From assembly GCA_964252035.1 (NCBI GenBank), contig OZ176209.1: 64,000 bases of DNA; one strand, written 5' to 3'. The stretch is from Podarcis erhardii. Lineage: Eukaryota. The notes below the pieces were generated by a model. It searched no databases. It saw only the letters and a list, made by a program, of their open reading frames with translations, and was not told where the DNA came from. The position numbers and the translations under genes are program-made. Positions 1 to 64,000 of the stretch are shown piece by piece. Every line of letters begins with the position of its first letter. The first letter of the stretch is position 1.

Positions 1-522
1 AAATATAAGAGGGAATGTCATATGAAATGTGAGCTGTATTGAAAATACTCTTGTGTCTGGTTTATTATGAAGCCAGTTCTCGAGACACTTCATCTACTGA
101 ACCAGCCATCAAGAAGAGTCTGACGAGCACTTAGGTCAGTGACCATGGGAAAAAAACCTCCCTCCAATCTTGCTCAGTCACAGCAAACGTTACAGAAACT
201 TATTTCGGCTCTTCATACAACTGAACAAATGCAGAGGCTTAACTGGCCCTGTGAGTCACATCACTGCACACGCCGCTGCCCCTTCCCCACCTTAACGCTG
301 CCAATTTGCTTCACTCCCATTTACTGACGCTTCATCGATGATGACACTTTCTCCTGTTGCAGGTACTCTCTAAGGACATCAGGGTCCTTGCCCTTCCTCT
401 TAGTAAGATATGGAAGCTCCTTTTGAAATTGGATCAGTGCTTAGGGCAAACCCCTTCCACTATGATCACTGCACACAAAGCCCATGAACGAGGGAGATTT
501 TGCCTTCTGACCCAAAAATTAC

Positions 523-633
523 TTGTGCTAATGTACACTTTGGCATCATTCCTCATCAGCAAGGAGGACACAGGTGACTGATAGTCAAAACATGCCATTC
601 CAGCAAGGAACTGCCGTCGTGAGGTGGCCAGGC
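523..633 (-). CDS. Candidate unrecognised cassette exon after 26b (111 nt, phase 1-1): LATSRRQFLAGMACFDYQSPVSSLLMRNDAKVYIST
   Basis: Acceptor ttctaacttgtttctgcactaacactgcaacag with CTAAC branch A at -28; donor ACAA|GTAATT. Length divisible by 3 and open in the WNK1 frame. Prediction only. Confidence 0.5.
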
Positions 634-794
634 CTGTTGCAGTGTTAGTGCAGAAACAAGTTAGAAAGGGACACAAGAGACAGATGCTGTGCTCAAGACA
701 GATTCAGGGAGGTTAAGCTTCAGAGATCAGAGGAAAACTTAAACACAGCAGCTTGGCAATCAGAGTTCAGAAGTAACCAAAATGCAATAATTAC

Positions 795-836
795 TACAGA
801 GCTGGTTGCAAGGGCAGACTTTTTTCACCATCTTCC
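795..836 (-). CDS. WNK1: WNK1 alternative exon 26b (42 nt): KMVKKVCPCNQLC
   Basis: cttcag|GG acceptor, A|GTAATT donor, phase 1-1. Peptide matches the mammalian neural exon 26b as recalled. Confidence 0.9.
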
Positions 837-1246
837 CTGAAGCACAAAGAGAAAGCATTTTGTTAGGGAGAAACAGTGAGAAACATTTAGTGTCAAGCAA
901 ACAGCACAAATAGCCTGGTTATAAAGAGGGGAGAATACAACAGGACCCTGTCCTTTGGTGACACTGCTTTTGATTCTTTCAGGACTTTTCTAGCAAGACA
1001 CGCAGTGGCAACTGGAGGAGCTGCATCAATATTCACATTTAGTTTATGCACCTGTATCTCTCACATGTATAGATTGTGGCCTAATCATTTCATCCAATAT
1101 TAAGTAGGTTTTGGTGAGTTAGACTGAGTGAGTCTCAGACAACAGTTCAGGTACTCTTACTGACTGGAGGAAACTAAGCTTCAGTCCAGTTCAAACTGAA
1201 AGTCAAACAAATCCTGAACTGAACACTGGACTAAATCTTTAATTTA

Positions 1247-1499
1247 GAGCCAGTGTGGTATAGTGGTTAGGAGCGGTAGTCTCGTAATCTGGGGAACCGG
1301 GTTCGCGTCTCCGCTCCTCCACATGCAGCTGCTGGGTGACCTTGGGCCAGTCACACTTCTTTGAAGTCTCTCAGCCCCACTCACCTCACAGAATGATTGT
1401 TGTGGGGGAGGAAGGGAAAGGAGAATGTTAGCCGCTTTGAGACTCCTTAAAGGGAGTGAAAGGCGGGATATCAAATCCAAACTCTTCTTCTTCTTCTTC
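1247..1499 (+). mobile_element. tRNA-derived SINE, Squam3-like, full length with (CTT)n tail
   Basis: tRNA-like head (gtggtatagtggttagg...gggttcgcg), L2-type 3' end (tgttagccgctttgagact...ggcgggatat), (ctt)n tail, 7-bp TSD taattta at 1240-1246 and 1500-1506. Confidence 0.8.
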
Positions 1500-3597
1500 T
1501 AATTTATGCCCAGCTGATCAGATTTCTCCTTCTGACTGAAAAAGGAATGGCATAAAAACTTCCCGCAGTGTTGAGAGTACGTTATAATGGCTCAATTCCG
1601 ACATTCTCTGATTCCCTATTTTCTGGAACATCAGTGCCACCAGAGGTAGGGACAGACCTGTTGAATCTCTTCTACTTCTTGTCCAGCTATCAAGAAACCC
1701 ACCCGTTATTTGTGCCCAGTCTTCTAACTTCTAACAGAAACCTTTTCCCACCATCCCAGAATCTGTGATAGGATGTCAGGTCAAAATCCAGTAAAACAAG
1801 AAACCTGTAAACAAACTGAGCATCAAGCCAAGCCGTGCTTCCACAAGTGCTGCCTTGTTTTACCGGACAGCTGCAATAAACTGAGGGATGCAGCAGAGGG
1901 TACTGCACATATGCCATTACTTCCAGAGACCAAAGTAGCATTTTCTGTCTCCCCATCATGGATCTTAGTTCACAAAGGTGCCTCCTGTTCAAGAGCCACA
2001 TTAAAACTAGAGCAAGTGTGCAGCAAGATTAGCCGTATCTTTGCTATTTATTAAATTATCCACCACAATAATAAAGGATGACTATTCCTTGATCTCTTAT
2101 TAATCTTTTATTGCAATTCAATATTTTCTGGGAGAAGCTAGTTCTTAGTCCTGGCTTTATCACTATTTGTTGCAGATCCTTTCAGATCTGCCTTATACTG
2201 TCCACATTAAGATTTCCAGTTAAGAAGCCTGAGATGGGGAGAAGAGCTGCATGTTGTTCTGCAAGAGTTTTTATGATGGGTGCTGGCCAGCCACCCTATA
2301 GATCCATATGGATTGAAAGGCAGGATATAAATGCTTTAAATAAGAATAAATATGCATGACTTAAAGAGTACTCCAGTTGCCCCAAGCAACTAAAAACCAA
2401 GTACGATGAGGCTAAAGCAGTGCTGCAGGTTCAAATCCTAAAAAGGTAGTTTCTTTTAACTTCTCTGAAGTCAAATATTATCATCTTATGATTTTCATTG
2501 TAGCTGTCCTTGTGCAAGGCTGTCTTGGAATCTGCTGCTCGGCTCATTAGGTACAGGCATAGAAAAATCCCCGGCGTGGCTGAGCTGCTGCTCAGTGTAC
2601 ATGGACAGATGCTCTTCAAAAATAGGATCCCAAGATCCTGCTTGTTTTTTTAAGTCTGGGAAGAAGAATACAATTTGCACACCCAGGAAAATAGTATTCT
2701 ATCTGCAGCATAAGCACACAATTCAATAGACACATGTTGTTGGCATCTGCCTGTCTTGAGAGAGAATGGAGTGTGCCTCCAGGGGTGAAGTCAAACTGCT
2801 GGAGAATCACAGCACAACCGACCCATCCATTTCCACCTATTTCCATGGCCCTGCCTAGTTCAGTAGAGGTTGGAGACAGACCCAATCAAATGTATGTAGA
2901 ACAGCTATTTTTAGAGTTCAATTCCTTTGGCTACAATTTTAATCTGTTTATTAGGTCTATATTATCTGTTAAATGCCTTATAGTCCTTTAAATGCCATTA
3001 ATTTCAGAAGTGCAATACACAGCTCCAGCAAAGCAGGCTGAACATGTTTTTATACTCTGCAAGGACAGAGTGCCAAGCAACACATGAGATGCTGTGCAAG
3101 AAATATTTACGCTGGAAGCATCTTAATCCCAATTATTAAGGGATAACATTTCCCTTCCAAAGCACAGGAAGAGGGAAGGAATACCCTTTCTCAAACATTG
3201 GCCCTTCCCATTCAAGAATACATTCCCACAAGTCACTCTTCTATCTAAAACTGATGAAGCATGAAGTAGGTTTTGCATGTCTAAACCTGAATAAGGCACC
3301 CATATGCTAAGCTGATCATATCGCTATGCAACTCATGAGCTAATACAAATAATCCCTTCCCAGGTTCCTATTTTAGTCAAGAGACAGGGACCTTAAACAT
3401 TTTCCTCTGCTAAGAATTGAGCTGGTGGGGTGAAGTGGCAAAAAAAGCTAGCAATTCCCTCCAACAGGAGTAACAACAAGGTACAATGCCCATAGCTCCA
3501 AAAGTAGAAACTAGTCACACTGCTTCCTGGACTGTTGTCTTGATTTCAAGTCCTTTGGTGGAAAAGCAGGAGACATCTGCCATGGATGCTTTAGCTA

Positions 3598-3665
3598 AGA
3601 TTCCTGCACTGCAAGGGGTTGAGCTAGATGACCCTTGGGAACCTTTCCAACTCTACAATTCTATG
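3598..3665 (+). mobile_element. 3' fragment of Squam2 SINE / CR1 tail
   Basis: attcctgcactgcaaggggttgagctagatgacc...ttccaactctacaattctatga; same tail as the fuller copy at 27867-28012. Confidence 0.65.
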
Positions 3666-4182
3666 AAATGTTCCATCGTGAGCACCAATTCAACAATAGA
3701 CACAGCCCTCAACCCTGAATTGATGCTATGCATGTTGAAGCAGTGTGACAGTCAGTGCCACATACACATTCAGCCCAAACAAATAAACAGCTGCCTGTGC
3801 CTCTTCAGAGTTATGCAAACTGGCCCAGGTCTGCACAGAACCCCAGCTGAACCACTAGGAAAGGTTCCATCATGGCCTTCCCTGCAGTTACTACAGGGAA
3901 GACTATAAACTGAGGAAAGGAGTTTGCTACCCAAAGCATCATTAAAACTTGAAAAACGTAGGCCACTATCATCGTAGCCTTTTGGCTGAGCAGCAGAATA
4001 ATTTTTTTAAGACAGCTTTCTGGAGGATATACTTAAGAGCAACTCAGCCAAGCCCTGGGGTTGGAGAGACACAAGAAGGCAGATGTGAATGGACAGCATG
4101 TGACAACAGATCCAAGTAGCAGAAAACAAAAAGACGAGGAAGGAGTAAAGGTGTTACACACAAAGAGCCAAGCAGGGCGTAC

Positions 4183-4254
4183 TCAGAAATCGGGTCCTCC
4201 TGCCACCAGGCTTGAATGTCACCCGCTCAGATGCACAGTTAAACTTCACACACC
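4183..4254 (-). CDS. WNK1: WNK1 alternative exon 26a (72 nt): CVKFNCASERVTFKPGGRRTRFL
   Basis: Long pyrimidine tract ending tcacag|GG; donor A|GTACGC; phase 1-1. Near-identical to mammalian 26a (CAKFNCASEQVTFKPGGRRTRFL, recalled). Confidence 0.92.
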
Positions 4255-5123
4255 CTGTGATAAAACAAAAATAAAAGAGGGGAAGAACAAGGAGAAGAGA
4301 GGAGAGACAGAACACAACTACAAGATGTTAGAAAACTCTTTAAGCTGGTGGTGAAATGCACTAGCAAGACACGAGAGAAAAGAACCTCACATCCGGTAGA
4401 GGAGCATTTGCAAGACACAAGGAGCCAGGATTCTTCTGTCCCCCACCCCCACTCTCAAAATCATGTTTGTTTCCTCAACTGGAACAGAGCTATCCTCCAA
4501 TAGTTAATCCAGCAGGAACAGGGTTGCATGCCACAAGTGATATAAAACAGCCAATGCACACATTGACATAATACATTGCACAACTTGAAAGACACATGAG
4601 GTACAGGTTAGTAGGGCTCATATGGTTAAAAAGGAATGAGCAGAAGCTCCCTTCTCATTAGGAAGGTGACTTAGAAGAAGCAGTAGCATATTCTATTCTT
4701 TTATTGATATACCCACCTCCTTGTCTTGAAGCAACATACTGCCACTCCACCCACACCATTAATGTGTGTGTCAGAAATGAGTAAGTTATGCATGCAAACT
4801 GCAAATTCAAATATGGTCTCTCAGGGACCATGATAAACTTCTAACTTGTGCAAGTAAAGTTGACAAGCTCCCAATTTATCCAGGGAGACATTTTGCACTA
4901 TCTGCCTCAAGATTTCCCCTCCATCATCTCTCCTTGATGTGGAAGGTGCAAAAACATACAGGGCAACCTTCACTGTCATATCCTTAATTTTACTTGCTGA
5001 AGTGTCCCAGGCCTCACAGCTTCATCCTATGAAGGAGATAATCTGAAATGTAGCAGGATATTTAATCCCCCACCTCAGCCCCCAGTCACGTTTCTCTCCA
5101 TGCTGCTAATCTACAACATTTAC

Positions 5124-5303
5124 CTTGGCCTGGCGCAGAAATGGCACCATCACTAGTAAAGGCAGAGTAGAGGTTCTCACTAGAAGGAGATGGTTTCAGA
5201 GGCTGTAACAGATGGTTCTGTCCTGTTTCTTGGACAGTGCCAGGAGGGTGGAGGGTCTGCTGTTGGGGCAAGACCGAAGGTGCACTCTGAGCAGACAGAT
5301 TGC
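5124..5303 (-). CDS. WNK1: WNK1 exon 26 (NLSAQSAPSVL...GAISAPGQ)
   Basis: ccctag|GC and CAAG|GTAAAT; contains LLQPLKPSPSSENLYSAFTSDG. Confidence 0.96.
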
Positions 5304-5437
5304 CTAGGGAGAGAGGGAAGCAAATCAGGACACTGGCAACATGATGGGTACTTAAGTTTTCCCATCCCAAATGCACAGTGTTCATATTTCACTTCTTAAG
5401 GATGACCTCTGCTGGCACATAAAAGGAAACTCTAGAT

Positions 5438-5925
5438 CAGGGGTAGGGAGTTGGATCCAGCTGGGGGGGGGCTAGTTGTGGGTTACCCCAACTCCAGTGG
5501 CCCACTTTAACTGGTGGGTGCCTGCTTTCTGCAGAGACCAGCTGTGCTACCAGGAAACATGGTAGCAAATACAATCCAGTGGGCTTGAAGTTGCCACTCA
5601 TCAGTTGACAGGCAGCAACTTCAAACCTGCTTTTTGCAGGGATAAACTGCACTACACTACAACAGAGACAATTCCTGCAGAAAAAAGGGCTTTAAACTAC
5701 CACATATCAGCCAATAGAACTTCCCATGCATGACAGCAAATCTCCCTTGCCAATGCACAACTGGGAATGCAGTTTATGGCTCTACCTGCCCCTCACCTGA
5801 CATCACATCTGATTATGTTGTGTGTGCGGTAGGTCAGCATGGCATGGAGGGAAATGGCCTTGTAGGCCAAACGGGGGCTATGCAAGGCCTGATTAGGCCT
5901 GTGGGCCAGAGGTTCCCTACCCCTG
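5438..5925. mobile_element. Non-autonomous hAT (Charlie-like) element
   Basis: Perfect 12-bp TIRs CAGGGGTAGGGA / TCCCTACCCCTG; 8-bp flanks ctctagat / ctttagtt (6/8 match, NTCTAGAN target type). Confidence 0.75.
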
Positions 5926-7331
5926 CTTTAGTTATTAAACTAGGCTGAAACCAGCAACAGCTAATGGGAGAAATGAACACAGGCCAAAAAATGAAATGCT
6001 TTCACAGGACTGCTACACTGCTGCTTGTGGCTAACAATCGAAAGAATACTCTGTCAACAAGGGCAATACACACAAATTAAGACTCAGCATCCACCTGTTT
6101 CTACTGGGTACGGTAACAGAGGACTAATTAGTTATATTTACATTCCATATCTTAAAATTAAAATCTACAAGGCAGTAAACAATAAACACCTTAACTGCAT
6201 GTCTTCACTGCACATCCCCCACAGAAATATGCTGCAGGAAGCCTTGCTTTGCCCAATACAATCCCTCAGCACTTCTTGAGTTTTTATCTAAAGTCTAAAA
6301 CGCACAGTGAAAAGGCTATGGGATACAATTTTGGTGCTTACGTTTTGCGTAACACTTGAGTGGTGTTGTGGATAAAGACAGCTGAACGTGAGTTGAGAAG
6401 ACCTGGGTTTCTGGGGGTGAGGAACCTCTGACCTGCAGGCATATCTTGGTCCAACAGGGCCCCCAATTTGTCCAGGCAGGCTATTTCTTCAAAATCACAC
6501 CCACCTGCCAATCAGCTGTTGCCACACTGATGGGCAGGGAGGCACCAGATGATTGTTGGGGGCATGGGGTTGCCTTCTGTGTTAGCTGCACAAACCAGTT
6601 CTCCACAGGGAACTGCAGAAGAATTTAACTTTCTGCTCATCCGCTGATGGAGAGGGGAGTTAAATCCTGCTGAGATCCCTGCAGAGAGCAGAATTGGAAG
6701 TCCCCACTCATCCGCTGAGGAGTGGAGACTTCAGCCCTGCTGCATGCTGCTTCAAAGCACAGTGCAGGGCTGTTGGAAAGCCCTTTTACAAAGAACCTCA
6801 AGCTGCTACTTAAAGCTCCAGTTTCCCCAGGTTTAAAGAGCAGCACTGGGCTGTTTGCAAAACACTTTCCAACAGCCCTGCAGTGTCCTTTGAAGGGCTT
6901 CAAAGTGCAATGTCACATGGCATCATAGTGACGTCAGGTGATTGAGAGGTAGGCACCCCGCACACCTGTCAAATTTGGCTCACCAGGCGTGGGGAAATAA
7001 GGATTTGGCTGGCCAAGCACAAAAATATCCCCACCCCTGGTTCAAGTTGCCAGTGAGACATACAGCTCACTATGAAACAGAAAGCCAGCCACCTGCTTTC
7101 AGCTTAATCTACATTACAAAAGGAAGAGAGAGGCAGCGATCATGTGCACTACTCTGAGCTCCTTGAAGGAAGTGGGATAAAGATCAGTGGCAGTTGGAAG
7201 GAGAATTTGCAGCAGGAGAGTTCATGGTAGCCAGTCGAGCCCATATTAAGCAGCCCATATTAAACAAAAAGTCACAAGACACTACACAAAGCCAACTTAC
7301 CCAACCCATGGCCATTTCTAAAGTGTCTTAC

Positions 7332-7534
7332 CCAAAATTTGAGGGCTCTTGTTACCCTGGGAGCTGCTGCGGCTGGATCTGCTGCCTTTTCCTTTAGTGG
7401 GTCTTCTTCGTCTGCCTGACAGAGGAGCAGCAGGAGGGATGATTACTGCTGGAGGTACCTTGCCCAGTTTCGTGTAAAGCAGTTCAATCTCCATCTTTTG
7501 GCGACTTTGAAGCTCTTGGATCTCTTTAAGGTGC
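7332..7534 (-). CDS. WNK1: WNK1 exon 25 (C-terminal coiled coil HLKEIQELQSRQKMEIELLYTKLGK)
   Basis: ttag|G and TTGG|GTAAGA; 203 nt; strong similarity to WNK1. Confidence 0.97.
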
Positions 7535-8212
7535 CTAAATGAACAGGAAAGGAAATATGTGTCACTTTTCATACCACTAAATCATCCCAATAATGGATGG
7601 ACAAGAAGTGAACCCAACTTAGAAGCTATTTATCTAGGCATTATCCTATACAACTATGGCTGCACACAGTATGACAGTGGATTACCACCCTCTCAGAGGA
7701 GTGCTCCAAACAGCATGCAACAGTGTAGGGCAGTTCAGGGCAGGCTAGTGAAGGGGGAGAAGCAAATAGTTTCAGGAGGAAAAGGGGAGAGAAAAAAATC
7801 CACCCCAGCATTCTCCTGTTGTACTAAGGATTTTATAGCTATATAAAGAGGGCAGGGAGGAGAGGAAAGTGGGAAAAGTGGACATTTACTGTAAAACACA
7901 TGGACCATCGGTAGTTAAATTCTCTTCCCCTGCCCTTCATTTTCTCCCACTGCCAACTGCCTACTCCTAGAGTTCACTGATACTAGATGAGCCTGGTTCC
8001 TTTGGATCAGAAATGGGGGACCTTGGACCACCATGTGTTTCAAGAACGTTAAGGTTTGGCCTATATATTAATATATGGACAGATGGTTGATACTTTACTT
8101 AATTGTGTTGATTTATTTTCTTGTGCTTCATTATGTTTTAATCACTGCAACCTCCCCTGAGTCTGTTTTTTTTTTAAAGAAATAAAAAGATAATAAACTA
8201 AGCTCATCAGCC

Positions 8213-8295
8213 CAAGTCAGCATGGCTAGTTGACAGGGATGATAGGAACTGGAGTACAAGAACATCTGGAAGGTCACAAGTTCCCCACCCCTGGC
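8213..8295. mobile_element. Fragment of short palindromic hAT-type MITE (ggactacaactcccatc family)
   Basis: cagcatggc...gggatgataggaactggagtac...acatctggaagg...ttccccacccctg; same family as other copies in the window. Confidence 0.5.
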
Positions 8296-8470
8296 TTAGA
8301 TCCATTTTTCTCTCTTGGCTCAACTGCCCAAAGTATCCTGGAAGCCCAGAGGTTCTTCCCAAGCAGTTTTGGAACTGTTTCTCTAATTCTTTAATGAACG
8401 CCGAGGTCTGGTGCCTCCCCCCAATGCACCGTCACCCGGGATTCATCACTCCGGTCTCCCGTCACGCTGA

Positions 8471-8776
8471 TGTGGTCCATATCCAGGGACATGAACACAC
8501 GACAAGCAGAGTTCAAAACAGAAGCTCAGCCTTGAGGAGTAACATCTAAGCCTAATTTATTGCAAATTAAACCAAACATAACAGAACAAAGAAAACATGG
8601 CTCCTCTCTGTCTGTCTTCCTCGGAGAGATTGTTGCAAAAGCAAAAGCTATACAGAGCGGAAACAGTGTAACTCAATTTCCTCTCACGAGACTCTAACAA
8701 TCAGTGCTGGAATGTAAACAGACATGTGACATGTAACACACACATCTGCAGCACAGGAGGAATGAAATTCTCAACA
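8471..8776 (-). mobile_element. Solo LTR (Gypsy-like), 306 bp
   Basis: TGT...ACA termini, exact 4-bp TSD CTGA (8467-8470 and 8777-8780), AATAAA on the minus strand at 8556-8561. Confidence 0.75.
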
Positions 8777-9213
8777 CTGAATCACCTGAATTTGCAATTA
8801 GCTAAAGTGAGAAAGCCAGAAGCATGGGAGCTCTCTGTACTTTAGTCCACTCATAAAACACCAAAGAGCTAGACATCTAGTCCGCTCATGCATTTTTAGC
8901 ACCTAAGACTGAACAGTGTCCCAGACATCTCCAGTTCAAATCTTGCCTCTGCTGTGAACTCTCAGAGAAGCCCCTATTTTCTCATCCCCAGCTGCCTATC
9001 CTTTAATAAGGAGATGTCAATTGCAAGGAGGCACTCATTCCACTAGAAAAACAGGGGACAAATGTTGTAGACCTCACTATACAAATTCCCTGCAAGTGTT
9101 GACTGCAAATAACTGTTTTTAGTCCCACTACATGGGATAAAGCTTTCAATCAAGTCATGCTTCTACTCATTATGTCCTCTTAAAAAAGTTGGGGGGGGGG
9201 CAAGAGGACTTAC

Positions 9214-9857
9214 TTCTCTCGCAATTGGCGCAGCTCGCACTTCAAGTCTTCATCTTCTATGTCCGACTCATTATCACTGCTCATGTACGAAGAGTTGAAT
9301 GAGTTGCTAAGGCTCTGAACTGGAAGACTGATCTTTGACCCAGGTGGATGGAGAGAGTCTGGACTCCTTGAGCCATCATCTTGCTCCTTAGCTGCACCAC
9401 TCAGGAAGGCAGCTTCCAGCTCAGATGATGGCCCATTCAGGTGCAGAGAATGCCTTCTCGCTATAAGCCCTGGTTTAGGCGTTTTGATGGGAGAAGAAAC
9501 GTGATCAGAGTTTACAGCCAGAGGGACTATTGCAGGGGCCTCTCTCTCCACACAGGTCACCTCATCTTGAGTTTTAGACACAGAAAACCGGCCCACTTGG
9601 TCTGTTGCTGTCGTCGTCACCTGGAAACGCCCAACCTTGGTTGGCTGCAAATTGGCGGTGGAAGTGTGTGAAAAAACTCCATCCACCACATCTGCAGAGG
9701 TAACAGCAATGGCCTCGGCTATCCCACTGGAGGTTGGCTTCACCAGAGTACTCTCAGGGCTGCTGCTGCTAGACAAAGATGAGGAATCTGAGCTGCTTGT
9801 GTCAAAGTGCCTGGGCTTACTTCCACTCTCTTTCTGCTCATCCACAGCTACTGACAC
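9214..9857 (-). CDS. WNK1: WNK1 exon 24 (RFQV and RFSV motifs, SSDNESDIEDEDLK)
   Basis: ctag|GTG and AA|GTAAGT; 644 nt; matches ORF 9210..9857. Confidence 0.97.
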
Positions 9858-10427
9858 CTAGAGACAATAGAGACATACAGTATTATAGCCAGAGCACCTT
9901 TACAGAGTGGCACTTTACAAAGTCTAAGAGGATAGGTTCCTGCCTTGAGCAGCTTAGTCTGAAATTTGACACAGGGGATGCAGAACAAAAAGGAAAAGAA
10001 AGTGGAAGCAGGGTTAAACAGAAAAATATGTGGATCTGCTTCACATGTATAGGATTAGTTACAGTTACAGTAAGGCACAGGAACTAAGGGTTGTTTGTGC
10101 CAAGGCTTCACATAAAAAGTAAGAACAATTTTAAACAGTTCTCCCTCCAAAAGGAGCCAACCACTGCATTAGATCATTTTCTGATAAAAACTTGTGCTGA
10201 CACCATAGTCACAAGATGAAAGCAGAAAATGGATAATGAGACAAGATGGGCATCTTTTGAAGAATGCTAGTAATGCTTAAAGAGCAAGAGTGTTGTTGAT
10301 GCTGATGGGCCAGAGCAGCCATAACAGTTGTACAATATTGTCCCAGTCTCAGCTCCCTGTCTATAAAATAAGAACCATAAAAGTCACACAGTAGCTAGGG
10401 TAGACACAACAAAATGCTGTAAAATAC

Positions 10428-10501
10428 CTGAAAACGACCCATCTTAAGAACTGCAACTCCTGAGGTGGTAGTTGTGGAACAGCTTCCTGCATCCTGAGAC
10501 T
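10428..10501 (-). CDS. WNK1: WNK1 exon 23 (SQDAGSCSTTTTSGVAVLKMGRFQ)
   Basis: tttcag|AG and CAG|GTATTT; 74 nt, phase 1-0; ends KMGRFQ as in mammals. Confidence 0.93.
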
Positions 10502-12239
10502 CTGAAATGGGGAAAAGTGGGAAGAGGATTTGCAATTCAATTTTTTGCCCCCTGTGTTTGTGAACAAAATTCTCTGAGAAAAGTCAATCAGAAATGTGTT
10601 CCTCTAATTAGATCAAAGGAAGCTGTTACAAAACTGCTTTAACAGTTTCAGTTAAGTCATCTTACTTTTTTCTAGTTAACCAGGGGTAGGTGGGGGCTTT
10701 GTTTTGGGAACACGCAGTATTCACCTTCTACAAAAAGGCATGTGGTACCTCATTTGAACATTTCCTTAACAAAAACTGATTATTTTCATATTGGCTTTGA
10801 CAACACATGACAGGATTCTACTAGCAGAAATTTTGCTTGTCTACCCAAGAGAAACCTAAAGGAATTACTAATATATTAACTCATTAGGCCCTATTGGAAG
10901 AGAAGAGCAAGCAATTCTTACAAGAGAAAATAACTTTAGTGTAAAACTAAAGTTGCAATGGGAAAACAATGACCTATTTCCTAACATTCCCACATTAGCC
11001 CAAAAAAACCTGGGCTAATGTGGGTAACACCAGGCCCAGATCTAGCCCCAAATCAACTGGGGGAGTGGAGAGGAAAGGAGCAAACTGCATCTCCTCCTAC
11101 CTCATCCCAGGGCAGGATTTAATTCTGCTGGGAGCTGCTCCACCAGACCTTTTCCCACAGGGAGCACACTGGCAGAGCAGGGCCCGAATGTCAGCGGGAC
11201 TGAAACCTCCTGTTCATGAGTGGGGAAAGAGACACAGCGCTCACTTCCCTCACCATCTGAGAGGTGCTGCAAAAGCAGAGGCTGGCAAGGAAGATGCAGT
11301 GTGTTCCACTTGAAAGGCCTCAAGGGACAGCTGGGTAGCAGCAAGGAATGGCGCAGGTGGGAGAAGCCTGAACTCCCAAGACCCAGCAGCATCCATGGAA
11401 TGTGCTTGGTGCTTGCTTAAAGGGTAAGATAGGCAGGAAGGGAACTTGTTGAGGCTGATGATGGGAGCAATGAGTAGTGTGGATGGAGGCGGCAGAAGCC
11501 AGACCCGCTGTAGGCACTTTCTTTATAGGGTCTTGTATGGCAACGCAAATCCCTGTTCGGTTTCAGCAGAAGGAGCTGCTGGTCTGCTGGAGGAAATCAG
11601 GTAAGATTACAACAGCAAGAGAGACTTGCAAAATGAATACTGTTTTAGATGCTTACCAGAAAATTCAATCCTTCAGGGGTCAGCTTCCCCAGCACATTCC
11701 CTGCGGGGAGTTTGCTGGAGAAACAGACTCCCTGCCTCTCCTGCATCCCAACCAATGCCCCACTCCCTAACAGCCCCAGATTGTTCCAGGCAGCCCAACC
11801 TGGCTCAGTCTGGTGCTGCCTCTACCCAACTTGGGATTCCCCTCCTCCCTAACTGTCCCAATTCAGTTCAGGCTTCAGCCAAATCTGGTGCACAGCCTGA
11901 ATATTTACAATGCCTGAGTGACCACAGTACAATCAAATCATTGTTAAAGAGCAAAAGGGAATGTGCTACCCATAAAAGCTACTGGGAAAAGAATAAACCC
12001 AACAGATCCTTTTAGTCACTGCTTAAGAGCAATCGTACTTTCACCCCGTGTCAAACTATCCACATAATCACTTGGGTGTTTTTAATTATTATTCATTTGT
12101 TTTAAGGTAGAGTTCCAAAAGCCAATATTTTTGAGATTATAATCCTTTAGCACAGGATTCATGAACAAACCTCTAGTATAATAAACAGCAGACACCAAGT
12201 GTTCTTGTTCAGACATTGTTCATTCCAAAAGGTTCTTAC

Positions 12240-12309
12240 CAGTATTTGTAGGCTGTTCTGGTGCAGATGCCATTCCAGTAACCGTTGTAGAAGCCACTGA
12301 TGGCAGAGG
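12240..12309 (-). CDS. WNK1: WNK1 exon 22 (PLPSVASTTVTGMASAPEQPTNT)
   Basis: Long U tract then catag|CCT; G|GTAAGA; phase 0-1 bridges exons 21 and 23. Sequence is diverged. Confidence 0.85.
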
Positions 12310-13239
12310 CTATGAAAAATACAAACAAACAAAATAAAGTTCACCAGAATATTCTAATTTCCTTTTCTTTTTAAAAAAATTCAGGGCACTAATTTGCCCG
12401 TAGTTATTCACCGGATCACATCAATTCTCTTAAGCTTCAGATACCAAAGCAAAGCACTGACGAGTATCCACTGTAGCAAGCCAAGGCCTCTCCTTAAGCA
12501 GCCTTCCCAAATCCAGTATTAGCATATGCAAGGCCATCCTGTTTCAAATGATTCTGCACACACCACAGCATCTTAAAGTTGGGGAGGGGAAACCCTGAAA
12601 AAACAGCTTTGCTGTTGCTAATAACAGTCGTACCTTGGTTCTCGTACATTTTGGCTCCCAAACACCGAAAACCCAGAAGTGTTCTGGTTTTTGAATGCTT
12701 TTTGGAAGCTGAACATCCGACGCAGCTTCCACTTGAGTGCAGGAAGCTCCTGCAGTCAACCGGAAGCCACGCCTTGTTTTTTGAATGGTTTCAGGAGTCA
12801 AACGGACTCCCTGAATGGATTAAGTTCGAGAACCAAGGTTCCACTGTACAGGCCTTATATTTCATATAACACAATTTGTTTTCCATACAACTCCATTGCC
12901 TGTTTTCATAGTTGGAGAAAATGCTAGTTCTCACTGAGATGGTAAAATTGTGTCTGGGCTGCAGGTGGAGGTTCACATGACTGAATACTATTCCACACGC
13001 AAAAAACTTCAACACAGAAAACTTTTTAGGAGGGAAAAATGTGTCTTATAGTGCGAAAAATACGGTATATATAAAGAGTAGAGAATGGTGTATGTAATTA
13101 TGAGGAACATAGCATGATGTAGGGCCTGCACATACACGGAGGAATACATAGACCTCTACATGTATAAATGGAGTCTAAAATAAGGTATGTGGTGCCTATT
13201 TTATACTGAAGGGGTAGTAAACATGATTGATTTGAATAA

Positions 13240-13345
13240 AATCTGGAGGGCAACTCTCACCAGACCCAGCCAGCATGGCCAACAGCCGGGGTTGATGCAA
13301 GTTGTAGCCAACAATATCTGGAGGGTAGCGCATTGACCACTCCTG
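13240..13345. mobile_element. Short palindromic hAT-type MITE relic
   Basis: ccagccagcatggccaa...gttgtagccaacaatatctggagggt...; same family. Confidence 0.45.
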
Positions 13346-13763
13346 CTTTTCCATTTAAAAAAAGAACACAAGAATCAGGTTCAACCACAATTAAAATACT
13401 ACAAAACAAACAGTATGGAAACAGGCAATAAACCAATGACACCTTTGTTCTAAGCCAATAATCTATTTTGTCCCTGGTGCCTCCACTCATCATAGCTGCA
13501 AGAGACGACTGCCTCTCCCAATCTCTAAGCAAAGAATCCTGCTTCCCTCGTTAGCCACATAAATACTTGTACTCCAGAGCTTGTGGTGGGCCAAATGAAA
13601 CCAACTGCTTCTTGCTCACCCCTCCAGCCCCTGGAAATGAATCTTGCAAGTTGTAAGCCCTTAGTAAACATGTCCCTTCTGCCCTGGGCTTCCATCACAC
13701 AGAAGCAGTGCAGACGCAGATGGGCATGTTGAACTTTTTGGTCACTAGTTCAGCAAAACTTAC

Positions 13764-13847
13764 ACCGGCAGGAGCTGATGTTGGAACATTTTCTGGACTC
13801 AAGGCTCTTCTCAGCTGGGCATCCAAATCCTCCAGAGGTTGCTGGGA
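13764..13847 (-). CDS. WNK1: WNK1 exon 21 (SQQPLEDLDAQLRRALSPENVPTSAPAG)
   Basis: cctgcag|TCC and GGT|GTAAGT; 84 nt. Confidence 0.96.
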
Positions 13848-15240
13848 CTGCAGGAAGTAGGAACAGTTAGCTGTTGCCCCTTTAAACCTTGCTATACATG
13901 TAACATCTAAACTATTGTGAATTCTACAACAGAATTCTGAAGTGACATCAGAAATTCAATGATTAAGCAGAAGACCACAATATGATCATCTTTTAATCAT
14001 AGAACATTCACGAATGTGACTTTACTTCACCATAATGTCATTTACGACAACATACAATGCAGCAGTCAAGCTTCTCGGAAGCTAATCAATTTCATGTTTT
14101 TAAAGAAACCTAGTGAAGAGTCCAGAACTTGTGTGTTTGTGTATTCCACAGCCCTCAGTCACTTAAGACACACACAAAGCCTCCTTCAGAATAATCCTGT
14201 GTGGGCACCTTGGAAACTACTTTATTGGGATAAATGTTTGTAGCCAACAGCCTACTTGAGGTGTATAAAGTGAACTGAAAATGGACTGCTGCTTACATGA
14301 TATATACCCAGAGTTGAGATGCACTAAACTTTCAGAGAACAGTTATTTCCAGTTTTCAACAGCTATATGGCAGGAAATAAGAGGAGAGATAAATGGGCAC
14401 ATTGTATGGTATTCAATTATGCTTTACTCAGTGTAGAACATTGAAATTAATGGACCTAAATTAGTCATGTTCATTAATTTCAATTGGTCTACTCTGAGTA
14501 TAGCTTAGTTGAATTTCACCCTTAATACAAGCATCCTTGAGCCAGTCAGGTGACTGTTGAGATGTCAGATTCCCATAATACTCTGGGCTACATTTTTCTA
14601 CCCATCCAACATTTAACACACTGTCATTTACAAAGTTTCCAAAAGAATCACTCCTTACTGCTCAGTAGATGTCTGTTGAAAGCAAACAAGCTACATGATG
14701 TTATTATATGACCAATGCAAAATCAACTACAATCAAATCCGTTCAATCCATGTCTTGGCACCTCAATAAAAACCTCCATATAAACCAGTCCTTAGCCTTC
14801 ATAGGCAAACACAGTTGTTTTATCTACCCCATAATCTAGGAATCAAAGGAACCAGCTCATGTGCATTCATTAAATTTCATCCTTTACACTTCATCCATCT
14901 GTTTCAGACCTTGGAGAACATCTCCATGGATTCATTTTGTTTCCCCAAAGTACTAAAATGTAAGAATCTGGCTCTAATTATACACAACTCTGTATTGATG
15001 ACTCCATACCTCAATCAACTTATGACGGAAGTAGAATATCTGCTATTAGGCATGCAATGCCACATAATATCAGACTAATATTTTTGAGATGTTTCTTTCC
15101 ATCATGTTTGTAGGACAAAGCCTAGAAATTGCTCTCCAGATAGGTATGAAACCCATTACAGGCCATTGTGGAAACGAGATATTACACTTACCCAAAGTGT
15201 GCCTCATCTTACGTTTCCTACAACATCTTAAGCATGGTTA

Positions 15241-15577
15241 AAGGTAAAGAGACCCCTGACCATTAGGTCCAGTCGTAACCGACTCTGGGGCTCATATCAC
15301 TTTAATTGGCCAAGGGAGCCGGCGTACAGCTTCCGGGTCATGTGGCCAGCATGACTAAGCTGCTTCTGGCAAACCAGAGTAGCGCACGGAAACACCGTTT
15401 ACCTTCCCGCCGGAGCGGTACCTATTTATCTACTTGCACTTTGACGTGCTTTCGAACTGCTAGGTTGGCAGGAGCAGGGACCAAGCAACGGGAGATCACC
15501 CCGTCACGGGGATTCGAACCGCCGACCTTCTGATCAGCAAGTCCTAGGCTCTGTGGTTTAACCCACAGCGCCACCCG
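15241..15577 (-). mobile_element. Sauria SINE (Squam1/POM type), slightly 5'-truncated
   Basis: tRNA head and conserved core (ctagcagttcgaaagcac...gtagataaataggtaccgc), ACCTTT tail, 12-bp TSD taagcatggtta at 15229-15240 and 15578-15589. Confidence 0.92.
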
Positions 15578-15957
15578 TAAGCATGGTTAGCATTGTGTTA
15601 TAAAGGAATAGTATGAAAACAGAAAGAGAGGCCTAAGTAAAAGTATAAAAATATACCTTTAATTGCTATAATTTATTCAGGAGTTTGTTTACATATCCAG
15701 CCATGAAAATATCATAGCAACATTGACTGATGAGGTGACTAAGGTTAGTTTAGAACAGGCATCCTCAAACTCAGCTCTCCAGCTGTTTTGGGTCTACAAT
15801 GCTAACCCCAAGAAAGTACAATTAGCATTAAACTAGTGCTCATGAAGTTCAGCAGCTTTTATTTCTTTGTGGGGCTTGGACATTGGGGCACAGCATTCTT
15901 CAAAGGAAAAAAGGAGTATTAAATGAAGAAACCATTTCAATTTTTATAAAAGAAAGG

Positions 15958-16315
15958 GTAAAGGTAAAGGTACCGCTGCCCGTACGGGCCAGTCTTGCCA
16001 GACTCTAGGGTTGTGCGCCCATCTCACTCTATAGGCCGGGAGCCAGCGCTGTCCGCAGACACTTCCGGGTCACGTGGCCAGCGTGACAAGCTGCATCTGG
16101 AGAGCCAGCGCAGCACACGGAACGCCGTTTACCTTCCCGCCAGTAAGCGGTCCCTATTTATCTACTTGCACCCGGGGGTGCTTTCGAACTGCTAGGTTGG
16201 CAGGCGCTGGGACCGAACGACGGGAGCGCACCCCGCCGCGGGGATTCGAACCGCCGACCATGCGATCGGCAAGTCCTAGGCGCTGAGGTTTTACCCACAG
16301 CGCCACCCGCGTCCC
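15958..16315 (-). mobile_element. Sauria SINE, full length, variant CpG-rich subfamily
   Basis: Begins GGGACGCGGGTGGCGCTGTGGG, shared core, different 3' half, (ACCTTT)n tail, imperfect TSD aaaagaaagg. Confidence 0.9.
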
Positions 16316-16429
16316 TAAAAAAGAAAGGTTACTCGGTGTAAAAAAAAGTATAGAAAGAAATAACATGCAATAGGGTTTAATTTAAACATGCTCTTTGAAA
16401 AGGGGAAAAAAGAGAAGCAGATATAGCAC

Positions 16430-16513
16430 CTGAGTTAGTGTAGGTCCTGGAAAGGGTGGCAGCGGCTCACTGGCTGGAGTGCCAGCTGGAAGTTCAGAAC
16501 CTACCAGTGGCCC
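16430..16513 (-). CDS. WNK1: WNK1 exon 20 (GPLVGSELPAGTPASEPLPPFPGPTLTQ)
   Basis: catag|GGG and CAG|GTGCTA (weak donor); 84 nt; resembles human VLPVGTELPAGTLPSEQLPPFPGPSLTQ. Confidence 0.93.
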
Positions 16514-18734
16514 CTATGAATAGATGGTAAAATTCAAGTTCAGTCACAGAAGAAAAAGATTGTAACATCATATGGAAAAAAGAAAATTCACTGTAGAAGC
16601 TTTAATACTGAAGGAGTACCATTAACAAAATAGAAACAAATTTTGAGACAATGTGCTTTGACTCAACCACCACAAATGCTAAAACATGGTCCAGCACTTG
16701 GGACGCTTTGCCACCTTTTTCTGACTTCCCATTTCCATAGTGTTGCCCCTTCTCTGCTCACTCCCTAGCAACTGCTTATCTCTCACTAACCCTGGTACAG
16801 ATTTCCTACCCTCCTACCTGTTACTGGATTGATAGTGGGATCTGGGTTATTTGACTGTAAACATAAAGTGTAGCGAAAGCTATTAGAGGGAACACAATCA
16901 ACCCCTGTATTTAAGGGCAGTTTGAACAAGGCAATACACAGCCAAGTTTTCACAGAATCATAGAGCCATTAAAATGAATGAACGTTACTAAGGGAGCAAC
17001 TAATTTCAACAGGTCTACTCTGAGTAAAACTTAGCTGACTACCACCCAGACCAGGTAAAGGCTCTCAAAGGTCAATGCCAGAGTTGCCTTTATACTCATT
17101 TCATACATGGACCTTTTTCTACTCATGTTAATTTCCTATATGAAAACTACTCTACGCAGAAGCTTGTAAACTCATGTGGCAGTTTTATTTTGTTTTGTAA
17201 CACGTAATACTGTACCTAGTTTTCCAGCAGACTAATTGCGGCATAAAATAGTGTCATATGTGATATAGCCCCAAGTGGAGGAAAATACTTTTAGCAGTCT
17301 TCTCCAAACAATTCTTAAGATAACACTGTTATCTCAGATACTGATTCATGAGACATAGTTAGGCACAGCAAACATTACAGAAATCCACAGTGCCTAGTAT
17401 TACAATCTTATGGCACTTATGCTTAGAAACCTATTACCATTCTACAACAAAGCATCTGTTGTAGCCATTTTGATAGAAACTACTGAATGTGTATTATTGT
17501 TTACACACCATGCTATACTGAGAGGAAAAAACCTCTCTTCCCATGCAAGTAGTTTGCAGTATGGCATGTCTCAAGCCATCCTTTGATGCGAAAGTACATT
17601 CAGAAGGTCTGGCTAGCTAAAGTAAGTATTTGTGGATTACGGTTACTGTAATTATTTGCAAGGCTGATCAACCAAAAGTGTAAAAAGGAGCTAACAAATG
17701 GATGGATGGTGCATGTTTGGGTTTAGTTGAATTCATAAAAACTAGCAGTCTACTGGGTGTTTTATTAAAAGAAGGTTGAACATGCAAAATGCAAGGAAAA
17801 ACTCAGCTAAGTTACAAAAAGGTTGTTAGATAAGAGGCAGTAGAATGAAGCACATCAGTCTCATAGCAAAGTTAGACAGAACATTCCAGCGACTTCCGTA
17901 TGTAATAATAGAAATGAAAGTTTAAAAGGTAAGGTGTGGGATCTCTGAACACTCTCTCATCTCCCTCTTAAAAACACATAGCTGTACAAATTTCAGCCTG
18001 GAATAATCAATGTGTACAGTACTTTTTGGCAACATGAATGAACTGAAAGTTAGTGCTATCTACTTTTGACACTGGACAGTTTTAGGAAACAATTGACTAC
18101 ACAATCTGATACAAATTTCTGTGAACACCACAAATCTTTTCCAACTGTAGTTTCCCCTGTAGAATTTATATCGATGGCACAGCCCATGTTTATCATAGAA
18201 CTACAGTTAATATGTCAAGTGTGCCATCAGACTACAAATCCTACTACATACTTTGGCACTTAAAATCTCCTCTATTTACTGAATGTACATGCCACAAAAC
18301 AGAACTCATATGCCCACCCAAAAACAGCTAACAATATGTGTACATGCATGCTCCACATGCATGTTTCTTGTTACATCTTAATAAATTGACGCTCAGCTGC
18401 AAACTGCAACAATTGTCTCAATGTTGGTCAGATGTTTGCCTTGCATTTGAAGAAGTTGCCATGGCTATTGGCCACCCAGAATGTGAATTGAAATGAAAAC
18501 AGCCCATGGTGCTAGTGATACATTATTTCTTCCTTGTTTTGTACACAATGAGGTCATGGCAAGCACCAATACTTAAGAGGTATGCAAACAAATGGGGGAA
18601 AGAACAGCTGAATTAAAGCACTAAATGCACAGAACTGACCATGGAAGGAATAGCTAAATGTTCCAGGTCAGTCTTAGAAGGCTCCTAGCTTAGGATATTT
18701 TAAAACGCATTCATAAGACCACTGGATTCCTTAC

Positions 18735-20128
18735 CGGTGCCCTGCTAAGAGGTGGCTTTGAAGGAGGTGTCCCTGATTTGGCTGTTGCTGAGGCCGTACT
18801 GCATGTTGTAGTAGTAACACAAGTGACTGGAGTGCCTGCTTGCCCCGGTGTGGCTACTGGAGTCGCAATAGGTAAGCCTGTTGGACCAAGAATCAAACTG
18901 GCTGGTGGTATACTGGTACTTGCAACAGGTGCCGCAGGTTTTGTGGGCGCAACAGCAGTGGTCGGCAAGCCAGGCATAACTGTAGTCTCCACCACCAGTG
19001 ATGTCTCCAGGGATACCGATGGGTGAGCTGCTCCAACACCGCCATGCTCACTGAAAAGGGACCGGAGTTTTTCTTCCAAAGTCTTTATGTCATCTATGCC
19101 GGGTGCTTTGGGTTGACTGTCAACATCCCCTTCCAGGCAGTGAGTATGAGGTTGATTGGCTAATGGAGCTGGTTGAGGCTGAGTATGTATTAAAGTCTGC
19201 TGGACTGCAGGGACATTCGTTACTGGTTGTGCCAATGGCAGAATGCCAGGTAATACTGGGGTAGAGACAGCACCTGCTGCCGCACCTAAGCTAGATGAGG
19301 TAACTGTGGGTGGGATGGGTAACGGCTGCGAGATGGAGCTAGATATGCTTGATGCTACTGCAGAAGATATAGGTACAGAAACAGGCGCGGGCAGTCCACC
19401 TCCGCTGACTTGCTGTGGTTTTTCCGGTGACTGTTCGGTTTTTGACCTTGGCTGCAACACACTAACTACCACCATTTCAGCTAGGCTGGGTACAGAGCCG
19501 CTCGTGTTCAACTGAGAAGACTGTGAAACCACGCTCTGTGCCGAAGACACAGGGACTGAAGTTTGAGAAACGGCCGGGGCAGCACTGCCAGCACCAACCT
19601 GTTGAGATGTCGCAGTTGGTGCCACAACTCCCGATATTGTAATGCTAGGCCTTGTCGTTCCGGCTTGTGGCAATGTTAAAGAAGCAGGGGTGCTAACACT
19701 AGGAACAATTTCCCCAACAGCAGAAGCCGCCTGGGATGCAGTTGTGGACAAAGAAGAAGGTGCACTGACGCTGGAAGGCACTCCGCTAATTGACTGTGAC
19801 TGCAACCCTGGTGGTGGAGAGCTGGAGCCTGGCAATTCTTCACCCGACGGAAGCCCTGCTGTCACTTTTTCTGTTGCTGGTAAAGAAACACCGGTGGTGG
19901 AAGGAACTGAGGCAGAAGGAGCAGGCACCGATGTTGGTGGCAGCCCCCCATTCATGCTTGAACTTAGGCATGGAAAAGGTGGCACAGCCTGGTTAAAAAC
20001 TGGGGGAGCTGTACTTGGTCCTTCCGTCATTTGAGCGTGCTTGAGCTCGGAGAAAGCTTGTTGCAGACTGAGTGAAGATGCAGAGTGAGAGAGATTCATT
20101 CCAGGGCCATGAGATGGAGAAGCAGCAA
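18735..20128 (-). CDS. WNK1: WNK1 exon 19 (large S/T/P/A-rich low-complexity exon; GIDDIKTLEEKLRSLFSEH)
   Basis: ttgcag|TT and CCG|GTAAGG; 1394 nt; ORF 18711..20147. Confidence 0.97.
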
Positions 20129-20645
20129 CTGCAAGGAAGAGAGGCAAAGTCAGTTTCTCTGCAGAAACTTACTGGGTGGTAGTTAACGAAGTTTTACTCG
20201 GAGTAGGCCCACTGAAATCAATGGGCCTAACTTCGATTTCTGAAAGATATCAAAGGCCATAAGTACTTTCTATAGCAAAAGATTTTTGCACTGACTGCAT
20301 CTTCATTTTCTACCTAAAGGAAACTTGGGGGAAGGAGGAACACTGTGGCAAAATTAGTTGTTTTTCTGATTCCCCTGCTCCCACAGGTTTCAGCAACGGT
20401 GAACTACCACAAATTCAAGTCACCGAGGCTTATAAAGTACTGGAAACAAGCATATATATGCAAGATAGCTTATGGATGCAAGAGGCAGCTAGATACCCCT
20501 TTATGACTAGGAATCCTAATTTTCTATTTCTAACAGTATAACTTTCACAGTACTGCACACTCAAATAGATGGCAACAGTTTATGCCATGCTAATAAAGAA
20601 AGAAGGTAGGTTTACTTTCATTTTACCTATATATTTTTACCACAA

Positions 20646-20770
20646 AGATGGGGAAACTGCAGCCCTTCAGGTGCAGCTGATCTACAACTCCCATCATCCT
20701 TGGCTCTGTTAGCTGGGGCTGATGGGAGTTGGTGTCTAACAACATCTGGAAGGCCAATGGTTCCCCATCT
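20646..20770. mobile_element. Short palindromic hAT-type MITE
   Basis: agatggggaa...ctacaactcccatcatcc...gatgggagttg...ttccccatct; ends are inverted repeats. Confidence 0.6.
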
Positions 20771-21216
20771 TTGATTTACAATATTTACAAGCCACCCTAC
20801 AATAAAGTTCTCAATGCAGCTCACAATAAACAATAAAACCATTCAAAATCCCAACATAAAAAAATACAAAAGAGTCAGATGAAATAAAAACATGTTAAAG
20901 CTACAGCAAATGAAACCACCTGGATGTTTTGATTTTTTAAAAAATGCATTCGCCTGGTGCTGACACCAAAGTGGTCACCAGGCAAGGACATTCTCTCCCC
21001 CATAGCCACCGGCTGCAGCTCATTTGGCTGGAGACACTGAGAAGGGCCTCTGAAGAAGAACCCAACACACAGGTAGGTACACATGGAGAGAGACATGCCT
21101 TTAGAAACAAATAATAAATTCATTATTGATACAAGCCCCGTAAAACTGTTTCCTTGAAATCCACACATTCTGTTAGTGGTAAGAGCAGGCTGTGTTGGGA
21201 ATGGTGATTAACTCAC

Positions 21217-21354
21217 CTATATCAAGCAGCTCACTTTCTGATGGGATAGAAGTGAAAAATCTCTGTTCTCGTAACCTACTTTCGGGTACAGGGCTGACAA
21301 TAAACCGTCTTCCAGCAGAATGGACAACCTGCGTCAATGAGTTAGGAGGAACAC
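21217..21354 (-). CDS. WNK1: WNK1 exon 18 (SAGRRFIVSPVPESRL; RFxV motif)
   Basis: ctttag|GT and G|GTGAGT; 138 nt. Confidence 0.96.
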
Positions 21355-21515
21355 CTAAAGTAACAGAGAAAAATGTAGGATTACAGTTGTGCAATTTCCT
21401 ACTGAGCTATGTACAATCTACCACACGGTCCTGAATCATGCCATGACTGTCTTATACTACACCTAGAATACAAACCAGCAATAGAAGATTGTTAAGAGAA
21501 TTCAATAGCCCTTAC

Positions 21516-21573
21516 CTATTCTTTGTGGCATAGAAGACACAGGATCTGGCTGTTTGAAGTCTCCATCCAATTT
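21516..21573 (-). CDS. WNK1: WNK1 exon 17 (KLDGDFKQPDPVSSMPQRI)
   Basis: gttgcag|AAA and G|GTAAGG; 58 nt. Confidence 0.94.
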
Positions 21574-21891
21574 CTGCAACAAATGAAATGATTATTTTTC
21601 TGCATAATCCCAGCATTCGACCACTAAATACACTGATGGCCATGTCTGGGTGAAATGGTAAATTCTGGTTTAGTTCTAGGTAAACCTACTCTGGAGCTTG
21701 TGAACTCCCTTCCACTTACACAGCCAAGGAGAAGTTGTTTCATGGCTTTCATAATTTCTTTATCATTAAGACTTTAGCTCAAGTTGATAGATAACTTTTG
21801 CCAAGACTGCTTGTTGGAAGAAAGAGCAGTAGAAAGACGCATAGACCTTGTGGCAGAAGGCATGAGTGCAGACAGTAAGATAAACCCTTAC

Positions 21892-22038
21892 CTGGTTATG
21901 CATACTGTCCATGCTCTGGTCACCTTCTGGTTCCCCACTTGCATCCTCACTGAGCATTTCATCTGCCTTTTCTATGATGTCACGCACCTGCTCTACAAAT
22001 GAATCTCTCTCCATTGCCAAGATGAATTCATTTTGCAC
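21892..22038 (-). CDS. WNK1: WNK1 exon 16 (VQNEFILAMERDSFVEQVRDIIEKADEMLSED...)
   Basis: atgcag|GTG and CAG|GTAAGG; 147 nt; second CCT-like domain. Confidence 0.95.
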
Positions 22039-22262
22039 CTGCATGAAATTTTGAATTGTGGTAAGTACAGACATGTCACCTTCCACTCACCTGAGCAAGT
22101 AACAGCAGCAGTTCAGGCGGACGCACCAAATGGAAAACTATGCAGCACTATGGCAGTTACAGATGCTGCCCTTTCTCTCCTATCCTAAAAAGGAAAACTA
22201 GCCTTCCAATCTACAAGTACTGTACTAGTTTGAACACTTTTTGTAAATCACTTTGAGGCATT

Positions 22263-22287
22263 TCTCTCTCTCTCTCTCTCTCTCTCT
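22263..22287. repeat. (CT)n microsatellite
   Basis: About 12 CT units, read directly. Confidence 0.9.
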
Positions 22288-22952
22288 ACAATTAAGCGAT
22301 GTAAAAATTTTATGAAATAAAAAAATAAACTGGTGAGATAGTGAACTCAACTATGCCCAGCTTTGGTCACAGAGACACTCGCCAAATCTGCTGCTTTCTG
22401 TCTTCTGCAAACGTGACTGCATCTCTTGCAGTGATAACAAGAGGGAGGGATAACCAATCTAAACAGAGGATGAACAGCTATATTCTCAGTAATCATGGAG
22501 TTTACTGGGGGCCTTCCATTATGTTACTTGATAGACTAAATACTTCGTATATAATTTCCCAAACATTCAGTAGTTATGGAAACAAATATTAGAGGTCTGA
22601 TTTCCCCCCAAAATAAAAATATGCATTCTGCTTTTGGGCTAGCCAGTTGCCCCTTCCGGATCATGGCCCTTGAGTGCAGAACAGTTGGACAATTGTTTGC
22701 TCGAAGAAATGATAGTTCTGAGAAAGAAGTTGATTCATGTCTTCAACTGTTTGATTTAAGCAAGTACTAGCCTACATACAGCAACTTCAGACATTCGTTA
22801 ACCAGCAAACTGTGGCAAACTCAGCAGACACATTACAACAAGAACTGTGCTAAAAACAAGCGCTTGGAGAAAGCAAATTCAGTAGTAATTAAATATTAGG
22901 TACTGAAGCTAATATTTGAACACAGAATTAAGCTTCCATCTGAACTGCTTAC

Positions 22953-23069
22953 CATGATAGAGGCTATTTCCTCTGGATTGTCACCATCCAAGTCAAATTT
23001 GAAAGTAACCATTTTTCTATTGTGAGTTTCTAACTGGCATTCCACAACACGGTCTCCTTTATTTGAAAC
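22953..23069 (-). CDS. WNK1: WNK1 exon 15 ([39 protein letters not shown])
   Basis: tccag|GTT and ATG|GTAAGC; 117 nt. Confidence 0.97.
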
Positions 23070-23314
23070 CTGGAACAGACAATTCTGTTATTCAAGATGA
23101 GAAGTAAACACAATGGAAGAGAATGATAGCTGTAGATGGGCTGGGAGCAATATAGAGGCAGGAAAATACACAGATGAAATTATCAAGAACCACCAGGGAT
23201 TTTCCCCACAGCCATAAATGGACTGAACAAGGCATTCAGGGGCATGGGGGGTTGAATTCAGTCTTCTCCCATAAAAGTGAAATTCCATATATTACAAGGG
23301 GACAGAGTTGTCTG

Positions 23315-23470
23315 GTTCACACATAACATGAAGCCATGGTTTATTAAACACAGGCGAGTAGTATACTTATGGTACATTTAGTGCCAGCAAACCAGGATCT
23401 GAAACCATGATTTGTTACTGACTTGCAAACCTTGGTTTCTTTTAAATATGGCTTTGTGTTATGTGTGAAC
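23315..23470. mobile_element. Hairpin-type MITE-like relic (aaaccatggttt family)
   Basis: Perfect 13-bp inverted repeat gttcacacataac / gttatgtgtgaac with internal aaccatggttt motifs. Related relics continue to ~24270. Confidence 0.45.
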
Positions 23471-24303
23471 TAACCACCTTCCTTGACCATGATTTGTCTG
23501 GCCTCTCCACCCCAGAAGCTCACCAAGCTAGAAAGGTATGAGAGCAGCTGGAAGGAGGTGAACTTGGGGAAAACAAGCAACAGTCTGATTGTCTATGTGA
23601 CAGCTCATAGTTTGTTAAATGAACCATGGCTTAGCGCTGTGTGAATAAAGCCATTCTCTTCCCCCCCTGTCCCCCTGTCCCCCCTCACACACATACATAC
23701 ACCATCTTAAAATATGGTGGAAGCTTGATGGGGACACAATAGTTGCACAACTCAATATATGCCATCTTAAGCAAAACAAACAAACACAGAGAAACACAAT
23801 AGTATAACCCAATGTAAGAATTTAGGACAGAAAAAGCAGCACAGGAGAACAATTTGTCAAGAGGTTAGAACAGTGACTGAATTCAGATATAATGAGAAAC
23901 CTTGGTTTGTTGTTATGAAGAGGGGCAGAGACAAGCCCTTGGCTCACACACTCCCTCCTCCCCTTCCTCTGCATGCAAAGTGAGATATGAAGCTTTAGAT
24001 TCTACTCAATAGCAAACCAAAGCTTACCTACAAACCTGGATCAAACTATACTTTATAATGCTGGTTTGAGCAAATCATAGTTTGCTGTTAACTAATAAGC
24101 AACATTTCTAATCTCCTCCCCTTGCATGCAGGACAATGGGAGGGGAGAGCACTTAAGGCCAAGATTTTTGCGTACTCTAATAAACAGAGTTTTAATAAAC
24201 TATGCACTAAAACAGAGGTTTTAAAACACAGTGGACTGATTCAGATGTAACACTAAACCATAATTCAGCACTATACAGTGCAGTATCACCAAAAGAAACT
24301 CAC

Positions 24304-24466
24304 ATTAAGAATTCTCAGTTTGGGACGTGTAGTCTTCTCATGCCGAGAGCGGCTGCGCACTGACTTCCGATAATGCCGTTTCGTAGTCCTCCCTTCATGT
24401 CTACCACTAGATGCTGGAACACTTTCATTGCAGTCACTTAAGCCTGAAGCAACATCTGAATGTGCA
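24304..24466 (-). CDS. WNK1: WNK1 exon 14 (AHSDVASGLSD...RHEKTTRPKLRILN)
   Basis: tgtag|T and AAT|GTGAGT; 163 nt. Confidence 0.97.
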
Positions 24467-24698
24467 CTACAGAAAAACAGACAGGGAAAAAATCAGCCAT
24501 TTTTTACCTGTAATCCCCCCCCCCCCACTTCCTTTCCATGCTGAGTATCACTCTCAGCAAATCAAGGAATGTAAGTAAAATGCTCTTTAGAAAATCCTAC
24601 CACTACATGCTGATAAAGATGATTAAATCTGCACTAGTGAAATGAGGCTCAAATGTGTTTTTTAATTAGTCATTAAATGCCTCTCTTGTATATTTCAT

Positions 24699-25470
24699 CA
24701 GGAGTTTCCAAACTGTGGCTTGTGGACCACTAGTAGTCTGTGGCCTTCATTCAGGTGATCCACAGCATGTTTGTGGATTTGTGGTTGAACGGGGAAACAG
24801 TACTTTTCATTGCCTTAAACATTCATAATGTATTGATTATTACTTGTATGTTCATTGCTTCTTTTATTTCTTATATTATATTTTATATTACAGTTTTAAT
24901 TCCACAGACTTCAAATTGTAATACATGCAACCCCCCCCCCCTTTACACACATTCAATATATGTGCAACTGCGCACATGTGCATTGAGCCAAACCCGCAAG
25001 GGATGTGTGCAGCAACTCAGAACATAACCCTGCAAAAATGGAGGGTTGCCTTACAATAACATACAGTGGGTGCTCGGGTTGCGAACGTGATCTGTGTGGG
25101 AGGCATGTCTGCAACCCACAGCACCGCGTCTGCGCAGGCATGGTTGTGATTTGGAGCTTCTGCGCATGTGCAAAGCACGATTTAGTGCTTCTGCACATGC
25201 ACAAGCGCTGAAACCCGGATGTAGCCCGTTCTAGTACTACCGGGTTTCGACGCGTCCGTAACCCGAAAATGCGCAACCTGAAGCGTCTGTAACCCAAGAT
25301 ATGACTGTACAATATATAAGAAGTACAAGAAGCAATTAAATGCAATTTTAAAAAAACATACAGCATCTACCGCAGCACATTACAATTTCTATAACAAGCA
25401 TAAAAATAATTAAGTAGTTTACCAAGACCCTCACCAATTTTCTGTAGGGGGGAAAGTTTGGGAATCACTA
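24699..25470. mobile_element. Old non-autonomous hAT-like element hosting a nested MITE
   Basis: Ends CAGGAGTTTCCAAACT and AAAGTTTGGGAATCACTA; degenerate 8-bp flanks tatttcat / tgctacat. Confidence 0.5.
25064..25307. mobile_element. Tc1/mariner (Tigger-like) MITE
   Basis: TA TSDs; imperfect TIRs CAGTGGGTGCTCGGGTTGCG / TGTAACCCAAGATATGACTG; internal inverted repeats. Confidence 0.7.
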
Positions 25471-25646
25471 TGCTACATGCTTTAAGAAAGAGTCACCTTT
25501 TGAGTCACTCACAGGAAAGACACAGGCCATTTTTAATAGGGTGCTGCAACGGGTAAGGTATAGTTAAGTTAGGACATTATGAGCCTGGTACAACTAGTGT
25601 CTGAGCAGCCTTGCTGTAATTCAGGAAAGGAGTAATCAGCTACAAT

Positions 25647-25751
25647 TAGAGATGGGTAACCTGTGACCCTCCAGAGGTCTCATCAGCCTCAGCCAGCATG
25701 GCTGATTGTCAGGGATGATGGAACTGGAGTCAAACAAGTTCCATGCCCCAG
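25647..25751. mobile_element. Short palindromic hAT-type MITE relic
   Basis: gggtaacctgtgaccctccaga...cagccagcatggc...gggatgatggaactggagtc; same family. Confidence 0.45.
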
Positions 25752-25880
25752 CTTAGATGTCAAGGGCAGATGTTAAGAGTTCACATGCGAAGAGTCCGCC
25801 CAAATCAGAAACAGATTAACAGAAGCACCATGTCTGTAATGATAACTATCCAAGTTGAAATGCAATAATTTACTATTTAC

Positions 25881-25984
25881 CTATCTATTGAGGAAACCAA
25901 TGGGGTTGATTGCGAAGGCTGCTGCTGCTGCTGCACTTGTGGTTGAGTCTCTGCAGGTGCTGTCTGAGTAACTCCAGAAGTACT
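25881..25984 (-). CDS. WNK1: WNK1 exon 13 (STSGVTQTAPAETQPQVQQQQQPSQSTPLVSSID)
   Basis: ttttgcag|AGT and AG|GTAAAT; 104 nt, phase 0-2. Confidence 0.93.
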
Positions 25985-26454
25985 CTGCAAAAGATAAAGC
26001 ATTCCCTTCATGCATCTTGTTAAAGAGCTCTTTTTCCAGCCCCATCACAGTCCATCCATCTAGGTAACTAGAAGCTGAAAAGCACACTGTTCTCTCTAGA
26101 ACATCTTAAAGCATCTAAACATTTCAAATTTTTAACCCCAATTGAGGTTTTCGTGCAAATTTGAAACAAGTTGCCTGGTGAAAGTCAACCATTTTATTTA
26201 CTACATGATGGTGGCACTACAGCTTGCCATGCAACCAGAAATCTTACTAGCAGAATGTGCAACAGAGAAGCCAATGCAGAGTGCAAAGTCCATTCAAATC
26301 TCCCCCAGCTACAGCAAGGCTGCAGGGAACACGTTTGAGGAGAGATTTTTTTCCAGTGACTGTTGAGTACAGCATGTCTTCAATACAATGATTGGCATTA
26401 CTAGCCAGAAGAGAAGTGCTAGCAAGTGTTTTGCATCTTGGGAGGCCCACTCAC

Positions 26455-26508
26455 TTCCCAACAGCATAGCCAGGGGCAACAAGGTCTCCACATTGGCATC
26501 ACATTCTG
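26455..26508 (-). CDS. Candidate unrecognised cassette exon in intron 12 (54 nt, phase 0-0): QNVMPMWRPCCPWLCCWE
   Basis: Branch GCTAAT at -26, AG-free pyrimidine tract tttctcttacag, donor GAA|GTGAGT; in frame with no stop. Prediction only. Confidence 0.55.
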
Positions 26509-26645
26509 CTGTAAGAGAAATTCATTTTGACGATTAGCATATGATTTTTCAGCTTGCTACCCCAAATGGAAGTGAATTCAAAATTCATGCCCTGAAACTC
26601 AGTTTTTAGAATGCACACACACAGCAACATGCATAGTCCATTTAC

Positions 26646-26921
26646 CTCTAATGCTGTCTGCTGGGAAGCTGAAGATGAGACCTGCTGTGCTAAACAGGAA
26701 GCAGGCTGTGGCACTTGAACCTGTCCGCCTAGACTGCCCAAAGAAACTAAAACATTCTGCTCCACATAAGGCTGTACCATTGCGGCAAGATAGCCTGGCT
26801 GAGCCAGTACATCTGTGGGTAAGGGAGGGGATAGTACTGCAGAAGGGAGGCAAGCAGAGGCCACAGAAGAAGCAATGTTTGAGTCTCCAGTATATTGTGC
26901 TGGTAGCCGAGGTGGGAAGCC
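26646..26921 (-). CDS. WNK1: WNK1 alternative exon 12 (GFPPRLPAQYTGDSN...QQTALE)
   Basis: atcgcag|GGC and GAG|GTAAAT; 276 nt, phase 0-0. Confidence 0.95.
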
Positions 26922-27663
26922 CTGCGATAAATGAGGAAGCCAAGTTATTGTAATTTAGGGTAATTCAGGGGGAAACAGTATGAAACAGATAGGAAGGGGG
27001 GGAAAGCAAGGCAAGCTGCATAGGATTTTTAACTCCCTCCTGCCATGAACTCCTTAGATTTGTTGCACAACTTCCAGGGTAACTTATTTTAAAAAGGAAC
27101 AAAGCCTACTTGCCTTGGGGTCAATGTTAAATCCCAAGCCATCATGCACTCTGGAACAGCAGTGCACCACACAACTAAAGGGACCTTAAAGCAACCTGTG
27201 TACTAAAAAGGTCCTCCCCGTCCTGTTAACTATAAATGCTCCATCAAGTTACCAGGTCTGCAAAGAAGCTGTCAGATGACCAGGCCCCAGTCAAGTCAGA
27301 GCAACAGGGCTCCATCTCTTCTAATGCCTGCTTGCCAGTCTCTTTCCAGAGACAAAAAGAGAGGTTTCACTTGTTATTTATTTTTGTTATGCTGTCTACT
27401 GAAGACAAGTTCAATATGTTTCCCTAAAATTGGAACATTGGAAATTTGTTTGCTTGCCATGTGTATATCATGGTGCTTCCGCATCTTTCACAATTTAAGT
27501 CTTGTTAAGCTTTTTATGCTGTGCTCCAGCTGACAGTCAAAACTGCCTGGCCAGCACTCCAGCAAATTATCACTGCAGCCTGGCAATTTCATAGCTTGAA
27601 TCTATTAACTGAGATGAAACACCTAGATGCTAGATGCCCTCATCACACTCAAGCATAAGGTAG

Positions 27664-27791
27664 TAGTGGAATGGAGAACCTGTAGCTTCCAAATGTTGCT
27701 TGACTGCAACTCCCATCATGCCTCGTTGGCCCTGCTGGCTGGGGCTGATGTAGTCCAACAACTTCAGGAGAGCTACAGGCTCCCCACCCTG
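27664..27791. mobile_element. Short palindromic hAT-type MITE
   Basis: ggagaacctgtagc...gactgcaactcccatc...gtagtccaaca...gctacaggctcccc; inverted arms. Confidence 0.55.
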
Positions 27792-27866
27792 CACTGGTAT
27801 TTGAGTGGGGAAACTGTGGCCCTTCAGTGATCTGACACTCATTTACATGTCAGTCAACATTACTCT

Positions 27867-28012
27867 TCCAGCTCAGTTGGTTAGAGTGTGGTATTGATAA
27901 TACCAAGGTTGCAGGTTCAAGCCCCATATGGGACATCTGCATATTCCTGCATTGCAGGGGGTTGGACTAGGTGAGCCTCAGGGTGCCTTCCAATTCTATA
28001 ATTCTACGATTC
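27867..28012 (+). mobile_element. Squam2-like tRNA SINE with CR1-type tail
   Basis: A box agctcagttggttagag, B box ggttcaagccc, 3' tail ttccaattctataattctacgattc. Confidence 0.8.
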
Positions 28013-28214
28013 ATTCCTCAGTAAAACTACCAATGCGAAAACAAAATACCATTACTAATCAAAGTTGGTTTGAAATCAGGAATTTCCCTTGTATACTGAA
28101 AAACCATTTGGCATCTCCTTCCAAAGACTGCAAGTAACTTTTCAGGACATCTTAGCGGACTCTAAAGCACCAGAGGAGCAGAAGAGAGGGACTCTTTCTT
28201 GACTGCCACAATAC

Positions 28215-28688
28215 CTGGTACACAGCATCTGTAGGTGGAAGTGGTACTTCAGCAGTTTGTCCAAGTGTGGCTGGCAATCCCATGGGCTGAACAGATGGCT
28301 GTAGAAGCTGTGGGAGAACCTGGCCGGACAGCTGCGCCACGGGCTGCAGAAGAGTTGGAAGCTGGCTAGGGACAACAGTTGAACCCACAGGAATAGCAGC
28401 TGCTGCAGCAGATGTGGCCAAAGTGAGCAATGGCTGGCTAACACCAGATGCCATGGAGATGGGTAGAGTTGGGAAACCAGGCTGAGCCACTGACACATGA
28501 GGTGTTGCTATGGGCATCTGAGAAACTGAGAACTGTGGGTGAAGGGGAGTCTGTAAGGGCGGGCCCATGGGGAGAAAATGAGAGCCAATGGACATGACAG
28601 GGGCAACTGAAGGCTGAGGAAGGGAAGGCACTGCCATAGGTAACTGTGTTTCACCTTGGATGATCGGCACTGGCTGGGAAACAGGAAG
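28215..28688 (-). CDS. WNK1: WNK1 alternative exon 11 (LPVSQPVPIIQGE...PTDAVYQ)
   Basis: ccccag|CTT and CAG|GTATTG; 474 nt; ORF 28152..28742. Confidence 0.96.
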
Positions 28689-28950
28689 CTGGGGAGGTAA
28701 AGAAAAAGATAGACCTTTAAGGAGAAAGGTTGCAGGAAGCAAGCTTTTAATTGCATTAGTCCAAGAAAAGGGGAGAAATGTTTACACCACACTTAACAGG
28801 AGCAGGGAAGGAACATATTTGACAGAGTGGCTGGGAGGGTTACTTCCAATTAGCAGTTTTGGGTGGCCTTTTTTGATGCCTATCTTTAACATTTTGGAGA
28901 AATTATCCTTGTTATCAAAGGAGAATTTCAGGATGGAGAAACAAGGTCAA

Positions 28951-29031
28951 GACACCCAGCCAGATGGGTGGGGTAGTAGTAATAATAATAATAATAATAG
29001 GAGTAGTAGTAGTAATATATTATTATTATTA
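28951..29031 (+). repeat. L2/Squam3-type 3' terminus with (AAT/AGT)n microsatellite tail
   Basis: acccagccagatgggtgggg followed by trinucleotide repeats. Confidence 0.55.
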
Positions 29032-29691
29032 TAGCATGGCATCAGTTTATATAGAACACACCTCTAATAACCCCTCATATGGGTGTAGGAGCCTGAGGTC
29101 AGGGGGAATTAAAAGCCACTCGACCAACATATAGAGATACTCTTGTTAGTGCCAAAAAGCAGAGCAAGAAATGCAACAGGAAATTTTTCAGGAAACTTAA
29201 GCAAAATTGCCACAAACATTTAGTATTCTGGGATTCAAAAGTATATACATCTACAGGACCAATCTGGAGTCACCAAAAGGCCTCTAGGGCAAAGAGTGAA
29301 GGAGGGAGATGTGGAGAAAAAAGGAGACTCATCTTGAAGAGCACTCAGTGTTGGGATACTGAGCCACTGCCCTCCTACACTGATTAAAAAACCCCCAAAA
29401 CTATGCACACACACATGCACTCTCAAACAACACACAGGTTTTCTAACTTTTTCAAAATCAGGCATTGCATTTTAGACCATGACAAAAGTTGATGGGTTAA
29501 GTCTTCCCATTTAATACACTGATTTTCCTTATCCTAATACTTTCATTGTACTCCTCCAGACAACACATTTCCAACTAGATATATATATATATATACACCC
29601 TGTTTTGTCACATAAATGAAGGGGGCTTAGCTGCAAACAATTCAGGTAGTCCAGACAGAAGCCTTCCAGGAGCTAGCAAGTTGTAGTTTAC

Positions 29692-29835
29692 CTGTGTCCC
29701 AGCTGCTACCTGAGGCACAGACATTATTTGTGCTTGCTGTGTAACTGGCTGCGATGAAGCAGCTCCACTGGAAACTGAAGGCTGCTGAAGTTGGTATTGC
29801 CCAGTCTGTTGTGAAGAGGCTGAAGGCTGGGTGCT
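29692..29835 (-). CDS. WNK1: WNK1 exon 10 (STQPSASSQQTGQYQL...PQVAAGTQ)
   Basis: ttttcttctatgacag|AGC and CAG|GTAAAC; 144 nt; aligns with human QQTVQY...PQVSAGKQ. Confidence 0.9.
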
Positions 29836-30067
29836 CTGTCATAGAAGAAAAAACAACAGCAGATTATTTACACTGGACAAAAACACCTTTTATCTGGAAA
29901 TATTTTGCAGCAGTTGATCTTGTCTTGGGTATATCTGAATTCCTGCTGTGTATGTGTGTATTCTAATGATAATATTTTGTTTTAAGATGTTCAACAGTAC
30001 TGAAGTAGAGTTAGCACAAACTTCCTGAGAAACAACTGAAAATAAGCACAGCCTACTTAAAGGTCAA

Positions 30068-30422
30068 GGGACGTGGGTGGTGCTGTGGGTTAAACCACAG
30101 AGCCTAGGACTTGCTGATCAGAAGGTCGGCAGTTTGAATCCCTGTGACGGGGTGAGCTCCCGTTGAACGGTCCCTGCTCCTGCCAACCTAGCAGTTTGAA
30201 AGCACATCAAGTGCAAGTAGATAAATAGGTACCGCTCCGGTGGGAAGGTAAACGGCATTTCCGTGCGCTACTCTGGTTCACCAGAAGCGACTTAGTCATG
30301 CTGGCCACATGACCCGGAAGCTGTACGTCAGCTACCTCGGCCAATAAAGCAAGATGAGCACCACAACCCCAGAGTTGGCCACGACTGGACCTAATGGTCA
30401 GGGGTCCCTTTACCTTTACCTT
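30068..30422 (+). mobile_element. Sauria SINE (Squam1/POM type), full length
   Basis: GGGACGTGGGTGG head, conserved core, (ACCTTT)n tail, 12-bp TSD tacttaaaggtc at 30054-30065 and 30423-30434. Confidence 0.93.
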
Positions 30423-30703
30423 TACTTAAAGGTCGGGGGCGGGGAGGTGACACTATACAAGCATGGGCATGGTGGGAAGGGAATCAACAACTGGCACTCA
30501 GACAAAGGTGAAGTTGAGCCTTTCATTGGAACTTGGCTTAAAAAAACAGGAAGCTCAAACCAGAAAACTGTGATTTAAGGCCTTGTGGAAACCCAAACCA
30601 AACATGTCTTATAATCTAAGTTCATAGGGAGATCTTGAAACACCATTTCCCAGTTCAAATAACACAGTAAACAGTGTGTTCTGAAGCCAGACATAGGAAG
30701 AAT

Positions 30704-30708
30704 TAATA

Positions 30709-30797
<89 letters not shown>
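30704..30797. repeat. Compound (GAT)n(AAT)n microsatellite (tail of adjacent L2)
   Basis: Read directly; explains the poly-I/M/L/S ORFs in the track. Confidence 0.95.
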
Positions 30798-30798
<1 letters not shown>

Positions 30799-31010
30799 TA
30801 CCCTGCCCATCTAACTGGCTTGCCCCAGCTCTCTGGACTCTTGGTGGCTTCCAACAGAATATACAGAAACACAATGGAACACCACACAATAAAAGTTTCC
30901 TGATACAGGGCTGCCTTCAGGTGTCTACGGAAGGTCGTATATTTATTTATCCGTTTGATATCTGACGGGAGGAAGTTCCACAGGATGGGTGCCACAAGCA
31001 AGAAGACCTC
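30798..31010 (-). mobile_element. L2 LINE 3' fragment
   Basis: Minus translation VAPILWNFLPSDIK...FRRHLK is typical of the L2 ORF2 C-terminus, followed by an L2-type terminus (cagttagatgggcagggtac) and microsatellite tail. Confidence 0.7.
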
Positions 31011-31524
31011 ACTTCTTGCAGTAAGGGAGCAGCTAGAAGGCCCTCAGAGCTTAGAGGAGATACAGCTCAAGTTCACTGCTTGTTTTTACTCTTTGAAATC
31101 ATAGTTCACTGGAACCAGGAACATTCTATCTATACCTTGCCAAATACTAATACTAGAAAAGTTAGCATGCAGAGCAAAGCTTTTTGAGAAAGGTTACATA
31201 GGAACACCACATGAAATTGTCTCATGCAAGATGAAAGCTAACTGTTAAATGACACTGATTTCTACAGTTAATTATTTTCAACACATTAACAAACTTTCAC
31301 CAAATATTATTTTGGGCACATTTATGGGGAAAACATACAGAATAAATCAAGCTAAGTCAAAGGAATGATAATCACCTATAACTTGTAAGCAGAAAAGTAA
31401 AATTTTAAAAATATAAATCTTAAACAAATTCCACAGCAAATCCTCAAAGGAATCAGAAAAAAATGTACAAAATTCACTTTAGTATATGTTAACTTAACAA
31501 TGACCCACCTTTCCTACCTAGAAA

Positions 31525-31661
31525 CAAGGTAGCTGACTTCTTGTCCTCTAGATGTTGTTGAACTACAACTCCCATCTTCTCTGACCATTGCCTGTATTTG
31601 CTCATGGTGATGGGAGCTGGAGTCCAGCATCAACTGGAGAGCCATAGAGTAGTCCAACCTG
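31525..31661. mobile_element. Short palindromic hAT-type MITE
   Basis: agatgttgttgaactacaactcccatc...gatgggagctggagtccagcatc; inverted arms. Confidence 0.6.
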
Positions 31662-31756
31662 CTACCGAGTCAAACACTGAAAGCACTACAAAAAAATAAC
31701 TGCACTGAATATCCTCAACCTACAAAAATATTTGAAAAACAGTTGCTCATCATTAC

Positions 31757-31834
31757 CTGTTGACTTGGCTGCATTAGCTGGGATGATGTGCCAACTGATG
31801 AAGCATTTGAGGATGGCTGCCCTTTCATCTGCGC
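31757..31834 (-). CDS. WNK1: WNK1 exon 9 (AQMKGQPSSNASSVGTSSQLMQPSQQ)
   Basis: ctttag|GCG and CAG|GTAATG; 78 nt, phase 0-0; resembles human AQGQSQGQPSS. Confidence 0.9.
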
Positions 31835-34346
31835 CTAAAGGAAAAAGACAGAGAATCAGATTCTTTGCCAACTTCTATACTGAAATAAGCACCTGAACAA
31901 CACTGGCCTGTAGTTAAACATCCCCAGTGAATTAGAACAGCATTCAATATGGACGCTTCAAACAAAGTACTGTCATTGCAATGCATTGTTTTACAATGCA
32001 TTCTTTTTGTAGCATCTAATACAAGTTGCAAGTCTAAGTTCTGCATGATGCATTTCTACAATGCAAATCTCATCCTCCTGCAGTTTGTCAAAGATCTGCA
32101 TCAGGCTACGCTAGCACAAGAGGAAACAATGAGCTGTAGTTTGGTTTAGCTCCATGAAACATCTGCATTTACAAACAATATGTAATCTAGGCCAATATTA
32201 ATTCATCTTAATAAGCATCATAACTAAGACTTGTCCTGGAATTTTGATTTCCAGCTAATAACTTCCAGTTTTAATAAGTAAGCAAGGCACAATAATCATG
32301 AATGGATGTAAAGAAAAGAAAAGCCAACAACCCAAACTGGAATGGCAATGATCATTTTTGAAAAATACATTTGCAGCATACTGAAATGTATACCACATTC
32401 TGGGCTTTATCTCAGTATATAATGGAAAATTGTATTTACAAAGTGGAAAAATCAGAGCTAAAGCTTGTAATGTTGCAGTGACAAGGTTGAATAAGGTATA
32501 CAATATTTGGACAATTACACAAAGAATTTGAAAGAAAAAAGGTAGCCGAGGGGTTCATTTAGCCAAGTCAAACCTATAAGAACGTATGGTGTCAGATTGT
32601 TATCAAACAAGCATGTTCTATATACGCTGGTAGTATGGTGGAAACATGGGACAGAGCTGTGGGGTCATTTTGAGAGGTGGGAGAAAATACTATTCACTTA
32701 GCTTGTGAGGTTCATCCTGTAAGTTTTGGATCTGAATTAAGTGCTTCTGTGGAATCTATTTAGCCTGTTTATGTTCAAGTTTCACCACAGAAACATTTCT
32801 CAACTTCTGCTGATTTCTCCAAGGAAATCCACAAAGGAACTTGTAAATACAGCATTCCCGTGTCTCAGTAATAAAAACTGTTCGCCCCCCCACAAAAAAT
32901 GTGACTACTGTTCCTAAAAAAGACTACTAGGACCCAGAAAAAGCAACAAGTTACAAGTCACCAATATAAAGTGAGTAAAGGAATAAAACTTCCACATCAC
33001 TAGTTTCACTACTGTTACTGTTACTGAAATGCTGCTATCAGTAAAAAGTGAGGTTTTGTTTTCAGAAAAAAACATTTACTTCTAAGACACTAAATACTTG
33101 CATGGTGCTTTACTAAAACACTGGACATACATTATCTCATGAAACCTGTAAAGAAGGTCAGCTTATTGTCCTCATATTGACAATCGAGGGCTGAAGGCAA
33201 CAGTTTACAAGTGAGGCAAGACTGATGGATTTAGATATGTCAAACTCTAGAAGAAAACAAGCCACCGTTTGTAAGTCAACCACCACTATAGCTTCACCTT
33301 GTGGTCTGCTCTGGAGAGGTTGGATATTCAAGCAAACCATGCTTTGGCTAAACAAGCCATGGCTTAGCATAATGTATGAACCAGGCTATTGCAGTTTTAT
33401 GACTGCAGAATAGTCCTTCTTCAATGCTACACCAAGTTTTCCCAGGGAGTTGTAAATAGAGTAATAAAGTCTTCCTTGGAGCACACTATCATTGTCTCTG
33501 TCCTTGTCTCTGTCCTACAAATCAAACAGGTTTGTGCATTTTTGCAATGCTTTGAAGACTCACAAAATCTATTTCATAGACCACACCAACTGGTCAGCCA
33601 ATAATTTTGCTGGACAGTCCCCTTACCTATTTATGGTGAGGACAGAATAAGCCAAACTCTCACACCTTCCTGCTATTACTGCTTATGAATACCCCTCTAT
33701 GGTTGGCAGTTAGAAAACACACATCACGCAGGAGGGTGGTTTGACCTAGAGATTGACACTTGTTGACCTCTGCAACAATAAGACAGAAAAACCTCCAACT
33801 CTAATCAGTTCTGTACAACACAGTGTCTCTAACCTACAATAAGACCAAGAAAGTGCATGTGTTAAGAAAGGATGGCACTACTTGGCACAGTATGAATGTA
33901 GAGTGGTACTGCTTTGGTTTGTGTTTAAAGAACGGTTATTACTTCATCCAGTCTAGTACATCTTCAGGCTGTGAAACAGTCTGTGTTTCTCTTACCTGAG
34001 CATCCAAGTGAGCATCAGATAAGTAAAAAATAATTTTTTTCAACATTGTTAAATGACCAGCACTTGTTACCATATTAAACAGGCTCACACGACAAGGTTT
34101 TGACAACCATCAATACATATGACATATACTGATCACAATGAGGGCTGACCTAGTAAGCTAGGACCACAGAAGCTTCAACAACCACACCATACTGTTCTAA
34201 TCTCAAATACTGCAGTAATTTGCAGGGATGTGAGGAGATTAAGGAAAGGTCGAAACAGGATAAGGAATACAAGGAGTTTTGCACTATGAAGTTGCGCGGG
34301 GGGGTTACGAAAAACGAAGTAATTTGGAAACATTTGTTCCTGTAAC

Positions 34347-35555
34347 CTGAGGATAGAGTGTAGATGGTCCTGATGAAGCCAGTGCCGAGAAAGCCTGTTG
34401 AGATGAAGTTCCCTGTGGGAAGTGGAAGATGATCTGTGAATCCTGAAATGCCTTCTGAGTCAGCTGGGCAGCAGGCAGAGGCAAGCCTGAACCATACGAT
34501 GCAGATACCCCAGTGGGAGGAGGAGAAAGAAAGTCACCAGTGTCTGAGGAAGTCAACTGTGATGAATCACTGGAGTATCCTGGGCTACCTTCTGGCCAGC
34601 TCTGTAAGACAGAACTGCCTCTAGGCACCATGAACTCGGAACCTAGGTAGCTGCACTGCTCTTCCGTTACAGGCTGAAGACGACCAGGCTGTACGGTTGT
34701 CTGAGGGGACTCCTCCTGGTTAAAATCTGTGGAGCCTCGACGATTTCTATAAATGCGCTGTGAGAGGACAGCACCGTCTCCTGCAGTTGCACTGGGTGCT
34801 TGAACATGGAACTCAAACACACAACTTGCTCGACCGTCCCCACTGTGAGTGAGTATGGCAGGTGCAGAATGTGGAACAAATACTGGGTGAAAATTCATTT
34901 GTGTGGCATCTGCACTCAGTGGTGCTGACATACTAGACAATGGTGATGGTGGATTCATTCCAGAATCCAGTCTCAAGTTCTGAATTTGTCTTGCCAGAAA
35001 TGGCTGCCCAGTTTGATATTCAAAAGTAGAACTCTGCGGGGGGCCGCCTTGCAAATTTCTCTGTTCAGGAGCCTGCTGTAAGTGTTGCTCAGTCCCCTGG
35101 GGATTCTGGGGCACTGTATCATAGTGTTCTGGCAACTGGGACTGGTAGTGCATGCCCACTAAATACATTGATTCTTGAGTCAACATGCTTGTAGCATCCT
35201 TTGAAGGCGCTTGTCCAGATCTGTAATCACTCAACCCTTGAGCCGAGTCAAAACCAGGGTTAGCCTGCATATGCTCCCCAGCTGTGCTGCTCACTGTCAC
35301 CAGTCCCTCTGGTGTCCAAGTGGCTGGACTACCAACAGGGAGAACAAAACTCTGACCAGTCTTGAGCAAGGGCTGGAAGTGGCAGGTTTGGGCTTCAAGG
35401 ATGGAAGTGCTCTTGCGTCGCTGAGAAATGGCCACCCGTGAAGGGCAGATGGGTGGTGGCGAGAAAGACACTGGCCGTTCATGAACGGTTGGAAAAAATA
35501 CTTGGGAATCTGGGAACGTTGGGGTTCCCCCACACGGATGCACCATGGATTGAGG
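34347..35555 (-). CDS. WNK1: WNK1 neural HSN2 exon (PQSMVHPCGG...STLYPQ, 403 aa)
   Basis: atacag|CCT and CAG|GTTACA; 1209 nt. Conserved HSN2 blocks HERPVSFSPPP, SQRRKSTS, FHPVFVPHSAPA, YSSDSSQ. Confidence 0.96.
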
Positions 35556-36939
35556 CTGTATTGACATGAACAAGACAAGTAATTCACACGTTATAGAAGC
35601 ATATTAGCATGTTCAGCTCAATAGGCAGCTCTCTTTAGTAACCTTATAGAATGGCTACGCCTAGTTCATGGTCAACACGTAAAATGCTTTGAAGGGTTAT
35701 ACATATCCATTAAATACATCCTTGGCAGATATCAGTGTCTATATGAGTATTTGCTTTTGTTAGAAGCTGCTTTTCCACCCATCTCCTTCTGTCAATATAA
35801 AAAACTTTGGACAACTTTCCTTAATGAAAATGGTTATTTCTCAACACATCCTTTATTTCCTATCAAAATTAGTTGCCTTTCAAGGAAAAGATTCTGTTGT
35901 GAATCTGGGGGGAAACAAAAAAATTAACTTCTTCAGAAACTCACTGTCCTTTCAAACGTGTACCATCAATTAAGTGTTGAACATTTTAGTGCATCACCAA
36001 GGAGATTTCTAATCTCCTAATTCATGCACAAAAGATTGTAGCAAATATCAATGGGATCAATTATAGCACTCCTGTATAAAGCTTATATGCCACTTCACCC
36101 TTATATGCCACTTACTATTTATCTCTCTCTCCCACTGCACCAAAGTTTTGATTTATATTCTGGAAAAGCAGGAGCAAACTCTTATATGACACAATTAACA
36201 GTACAGAGTGAGGATTAGTCCTACACCCTCTGTGAATAGAAGGCAATGTGTTTTTCTGTTCTGTAGAAAGTGATTCTATCTTCCTCTCCTGCTCTAATGA
36301 CTTATCACTTCAATCAAAGCAAGAATAAATTAATAGGAAATCAATTATCCCCAAGTGGAAGCAGTGACCGTCACATTAGTTTTGGCATCAGTTCTGGAAG
36401 TAAGAACAAGGAACGGAGAAATGTAGTATACAAGGAAGCAGCACAGGACAAAAATTAAGAGCAGAACAGAAGAACTAGGCTTCTAGCAATTTGCGTCTTT
36501 GATTTATACTGCCTGCTCACCAGAACCTTTTCTCCATAATGGTCAGAGCTGGAAACTTTCCCCCCTGTTAAATGGCAGCAAGCATTCACAGATGCCCCAT
36601 GATGGTTTTCAATGGCACTGGCATGGTTCTAGCCAGCTACATATACATATGATTTGAAGAATTATTAACTGTAACCCCAAAATCAAAGTGTATAAATCAG
36701 ATCAGAACTAATCCATATAATTTGCAGATTTCATTTAAACTGCATGCTGCACTTCAGCTTTTCCCTGAAACTTCAGGCACATTAACTCTTAGGTTTTGGA
36801 GGAGGAGGAAGAATCAACTTTCCAGAAGCACAGGATAACACAGTCCCCATTTTGTCTCTTATCTAATTTGAAGAATGTCGCCAGGATGTATTTAGTGGTG
36901 ACTTATCTGCAATGTGCCAGGAGGCATACAGTGACATAC

Positions 36940-37194
36940 AGGGTGGAGAAAGAGGGAAGGCAGGCTGGAACGCCGCTTGCTGCGTGGAGAGGCGGTGTGC
37001 ATGGGCAGGACATTCTCCAAGGCTTTGGAAAGCTTTTCACCAAAAGTTTCCTCAGGGGCAGTCCGAAGGTAAGAAGGAGAAAGAGGTGCACATAACACTG
37101 ATGGTGGAGTAGAAGGAGCACTGGGAGGGATTTGGGACAGCGGAGGGAAAGAAAGAGGGGAAGGACAAACCGACATGCTACAGCCACGTTGAGG
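36940..37194 (-). CDS. WNK1: WNK1 neural exon 8b (PQRGCSMSVC...PEETFGEKLSKALENVLPMH...RRSSLPSLFLHP)
   Basis: ccttag|CCT and CCT|GTATGT; 255 nt; matches human PEETFAEKLSKALESVLPMH. Confidence 0.93.
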
Positions 37195-39207
37195 CTAAGG
37201 AAGGAAACAAAAAGAAGTGAACACAAACCACATGGCTAATGAGCTAGAACTAAGGGAGACACATTCATGACAAAGGGCCAATGCTGATCAGAACAAACAG
37301 GGTATGAAGGAACTTGACAGTGACATCATGTACAATAAAGAGGATTATAAGCACCTCAGAGGACTGCAGGTTCTATTTTGACTGTCAAATTCCATTACTT
37401 CTGTCAAATAGTTTATATATATGCAGGAAGTAGACATATGTTCTCGTCACCCTGGTTCCATAAAAAATGTGTTTAAGCTGTTCCCAGCACCGATACATTT
37501 CCTAACTGAAAGCCTCTAGAAGTCTAAAGGGAATGAACATTGGTTTGAACATTGGTTTGAAATTGGCAACTTGGTGTGTGCAAAGATGTTTTTCTTCTTT
37601 CCAAATTTAGTGTAACTGTCTTCAAGTATTTTTGCTGACACCAGATTTCATTCTAAAGTGAACTGGCTTCCTAAATACAGGATTTGACTGGCCACCTTAA
37701 GTTATTTATTCAGTCAAGGACTGCAAGACAACAGGAATCAACCATAGCATAAACTGTGGAACAAGGCAATACTTTAATTGTGACAGCTGTCTTAAAATTA
37801 GAATTAGGCCATCTTCCAGGAGAGGAGTTTATTAGAGAAGATAGTTGCTGCAATCTGCCTATACCCCAGAGGTCATTGGTTTATTTTTCTCATTGTAAAC
37901 AAATTATCACCTAAATTACTGCTTTAAAATGTAATAGTTCCTCCAGCAGCCAGATCGTCATCCCCCCCAAACATGCTTCTGTATTTTTCCCCCAGAGCTT
38001 CTTGGGGAAAACCAAAATGATCGGTCTTTTTTGAAGTCTTCTTCCCAATGAAACTGCACTGACACCTGAAACTTCCAGAAGAGTCTGCATGGAAGTTTTT
38101 CTGGAAGTCTTCAATTCATCATCCAAACCTGGTCTGCTCAGAAGAACTGTTAGTGTATTCCCCTGGTGTTAGCCATGATTATTCAACCTTGAAGCAAGGC
38201 ATGTGAAGATTGCTTAATGGGTTATTGATCCAAGGCATGTCCTTGAACTGCAGCAATGGAACTCAACTCAAATAAACTTTCAAAAAAGTATTAAAAGTTG
38301 TGATTGATCATGTGTTTAAAAGGGCACAAAACTTCATATGTGCATTTGAACAGAATGGAAAGATGCTCTGTTTGTAAAAACTGGCAAGAATTTTCCTCCA
38401 ATGAGGAATTATCTTCTACGATAGCTCTTGCCAATGTAATTTACAGAAATATATCATCATAATAACAGAGATAACCAAACCAGAAAGGCTGCATCCTCTA
38501 GATATAGGTAAATTACTTGAGGAACAGTTACTTTTTTTTTGGCCTTTACACAAGCAGCAAGGTTTGTAAAAAGATCTGAGTAAAAGAGTTTTTCTAGAAG
38601 ACCCCCAAGGTCAGCTCTGAAAACATACCAGAAAAGGGTACCAAATAAAGGGTAACACAAATGAACGCATGAAGTGGGAAAGGTAATTGTGCCCATGAGC
38701 AATTCAATGCAAGCTATAAATAAATGGCAAAACAGAAGTGGGATCATTTAAAACTGCAGTGTCCGCATGCAGCATTCTATAATGGTTAGGAATCCTTACC
38801 TTCTGTGGCTGTAATTAAAATCTTGCACAATATGTTCTCTTAATACACTCAGCTGTTTCATAAAGCTCATCATAACTTTTCAATTATAAACTTCCTCACA
38901 CACTAAGCATTGCAGGCTAAATAGAATTTCATATACCTCTATAGGCAAAATCAGCAAGTGAAAGGGAATTTTATTGCTGCTTCCACCCCAAGTTTTGCTG
39001 CCTTTATACCTTTCTATGAGATACCCTCTCTCTCGCCTGGAGAACTATCAGAGAAAGGATTTTTACTTTGTTGTGTATGTTGTTTTACCCACACAAAATA
39101 TATCTGAACTTCCATTCAAACCTCAGACTACAAGTTTTTTTAAAAGCCTACACAAATAAAGGAATTCCAAGCAAGTATTCCCTCTACTACTTTGGCTTTG
39201 GCCTTAC

Positions 39208-39395
39208 CACTCCAGACGTCTGATATCCTCCCGGTTGTTGTGATTGTGGCTGGCCAATAGGAGCTGCATATCCTGGGGGTTGAACTGTTGGGATAGACTG
39301 TTCGTGCTGGGAACCATAAGAAGCTGTCTGTTGGCTGCTCACACATGATTCGGTAAAGACAGATGATCCTTGTCCACTATCAACGGTGCCATCAG
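39208..39395 (-). CDS. WNK1: WNK1 exon 8 (DGTVDSGQGSSVFTES...QTSGV)
   Basis: tttacag|CT and GTG|GTAAGG; 188 nt. Confidence 0.97.
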
Positions 39396-42061
39396 CTGTA
39401 AAGACCATAAAGAAGTGGGTTTTAAATTGCTCATGAACTCATGCTGAGTCAAAGTTCCAGAACTGCTTGTGAATTCATTTAAATTTATACAAAATTAAGG
39501 TAGAGACAGCAGCACTCAGCAGCACTAGTACATGCCTCCTACTTCCCCCAAATCCTACAACACAAAATCACAGAAACTGTGCTCAGATTGAGTATGTTAG
39601 CAAGGATAATGGCAGTAACGAAGTTGTGCCTCAGGAAGGCAGCAGGGACAGGTACAAGAAACCTGAAGCCCTAACTCCTGTCCATAACACCTTTTATTTC
39701 CACAGTACAGAGATAATGCTGATTGCATTTTAGTCCCAAAATGGCAACAAATCTGTTCTTGTTAAAAGTGAAGAGATTATCAAGAAGTCCAGATTCAATG
39801 CTTCACAACATAGAATGTTATGGCCATATTGTGACATTGGCTGAACATACCAATGTCCATCTCTATGAACATGCCCTTGGCATCCATCCATAGACTGGAA
39901 TACAACACGGTTGAAACATTTGGCTTTTAGGGACCAAAATACAGATAGGAGAGGAATCAAAAGAACATATTGCGTCTCTGAAGATTTTACAGCCCATAGA
40001 TGTTATGATCTGCTGATATGCAATGAGCTCCCATTAAGGACCAATTTGTACAGGGTCAACATGAGTTTTTTTCTCGACACCACATTTCCTCCTATACCAT
40101 TTCTTAAATCTCATGAGACATCCCAAAGGACCATCCTATTCTTCCACATTATGTGCCAAATAGCAGACTGCCTCTGTTTTCAGAAAGGCCCATATCTTCA
40201 TAGCCATTATCATTTCAAAGTTCAGCTGGTCTTACAAGGCAGTGGTGCTCCTGACCTCAAATATCCTTTCAATAGCCAATGTGCAATGTACAATGAGCAA
40301 TGAACAGTAGCTGGTCCATATACATCTACAGTAGCTCTTGCGTCTTCCTTGGATGATCTATTGACTCAGAGAAGATTTGTGTTCAATCAGGGTTGTGCGT
40401 GATTCTGCTAACGTACAGTAGGATGTATCCCGGCAGTGAGAATACTGGATAGGTGGCTGCAGAGCTGCCAGTTGTTCATTTAGTGTGTCTGTTATGGATT
40501 TCTACCAAGTCACTTGCCTCTCTAGGACAGTGGCATGGCTCTCTTGAATTCAGCATCAGAAGAGCACATTGATGTGACCACTGTTTGGTAGAGTCCCTTA
40601 AACTCCCCTTCCTCATATGCCTCTGCAATTAACTTTTATTTGTGATTCGTGTAGGGATCTTCAGTATTTCCCTGGTGGCCTTAACATAATCCTTTTCAAG
40701 CTGTACCATGTTTATTTATTGACCCAAGTCCCTTTGTCTGGCCCTTTGTCTTATGTTCAATGGTACTTCTCCCCATAGCTTTCCAACAGGCATCACATAG
40801 TCTCAGGCTTGGCTCTTCAACTATGCCTGAACATAGTAATGGCACATGATGGAAGGGTGGTGTGGCAGTGGTGTTTTTCTGATGGCAGCAATGTGAACTT
40901 GCTACAATAGTCCAGCAAGGTTAGAGGATCTCTAAGTTGGTTGCAGCAGTCCCACAGGTCAGCATGCATGCCAGCATCACCAACCCAGAGCTCTTCTGTC
41001 TTCACTGCCACTTTACCCTATCCCACCCCACCAAGCACAATGCCACCATGAGGGCACCACTGTGGCCTGAAACACCATCACTACCCATGTTAGTCCCACA
41101 ACACTTGAATTTCCTGTACTTTCCCCTCCTCCTGAATGAGAGTTTCTGTTCTGAAGGAGAAGAAAGAGGGAAGACAGGACATGGAACATAAACCTGATGG
41201 GCAGGTTAGGGTGCAATAGGGCTGATGCTTGCATGGCTAAGTCAAGGTTCTCTGCTTGTAGATAAAGCTCCAGATAGCAGCCACTCTCATTCTGGCTTTT
41301 TTTAGTCAGGAGAGCTGTCTTCAAAGCCATCGAAAGTGGAAATCAGGCTGCAGCAAAACCATGGCCAAGTCATCAGCACCCTCACCTTCATTATACAATT
41401 CTTCCAAGAACAGTACCTTCAGGTCAAGATCAACATCAGCCACCTATGGGAGCTGGAATGAAAGTCTGCTCAAAATCTGGAGCTACATCAGGATCCTCAT
41501 TCTGTACCCGGGTTTAAACTCTTTGTATACTGCTGTTGTGATAGTTGCATCCTGCTGATTCACAAGACACAGATCTACAAGGACTCTCAAGCTTCAGTGT
41601 TTGGAGTAAACACTGTTAGTGGACCAGTCACACATCTACACAAAGTCAGTCCAAGGTACATTTAGTCTGCAGGCAAAGTGATGAATGCTGTGTGTGTGTG
41701 TATGTGACTTCACTTCCCATTCTGAGCAAAAGAAAATTTCTCCCAGGGAAGGGGGGTTGCATCTGTTGCAAGGGCAGCTTGGGTTGGGGAACTGTCTGCA
41801 TCAGCCTCAGTGCAAGTATGCTTCTTAAAGGTGGTCTTGCTTGTTCAGATGTTCAAGGAGCAGCTGATATGATGAGGTCTACCAAGAGAGCAGTGGAGCC
41901 ATCTATCTTAACCACTTACGTTTATCTAAATCATAAATGCCTGTGGATGACCCAGGAGGATGGTGACTAGTTTATTGTATAGTGACATGTTTCAGTCACA
42001 CCGGGCTTTATGTATTGACTTAACTGTCCAAAAATACAGGTCAGAAGATGCATGTACTTAC

Positions 42062-42398
42062 ACAATACAGAAATGCTAGGTTGGTGATACTGCAGCTGTT
42101 GATGTTGATCGGCTTCTGGCTCCTCGGGCTCTACTTGTGTGGAAACCGAAGCTGAAGCAGCAGGGATGGGAGTGACACCAGTGGCAGGTGCAGCATGTTT
42201 AGTTCCTTGCTGGGTAGTGCCCGCTTGTAACTGCTGCTCTGTCTGCTGTTTCTGACTGACTTCTTCTTGCTTTCTTTTTTCCTGTTCTTCTCTCACCAAC
42301 TGACGCTGCTCCCTCTTTCGCTTGATCAAGGACACTCTATCCTTTATAGCTTTGGCCATTGTCTTGTGATCCCCTTCACAGACATACCCAGACTCAAC
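42062..42398 (-). CDS. WNK1: WNK1 exon 7 (coiled coil and KLHL3 acidic degron EPEEPEADQHQ)
   Basis: ttttcag|GTT and T|GTAAGT; 337 nt. Confidence 0.98.
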
Positions 42399-43149
42399 CT
42401 GAAAAGTGGATGATTCATGCCATCAGATAAACAATGATAAAGCAAAATAAAAGTTTCTATAATTATACATCAAAGGCGCCAAGATGGTTAGCTTTCCAAT
42501 GCTGCAGCATTTCCAGCTAATACATGTTGCAGTAGTTAAACTATTGCAAGCTCATGCATGTCTTCTGAAAGAGCACTATTGGGAAAAAGTCAAGGCAAAA
42601 AGATTATAAGATCCTATCATAAACCAAATAATATCTTCACATGAAGTAATGGATAGCACATATACTACTAAGTGCATCTGCCTTCCCATTTATATGGCAG
42701 TCAGTGCAATCACCTTGAAAGGAAAAGATGGATACAGTGTCTTCTACCCCAGCTGCAAGGTCAAAGCAGCTGCATCAACCTTCTGTTCAGAAGTACTCAA
42801 CCGTTAGTTTGGAATTGGCTAAGGAATGAGACCTAGCAACATTTGCACCCTTCTAATTTATTGGAGAGAAGCTTGTTGCAAAAACTGATTCTGGTGGTGT
42901 TTTATGCCTTGGAGGGTAGAAATGTAAGTACTGTATCCAGCTTAAAATTATAATGGCAAGTGAGCAGATAGACAGATGTGTTTCTCTATGTGGTAAAAGT
43001 GCCCTAAAGTATATAACTTTTTGAAAGAAGTGTTAAAATATCATTGAACTGACAGCTGGATGGTAGTAGTTAATCCCCCAAATTAACCCTTCTGGGAAAT
43101 CATAAAGGCAAGTTTCAACAAATGCCCACTGCATCTACATAATCTAGAG

Positions 43150-43273
43150 CAGGGGTAGCCAATGATGTGCCCCCAGGTGCTGCTGGACTACAACTACCAT
43201 CATCCCTGATGCAAGGATTTTTGGAAGTTTTATGTTCAGCAACATCTGAAGAGTATCACATGGGCTACCCATG
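43150..43273. mobile_element. Short palindromic hAT-type MITE
   Basis: CAGGGGTAGCCAA / TGGGCTACCCATG termini; left flank atctagag (NTCTAGAN target type). Confidence 0.65.
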
Positions 43274-43694
43274 AAGCAGAGCAACTCTTAAGTGCACTGA
43301 TTATTCTTTACTTAAGAAAAATATGGGATTCATCCATTATTGAAAATATGTGCATGCAAGGGAACTATTGGGGGAGCAAGGGGAAATGAAAGTCAAAGCT
43401 ACCTCTGTAGGTATGCTCAAATTAGAAGGGTGGCAGAGTTCAGCCCCTTACATTGTGTGACTGCTTTCCCCAGCTACTGTTTTTCAGACAGCTATGGAAT
43501 TCTGGCTTGTCTGAGAAAGACATCACAACAAGAAGACACCATTTGTTCCCACTGTATTAAGTTTAATTGGGCTGCACTGGGGTGAGCAAAATCATGAAAG
43601 AAAAAAGATCAGCGACAGGGTTCAATTCCATGTCTCTGGAATCTGCCAAAATAGGTGCAGAAGTGGGAATATCTGTCATATCTATATGACATAC

Positions 43695-43914
43695 CATTTC
43701 TTGTGCTACATCTTCTGGGACATCTCTCTCCAAGTCGAAAGAAAATTCTATCGCTTCATTATCCTTATATTTGCCCTTAAGTTTTTTAATGTCTTCAATT
43801 CGTAACCAGAGCTTGATGGCAATTTTCTCTCCATCATCTTCTTCTGCTAGCTCTACCCGCACACCAGTTTCTTCCTGGAAGAATGCATGATTCAGAAGGT
43901 CCTTGATAGCATAC
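43695..43914 (-). CDS. WNK1: WNK1 exon 6 (end of kinase and autoinhibitory/PF2-like domain, IEFSFDL)
   Basis: atcag|G and ATG|GTATGT; 220 nt; near-identical to human. Confidence 0.98.
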
Positions 43915-44064
43915 CTGATCATAACGGAAAGGAAATAATAAAAGGGGAATAGAAAAGACAAGAGAACGTTATCACATAGTACAATACACAAACAATTCCT
44001 CCATTTTCCAATTGGGCTGCCCATATTCCACAGAATATTTAAATCTTGTTCTAAGACAAACTCT

Positions 44065-44300
44065 ATATATCCATGCCATTTCTAAAGGGACTTGCTTTTT
44101 TAAAACAATAAGGATGACTGATACTGAATGCTAAATACAATCCATGCACAATTTTTAGCAATCAATCCTTAGTTGCTGATGGAGATTTATATGGTCCTTT
44201 TGTCCATAAATTGTTCCATTTATCTTCTTCAATGTTTATATCCCAAATTAATTCCCATCAGTTTTTAAAATGTTTTTGAGGGCAAAATCTTAATAAGGGT
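44065..44300 (-). mobile_element. Degenerate L1-type ORF2 C-terminal fragment
   Basis: Minus translation WELIWDINIEEDKWNNLWTKGPYKSPSATKD*LLKIVHGLY resembles the W-rich region before the L1 zinc knuckle; contains stops. Confidence 0.5.
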
Positions 44301-44984
44301 TTTGTATAAAAGGAAAATCAATCCCTTAGTCATTATACTATCTTTTATTACTCTCTTTTCATATTCTGTTAGTTTCCCTGTAGCTTCATTTTTATTTCTA
44401 TATTGGTGAGAAATGGAAAGAACTTACAAAATAAAATTAGGAAGGAAAATCACGGCCAACAGAAAATAGGATCGGAAGATAACAGAACTGAGTGTGAATT
44501 AACAAACATACAATAAATAAATATCAAATATTATCTTAACATATGACCATAGTGTGGAGACTTTTGTGTGAACAAAGATGAAACAATTTATTATTTTTCA
44601 ATATGGAAGAAAGGTTGTTGAAGTTACTGGAGGAAAAGTTGTTACACTGGGCTAGAAAAAAATTATTGTCGACATTTATCAATAATAATAATTGGAGAAC
44701 CCCTTTTAGATGTTTCGTGTGGAAAGGAAAATTAATGAATTTGAGACATTTGGGTCTGAAGACTGAGAAAGTATCACTTAGCAGAAGGAAGAACAGCTGG
44801 ATGTTATTGTAGAATGAATACTTCGAATAATCTTTTTATATGGAACTGACAGACAGGGAATCGAAAGTCCTTTTCATTTCTCTTTCTTTATTATTTTTAT
44901 CTGACTGTTCAAGGAGTACACACCACTGTTATTGTGCACTGTGTAATATCTGAAGTGCCTCATCCAAATGGAATGAATATTTAC

Positions 44985-45073
44985 CTTTCATCTTTGTTTT
45001 GACGAATGCATCCCTCAATGATTTCCTTTACTTCAGGAATTGCAACTTTATCAAAGCTTGCTGGTTTGACTCC
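44985..45073 (-). CDS. WNK1: WNK1 exon 5 ([29 protein letters not shown])
   Basis: tttcag|GGA and AG|GTAAAT; 89 nt. Confidence 0.98.
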
Positions 45074-45443
45074 CTGAAATACAGAAGAATATGTGAGAAA
45101 ATATGGTAACAAAAATGTCTATTTAAATCTCTAATGAAGTTTAGCATGGCTGGTGACATTCAATCTTATAGAGGCACAATGCTTGTGTCATATGGACAGT
45201 TTTATTCTTCACAAGATACGCCACGGTGATTTGATTCATGATTTCTCTCCAATTCAACGATCAAAGCATTAGTTATATTTGAGTGTGGAAAATGTCAGCT
45301 TTTAATCAAATGAACTTCCAGACTTAATTATGAAAAAACAACTTTTCTTATTTTACTTGTATTTGTGAAACTATATATTTTAAATGCTACTGCAATCGTA
45401 AAAATCCATTTTTAAAGAGGAATGCTGGAAAGAATCCAACAAG

Positions 45444-45446
<3 letters not shown>

Positions 45447-45477
<31 letters not shown>
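45447..45477. repeat. (AC)n microsatellite
   Basis: About 15 units, read directly. Confidence 0.92.
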
Positions 45478-45479
<2 letters not shown>

Positions 45480-47484
45480 TATATTGCCCTCCTCTCTGCC
45501 AGAAGTCTGCAACAATTAAGTAAGGCATGCTAAGATAATTTCTTTCTCTAAAGTAACCACTGGTTTCCAACTTACCCAGAATCTATCTTGGTCCTAATTG
45601 GCAAAATGAGATTCACTTTGTTTTCTCTCAAATACATTGCCACATTTATTATATCCATCGCTATCCTTTCTTTTCTCATTCCCAAAATGATGCAACACTA
45701 AATCATGGTTTAGTATGTACAAGCCTGCTCTTCCTCCTCTCTCCTCCTCTGACACATCCATTTCCATTTTATACCAGCTGCAGTTTGTCTTTTCCTCCAA
45801 ATAGGGAACTGTGGTTAGTTTTAGTATGGTTTATCCAAACAGGCCAAGATCTGATTTCTGATCATACTACTCTTATGTCAAACCCAGTGGTCACTCTCAC
45901 CTTCACCATGGCCTATCTTTCTGTACATAAACGAGCACAAAATTAATATTAACAGATTTTCCTCTCACCAGGCATAACCTATATTTACCATTAAGCCACA
46001 GTGCAAAGATTTTGAGGTGGTGGGGGGGGGGGGGAGAGACAGAAAAACAGATGTGACAGAACAGGATAGGACTGTGTGCGTTTTACAAGATTAATATTTA
46101 TTAAACCCAGAACTGAACACACATAAGAAGGTCCTAATTTATATGGCATGGTCCCTTTGACCTGTGCTTCATGTTCCTTTGTACATAACCTAACAGTCTC
46201 AGAACTCTTCCTAAATAAACATTTATTCACAGGTGATTGAAACCTCAATCCACATTGGCACTTTGAGCAGTAAAATTATCTGAGTAGTAGTAACCAACTT
46301 GGAATTTGGGGGCCATGTAAAAAGTTAAAAAACTGTTGATATCATGAACTGCGATACAATACAAGCTACTGTCTAACTGGCATTCCAAGGGGCTTTTAGC
46401 CACCATTTTGCCCTATTAAATTTACTCCTACCAGCTCACTTTTAGTGCCTTATCAACAAAGGCTGTTGGCTCAGATGAATTGTTCCTGTTCTTTTAGAAG
46501 TATGAATTTCGATGAAAAGTCCCTGCTCTTATTGCATTGCAAAAACAGAACAAAACCCTGTTCTTCAGTTGCTCACCTACTAAAGGAAAACTACCAAATA
46601 CAACAAAATGATTTTGAATAAAAATGATACTTCCCTTGTTTTTAGACATATATGTTAACTGACTAATGAGGCATCCCTAATTAAAGGCTGCAGTTCTAAG
46701 TTATAACAGACTTTTATAAAACATTTTAATCTACAACTCAAAAAGGGGGGAAAACTGTTAGTAATCTGACAGGCAGCCCTTATCAGTTAGAACACTTAAT
46801 TGCATAGAGTTATGATCTATGTATTTTCATGCAGAACTATTCAAGGGAAAAGTCTTGAATTCAAATTACCTTCTTGTGATCTGATCACATGAAGTGATTA
46901 CAATACAAATTCAAAAGTCCACCGAAACAATTTAAAAAACAAACCAAAGGGAAGGAGGGAGGGAGGGAGAGCAAGTAAAGGACATGTTGTACTGTTCAGG
47001 GCTTCCAGCCATGTACACAAAGCCATTTGAGGGTCAAGCTAACATTGAGAAGCAGTGTTAGTTATGTATAAGCTAGTACACATCACATTTGGTCAACACA
47101 CATATCTACAACACATTGTACCTGCATATAATACGAAGTATGCCTTCCAGTTACTAGCAGAGCATGATTTAGATAATGCTGACTTAGTAGTGCAAACTTT
47201 GATGACTTATTATAGGCAAGAGACACACTGATATCTATTAGCACATTCTTCCAAACTACTTGGTCTTATTTATTCTGTGAAAAGAGCTGCTTACAGAGTA
47301 GTATCGAGGTGACTAGACAGGTAAGGTTTAAATCAGCCTTCCCCAATTAGCTGCCTTCCAGATGTTTTCCCCTACAAATCCCATTAGCCCCAGTCAGCAA
47401 GGGCAACGGTAAGGGATGATAAGAGCTCAAGAACAATGGCACTTGTTTGGGATTGACAAATATAAAGTTGCTTGTTTATTATTA

Positions 47485-47710
47485 CAGTGGTACCTCGGGT
47501 TACATATGCTTCAGGTTACAGACTCGGCTAACGCAGCAATAGTGCTTCAGGTTAAAAACTTTGCTTCAGGATGAGAACAGAAATCGTGCTCCGGCGGCGC
47601 AGCGGCAGCAGGAGGCCCTATTAGCTAAAGTGGTGCTTCAGGTTAAGAAAAGTTTCAGGCTAAGAACGGACCTCCGGAACGAATTAAGTACTTAACCCGA
47701 GGTACCACTG
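47485..47710. mobile_element. Tc1/mariner (Tigger/pogo-like) MITE
   Basis: Perfect 18-bp TIRs CAGTGGTACCTCGGGTTA, TA TSDs, internal gcttcaggtt repeats. Confidence 0.9.
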
Positions 47711-49226
47711 TATTTTACACCCTAAATGACCACCATAGGATTAGTAACAACTTGTGGGCTGATAATTTTTGTGAACCTATGCTCAGTATTGTATTAGCAT
47801 ACACCGAAGTATACTCACTAACCACAATAAAGGCCAGTGAATGGTTTGGAACAGTTAATATTTCAACTGAAAGAGGACTGATTCACTGATATACAATTGT
47901 TTTGTATCAAATAATGTAAATACTTTATTCCATTCTCGAAGTCATACCAGCTTTGCATATATAAAAGATAATCAATCATAACAAAAGATAATCAGAAAAA
48001 CTCTGTGTTATCTTTGAGCTAATATAGTGTAGTAGCTAAGAAGCAAGACAATGAAACCAAAGTCACCAGAGTGAGCATTCATGGAACAGGATGAAGGAAG
48101 TCTGAAGTGAATCAGACCTTCCTCTTTCATCAATTAGTTTCCAAGTACGTTAAATGGTACACTGGATAATAACGACATTTCCTCCTTTCAAGGCAATCCC
48201 CTGGATTAAGTATTTGCTGTCTTTGCACTGTTTTTGCAGAAGTTCCTGCTTGCTATTACATGCCAATTTAAACTATAGCCTACTCTGTCACTTACATAAA
48301 TTTTTGTGTGTTAACTATTTTTAAAGCATTTTAGAATCAAGTGAGCATAGCTCTCTTTCACACTACTTGTGTTGAAAACTGGGTTAATATATTTGCACTA
48401 AGCTTTCTTTCACAGCAGTTCAAAATGGCAAGTGAACGATATGCTGAAAAGCAACTTCAGAGCCAAAAATAAATTCTTAACTGCTCAACCAAGCACCAGA
48501 ATATAGTATCTGTATTAAAGTGGCATAGGTTAACACAGCACTTATCAAAATAAAGAGTGCTTAATACTCCATATCTTTGTCAAGTGTAATTAACTTACAT
48601 TAGCCCGTTTAAACATTCCTATTCCTTCCAACCGCACAAGACAGGCACCACCATTAAATTACATTAACTGAAACTTTTGATTACCTTTCATTCTTGCAGA
48701 GACAAACCTGCATTTTGTGCATAGTTATGGTTGGGCCCCATGCCTCCTTCACTTGTGTATGAGAAGAGTTATTCAAGAACCCATATCTAGTATATCATCT
48801 AGTATATCAAGGATACTAGATGTATTCCTTTGCCCCCTCTTCTGCACAGTTTGCTGGTGTGCTTGTTCATCCTAGTCAGAAAGCCCTAGAAAGTCCTAGT
48901 ACTGTATCTAGATTTCCAGGCATTATCTAGGTAATTGTGCCAACATTATTTTCCATGCACATGGAGACCATAATTCCTAAACAGATCCACACTAAACCTG
49001 AGTCTCAGCTGTCCTTTCTCCACTTAATTTGCACCAAAACCATTACATCCATACTTAAGTCCAGATACTTAATATTTTGAAGTCAGGACTGCCACAGCAT
49101 AGCACCCAACACATGAAAGTAGTTATAGAACAGATCTATACAGAATTCTCTACAGAAGCATCATGACCCCCTATTTCCCATCATATGACTTAAATGAATG
49201 CAAGCTAGTATAACTGAAATTCTTAC

Positions 49227-49313
49227 CTCTTTACCACAGTCTGTGTGAGAACAACAACAGTGTGAATTTATGATGACAAACACTGGGCAAAAATCTCTCT
49301 TGGAAAGATCCAT
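49227..49313 (-). CDS. WNK1: WNK1 exon 4a coding part: kidney-specific (KS-WNK1) first exon, MDLSKRDFCPVFVIINSHCCCSHTDCGKE
   Basis: ATG at 49313-49311; GAG|GTAAGA phase-0 donor joins exon 5 in frame; lies in intron 4. Matches human MDIKKKDFCSVFVIINSHCCCCPQKDCINE (recalled). Confidence 0.95.
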
Positions 49314-49711
49314 TAGGAGACTCAGAGGCAAATATGCTGAGAGACTTGTGCACGCAAAAGGAGAATGGACTGTTAAAGTCCACACTTAACGCACAGCAGA
49401 AGGAAAGCAGGGATAAAGCTTTGAAGGAAGCATAGTCTTCTCTACAGTTTTGCCTTCCCTCATCCTGTGTCAGCCTGTAGAAATCAGAACTCTGTTTTCC
49501 ACTGGCCAAGCCCCTTGACACACAGCAATAATAAATGCCATGGAACAGGTAAGCCTTCTTAGGGCTCCTCCCATTTCATCCTTCCCTGCTATTTCAGGCA
49601 AATTGGCATCTTCTTTTGCAAAACCCAGAATAGTCTCTGTCCAAGCTTCCCTGTTCTATCATGCAGAGTATTAAAAAGAATGTAGCTGAAACTGAAGTGT
49701 CTTGATGATTC

Positions 49712-49719
49712 TATTTATA
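49712..49719 (-). promoter_or_regulatory. Candidate TATA box for the KS-WNK1 promoter
   Basis: TATAAATA on the minus strand about 400 nt upstream of the exon 4a ATG, with a second TATAAAT adjacent. Position-based inference only. Confidence 0.3.
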
Positions 49720-50047
49720 ATTTATAATTTAAGGCACAACCACTTGACTGGCATTATAGCAATTATATTAATTAATCTGATAGCACCACTAGGATGTTAC
49801 TTAGTCAAACGCAGCTACAGAACTCCTCTTTCTACCTAGATTACTGTATTCTTTTTATAAGTAGTCACACAACCTATTTTCTAATTTTACTCCACACTGG
49901 GAGCAAATAATGGAACTATGTCCCTGCATTTACCTATGCCTCTACATTTTGCTCTTTTGCCAGTTATCTTATGGACTGTTGAAAAGTTTTACAAGGAAAC
50001 CACATGCAGCACTAAAATACCATTGTTAGAAACTGGGATATGAATGC

Positions 50048-50501
50048 TAGGAGCCATGTGGCTCCTGGGACCTAGGTTGTGGGCACCAAAACAAAATGTC
50101 TAGACACCATTGGGGTAGGCGGCTGCTCCACTACCAGACCAGGCAGCCCTGCAGTAAAAAATAAAAAATGCTGCCAGGTAGATCAGGGGTCTGCAGGGTA
50201 GACACGTCTTTTGTTACCGCTCTGCCCCACCAAACACCTGATTCACCTGGCAGCAATTTATTTTATTTTTATTTGCTGCCTGGTAAATCAGGGGGTCTGC
50301 AGGGTAGCACAGTACCCCACCAAACACCTGATTTACCCAGCAGCAAAATTAGGCACATCTTTTGCTGCTGTGCAAATCAGGTGTTTGCCGGGATAGTGTT
50401 GCAACAAAAGACAAGTGTATTTTGCTGCTGCTGCTGTCCCCTGCAGACCAGCTGACTGCACCCAGAAAGGTGGAGATGCTAGGCGCCAAGGGTGGCTCCT
50501 G
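50048..50501. repeat. Foldback/MITE-like element with ~105-bp internal units made of inverted repeats
   Basis: Ends taggagcca / tggctcctg; alternating tgctgccaggtagatcagg and cctgattcacctggcagca arms. Confidence 0.5.
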
Positions 50502-51606
50502 AACATCTCCATCCAGTCGCAAAAGGCCCAGCTAATTTTGAATGCTGAATATAACTGAGAACATCAGCTACCTCTGCCAAAGCTGGAGAGCACCTTTAAT
50601 ACACTCTTAGCCCCTTGTTCTTCCCAAGCTACTGGGCAAGACAAAACATGACATTGCTTTTCCACACTGACTCATCACATGCCCATTTTAACTGGTATTC
50701 AGATGACAACATCCACAAAACAATCCAAGTCTTTCTACTGAAAAGACACCAATCTGCTAGATACCATGTTGGTGCATAGCAGTGGCAGGTTTCATAGAAA
50801 AGATAGAAGAGTGGCCGTGCCAGCAGGACTGCTAAGGGAGGGGAGGGATTGTAAGAAGATTGGAAACTTTTTCCAATTTTAGATATACAAGAAACTCATG
50901 CAAGATCACATTCAGATCACATGTAGTTAATTGAATATGCATCTGTGTCACTGTGTATCCACATCAGGAAGCCACAACCCGTGCCTACTGCCCTCCCGTG
51001 AGATCACACACAACTATTTGTGCACAATTTACATGCAGTTTCCTACATGGAAGTGCTAAGAAGTGATAGCTGATAATAGTATTTAGGATTTCCCCCAAAC
51101 AAGGGGATTAACAATAGAGTCTGAAAGGAATTTTACTCTAATTGCTTTAATCTTCTTTTAGACTTTGCCATTAATTATGTTGGCCCATGAACTCTAGAGT
51201 CAAGCTGCAAGGTACTTTGAAAAACCTCCATTACTTTTTTACTAAGCTATTTCAGTACTGGTTTGAGCTAGATGTAGGCTGCTACAAACCGTTAAAGGAA
51301 ATGTTAAAAGAACTCATGATCCTAATGGAAAACAAAGTTAACCCCTTCCTCCCAACCCTGAGGCAATACTATGCAAGGTAATTTAATTTACTCCATGCAT
51401 CTTATGAAATGCAAATTTCTGTTATGTTACCCAATCCATGCTTAAGCACTTCATTCCTGACTCTACAGCTTGCCCAGCTAAACTTCAATTTTAAATACCA
51501 ATATCCAATCCAAATTATGGTGTTTTTTCTTACCGGTATTACAGCTTGCTATGCCCTAGTAATGCACATAATACTCACCCCTACTTAGTGGTATGAACAC
51601 ATTTTA

Positions 51607-52128
51607 CCGTATTTTTCGCTCCATAAGGCACACCTGACCATAAGGCGCACCTAGTTTTTAGAGGGGGAAATCAAGAAAAAATATTATTTCCCCACCCCCA
51701 TCCCCAAAGAGCAACAGATAGGCTGCACGCAGCCTGACCGCTTCTCCCAGAGCTTCTTGGGGCTGCCGGATGGATCCCGCTCGCTGTCTTGGCTTCTTTA
51801 GCCGTGCGCAGCCTCTCCGACCAAGAGAGGCTGCGCGCGGCTATGGCAATTCCCCCACCTCCCACAAAAGCCCACAGGAGCCGCGCACCCTTTAAGGAGC
51901 GCGTGGCTCCTGCGGGCTTTTCTACGAGGAGGGAGAAGGGACTGACTGGCCGTGTCAATCCCTTCTCCCTCCTGGGGAAAAGCCCACAAGAGCCGCGCTG
52001 AGCTTGTGTGTGGCTTTCGGGGGCTTTTCCTGCCTGCCTCCCTCCTGCATTCGCTTCATAAGACGCACACACATTTCCCCTTACTTTTTAGGAGGGAAAA
52101 AGTGCATCTTATGGAGCAAAAAATACAG
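51607..52128. mobile_element. Tc1/mariner non-autonomous element
   Basis: TIRs CCGTATTTTTCGCTCCATAAG / CTTATGGAGCAAAAAATACAG, TA TSDs, CpG-rich interior with a hairpin at ~51866-51921. Confidence 0.88.
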
Positions 52129-53848
52129 TATTTCAGGATTTCTCAGAATACTTTCCATGCCTTAGAGATACTGAATTTTACCACCATAGTCCACATTTTG
52201 TGAACCAGCACTGCAGTACTGTCTTCATCATAACAGCTTTTATCCTGCACAACTAGTTTGACTCTCCTTTCCCCACCTTCATCCCCATCTTTGACTTTCC
52301 AGTGTACGTTTGGGAAGTTTTGTTCTCCAGTTTATTCCTATCAAGTGAATGGTTATATTATGATGGGGGGGTGTGGAGTTACTTCACAATGTGCATCTTC
52401 ATAAATCCAATGTAGTTCTCACTTATTAACACTGCTAGTCATTGCACTTCCTTAAACATATCCAGAGGATGGGCTGAACTTGTTGCTCTGCTGGAGGCAG
52501 TATGTGAAAGGGGGAATTAGGCATAAGCATGAGAGAAGACAAACAGTGAAGAATGAAGTAGTGAGTGGGGTCAACTGGCAGTGTAATACACAGTGGAAGG
52601 TGGAAGGAAGATCAGTGATGACGTGGAACAGTGCTTATGAAGGAGGCACTGAATTCCTCTGATAGCTGGCTCTGCCTCTGCCTCTGCCTCTACCCCCCAT
52701 CTTCCCTCTCTCTCTCGACATTTCAGTTCCATTCTGGGAATTATACTCTGTGAGTTCACATTGTGAACCTTGGTTGGGGTTCCCTCCCGGGACCACTGGG
52801 GCTAGAGCAGGATGCAGATCCTGTACTGCTCATGACGAGACAAATGGTGCACTGTCTGTGCATGGCCATCTACCCAAATGCACACAGGCACTTGCATGGC
52901 CCCAGGGTGGGTGGGGGTGACAACCTTTCAAATGCCATGTAGATCCTCCCACTTTCTAATGCACTAATCCTGGCACACTGCTGCCTCAGAAAGGCAAAGG
53001 GCTGCAATGTGGATCTGGCCCTGGAGTGAATCTGAAATTACTTTCCTGATGTGTTTGGGTTATTATATCCTAGCCTAGTAAATCCAAGTAATCAAACAAG
53101 TAATCATCATCAGATCCCTGAGGATTCACAAATCAGTTTATGAATTGGTTACAGTAATTTTGTTCAGAGGGAGGTTACCTTCACTGCAGTGTAGAGACAG
53201 GCAAGTCTCAAATATAGTTCCATTTTAGGATCTCCTACACATCTTTGACTCCACAGTCCATACCTATTTCAACACTTTACAGCAGATACTTTCATTAAAG
53301 TGTTGCTTGGATGAATGAAATGCACTATGTTACCTTATAAATACCCACTAAAGAGACAGATTCACAGCTTATTTTGATTGCTAGAACTGAACGTAGGGGG
53401 TAGAAACTTTAAAAATGCAAATGAACTAGTCCTGTGATGACTTGTCAGTTGACTTGCAGTTAAATGTGTGAACTTCCTCTGTAGAAAGTACAGTCATACA
53501 GAAGCTCCATCTATAATGTTTCATCTGTGATAGCTGTTTGCATTAAGTGGGGAAAACGCATGTGGGAACTGATCGTTCTAAAAGACCAGACTAAATATAT
53601 TCAGCCCAGTTTCATTCCTAGACAATTAGTGGCATTATATAGGCAAACATGTACAAAAAAATGGCCAACAATCAAGCTAGACAAAACATTAAATTCATGA
53701 TGACAGTCAAACTTTTTAAAAAGGTTTTTAAAGGCACAGGGAGATCATAACTGCAGAGTATGGGGAGGAGAGATTTAATTATTCCCCACAAACATTGCAG
53801 TACTGATGAAGCAGGTATTGGCATTAATGGCATCTTATGGGAGGTGGT

Positions 53849-54255
53849 GAGCTGGACCATAAAGAAGGCTGATCACCGAAGAATTGATGCTTTTGAATTA
53901 TGGTGCTGGAGGAGACTCTTGAGAGTCCCATGGACTGCAAGAAGATCAAACCTCTCCATTCTGAAGGAAATCAGCCCTGAGTGCTCACTGGAAGGGCAGA
54001 TCGTGAAGCTGAGGCTCCAATACTTTGGCCACCTCATGAGAAGAGAAAACTCCCTGGAAAAGACCCTGATGTTGGGAAAGATTGAGGGCACAAGGAGAAG
54101 GGGACGACAGAGGACGAGATGGTTGGATAGTGTTCTTGAAGCTACAATGAGTTTGACCAAACTGCGGGAGGCAGTGGAAGACAGGAGTGCCTGGCGTGCT
54201 CTGGCCCATGGGGTCACAAAGAGTCGGACATGACTAAACAACTAAACAACAACAA
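53849..54255 (+). mobile_element. BovB (RTE) LINE 3' fragment
   Basis: Translates WTIKKADHRRIDAFELWCWRRLLRVPWTARRSN...GVTKSRT; (AAC)n tail. Confidence 0.95.
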
Positions 54256-54500
54256 CCATTGTCATAAAGAACAGATTATATTCCATCCTAAAGCTGTGCA
54301 GCATACCCAGAACCTCCTAATTGGAAGCTTTGTACTTTGAGCAGGCAGCATAAGCTAGGACAAGGATAGTCAACCTTGTGTTCTCCAGGTGTTGTGGACT
54401 ACAACTCCAAACAGCTCTAGAGGGCATTACAGCGGCTACTTCTGTACTTGCACAACTCAAGACCACTAGGAAATGGTGAAGGGGACAATTGCTCTGGTGG

Positions 54501-54878
54501 TGTCACGGACTGGGCAGAGGAGGAATGGTGGAGACTGCCTCTCCAGCCTGACCCTTCCAGAGAAGAAGAAGACAGTTCAGAATTACAACAGGGGTTTGAG
54601 GGAGATGAAGGGAGAAGTTGGGAAATAATGGAAGAGGGAGGAAGAGGAAGAGCCGGAACAGCTGGCTGACATGTTATTACTAGAAAACATTCCAGACCCC
54701 CCTTCTTCCAGAACCCAACAAGTCTTAAAAGTAGGAGAGCAAAGTGCTCAGAAGCAAAGGGCCCTCAGCGCCACCCATAGAAGGGATGACGAATGAGGAA
54801 GTGGGAGAGAAGGGGAGGGGAGATTTACTCAGAGCAACACGATTAATCCAAGAGGCTGCATTTCTAAGCCTCTCTCTG
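54501..54878 (+). mobile_element. Probable LTR-derived fragment, interrupted by BovB
   Basis: Starts TGTCACGGACTGG with a purine-rich body resembling lacertid solo LTRs; no 3' end or TSD visible. Confidence 0.4.
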
Positions 54879-55175
54879 TGAAGGAAATCAGCCCTGAGCG
54901 CTCACTGTAAGGGCAGATCGTGAAGCTGAGGCTCCAGTACTTTGGCCACCTCATGAGAAGAGAAGACTCCCTGGAAAAGACCCTGATGTTGGGAAAGATT
55001 GAGGGCACAAGGAGAAGGGGATGACAGAGGACGAGATGGTTGGATAGTGTTCTCGAAGCTACCAGCATGAGTTTGACTAAACTGCGGGAGGCAGTGGAAG
55101 ACAGAAGTGCCTGGCGTGCTCTTGTCCATGGGGTCATGAAGAGTCGGACACGACTAAATGACTAAACAACAACAA
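54879..55175 (+). mobile_element. BovB (RTE) LINE 3' fragment, second copy
   Basis: Highly similar to 53964-54255; (AAC)n tail. Confidence 0.93.
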
Positions 55176-55734
55176 ATGGGAGGGGGAGAGAAGTCAGCAA
55201 GTTAAATGCATTCACATATTTAAATATCACTATCTTGGCCCTAAGTTCAATGAGGACATGGGTCAGTAGCAAAATTCAGTACTATAATAACAAAGTGCAA
55301 TAGCATAATAGATAAGATGGTCTCTTTATATAGTACAGATTCAAGAGCCATCAGGAGCAAAACACACTCAACATGTTTCGGCCACCTTTAAATAGTTTAA
55401 AACTGCCATAGACCTCTGCAGAGTTTCATTTTTTTAAAAACCCCTTTGGCTCTTCACAGTGAACTGCGAAGGTGGGCATGACTCTTGCAATGATGGAACA
55501 AGCTCTCTTGAACGCTACCCATTCTGGCTGATGAAAGCCAGGGGGGAGGGGGGGGCTGATCAGGTCAGTCCAGGGTGTGGAGAACATGCCACTGTGCAAT
55601 GAAGTGGGGCTTGCTGGTCTTAAAAAAGCAGTGGCACATTCACTCTTGAAGAGGTTTACAATAAGTACCACCTGGTCACCAATACTCGCTTCTAGGGCAA
55701 GGTGGTGGCAAAGGAGCTGCAGGATATTTTGTTT

Positions 55735-56200
55735 CTTCATTTGGTTTTGGTTCATTTGGGTTTTTTGTTCGTTTGTTCATTTGGTTTGTTCATTCATATG
55801 GTTTATTCATTTGGTTCATTTTGTTTTAATTTGTATACCACCCTTCATAGATCATAGGGCAGTTTACAGCAAAACACACAAAATGATTACACAAAATACA
55901 TAGCAAGAAAAAGAAAACAAACCCATTAATGCCCCCTTCCACAAGAACATTTAAAAGGCCATAGATTGCTTAATCAGCCAATGGTCTGGTTACAGAGAAA
56001 CGTTTTCATCTGGCACCTAAAAGTAAGTAAAGAAGGCTCATGATGAGCCTCCTGGGAACAGCATTCCACAAACAGGGAGCCACCGCAGAAAAGGCCTGTC
56101 CTCATGTTGCCACCCTCCAGACCTCTCATGGAAGAAGCACACGAAGAAGGGCTTCAGATGATGTTAGCATGGTTTGAGTCGGTTCATATGGGGAGAAGCA
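55735..56200 (-). mobile_element. L2 LINE 3' fragment with (TTCAT)-like tail
   Basis: Minus strand ggccttttctgcggtggctccctgtttgtggaatgct is the SxVAPxLWNxLP-type L2 motif; L2-like 3' UTR follows. Confidence 0.65.
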
Positions 56201-56575
56201 GTCCTTGAATACAAACTATCTGGATCCAGTTCTATCTGGAATCAGGCTTGGTTTGGTGACTAAATCAGCCTCTGTTGCCCTGATGACCTGTACCAAGAAC
56301 AAGGCAAGGAGAATGCATCTTTGGCTCCTACTTTTCAATCTGTTGAAATTTTTTGATACCACCGACAGCAGTATCCTCCTGGACTAGTTCTGTGAGGAGG
56401 TTACTGGAGTCTTCCTGAACTTATTGGGATTTCCTCCTGAGCAAACATCCATAATATTGGGATGAAAATCTCAAATAACGAGGTTCTTAATGAATGAATC
56501 CTAGAACTTAAACATAAAGCCTAACATTTTAAGACAGATGTGTTATTTTAAGATATGATTCTATGGTTCTATTTT

Positions 56576-56740
56576 CCGTATTTTTCGCTCCATAGGACGC
56601 ACCTGACCAAAAGAAGCACCAAGTTTTTAGATCAGGAAAACAAGAAAAAAAATATCTGACTCAGATGTTGTACTAAACTATTGAAAACAGCAAAGTGGGT
56701 GGCTCCTGTCCACTTTGCTGCTTTAAAGCGAGCCACGGTA
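56576..56740. mobile_element. Left end of a Tc1/mariner element (same family as 51607-52128)
   Basis: CCGTATTTTTCGCTCCATAGGACGCACCTGACC matches the left TIR region at 51607. Confidence 0.7.
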
Positions 56741-57469
56741 TATATTGAAGAGAATGGAAAAAGGACAGACATTCCATTATAATTTTAGCTGTTTTCATTA
56801 TCACTGGGAAGTCAGTATTGGCAGCAGTCACAAAAACTAAAATTTGAGCATTTTACTGTTATTAATCAAGAATATTAATAGTCAGGGAGAGAAACCAGGG
56901 CTGTGCAAATGAGAAGTGCTTGGAGTATGGAGGAACAGCAAAGAGATCACATGATTGCGCTCCAGTTCCTAAATCTCTGAAGTTTTCTCAAAACAGGCAT
57001 GGTTGTTTTGAAAGGAAGATTCAAAATGGGGTGACTCAGCAAAGAACAGAGGAGGAAAAGAGGGCAGATAAATAGCTTCCATTCAATAACAAGAGAACAC
57101 AATGTTTTTGGTTTGGTATAGGTGGACTGTACTTGTAAGAATTTGTATAATGAATTATAGATTTGGAGTGGAATATCAGTGCCTCTTTTCAGCAATAAAG
57201 ATTAGCTGCTAGGAACATGGTCCACACACAAACACACAGGATGTCTGGTTATAGTTGTGCAGTTTAAACTGTTCCTGAGCCAGATGCCTGCTCAGTTGTA
57301 GCTGAGCTCAGTATTACTGGTTTGTGGAGATGCTTTGCATGTATTTATGACTATTTCTGCAAAACTGCTACTTGAAGAAATCCCCAAACTTAATATTTTT
57401 AAACTTCAAATGGAGCTCAGAATCCAGTTAGGCAATCCTTTGCAGTTGAATTAGGAGGCACTGAGAGAC

Positions 57470-58052
57470 AGCAATTTGCTGCTCCCCACCCCCACCCCCA
57501 CGAGCATCCCAGGAACACACAGCCTTCCCTCTGCTTGCAAACCTTGTCGGGGCTTCAGGGGAAAGCAGAGGCTGCCGGCAGAGCAGTGTGGCTCCTCCCC
57601 CCCCCCATCCCAGGAACACACAGCCTTCCCTCTGTTTGCAAACCTTGTCGGGGCTTCAGGGGGAAGCAGAGGCTGCCGGCAGAGCAGTGTGGCTCCTCCC
57701 CCCCCCATCCCAGGAACACACAGCCTTCCCTCTGCTTGCAAACCTTTTCAGGGCTTTAGGGGAAAGCAGAGGCTGCCGGCAGAGCCGCATGGCTCCTCCC
57801 CCCACCCCCAAAATGCAGCCCAGGAGCGCACAGCCTTCCCGCTGCCTGTGAACATTGCCGGGGCTTCAGGGGAAAGCGGAGGCTGCCGGCAGAGCACCGT
57901 GGCTCCTCCCCCCACCCCCAAAGAGCACCCCAGCAGCGCAGGGCAACAGCGATTTGTCCCCAGGGACCACACATTCGCTCCATAAGACGCACAGACATTT
58001 TCCCTTCCTTTTTAGGAGGGAAAAAGTGCGTCCAATGGAGCGAAAAATACGG
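57470..58052. mobile_element. Right part of a Tc1/mariner element with ~4 tandem ~100-bp GC-rich units
   Basis: Ends ATGGAGCGAAAAATACGG+TA; units start at 57505, 57606, 57706 and ~57819. Confidence 0.85.
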
Positions 58053-58341
58053 TATATATTAAGTTGTCCATAAATAAAACCTATTGCCTATGTGAACAAT
58101 TGAAGATAACGTCATACAATTAACTAAACCTTGGAATCACTGAAATCACTCCAATTATCTGAATCTACCTTATTTTCCACACATTGTGGGCAATATCTAA
58201 GTCACTGAACCAATTAATGCTGAATTGTACAAAACAATCCTATAGGAAATACAGAAAAACCTGCATCACCAGAAGAGCTATGAAACAAAAATGCTAGTCC
58301 CATATAACGGACTCAGGCCAAGTTTGGACATTGTGCTGAAC

Positions 58342-58478
58342 CAGGCATGGGGAGCCTGTGGCACTCCAGATATTGCTAGACTACAACACCCATCATCCTT
58401 TACCATTAACCACAATAGCTTGGGCTGATGCGAGTTGACAGTCCAGCTACTTTGGAGTGGCTTAAATTCCACACTCCT
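58342..58478. mobile_element. Short palindromic hAT-type MITE
   Basis: caggcatggggagcctgtg...actacaacacccatc...gatgcgagttgacagtcc; same family. Confidence 0.55.
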
Positions 58479-61400
58479 ACACTATACTGAAGCTTCAGTG
58501 ACACGAACAAGCTTAGGTGAGCCTTAGTCTCACACATACATGATCTCTCTCCTCCTCCACACAGCTGAGAGCAGACAGATGCTTCCACTTTTTCATTATT
58601 TGTCACTTCATCCAGATCAACAAACTGCTTAATGAGAACTATGATGTTTGAAACAAGCCAACTTGTTTCAAGGAACATTAATGTTTACCAGATTGGATGG
58701 AACAAACTAGTACAGCCAAAGCTTTCAAACCTCTGCCCAGCTGAGTGAGAGAAGAGGAGAATACAAGCCTGAGGCTCACCTAGGCTCATTCACTTCATGC
58801 TAAACTATGGTTTAGCATGACGTTGAAAAACAGCTTCCATGCAGAGGTTTGAAAGGTTAAAAAAGATGCAGGAAACTCAAGGACAGTTTGTCCTTTAACA
58901 AGTACCAAACTCCAAAACAACTTGTATCCATTCATGGTTAAGTATTTAGTGTAGCCCTGGGAGATTAGCAATAAACCTGGATCTTTTACACACATTTGTA
59001 TGGAAATACAGGAGGCCAGCATACCTAACATTTTAGCCCCAGGAGCTCTGCATACTTCTGAAGTAGCTTGGAAGTTGTATTACTCACTGTATTCACAAAG
59101 GATTAAAATAAATTACTTTTGCCTGTACAGTTACAAGTCTGATTTCTGATCTTCAGATCTTTGCTGTTTGACATACAAACTCATGCAGAGAGGCAAGACA
59201 AAGTAAAGGGGAAACAATAACTATCCTGATTTCTGCAGCTGCATTACTGGTAGTTTTGTCTTGCTTTTGGTTCTCTTTATTTAGCACATGCGAATAATGA
59301 AGTTGGTTTCCCTTAAACTGTTTCTGCTGAACTTTAATAGCTTTTTGTCCTGCTCAGTTGTAAACCCAATAGAATCATTCTCTATTTCAGGAACGTTACA
59401 GAAACACTATTTCCTATGAATGAATTTAAAAGGCAAAAGTGAAATGAAATGGATTATAGTCTCTGATTCTCTTTTCTAACTTGACCCTTCATGTTGTGGG
59501 TTACCGGTATGCCTAAATCTGCAATGTGTATGCCACCCTGAACCAAATTTGGCCTGCATACAAGGCTTGATCTTCCTCTTTCTAACTTGCCCCAGTATAC
59601 CAAAGTTTTCCCTCTGCTCTGCACAATCACACTCACTTATTATTATTAATCACCCACCCTTCCCCCTAAGGTCCCACAGTATGTCCAAATTTATCCCACT
59701 TTAGTGCATATTTCATAGCCCTCTGATGAGGGTGACAAGAGAAATTCCATTCTAGGATGAAGGTGGGGAGGGGGTGGGGAGTCAAGCCCCTAGGCAACCC
59801 CACCATCAAAACAAGATGCTGCTCACTGCTGCCTGGAGTCACCAACATAAGAGACACCAAATTTCAGAGTTAAAATTTCAGTACTACAGAACATCAGCTA
59901 AAAGAAAAAATACAAACAGAAACTTTAATAATAAAGTTCACTGCATTCTATTCAGTTTATTATTTTAAAAGGTAGGCTTGCACAGTGTCATCAGTGTGAA
60001 TGGTGCTTTACAGAGAAAAAAGACAGCTGGTCCCTGCCCAAAAAGTTTAAAATCCTACACAAGCAAAACAATAGAGGAAGGAAGTAGAAAAATGTATTCA
60101 ATTCATTTGCACTTAGGCTTAGCTTCCACAGATAATGTGGTTGTGCCAAAGGCTTCATAGATAAGGTGGACTTTTGAGAACGAGTTTGCGGGGTGGGGGA
60201 TGCAACATCCTATAGGTGGCTCAGGGAGGCAGCTGCAGTGAAGTCACCAACAAGGAAGAAAAGGCCAGAATAATTCAAAGGCTCTGTTTGCAAAGGAGCG
60301 CATGTCCCATCCAGGCCTAGGTGAGACCAGCTGACTAGCCTTAACTCCCACCTCCTTTGTGACTGAAATGGAAAAAAATCTGTTGCCTGTGATGGTGCTG
60401 CTGCACTGAGTGAGGAAGCCCCTTCCCAGAGGAATTATCTCAACTGGCACTGGTTGGTGCTTTGATAAATTATTTTTTAATACTATGAGTTACTATCAAA
60501 AGGCACTGTTTATTGAACTGAACTGAACTGAACACAGGCTGAAACCCGCATCCATTTTCATTAAGTTCTCCCCAAAGTTTCTTAATTGTGGAGACACACT
60601 ATTTCCCCCTGAATATGAGAGGCACACTTTGCTACTGAACTCGGAAAGCTTTCCTATTCATGTGCAAGGCTATGAATTTGCCACACTCGAAGGAGGCCAT
60701 CTCCTGGGTATTTCTGCTCGAGTCACTGTTCTAAGGAGTGCAAGTCTAGAAAAATGAGTCGTGCAGATGCACATCAGTGAGGCTTCTATGTGGTGGGTAG
60801 TTTTCTCCATTTTGGTTCCCAACAATTGGGGGGGGGGACATGGGGTGGAAACCAGCCCCATGCAGAGCTTATCTGAGGTCTGGGGTGGGAGTCTTGTTAT
60901 AGTTATAAACTCAAAAATAAAAAAGCAGCTGGTCCTGGGTTGCCCCCCTGGTCAGCTTAGCCCTCCAGGGCCCAGAGAAAGTGTACCCAGCTGCCCTCCC
61001 CCATCTTCATGGACCTGGTCGAAACACTTGGGCTCAATCTCAGCTACATTACAATCTTGGATTTTACTAATGCTTTTTATAGCCACTGAATTCTCCCTGG
61101 GTGTTGTTTTTGGGAAGGGAGCTTCTTCCCACCACTTATTTTTTGCACCCCCACAAACCTCAAGCTTACCCCAGTCTGTTTATCCCTCATATGAAGGTGG
61201 TAGCTTTAGCTATATTTGTGCAAGCATGCTAAGACTTGAAACAGAAATAAGGATATTTCCACTGGAAACCAACGGAAAATAATATTTCCTTGAATGGTAG
61301 GGCAAAAGTATTTTAAACTTTTACTTACAGCTTGTATAAACAAGTATTTAGAATCCTAGTTAAGCAACACATGCCTATAATAATTCTTTCATTCTGTAAC

Positions 61401-61781
61401 ATATTTGTTCAGATCAAGAGCTAATGTTCAAGTTAATGTTTTGTAATGAAGAAAAAACTGACAGGGTCAAAAGATTTCCACCAATATCCAATTTTAGTTT
61501 GGTACAGTACCTGGTTACGCAACTTTTCCTGAATGAATGCCAATGAACAGTAGGATTAAAGAACTGATTTCTACCTGAGCTTTAAGTGTGGGCTGTGGCT
61601 CTTCCTTTTTGTAGCATTCAACCTCTTGCATTTCATGTAGAGCTAGGAAAGAGAGCATCTACATTTTCCCAAGTGTGTGCTTTCTTTTCTTTTTCTCTCC
61701 TGCAAAGCTACCCATCCTCTATCACTGAAGGAAGAAATCTTTTGTTAGCTGTGGTAGGAGCTCTACAATTGTAGATGGTTA

Positions 61782-61952
<171 letters not shown>

Positions 61953-62019
61953 TTAAATTAAAAGAACGATTCAGACTCTAAATGTCTCAAAGCGAGCAGA
62001 GGCTGCTGGCGTTACTCAC

Positions 62020-62044
62020 CGCAGAAGGGAGTAGATGGGTAGAC
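62020..62044 (-). other. Candidate 25-nt frameshifting (poison) exon in intron 3
   Basis: About 40-nt near-pure pyrimidine tract ending ctcacag; donor GCG|GTGAGT; 68-nt intron to exon 4. Prediction only. Confidence 0.45.
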
Positions 62045-63764
62045 CTGTGAGAAAAGAAGAAGTGGAAGCAAAAAGAAGAGGGAGGACACCCTCAGTCACT
62101 CTGTTTCATCAACGTATCCCATGGGTCTTCCATTGCAAGGCCTTTGCAAGAAGTGAGGAACCAACAGTTAAAGGTTTTTATGTTCACCATTTATATATAT
62201 TATAATGGAACAGAATCGGGGGGAACATATGAAGATTTTACTCATAATGGTATATGATTGAATCCCAGGTTGAAGATAAACGGAGAAAAATAAAGTAAGA
62301 GACTAGCTAGACTACAAACCAAATACTTGTTAGACACACTTACCTTTCCTCCTTGTGAGAAAGGAGGTATGAGGCTTGTTTCAGCATCCCTGCCTGCCCT
62401 CTGCTGTAAAAAATTAGTACTGGAAAGAGTCCACAGCTAGTCTCTGACCTGTAACACTCCATTTACTTCTGTTTAGTGTCACTTTAAACAAAGCCTTGCA
62501 ATGAAAAACCCTGTGTTTATGAATAAAGGCTTCTTAAAAATTAATTTTTCAAAAATGTTCTGCAAAGGCCACTCACCAGAGCCCTTTTTACATACTTACC
62601 ATTTCACCTGCAGTACATTTTATAGGCCTACTGCAGATACAGGAAATAGTGAGGGACATCCTACAGGCAAAAATACTCAGAAATATAGAGAGATTGAGTT
62701 ATAGGCACAGAGGGCGAGATTCAATAAATCCTAATTTTAAAATCAATTTGTAGGAGGTGTATTATCCCTGATGCATCAAACCAATGCACCCTTCCATTTC
62801 ACAGAAATCTGCACTATATGAATCAGAGATATGTAAGAGCCAGAAATTACCAATAAGCAGAGAATTATTTCCTGCAAACAAACCAGATTGTATGCAAATT
62901 TACCAATCAATCACTTTTTACTTCCCTATCCATCTTCCCATGATTCAGTGGTGTTCCAGCCTTAACTGAAAGGGAGCATACTAATTCAATTGTTCAAAAA
63001 AGTCAGAATATGGCAGTTTTCCAATTGAAAGTTGATCATAACATATGGAAAAGAGACTGCTATGTTAAGGAAGTTGGTCATTTCCCACTGAATATTCTCC
63101 CCTTTCCACTAACATTAATTGTTTCTAGACTGGCTGGAAAGCAGGAAATGTTTCATTGTCACAAAGGCCAAGATATTTGCAAATGTGAATTTGTATTGTT
63201 AAAATCAGGTATTACAACTTCTGAAAACAGAACTTCAGAAATAGCTGTAGATTGCATTCTAAAAACACACACTAGCAGATGCAGACTAAAAAGGACCATC
63301 TTTTCCCTTGTTAGCTTGCATCCTTCACAAAACAAATAGCAGAACAGAGCTGTTAAAACCAATTATCTGGTCATAGTTTCAGACCAGCTGACAAAGCTAT
63401 TGTAGGGTACTTAAATGCAGCAGCCCAGAAATTTTAGGTATAAGGCAGAGGTTTGTATTTTTTAAAAAAAGAATTTTCATTCAAAACTCTGTGCTTCCCC
63501 TTAGTCCCAGTTCAGAACAGTTATTTCAAAGGATGGAAATACTTTGGTTTTATCAAGTGTTCTGCTAAGTGAATGAGCCTACACACCTTGAGAAGATTCT
63601 TTAAGAGAATACTAATATCAGGGACCCATATTTTATGAGACCTAAAACTCCAGAATTTTCAGGGATGAAGCTTTTTTCATTTCCTTTTTTTGCTTTGTGA
63701 GAATTGGAAAATTCTATTAGGCAAATTTTCAAGTAAGAACTGCTAAAACAAACCAGATGCTTAC

Positions 63765-63985
63765 CTATCACACTCTTGGCAAAGGAAGCCCGCTTCAAGG
63801 TTGCCAGACCCAAGTCTCCTATCTTGACTGATCCTGTGGGGCCAGTAATAAATATGTTGTCACACTTCAAGTCACGGTGGATAATGGGAGGAGTACGCGT
63901 GTGCAAGAACTGCAAACCCTTCAGTATTTGCCGGCACCAGCTTCGCAGTACTTTGATTTTCATCACTTTAAACCTTTTTAAGTAC
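63765..63985 (-). CDS. WNK1: WNK1 exon 3 ([23 protein letters not shown]...HRDLKCDN...DLG...SFAKSVI)
   Basis: cctag|G and G|GTAAGC; 221 nt; catalytic loop and activation-loop serines. Confidence 0.99.
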
Positions 63986-64000
63986 CTAGGGAAAGAGCCA

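Follow-up and report, generated by a model that had tools for sequence, protein, structure and literature searches.

The window, which is the whole 64-kb stretch of lizard DNA analysed here, carries WNK1 on its minus strand and covers the gene from the kinase domain through the C-terminal exons. WNK1 is a cell-volume sensor that controls ion transport partly via condensates. Exon 10 (..MSVPQVAAGTQ) ends at 29692 and exon 11 (..PLPPTDAVYQ) at 28215, and the interval between exons 12 and 13 contains a 54-nt stretch which was originally predicted to be a cassette exon. The features of this interval, in the direction of the gene, are the following:

26646..26921, minus strand: WNK1 exon 12; 276 nt, phase 0-0, ending in ..CAGCAGACAGCATTAGAG before gtaaat
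26509..26645, minus strand: upstream intron; 137 nt, with branch-point candidate, pyrimidine tract and CAGCAG acceptor
26633..26628, minus strand: upstream TGCATG; within the 137-nt intron, not conserved
26538..26533, minus strand: branch-point candidate GCTAAT; branch A at -26 from the exon start, no AG between
ending at 26509, minus strand: acceptor of the candidate exon; aatttctcttacag/CAG, a CAGCAG tandem with a modest pyrimidine tract
26455..26508, minus strand: candidate cassette exon; 54 nt, phase 0-0, stop-free, peptide QNVMPMWRPCCPWLCCWE
26449..26454, minus strand: 5' splice site of the candidate exon; GAA/GTGAGT, strong, invariant in all aligned sequences
26200..26448, minus strand: conserved downstream intronic region; 55-78% identity to birds (remaining intron ~34%)
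26228..26233, minus strand: downstream UGCAUG, an Rbfox-type site; 222 nt past the donor of the candidate exon, invariant
25881..25984, minus strand: WNK1 exon 13; 104 nt, covered by raw reads of RNA runs X23 and X24

Splice signals and lizard RNA

Re-reading of the sequence bore out the description on which the prediction was built. The 54-nt stretch is open and in phase 0-0, its translation QNVMPMWRPCCPWLCCWE holds four Cys and three Trp among 18 residues, and the branch point at -26 with no AG after it, the CAGCAG acceptor and the GTGAGT donor are each present. Such a combination is uncommon within the window. The whole minus strand was scanned for acceptors with at least 8 of 10 pyrimidines, YAG and no AG in the preceding 20 nt, paired with a GTRAGT donor at an acceptor-donor spacing of 27-200 nt. 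Eleven pairs were found, two of which enclosed a sequence both divisible by three and stop-free, namely the 54-nt candidate and 13847..13764, which is a bona fide WNK1 exon. The introns ahead of exon 11 contain simple-sequence runs (28960-29030 and 30700-30900), which show up as homopolymeric translations in the ORF lists.

Lizard RNA was inspected in four runs, X1 and X7 as contigs and X23 and X24 as raw reads (~1.9 billion letters each). Exon 12, the translation of which aligns with bird and caecilian WNK1 proteins, is alternatively spliced. An 808-nt contig of run X7 (depth 49) joins exons 11, 12 and 13 directly, with 26646 spliced to 25984, and a separate 519-nt contig of the same run (depth 4.9) represents unspliced intron spanning the element. 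The X1 contigs contained unspliced sequence only. Raw reads joining exon 10 (29692) to exon 13 (25984) were found in both X23 (n = 8) and X24 (n = 18), and no raw read of these two runs fell on exon 12 or on the 54-nt element.

Known alternative WNK1 exons comprise 8b, HSN2, 9, 11, 12, 26, 26a and 26b (Vidal-Petiot et al. 2012, PMC3365125). In that study, exons 11 and 12 are skipped tissue-specifically, with a delta11-12 form in human and mouse, and no exon between 12 and 13 is reported. The same double skip occurs in the lizard, as 26/26 junction reads at the start of exon 13 in X23 and X24 come from 29692, thus lacking both exons 11 and 12. Because these RNA joins match delta11-12, the labels exon 12 and exon 13 fit the mammalian scheme, and the predicted placement of the 54-nt stretch between them agrees with the numbering fixed by RNA.

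Compared with the window, the reads carry a 3-nt deletion at 25918 in the CAG run of exon 13 and substitutions at 25938, 25943 and 25964, and intron RNA contigs diverge from it by ~1.7%. These differences indicate that the RNA comes not from the assembled individual but from a near relative or from a population that has diverged.

Inclusion of the exon was predicted to yield junctions 26646>26508 (or 26505) and 26455>25984. None of the four lizard runs, where contigs drop rare variants, contained a junction into 26508 or 26505 or out of 26455, and this part of the prediction found no counterpart in the lizard RNA. The absence is weak evidence, since the runs are only four and tissue-unlabelled and two of them (X23 and X24) skip exon 12. 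It shows that the exon is not constitutive in the lizard, and it is compatible with the exon being used at times.

Conservation and coding pattern of the 54-nt element

A search with the exon 12 translation returned six ORF-type proteins encoded on genomic contigs of other species (L001-L006). Further bird loci were the NCBI WNK1 loci of Camarhynchus parvulus (L007) and Passer montanus (L010), a bird contig from a profile search (L008) and a bird contig from a degenerate-pattern scan of metagenome contigs (L009). Species were grouped by pairwise identity over ~1.1 kb. At 81% identity to the window, L001 is a second squamate, and L002, L003 and L005-L008, which match the passerine L007 at 81-97% and the window at 63-66%, are birds.

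The splice signals of the element (pyrimidine tract, AG and GTGAGT) are retained in two squamates and eight bird loci (L002, L003, L005-L010). The element itself is 89% identical between the window and six birds and 94% identical between the window and the second squamate, and the flanking exons are less alike when the window is compared with the same six birds (exon 12, 0.78; exon 13, 0.51). Sliding-window identity and alignment gave an identity to birds of 0.33-0.37 for the first 97 nt of the upstream intron, 60% for its final 40 nt, where TAAT, tract and AG are kept and identity to the second squamate is 90%, and 0.55-0.78 for the ~250 nt that follow the element. Conservation in the region therefore peaks at the 54-nt element.

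Retention of the splice sites and of the Cys pattern had been anticipated at least within squamates, and the element is in fact kept by the second squamate and by birds. The Cys pattern is preserved in three of its residues, which are invariant; Cys15 is Phe in birds, and position 12 is either Pro or His.

One bird (L003, also L004) has lost a single base of the tandem acceptor (ttacaCAG, L003:1165-1180), which leaves the distal AG alone and would remove the leading Gln from the exon. The NAGNAG choice thus seems dispensable.

Introns are rich in splice-site look-alikes, and an open intronic AG...GT pair with no function could well go unused in four lizard runs. Such a chance pair would not be expected to form the most conserved block in squamates and birds with both splice sites retained, nor to be used in bird gene models. 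Squamate-bird conservation leads us to reject a chance pseudo-exon, the probability of which we regard as negligible.

Eight positions of the exon vary across the eight aligned sequences, and the substitutions follow a coding pattern when read in the exon frame. At least five events are synonymous (Val GTG/GTC, Cys TGC/TGT and Leu CTA/CTC/CTG/TTG) versus four non-synonymous ones (M/V, R/G, P/H and C/F), although synonymous sites make up 8.3 of the 54 (binomial p = 0.006, or 0.011 if M/V arose twice). The exon frame is free of stops in every species and its length is a multiple of three, whereas frame 2 is interrupted by a stop in squamates and frame 3 shows no synonymous change at any variable codon. 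No variation occurs at residues N, V, M, P, W, P, C, C, W, L, C, W and E (nor at Q in the full listing). Some fourfold-degenerate sites are invariant as well, and synonymous sites are more conserved than coding alone requires, which implies that the constraint acts partly at the RNA level. High synonymous-site conservation is common in regulated alternative exons.

The element could alternatively be a conserved structured RNA or a small-RNA gene within the intron (snoRNA, miRNA or regulatory hairpin). A hairpin in which the pyrimidine tract and CAGCAG pair with CUGUUGGGAAG is indeed predicted in all species. The element nevertheless matched no Rfam family at E <=1, compensatory changes were present in 0/26 predicted pairs, some substitutions disrupt pairs, and the folding energy resembled that of shuffled sequences (z -0.17 to -1.8). 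Lacking an Rfam match, covariation and extra stability relative to shuffles, a small or structured RNA was rejected and is considered very improbable.

The predicted hairpin spans 26440-26525 on the minus strand in squamates and birds and pairs the acceptor region with the 3' end of the exon beside the donor. It could nonetheless contribute to skipping of the exon.

Bird gene models and candidate splicing signals

Use of the exon in birds is documented by gene models, nine NCBI model isoforms which surfaced among members of 90% clusters. All nine read ..SSQQAVVE/QNVMPMWGPCCHWLFCWE/GTQGVSQ.., which places the exon exactly at the exon 12/13 junction. Eight of them are among the 13 models of Passer montanus (X1, X2, X5, X7, X8, X11, X14 and X15), and the ninth is isoform X5 of Melospiza melodia (XP_063009959.1). 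Isoform X4 of P. montanus equals X1 minus the 18 residues. At the P. montanus locus these residues map to L010:71389-71442, in the interval between exons 12 and 13, with cttacag directly before and gtgagt directly after them. Alternative model isoforms in the NCBI pipeline require transcript support.

The exon was linked in the original prediction to full-length, kinase-active WNK1. This restriction does not hold in P. montanus, as isoform X15 opens with exon 4a (MDFTKREICPIFVIVNSHCCCSH..) and is a KS-WNK1 model carrying the cassette exon.

Approximately 230 WNK1 proteins from birds and other animals were inspected, and the exon was present in two species only. This two-passerine annotation fits low or tissue-restricted inclusion. 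The peptide was absent from the 120 best passerine matches to the exon 12-13 region. A search with the large exon against a library of 1.84 billion representatives retrieved full-length WNK1 matches (from bird, caecilian, platypus, ray, lungfish, coelacanth, bichir and gar), none of which contained it. When a profile of the element translation was compared with 5.8 billion proteins (candidates of 23-73 aa), the one match was an unspliced bird genomic ORF, and the degenerate-pattern scan of metagenome contigs added only one more bird (L009). The open-access literature yielded no description of an exon 12-13 cassette, of a link between WNK1 and Rbfox or of the peptide strings. The exon, which had been put forward as new, is apparently undescribed in the literature in this sense and is already part of automated RefSeq annotation in two passerines.

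Optional C-terminal exons of P. montanus WNK1 (CAKFNCASER.. and KMVKKVCPCNQLC; columns 2476-2519) likewise form short Cys-containing inserts. Small Cys-bearing cassettes may be a recurrent theme in bird WNK1.

A TGCATG upstream of the exon (26633..26628) was originally singled out. It is present in the 137-nt intron but occurs in this lizard only, and it was rejected as a regulatory site on the basis of the alignment. Conserved instead is a UGCAUG ~220 nt downstream, which is found in 8/8 aligned sauropsid sequences at +180 to +224, inside the invariant block TGCATGGC, and at +221 in P. montanus. The eight aligned sequences and P. montanus all place a (U)GCAUG within ~300 nt downstream of the exon, and Rbfox-enhanced inclusion is classically marked by a UGCAUG conserved downstream of the exon. 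The exon resembles Rbfox-activated cassette exons in its invariant downstream UGCAUG, its conserved intron block and its short length. It differs from them in that the UGCAUG is known here by its sequence and could instead serve exon 12. Given the conserved downstream motif, inclusion would be expected in neurons, heart or skeletal muscle.

Positions 26200-26300 of the minus strand form a second conserved block, with 71% identity to birds and 86% to the other squamate, and contain TTCTGCATTGGCTT..TTGCACATTCTG..TAGTAAGA..TGCATGGC..CTGTAGTG. The block probably acts as a splicing enhancer made up of several parts, serving either the cassette exon or exon 12.

A function in the splicing of neighbouring exons could be attributed to the 54-nt element as well. 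It would then be a conserved non-coding intronic element, i.e., a decoy or pseudo-exon which recruits U1/U2 in order to steer exon 11/12 splicing, and its occasional inclusion in the models of two passerines would be a by-product with no role in the protein. This accords with the lack of inclusion in four lizard runs, with annotation in two of the many passerine species inspected and with the position of the element 137 nt after exon 12, a known alternative exon (PMC3365125). A nucleotide identity of 89%, above that of the neighbouring coding exons, and the invariance of several fourfold sites also suit such an element, but high conservation of synonymous sites is usual in regulated alternative exons. 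Against a decoy, the synonymous excess appears only in the reading frame that exons 12 and 13 impose, the 54 nt divide by three and contain no stop in any species, and the exon is included in 8/13 P. montanus models including X1. We regard a decoy as unlikely.

We consider the 54-nt stretch to be a genuine conserved alternative cassette exon of WNK1 between exons 12 and 13, with a probability of about three in four. The cassette is probably mostly skipped, tissue-restricted and coding.

The inserted peptide and its possible role

The insert sits in a Pro/Gln-rich disordered region of WNK1, where it forms a compact hydrophobic patch. Three Trp and three Cys of the patch do not vary, two of these Cys forming a CC pair, and it contains two or three Pro. 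These prolines make a regular helix unlikely. The cassette exon shares with the known alternative WNK1 exons that it is in-frame, lies in the non-catalytic disordered part of the protein and is located beside exons 11/12. Unlike them, it is much shorter (18 aa), Trp/Cys-rich and hydrophobic as opposed to Pro/Gln/Ser-rich, and has been seen so far in sauropsids only.

No peptide other than the Cys-rich hydrophobic (CRH) motif of exon 4a is known to drive kidney "WNK bodies". These bodies are lost when either the Cys or the hydrophobic block of the motif is mutated (Boyd-Shiwarski et al. 2018, PMC6014176). The lizard exon 4a (..FCPVFVIINSHCCCSHTDC..) is located near 49300 in the window. Both peptides belong to the same gene, are short, are encoded by an optional exon and cluster Cys with bulky hydrophobic residues. 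Their arrangement differs, as the 4a motif is N-terminal and has six Cys around five aliphatic/aromatic residues, whereas the 54-nt exon is internal and encodes three invariant Cys, three Trp and 2-3 Pro. The cassette peptide has fewer Cys, accompanied by invariant W, W, L, W, V and M, and its likeness to the 4a motif is one of composition and not of demonstrated homology.

An adjacent CC pair amid hydrophobic residues is also shared with the dual-cysteine S-acylation motifs of GAP43 and PSD-95, which are found in otherwise soluble proteins. The latter lie at the N-terminus and usually have basic residues on either side, in contrast to the internal and Trp-rich WNK1 insert.

The mechanism we propose for the cassette exon, which combines a modest pyrimidine tract and a tandem CAGCAG acceptor with a strong GTGAGT donor, is that it would be skipped by default and that Rbfox-type factors acting at the downstream UGCAUG and the surrounding conserved intron would bring about inclusion in particular cell types. 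Inclusion would insert 18 residues in frame within the Pro/Gln-rich disordered region. By analogy with the 4a motif, this putative Trp/Cys sticker might increase self-association or condensate partitioning, membrane binding, or both, and S-acylation of the CC pair could possibly aid the sticker effect. Use in the lizard, the tissue pattern, the dependence on Rbfox and the function of the peptide are what we infer in this proposal.

More tentatively, WNK1 of sauropsids, and perhaps of all tetrapods, might possess a second splice-switchable hydrophobic module rich in Cys and Trp, functionally analogous to the 4a CRH. As such a module could be inserted in L-WNK1 as well as in KS-WNK1, cells expressing Rbfox would tune WNK condensates or membrane tethering by splicing and not by promoter choice. 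We hold this wider proposal to be possible, though doubtful.

An exon confined to sauropsids would represent a lineage-specific isoform and be of narrower interest. A mammalian counterpart, if there is one, would make it an undescribed exon in a disease gene (FHHt, HSAN2). A second optional, conserved and splice-controlled Cys/Trp module in WNK1 would, if true, offer a new handle on how the localisation and phase behaviour of WNK1 are tuned between tissues.
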